From positions 500,687,043 through 500,751,042 of the forward strand of contig NC_058131.1 in NCBI RefSeq assembly GCF_016433145.1: 64,000 bases of DNA. The letters are read 5' to 3'. The position numbers were made by a program, and so were the translations under genes. Below are positions 1 through 64,000 of the stretch, one piece after another (positions within the stretch are counted from its first letter, which is position 1; every line of letters begins with the position of its first letter). The notes beneath the pieces were generated by a model. That model was not told the DNA's origin and searched no databases. It saw only the letters and a list, made by a program, of their open reading frames with translations. This DNA is from Gracilinanus agilis (Eukaryota).

Positions 1-157
1 AGTTAAAATGAAAACTATTGCTTTTGATGACTTTGCATAAGGCCTTTGATATTCATGGGCAAGTATAGGCTGGGATGAAAATGTTATGGGTTAGGTATCT
101 TCATATTAAATTTTTTACATACTAATAAAGCCAAATTTAAAAAACCTTTATCTTTAG

Positions 158-264
158 CACTGTAGGTTTAACACTCAGTGTACGAGACCTGACTGCACAT
201 TTTACCATCCAGCAATTACTGTGCCACCACGTCATGCCTTGAAATGGACTCGACCTCAAACCAG
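158..264 (+). CDS. ZC3H14: ZC3H14 penultimate coding exon (C-terminal CCCH zinc finger, HCRFNTQCTRPDCTFYHPAITVPPRHALKWTRPQT-S)
   Basis: Acceptor tctttag|CAC at 157/158 and donor CAG|gtaaaa at 264/265; 107 nt. The translation gives a C-x5-C-x4-C-x3-H finger followed by the recalled ZC3H14 C-terminus. ZC3H14 is also the known tail-to-tail neighbour of EML5. Confidence 0.95.
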
Positions 265-1158
265 GTAAAATCAAAATGACAAAGTCTTCGGAGGGGGAGA
301 ATAGGTAGTATATTGTGGAAGGAGAGTTGGGTTAAGAATCAAGAGGACTTGACATGTTGCGGTTTTGTAAGTTTTCAGGGCTTTTGATTTTTCTCATCTC
401 TAAAATGAATAATAGGCCTTATTAAATTTAATTCAATAAACATTTTCTTTGTGTGCCTGCTACTTTACTTAGATGGTCTGAAAGGTCCCCGGTAACTCTA
501 ATGCTTTATGAATTCAATAAATAATATGTAATTAAATTAGTTTCAACATTTGAAAGTGTTATTAGGGAACAAAAGATAGAAAAAAAGTGCTTCTGTTATG
601 CTACTTAAAGTTGAAAAAAGGCAGATTTCGGTTTGATGTAAGGAAAAGCTTTTCTACTACTAAAAACTACTCAGAATTTTTATGGACTGCCTTGAAAAGA
701 GAGAGGTTCTTCCCTTACTAGAGCAAAGCTTGGATGATCACTTTTGATGGTCTCTGGAATCTCTTTCAAGTCAAGAATGTTGTTAAAACAAATCTCTTTT
801 CTTATTCCATTTAGAGGCTTGTGTAATTCCACATTTCAATTCAAGTATTATTTGTTGAATGTTAGTATTACGGGGACATATTTTGAGGAATTTAGGAATT
901 GCTTCTAAATTCATCAGGAAGAATTAAAACACCAGTCAGTTTTCCTGTTTATTTCTCCAGAACTTTTAGAGTAGGTAGTCAAGTTAAATATGGCAGTTCT
1001 GGGAATTCACTAAATTTGACCCTTTTAATAAATGCTTAAAAACTGAGTATGGCAGAGTGTAACTAGACTTTAAAAAGCAGTATTGATCTACATACAGCAG
1101 ATTTCCGGAAAAAGGGAAGAATGGTAAAGCAATAATTTATGTATTGTTTTTGTTTTAG

Positions 1159-1165
1159 TGAATGA
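1159..1165 (+). CDS. ZC3H14: ZC3H14 last exon, coding part (AG|T GAA TGA = S-E-stop), followed by 3'UTR
   Basis: Acceptor ttgtttttgttttag|TGAATGA completes ...PQTSE*. The downstream sequence (gaacttggaatatattg..ttcataatatgaagttt) resembles the recalled mammalian ZC3H14 3'UTR. Confidence 0.9.
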
Positions 1166-1619
1166 CAACCAGACATAGTAGCTAGAAGATCATGGATTTT
1201 AAAGCTCCCATCTTTGAACTCTACTGGTGAAAGACATTCTACAAATTTATCAGATCTTTTGAACTTGGAATATATTGTTTTCATAATATGAAGTTTGTTG
1301 CCTATTTGAAGTGTCTAATTTTTCAAATTTGTAAGTTTTATTAAGTGGTTTTAACATGGGTTTTTTACTATGAAGAGAAGTCAGTGTAAGGAAAAAAAAA
1401 CTTACTTTAAATTCCATTAAAACATTTTGAGGCATGGTTTGTATCCTGCTACTTTTGAGTCCCAGTGTTCATAAAATTAGAATCTGAGTGTGATGTTATT
1501 ATCTAAAGTAAAAGATTGAATGTATCATTTTTTTATGAGGCCTATATTAGTGCTATGTATATATAAAGACAGTTGCCCTTAACCAGTCTGAAACTTGAAA
1601 TGTGCAGGGGAATACTAAG

Positions 1620-1625
1620 AATAAA
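1620..1625 (+). terminator. Probable proximal ZC3H14 poly(A) signal AATAAA
   Basis: AATAAA about 455 nt after the stop, followed by a GT-rich and then T-rich tract (about 1653-1672). A Pumilio-type TGTATATA lies upstream at 1556-1563. Confidence 0.6.
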
Positions 1626-4600
1626 AATAGTGTTGGGTGAAACATCAAGTGATTTTTTTTTTTTTCATTTTGATAAGCATGGAAATACATGGATGTAGAC
1701 CCTGCAGTTTAAATGCAGCCTCATTGCTTTGTAAAGTGTTTTTTGAAAGTCAAATGTGATTCACTTACCAGAGTTTTTTCCAGAGCAAATTTGCTATTAA
1801 AAGAATGGGAGGGGGGTTGGGGCACGAGGCAGTGTTGGGAGTCTGTTTCGTTTGTTTCGTTTGTTTTTAGTAAAATATTTAGAATGGCAACTGCAAAAAA
1901 TGTGTACAATGTGCAATTCTTTAAAATGTTTTCATTTACTATTCAGTTACATATGCTTTTTTTCAGTAAATCTTTTGGGGAACTACATTTTCACAAAAAA
2001 ATATACAAAATAATTTTTACAAGTATACACACACACACACAAGATATCAGAAAACAGCTACACAGTTTAAATTCTGCTTTAACAAATATATAGCTATACA
2101 TATATCTTCACGTTATGAAAATTAACACACCAGGAAATTATAATTGTGTGGAGAAGCATACTTGCAAGGTTAGTTTTTTTAATATAAAGCAGATCTGAAT
2201 TAATTATACATTTTAAGATTATAAGACCAAAGTTAATTGGAAGGATTTGCCCAAATGGATTATGGAATATAGAGAAATGCATTAAAAATATGTATACATA
2301 TATATTTTATGTGTGATAAATTGAGTATGACTGTACCTTTGGGACCATTTAAAACACAGAACAAAAATTCCATTTGCTTAAAAGCAAAGACCATCATATA
2401 TACTACGGAATGAAACAGAATGCAAAAGTTACGTATGGACCATTGGCTGTGAATGAAGGAGAGATGGAAACAATGATTTTCAAAAACAAATTTAAATAAA
2501 AGGCAAGGAACTATTGGATTTACTTTCCCCTTATGTAGATTAATTTAAAAACATGTATACTAACTCTTGTGTGGCCTGGTGCATCCTACATCCTATCTAG
2601 TTCGTATAAGTGAACCAACTTAATCAATAGAATAGTCTCCTTTAGAAACATCCTTGTTTCACAAAATTGATAAAAGGTAGAATTTTTATGCTGATTCTAA
2701 AGGCATAAAAAAAGGAGGGAATGCAGACTAAAAGTACTTTTTTCCATATGCAAAGCTTTATAAGAACCATCTCATACCTGTCCCCACTCCCAACCTCTCC
2801 ACCCTCTAAATAAATAAGTACAAAGCTGTTTGATTTTGGGGAAATGATAGTTCCTTTACTTTCTTGTTTAAACTAATCTATTAAACTTAATGACAGTTAT
2901 TTTGAGAAACAAGGCCTTTCAGATAAAGTAGTAGTGAACAAACCTATTTGGTTCAAATGGTCTTTTGGAAGAAATTTAGACTATTCTTTAAACGGTAAAT
3001 TATCTTCACCCATAATGTATGCTTTAAAAAAAAAAAAGGTGAACAGCTGTTGGAAGTTGAATAAATGATCTGGGGAGAAAAATCATACTAAGCTTAAACT
3101 CATCATTTTTGACCTTGAAATGTAACAATTTGTCACTTTATACAATATCAACTGCTTTGTTTCTTACGGTTATTTTGATGTGGAAAATTACACATAAAAC
3201 AAATGCTGGGCATTTTTAAAAGTTTGACCCAAAATGAACAGGAACAGAGGAGCAAAGAAGGGAGATGGTTTTGGTCTGACAGTAGCACAGTGATTGGTAC
3301 AAAGAGTGCATAGTAGGCTTTGGCATGCTTGTGTTTATAAACCCAGTGGAATCATCAGTAAAAGGAAGTCATCGGTTACAAGTTGATAAAATTAACCAGC
3401 TAAATATCATGCACACAAATAATTTTCTGGGTTTTAAAAACAAAATTGGAAAAGATTCTAATAAAATATGGCAGTTTTATACATGTGACCTGCCAAATTT
3501 TATCCTTTGCAAACCTAATTTTTGAAATTTTAATTAGCAACATGGTTTTAGGCTTAAGGCTTATCTTATATCTGCCAAATTTCAATGGTGTAAATCATGA
3601 AATCTGTACTCTTAACCTGAAAAAGACATAAGGCTTCTGATTTTCCAAAACAGTTCATTCCCAACGAGGGCTTACTATGCACTGCCTGAAGGGGAAAAAT
3701 TCTCCACTTTCTTTCAGAGCTAATTTTTTTTAAAATGGGATACATAGAGGAAATGTGAGCATGCTACTCAGTACTGTCACATTGATTTATATGATATATG
3801 GCCAAATAAATTCTAGTTATAAATTCATCACAGACATTAAATCAAGTGACAGCTTCAGTACTGCAGCTCTGTTTCCTACCATATACATAAAAAGGCAACT
3901 ATGATGAATTCTTTAAAAAGCAGTTGGCCAGAGTTGATTTACTTACCCCATAACCCAACATTTTACTATTGCTTAACTGGCCTTATCACTGATAGGAAAT
4001 AATAATTCCTAGTTGTGTTTTGTGCTGAGTGAACATTAAAATCTTTAAAATGAACAGTCCCACTGGGCAGTTTAGGAAAGATGACTTCTCTACTTCTCTA
4101 TAGGTAGCACTGTATTGTTAGGGAAAATCATGTTAATTGGAAAGTGATTATGAGATCAAGAAAATGACTGAAACCTAAAAGTAGTTTCATCCAGGACTTA
4201 AGGAAAATCCATTGATGTTAAAAGTTTGTTAACTAGGGGATATGAAAGAATATATTTCAGCTATCTTTCCAGATGAACTTGTGTACCTGGAAATGCTATT
4301 TGGAATTTTGTAATAAGGATGAGATGATACCTATTAAGTTTTATAATAGAAGATCTTAAGATATTATTCATCTAATGTTTTTGCCCAAGAGAACAGAATT
4401 TGATCAGCCTTTGTCACAAACAATGGCCATCTGAATTTCACGCCATACAGCAAAATCTTGGCATTGTTCATAAAAGTAAATCATTTTTGTATGTGCCACA
4501 CTGAGCCAATCTGGAAGCATGTTAGATAAATCTGAACACCTTGTTAAATTAAGCTACTGGGATACTATCTATGCACTCAAAACTTTGTACCCCAGTGGCT

Positions 4601-4899
4601 TCAAGGAATAGTCTACCATTTAAATCTTCAAGTGTCTCTGTCTGCCTTTAGCATTGGGTGGAGGAGGAGGAGAGAGGAGGGAGTCAGTCAGCTCAGTTTA
4701 GATTTTGGGATATGTTAAAGCTGTACTTTAATTTCAAACAAATAAAATCATGCTAGGTGTACTGGATTTCAGTCGTAAATAATGGGAACAGTTATACGTA
4801 TGCCATTCATCTGTGTAAGTCAACTAAGTAATTTTAATGTGTTCAATTTTGAAACATCAATGTTCATTTGATTTAGTGTTTTTAAAAATTATATTGGAA

Positions 4900-5096
4900 G
4901 GGGACAGCTGGGTAGCTCAGTGGATTGAGAGCCAGGCCTAGAGACAGGAGGTCCTAGGTTCAAACCCGGCCTCAGACACTTCCCAGCTGTGTGACCCTGG
5001 GCAAGTCACTTGACCCCCATTGCCTACCCTTACCACTCTTCCACGTAGGAGCCAATACACAGTATTGACTCCAAGACAGAAGGTAAGGGTTTAAAA
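4900..5096 (+). mobile_element. SINE1_Mdo-type tRNA-derived SINE
   Basis: Head ggggacagctgggtagctcagtgg (A box), ggttcaaacc (B box), A-tail. Perfect 16-bp TSD aaaaattatattggaa at 4884-4899 and 5097-5112. Confidence 0.9.
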
Positions 5097-5575
5097 AAAA
5101 ATTATATTGGAAACCAAGCCTGTACTCTGATGATAAAATTGCATGAATCTTCCCATTTGGGGTGGGGAGGAGGGGGGAAGTTCCCTCACGCTAAATTTAT
5201 ACCAAGGATTAATCATAAGGAGTGAATTTGTTTTGTATTCATACTTATTAATGTGAGTCATAAGTTCATCCTAAATAGTATTGAGTCCCACGGTTGGAAG
5301 AGACCTCAGAAAAAAACAATTTAAATCTTACCAAAACATGAATCAGTTATGTTTTTCAAACATGCTGTATTCTAGTTGAGTTTTATTCCTGTCTAAATTC
5401 TCTGCATTTAAAAATCTCTTATTGAAAATGAGTAGTTTATCACCCAAATAACATGAGAATGATTTTCCCAATTTTCCATTATATAGGTTGCTAAAATGTT
5501 CTTTTTATGTTTACATAATGTCTGAACCTTAGAAAAAAGGTGAGAGTTCAAATATTGTGGGGCTGTCACCGTGAG

Positions 5576-5587
5576 TTTATTAATAAA
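5576..5587. terminator. Palindromic TTTATTAATAAA: AATAAA on both strands
   Basis: The - strand hexamer (5576-5581) is about 855 nt after the EML5 stop; the + strand hexamer is at 5582-5587. Usage is not provable from sequence. Confidence 0.45.
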
Positions 5588-6435
5588 GCAGTAATAACTA
5601 GAGTTATACTTTTAACCTTGGGCAAGGTACTCACAAAGTGGAGTAAAAATTGTTTCTAAGTCAGGGTGAGAGGTCTATGAGAGCAGCTTCATGTGCGTTT
5701 TTAGCAAGCACCTGATTTACCAGGTGTGGGAGATGACAGTTTGAATTATCATTTTTTTCCAGGAAAATTTACTAAAGCCATTGTCAGACTTTAGACTGCT
5801 ACCAGTTTGCAGAAATGAATAAGACATTTGCATTTTGAAATTACTTTCCTTAGGAAAAAATAGAGTATATGATATTTCAATTGGCAGCCTTCAAAAAATA
5901 TTTTCAGCATTACTTTTTTTTTTTTAACCAGTTTTCAGGCTTAGATCAGAAATAACCAATGCTTTTTGTTTCCTTTGGGGGGAGGGTGGATAAAAATGGC
6001 ATAGAATAGATGTCTGGAAATTGTAGTAATAAGGTTAGAGAAGAGAATGAAACTAGAAGAGTTGGGAATATAGAGAATAAAGATCTTTCACCCACCAAAA
6101 AATAACTAATAACATGTACCTTATGGCTTTGCCAAGTTGATACAGAAAGCCTTGGAAATAATAATTTGTGTTTAAAATAAAATCCTGGATCTTATGTGAA
6201 GTCCACATCTAACTGATTAATCTGAATATTTTGATATCTGGCAGTGAACATATTACCAACATGATTAAGTACTAAAGCAAATATTTTGAATAAATAATCT
6301 TTCTGATTAAGATTCTAGGCATTTCCCCAATTTTGGTTTATCTTGGGGTTAGCACCATTTCTTGATCATGCAAAAGGCTTCTCTTATTGTATTCTTGAGT
6401 TACTTCACATAGTTCCTTCAGTATTCCATTCATCT

Positions 6436-59829
<53,394 letters not shown>

Positions 59830-60902
59830 CTTTTCAGCAGCAGATAAAAAAAAGAAAAAGATTACAATTTTGCATATTAATTATTAGTAAAATGTTTTTA
59901 TTTTACATGTAACAAAAGGATTTTCACCCCTCTCTTTAGCTTATGCCTTCTGTAAGAGGCTTAAATTATTCCATTAATTGTGATAGAAATTAAAAGAGGA
60001 AATAAGAAAAATACAGGATCATAGATTTAGAACTGGAAGAGTCTAGGAGAGTGTTACTTCCTCAAGTTACAGATGAAGGAACTAAGATCCAGCAAAGTAA
60101 TTTAACCTGCTTAAGTGGTCAGTCAATAGTAGAGCCAGAATTCAAACCCAGGTCCTTTAATTCTGAACTTGGTATTCTTTTTACATCATCATACTGTCTC
60201 TCTAGGTTTTATGTTGTAAACTCAGTTTATCACCCTTTTTTTCTGTTTTATGCATTATATCAATTTTAAATGGAATTTTCAAGTCTATCCCTCCTTATAG
60301 AAAACCTATCATTTTAACTCCAATATACTCACAGGTATGCTATCTGCTTTTGAATCCTGGAACACCATAACCTCAAAAAATTTAAATGTGCAAACATTCC
60401 CACTCTGAGTAGAAAGATGTGTGGTGGACATCAAGTATATTAAAGTGTTACCAATGATGACTTTCATGTAAAAAAGTGGCCCTAAGGCCATTATGAAAGT
60501 AAGTATGTATGACTAGAAGTAGAGACAAAGTAAGAAAAATTATCAAAGTATCAAGATACTAAAAGAAAATGAGAAATATTTCTAATATGTGATAGAAATC
60601 TTTTGAGAAATTATTGGATAATTGAGTGGTATAACCTACTCAAGATGACAGGATGTGGAGGTTTGTAATCTGTGTTGATAGGAGAATGCACACCAATGAA
60701 ATCCACAATCCTTCAAAGTGTCAAAAATATCCATCCTTTAGCTTTTGTCCTGGGGTTGTGCTCTTCTGTGGCCTCAAACCCTAGTCCTCTTCCTATTATA
60801 CTGTGTGCTCTGAGATCATGCTTTCTTCATTGGGGGTGGGGGAATCTAGATCAAGTGCTATATCTATGCCATGCCTTAAAATACCTTCTCCCAACTCATT
60901 CT

Positions 60903-62297
60903 TTTTTTTTTTAATTTTTAATTTTTTAGAAAAATTTTTTCCATGGTTACATGATTCATGTTCTTGTTCTCCCCATCCCCACCCCCCCAGTAGACGACAC
61001 ACATTTCCACTGGTTTCTTCCTGTGTCATTGATCAAGACCTATTTCCATATTACTGATAATTGTTCTAGGGTGGTCATTAAGAGTCTACATCCTAATCGT
61101 GCCCACATCAACCCATGTGTTCAAGCAGTTGTTTTTCTTCTGTGTTTCCACACCTATAGTTCTTCCTCTGAATGTGGGTAGCGTTCTTTTCCATAAATCC
61201 CTCAGAATTGTCCTGGGTCATTGCATTGCTGCTAGTACAGAAGTCCATTACATTCGATTTTACCACAGTGTATCAGTCTCTGTGTATAATGTTCTCCTGG
61301 TTCTGCTCTTTTCACTCTGCATCAATTCCTGGAGGTCATTCCAGTTCACATGGAATTCCTCCAGTTTATTATTCCTTTGAGCACAATAGTATTCCATAAC
61401 AAGCATATACCACAATTTGTTCAGCCATTCCCCAATTGAAGGGCATGCCCTTGTTTTCCAGTTTTTTGCCACCACAAAGAGTGCAGCTATAAATATTTTT
61501 GTACATGACTTTTTCCCTATGATCTTTTTGGGGTACAAACCCAGCAAAGCTATGGCTGGATCAAAGGGCAGGCATTCTTTTAAGCGCTCTTTAGGCATAG
61601 TTCCAAATTGCAATTCAGAATGGTTGGATCAATTCACAACTCCACCACCAATGCATTAATGCCCCAATTTTGCCACATCCCCTCCAACCTTCATTACTCT
61701 CCCCTACTGTCATTTTAGCCAATCTGCTGGGTGTGAGGTGATACTTCAGAGTTGTTTTGATTTGCATTTCTCTAATTATTAGAGATTAAAACACTTTTTT
61801 ATGTGGTTGATAGTTTTGATTTCTTTATCCAAAAATTGCCTATTCATGTCCCTTACCCATTTATCATTTGGGGAATGGCTTGATTTTTTGTACAATTGAT
61901 TTAGCTCCTTGTATATTTGAGTAATTAGACCTTTGTCAGAGTTTTTTGTTATAGAGATTTTTTTCCCAGTTTGTTGTTACCCTTCTGATTTTAGTTGCAT
62001 TTTTTTGTTTGTAAAAAAACTTTTTAATTTAATGTAATTGAAATTATTTACATTTTGTAATTTTTTCTAACTCTTACTTGGTTTTAAAATCTTTCCTTTC
62101 CCAGAGATCTGACAGGTATATTATTCTGTGTTTGCCTAATTTTCTTATAGTTTCCTTCTTTATATTTAAGTCATTCACCCACTCTGAATTTATCTTGGTG
62201 TAGGGTGTGAGATGTTGATCTAAACCTAATCACTCCCATATTGTTTTCCAATTTTCCCAGCAGTTTTTGTCAAATAATGGATTTTTGTCCCAAAAGT
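60903..62297 (-). mobile_element. 5'-truncated L1_Mdo-like element (1.4 kb)
   Basis: ORF 61260..61613 (PFDPAIALLGLYPK...CPSIGEWLNKLWY) is the ORF2 C-terminus; poly(T) at 60902; TSD ctcccaactcattct/ctcccgactccttct. Confidence 0.92.
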
Positions 62298-62559
62298 CTC
62301 CCGACTCCTTCTACCTCTTGCTAGGAGAACAACAATCACACAACCATTCCCAGAAACCCATGTCCCATCTCCACAGATAATCTACCACTACTTGTAGCCA
62401 CCTCATAGTAAGCCTCCTCGAGTGAGAAGACTTGAGATGGTACTAGTGCTCTGAGCCTTTTCATCTCCTGCTTCATGCAGTGTGTATCCTGAGGAAAGGC
62501 TGCTTGGGGCCAAACCAGGAATCTGCCTTCTCCAGAAAGCAATCACTTCCATTTTTATC

Positions 62560-63770
62560 AGTACAAGGAATTTTTCATCTTTTGCTGTTAGCCCAATGTT
62601 CCAACTGGGATGTAGAGAACCTCCAAAGTAAAGTAACCTTCCTTTGGACTTTGGGCCTATCTCCTCCTGTGCTGGTCCTTTGAGGGTAGGAGAGTAGCAT
62701 TCTCCATTCAGTGACGAATGTTTTCACACCTGGTTATACCCTCCATATCCCAAGCACAATGATCTGTAGATCATCATTCAGATCCCACTCCATAATCCCT
62801 CCCATGTGATTCCTCATTCCCATCTCCCTAAAGTGTCTTACCCTAAAGTTTCATAACTTAACCCTGCCTTTCTACTTTGTTTTCTGAAATGCCTGTTCCA
62901 TAGGCAACAAATTTCCCTTCATCTTTAATCTATTCCTCTTCGACTGCTTCCATCTACTAACTTTTATTGAAACCTGACTTTACCCAGATGACACAGTCTC
63001 CCTGGTTACCCTTTTTAGTACTGTTGGTCATTGTTTCCTCCTTGAAACTTTTTTCTCTCTTGGTTTTTGGGATTACTCTCTCCTCCTTTTCTTTGCTGGA
63101 TCTTCCTCCAGATCACACCCTCTAATTGTAGGGATCCTCAGTATTGGGGCCAGACCAGGAATCTGCCTTCTTCAGAAATTGTAGGGATCCTCAGTATTCT
63201 GTTCTGGGCTCTATTTTCTTTTTACTCTATACTACTTTGCTTGGTGATCTAAGCTCCCGTGGATTTAATTACCTCTTTAATTACCATCTCTCTGCTGATA
63301 ATTCTCAAATCTACCTTTTCTGCTCCAAACTTTCTGCTGACTTCCAATCTTGCATCTCCAGCTGCCTTTCAGACATCTCACACTGCATGTCCAGTAGATA
63401 CTTTCATCTCAATATGTCTACCTTTACTTCTAACTCCCATTTCCCACTTTCCCTAGATGATATCACCCTTCCAGTCCCCAAGACTCACAATCTAGGAGTC
63501 ACTCTGGATTCCTCACTATTTTTCATCCCCACATCCAATCTGCTGCAAGGCCTATCAATTTCACCTCTGCAATCTGAAAAAAAAACCTGGTCCCACTCAA
63601 TTAACTTCAGTGGCTTCCAATTGCTTTTATACAAAATGCTGTCTGAGATAGAAAATCCTCTATAATCTAACTCTCTTTCTTTTCCAATTTCCTAATACCT
63701 TACTCCTGCTCTTCCATCCAGTGATACTAGCCCCCTGACTGTTTCAGGAATAAGACACTCTATCTTAGTT
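62560..63770 (+). mobile_element. L2 reverse-transcriptase relic
   Basis: ORF 63144..63665 has PQYSVLGS..LYT, YHLSADNSQIY and LGVTLDSSL, degenerate forms of L2 PQGSVLGP, YADD and LGV.LDS.L. Confidence 0.8.
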
Positions 63771-63786
63771 CTGGTCATTTTCTTTT

Positions 63787-63979
63787 TCATTTTTTTTTAA
63801 ATTTTAAACCCTTAACTTCTGTGTATTGACATAGGTGGAAGAGTGGTAAGGGTAGGCAATGGGGGTCAAGTGACTTGCCCAGGGTCACACAGCTGGGAAG
63901 TGTCTGAGGCCGGATTTGAACCCAGAACCACCCGTCTCTAGGCCTGGCTCTCAATCCACTGAGCTACCCAGCTGCCCCC
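63787..63979 (-). mobile_element. SINE1_Mdo-type SINE
   Basis: Perfect 17-bp TSD tctggtcattttctttt (63770-63786, 63980-63996). Confidence 0.92.
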
Positions 63980-64000
63980 TCTGGTCATTTTCTTTTGCTG

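Follow-up and report, generated by a model that had tools for sequence, protein, structure and literature searches.

A 9-nt element in an opossum EML5 intron is very likely the second microexon of a conserved tandem pair with SRRM4-type flanks

Can nine nucleotides within an intron be recognized as an exon, and which splicing regulators would then control them? The question is raised by positions 59821-59829 on the minus strand of a 64,000-nt window from the opossum Gracilinanus agilis (the window being the whole stretch of DNA analysed), for which a microexon with a combined SRRM4- and QKI-type cassette had been predicted. This segment very likely represents, in the opossum, a 9-nt EML5 microexon that is conserved and alternatively spliced, the second of a tandem pair. 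The core of the original prediction, a real and conserved two-piece EML5 microexon with SRRM4-type flanks, holds up, whereas its QKI half and its implied novelty do not.

The minus strand carries the third HELP-plus-double-propeller unit of a three-unit EML protein (Pfam; tblastn). Its exons share about 70% identity with EML6 proteins and 80-93% with P0057, the representative of a 90% cluster holding proteins named EML5 from several mammals. Moreover, the 26-residue linker peptide is identical in EML5 fragments of Naja (cobra), Colinus (quail) and Varanus (Komodo dragon). Being closer to the P0057 cluster than to EML6, and sharing its linker peptide with these sauropsids, the gene is identified by similarity as EML5, not EML6. 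A WD40-exon query against representative proteins was dominated by multi-repeat WD40 matches and returned no full-length EML5, and homolog searches with EML6-like or invertebrate full-length queries returned EML6 only, with no EML5. The EML5 fragments were obtained from a homolog search with fragment P0062 and from the cluster listing; no encoding contig is on record for the Varanus fragment (P0345), and the comparison leaves out two Logan fragments (P0381, P0382) of uncertain, possibly primate, origin.

All of the predicted elements are present on the minus strand. Read 5' to 3', they begin with TACTAATAATTAAT (59876-59889), a bipartite QKI-type element of ACUAAU followed by UAAU, 46-59 nt upstream of the acceptor. 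Next come GTAATC (59860-59865), at the 5' edge of the pyrimidine tract and 32 nt from the acceptor, and the U-rich tract itself (59843-59860), which is offset from the acceptor by a UGC/AAAAG block. TCTGCTGCTG (59844-59835) stands upstream of the acceptor AAAAG, whose last base is 59830. The 13 bases TGCTGCTGAAAAG (59830-59842) comprise two overlapping UGC motifs and then the weak, purine-rich acceptor (A at -3), and are proposed on sequence grounds to be the 3' splice site together with a candidate SRRM4/SRRM3 enhancer; UGCUGCUG lies at -13 to -6 relative to the exon, between the pyrimidine tract and the AG. The microexon, GGGTTCCAG (59821-59829), was read from the sequence and from orthologous exons, with a spliced copy in a transcript contig (L007), and it is followed by the donor GTAATC (59815-59820; CAG/GTAATC), likewise read from the sequence.

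The next constitutive EML5 exon (55960-56038, minus strand) lies 3.8 kb downstream of the microexon, starts with ACCACCAG and ends before GTAAGG. It encodes (R) plus the 26-residue peptide that forms the linker before the third HELP motif. The 9-nt exon has no stop codon, is phase-symmetric and falls within the 3-27 nt microexon size class. Once two bases from the upstream exon are counted in, translation across the junction gives R-G-S-R-P-P, which reproduces the reading originally proposed; the phase was taken from orthologs, the upstream constitutive exon and the 15-nt partner described below being outside the window. Inclusion would add three residues, converting the short form ...E-R-P-P... 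into ...E-R-G-S-R-P-P.... An (AC)14 microsatellite occupies 59040-59068, within the intron that separates the microexon from the linker exon; (AC)n tracts, which may or may not be orthologous to it, also occur in the corresponding EML5 intron of Dipodomys.

The opossum intron was compared with orthologous EML5 introns of two rodents, Dipodomys merriami (L001) and Myodes glareolus (L002), a bird, Colinus virginianus (L003), and a snake, Naja naja (L004). In all four, a 9-nt exon is found 2.0-6.2 kb upstream of the exon encoding PPVSR, at L001:15118, L002:9223, L003:3782 and L004:6659. Given as upstream flank, exon and donor, the sites read TATCTGCTGCTGAAAAG, GGGTTCCAG and GTAATC in opossum; CTTTGCTGCTGAAAAG, AGGTTCCAG and GTAATC in Dipodomys; CTCTGCTGCTGAAAAG, AGGATCCAG and GTAACC in Myodes; ACCTGCTGCTGAAAAG, AGGTTCCAG and GTAATG in Colinus; and ATCTGCTGCTGAAAAG, AGGTTCCAG and GTAATA in Naja. 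The 13 intronic bases of TGCTGCTGAAAAG, and with them UGCUGCUG, are invariant across the five amniotes, as is the GTAA of the donor, in which position +5 is never G. The exon consensus is [A/G]GG[T/A]TCCAG, and neither variable position alters the amino acid (Arg from AGA or AGG, Gly from GGT or GGA); the opossum exon begins with G, unlike the other four, which begin with A. The block from -14 to +14 is 89-100% identical between species, compared with 77-94% for the adjacent 79-nt coding exon. A pyrimidine-rich tract occupies the same place in 5/5 species, with a pyrimidine fraction of 0.63-0.83 over -45 to -15. The original prediction had staked itself on conservation of the flanking motifs in other amniotes, and for the UGC, acceptor and donor module this is what was found, including the UGC repeat placed directly before a weak acceptor.

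In a blastn comparison of the opossum intron with the Dipodomys contig, an island at 59861-59734 matches L001 15086-15207. The other matches are coding exons, an (AC)n microsatellite and short matches of 22-39 nt only, one of which is a colinear 25-nt block (59978-59954) about 100 nt upstream of the microexon. A second conserved intronic block, TCATTAATGAGCTATCTG (59739-59756, minus strand), lies inside the blastn island, 65-80 nt downstream of the donor in the five-species alignment (A1). Within it, CATTAATGAGC occurs in all three mammals and, in part, also in bird and snake. This block (59739-59756) matched no known motif, and it may be a splicing enhancer. Consensus folding of the five orthologous regions gave a weak hairpin (-4.9 kcal/mol) in which UCUG pairs with CAGG, without covariation, and this was not accepted as evidence for an RNA-structure mechanism.

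Splicing at the predicted borders is seen in assembled transcript contigs from public runs. The two contigs, L007 and L008, are rodent-like, and their microexons match the vole (Myodes) genome exactly. In L007, GATGAAAG, ACAGGGGGTAGTAAG, AGGATCCAG and GCCTCCAG follow one another, so that both microexons are joined at the predicted borders. In L008, the 15-nt exon is joined directly to the PPVSR exon and the 9-nt exon is skipped, which indicates that the 9-nt exon can be skipped independently. In the same contig, the intron 5' of the 15-nt exon is retained (L008:1-140) with the downstream introns already out, which suggests that the upstream intron of the 15-nt exon is spliced last.

The 15-nt EML5 partner is ACAGGGGGTAGTAAG in Dipodomys (L001:11675-11689) and Myodes (L002:6912-6926) and GCAAGGAGTTGTAAG in cobra (L004:3406-3420), 2.3-3.4 kb upstream of the 9-nt exon in these three species. 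It has its own pyrimidine tract and a GTAAGT or GTGAGT donor and, unlike the 9-nt exon, no UGC repeat directly at its acceptor. No copy turned up within 10 kb in quail, and sequence search and blastn showed it to be absent from 59830-64000 of the opossum window. The opossum 15-nt exon presumably lies beyond the window end, in an intron that carries repeat insertions. The open reading frame listing gives near-identical peptides in opposite orientation at 61099-61613 (+/-) and 24909-25394 (+/-), where a single interspersed repeat family is represented within EML5 introns by two copies, inverted relative to each other. The greater length, relative to rodents, of the opossum intron on the upstream side of the microexon is probably due to the 61-kb copy.

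At the protein level, the short form ...SVDER-PPVSR... occurs in EML5 fragments of Dipodomys, Carlito, Myodes and Varanus. The insert that the original prediction had ascribed to the long isoform, ER-QGVVRGS-RPP, is found in two assembled-read EML5 proteins, P0364 and P0376 (...SVDER-QGVVRGS-RPPVSR...), and a form with QGVVR and without GS is represented by P0383. The suggestion that this insert is assembled from two separately regulated pieces is borne out by the separately spliced 15-nt and 9-nt exons of L007 and L008 and by the vole, Dipodomys and Naja introns. Inclusion of the 9-nt exon by itself was seen in EML6 models and not among the EML5 sequences examined.

EML6 models show the same kind of variation at this junction. 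They read R (92 proteins), RQGIVKGSR (9, including two sharks), RQGIVK (7), RGSR (3: Polypterus, Cyprinodon, Fundulus) or RYGVVRGSR (1, a lemur model that stands for a cluster of 2,094 sequences). From sharks to mammals, the 5-residue and 3-residue inserts thus occur in each of the four possible combinations, and the 3-residue product is the one encoded by the opossum 9-mer. In genomic sequence, the EML6 9-nt exon GGGATCAAG (L005:1734-1742, L006:4652-4660) has an AAG acceptor with UGC motifs just upstream. The EML6 tandem microexons, 15 nt for QGIVK or YGVVR and 9 nt (GGGATCAAG) for GSR, resemble the EML5 pair in junction, phase, Gly-Ser-Arg product, AAG acceptor and nearby UGC. However, the flank differs (TTTGCTGCTCTCAAG in the lizard), as do the codons, and the EML6 intron can be far shorter, with 0.85 kb to the next exon in Neotoma. 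A 9-nt EML6 exon of matching architecture implies that the exon and its general architecture predate the EML5/EML6 duplication. Judged from these models and genomic exons, the tandem 15+9 pair is common to EML5 and EML6 since before jawed vertebrates diverged.

UGC is reported to be very strongly enriched in the first nucleotides upstream of microexons that depend on nSR100/SRRM4 (Quesnel-Vallieres et al. 2015, PMC4387716). The opossum exon resembles that class in its length and frame, in having UGC at a weak 3' splice site with a displaced pyrimidine tract, in its conservation and in its position within a surface linker that adjoins a domain (PMC4387716). It is 3-27 nt long and in frame, UGC occurs within the last ~20 intron bases, and exon and flanks are conserved; nothing sets it apart from the SRRM4/nSR100 programme of 3-27 nt microexons. 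Moreover, wild-type SRRM4 has been compared with an inactive deletion mutant in cancer cell lines (Head et al. 2021, PMC7935315, S6 Data). From inactive to wild-type SRRM4, inclusion (PSI) of a 9-nt human EML5 event (HsaEX6072470) rose from 0 to 50.6 and from 0.57 to 68.9 in two lines, and that of a 15-nt EML5 event (HsaEX0022381) from 3.2 to 32.6 (PMC7935315 S6 Data). A 21-nt EML6 event (HsaEX1013082) rose from 0 to 35.9 with wild-type SRRM4 (PMC7935315 S6 Data). HsaEX6072470 is presumed to be the ortholog of 59821-59829, matched by gene, length and 15-nt partner event and not by coordinates; the likeness to this VastDB pair lies in the same gene, the 9-nt length and the 15-nt partner, seen here in rodent and snake introns. 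With a human EML5 9-nt event already in a public splicing catalogue, the novelty implied by the original prediction falls away. The exon is very probably real, of an already known kind and, since its human copy is catalogued as SRRM4-dependent, not a new discovery; as it already appears in that catalogue and, for other species, among gene models and transcripts, it is a sound annotation point. No main-text description of the EML5/EML6 microexon pair was found in the literature searched.

Altogether, these data are consistent with a tandem pair, 15 nt and then 9 nt, in the intron preceding the exon for the linker that connects the second propeller unit to the third HELP motif. Use of the 9-nt exon would add Gly-Ser-Arg, changing ...DER-PPVSR... 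to ...DER-GSR-PPVSR..., and together with the 15-nt partner it would give ...DER-QGVVRGSR-PPVSR.... Nine nucleotides are too few, and the AAG acceptor is too weak, for the exon to be recognized by normal exon definition. Elements of the UGCUGCUG type, containing UGC, are the route by which neuronal SRRM4 and SRRM3 promote 3' splice-site recognition. SRRM4/SRRM3 most likely act here through the invariant UGCUGCUG, which would aid recognition of the weak acceptor and define the 9-nt exon. If UGCUGCUG is such an element, inclusion is to be expected mainly where SRRM4/SRRM3 are expressed, and we infer that the opossum exon would be spliced, SRRM4-dependent and neuron-specific.

The segment could instead be a pseudo-exon that arose by chance, with an AG...GT pair and a U-rich tract but never spliced, as might be favoured by an AT-rich window (30% GC here) and by weak sites, the donor being without G at +5 and the acceptor having A at -3. 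How often such combinations arise was assessed by scanning both strands of the 64 kb for AG...GT mini-exons of 3-27 nt with simple position-weight scoring, with minimum requirements of 4 bits for the donor, 75% for the pyrimidine content upstream and 2 UGC in the last 20 intron bases. Only 2/9,871 mini-exons in the window passed, namely 59821-59829 and a 21-nt candidate at 51089-51069, which argues that the motif combination is not a routine by-product of an AT-rich intron. In an intron-only scan, the single one of 184 in-frame candidates with such donor and tract quality was again 59821-59829. Since, in addition, 13 intronic and 9 exonic bases have been kept for ~300 million years with only synonymous exon changes, and identical borders are used in transcript contigs of another mammal, a chance origin is regarded as highly improbable. 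Conservation alone cannot tell an exon from a regulatory element, and the second conserved block 65-80 nt downstream could be taken to mean that the region lost its use as an exon in marsupials and persists as an intronic element controlling the 15-nt or the linker exon. However, the AG, the GT, the reading frame and the Gly-Ser codons are all intact in the opossum, and its sole exonic difference, G for A at the first base, retains Arg (AGG vs AGA), a synonymous pattern that fits coding constraint. Loss of exon use in marsupials accordingly deserves hardly any weight. The conserved module, the exclusively synonymous exon changes and the matching transcript borders together point to a genuine EML5 microexon.

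A further reading accepts the conserved microexon and gives QKI a major role, in competition with SF1 at the ACUAAU branch-site region. It draws on the ACUAAU and subsequent UAAU of opossum and on the ACUAAG (Phrynosoma, a lizard) or ACUGAG (Neotoma, a rodent) about 35 nt upstream of the EML6 9-nt exon. However, alignment A1 shows no TACTAATAATTAAT element in the corresponding columns of the four other species (Dipodomys, Myodes, Colinus and Naja), which read TATTAAAGG, TATTATGTG, ATCAGTATT and TATTAGTTT, while the UGC block 30 nt away is invariant. A closer and better conserved branch candidate is also available, 32 nt from the acceptor: TAATC, in the 59860-59865 region, is kept in 4/5 species of the same alignment, as GTAATC in Colinus and Naja. 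On this pattern, TAATC at the tract edge appears a likelier branch-point region than ACUAAU. No QKI data for EML5 were found in the literature searched. The proposed branch point and QKI core thus exists in opossum, but it is confined to 1/5 species together with its half-site, and a major role for QKI is unlikely, leaving at most a species-specific possibility of low probability.

With the SRRM4-type reading of the conserved microexon retained, a broader proposal can be put forward tentatively, as a possibility that is more doubtful than likely. The linker would be a four-state switch (0, +5, +3 or +8 residues) that predates the EML5/EML6 duplication. Its retention, in amniote EML5 with an invariant UGCUGCUGAAAAG acceptor module, would reflect the tuning in neurons, by the basic, phosphorylatable R-G-S-R or QGVVRGSR, of the contacts that the third HELP-propeller unit makes with microtubules or partners. 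The combinatorial neuronal code that the original prediction envisaged for the 9-nt exon and a 21-nt exon may likewise exist. Little work has been done on EML5, whose linker offers a defined place to look for isoform-specific behaviour of the tandem 15+9 pair. It is chiefly marsupial annotation that benefits; a real 9-base exon proved findable from raw sequence, and the structure of the EML5 linker insert is fixed as two separate microexons. The 21-nt candidate that also passed the scan, GAGACTCAGCAGACATGTCAG (51069-51089, minus strand), lies in the same gene, with UGCUGC 14-19 nt before a CAG acceptor and the donor GTAAGG.
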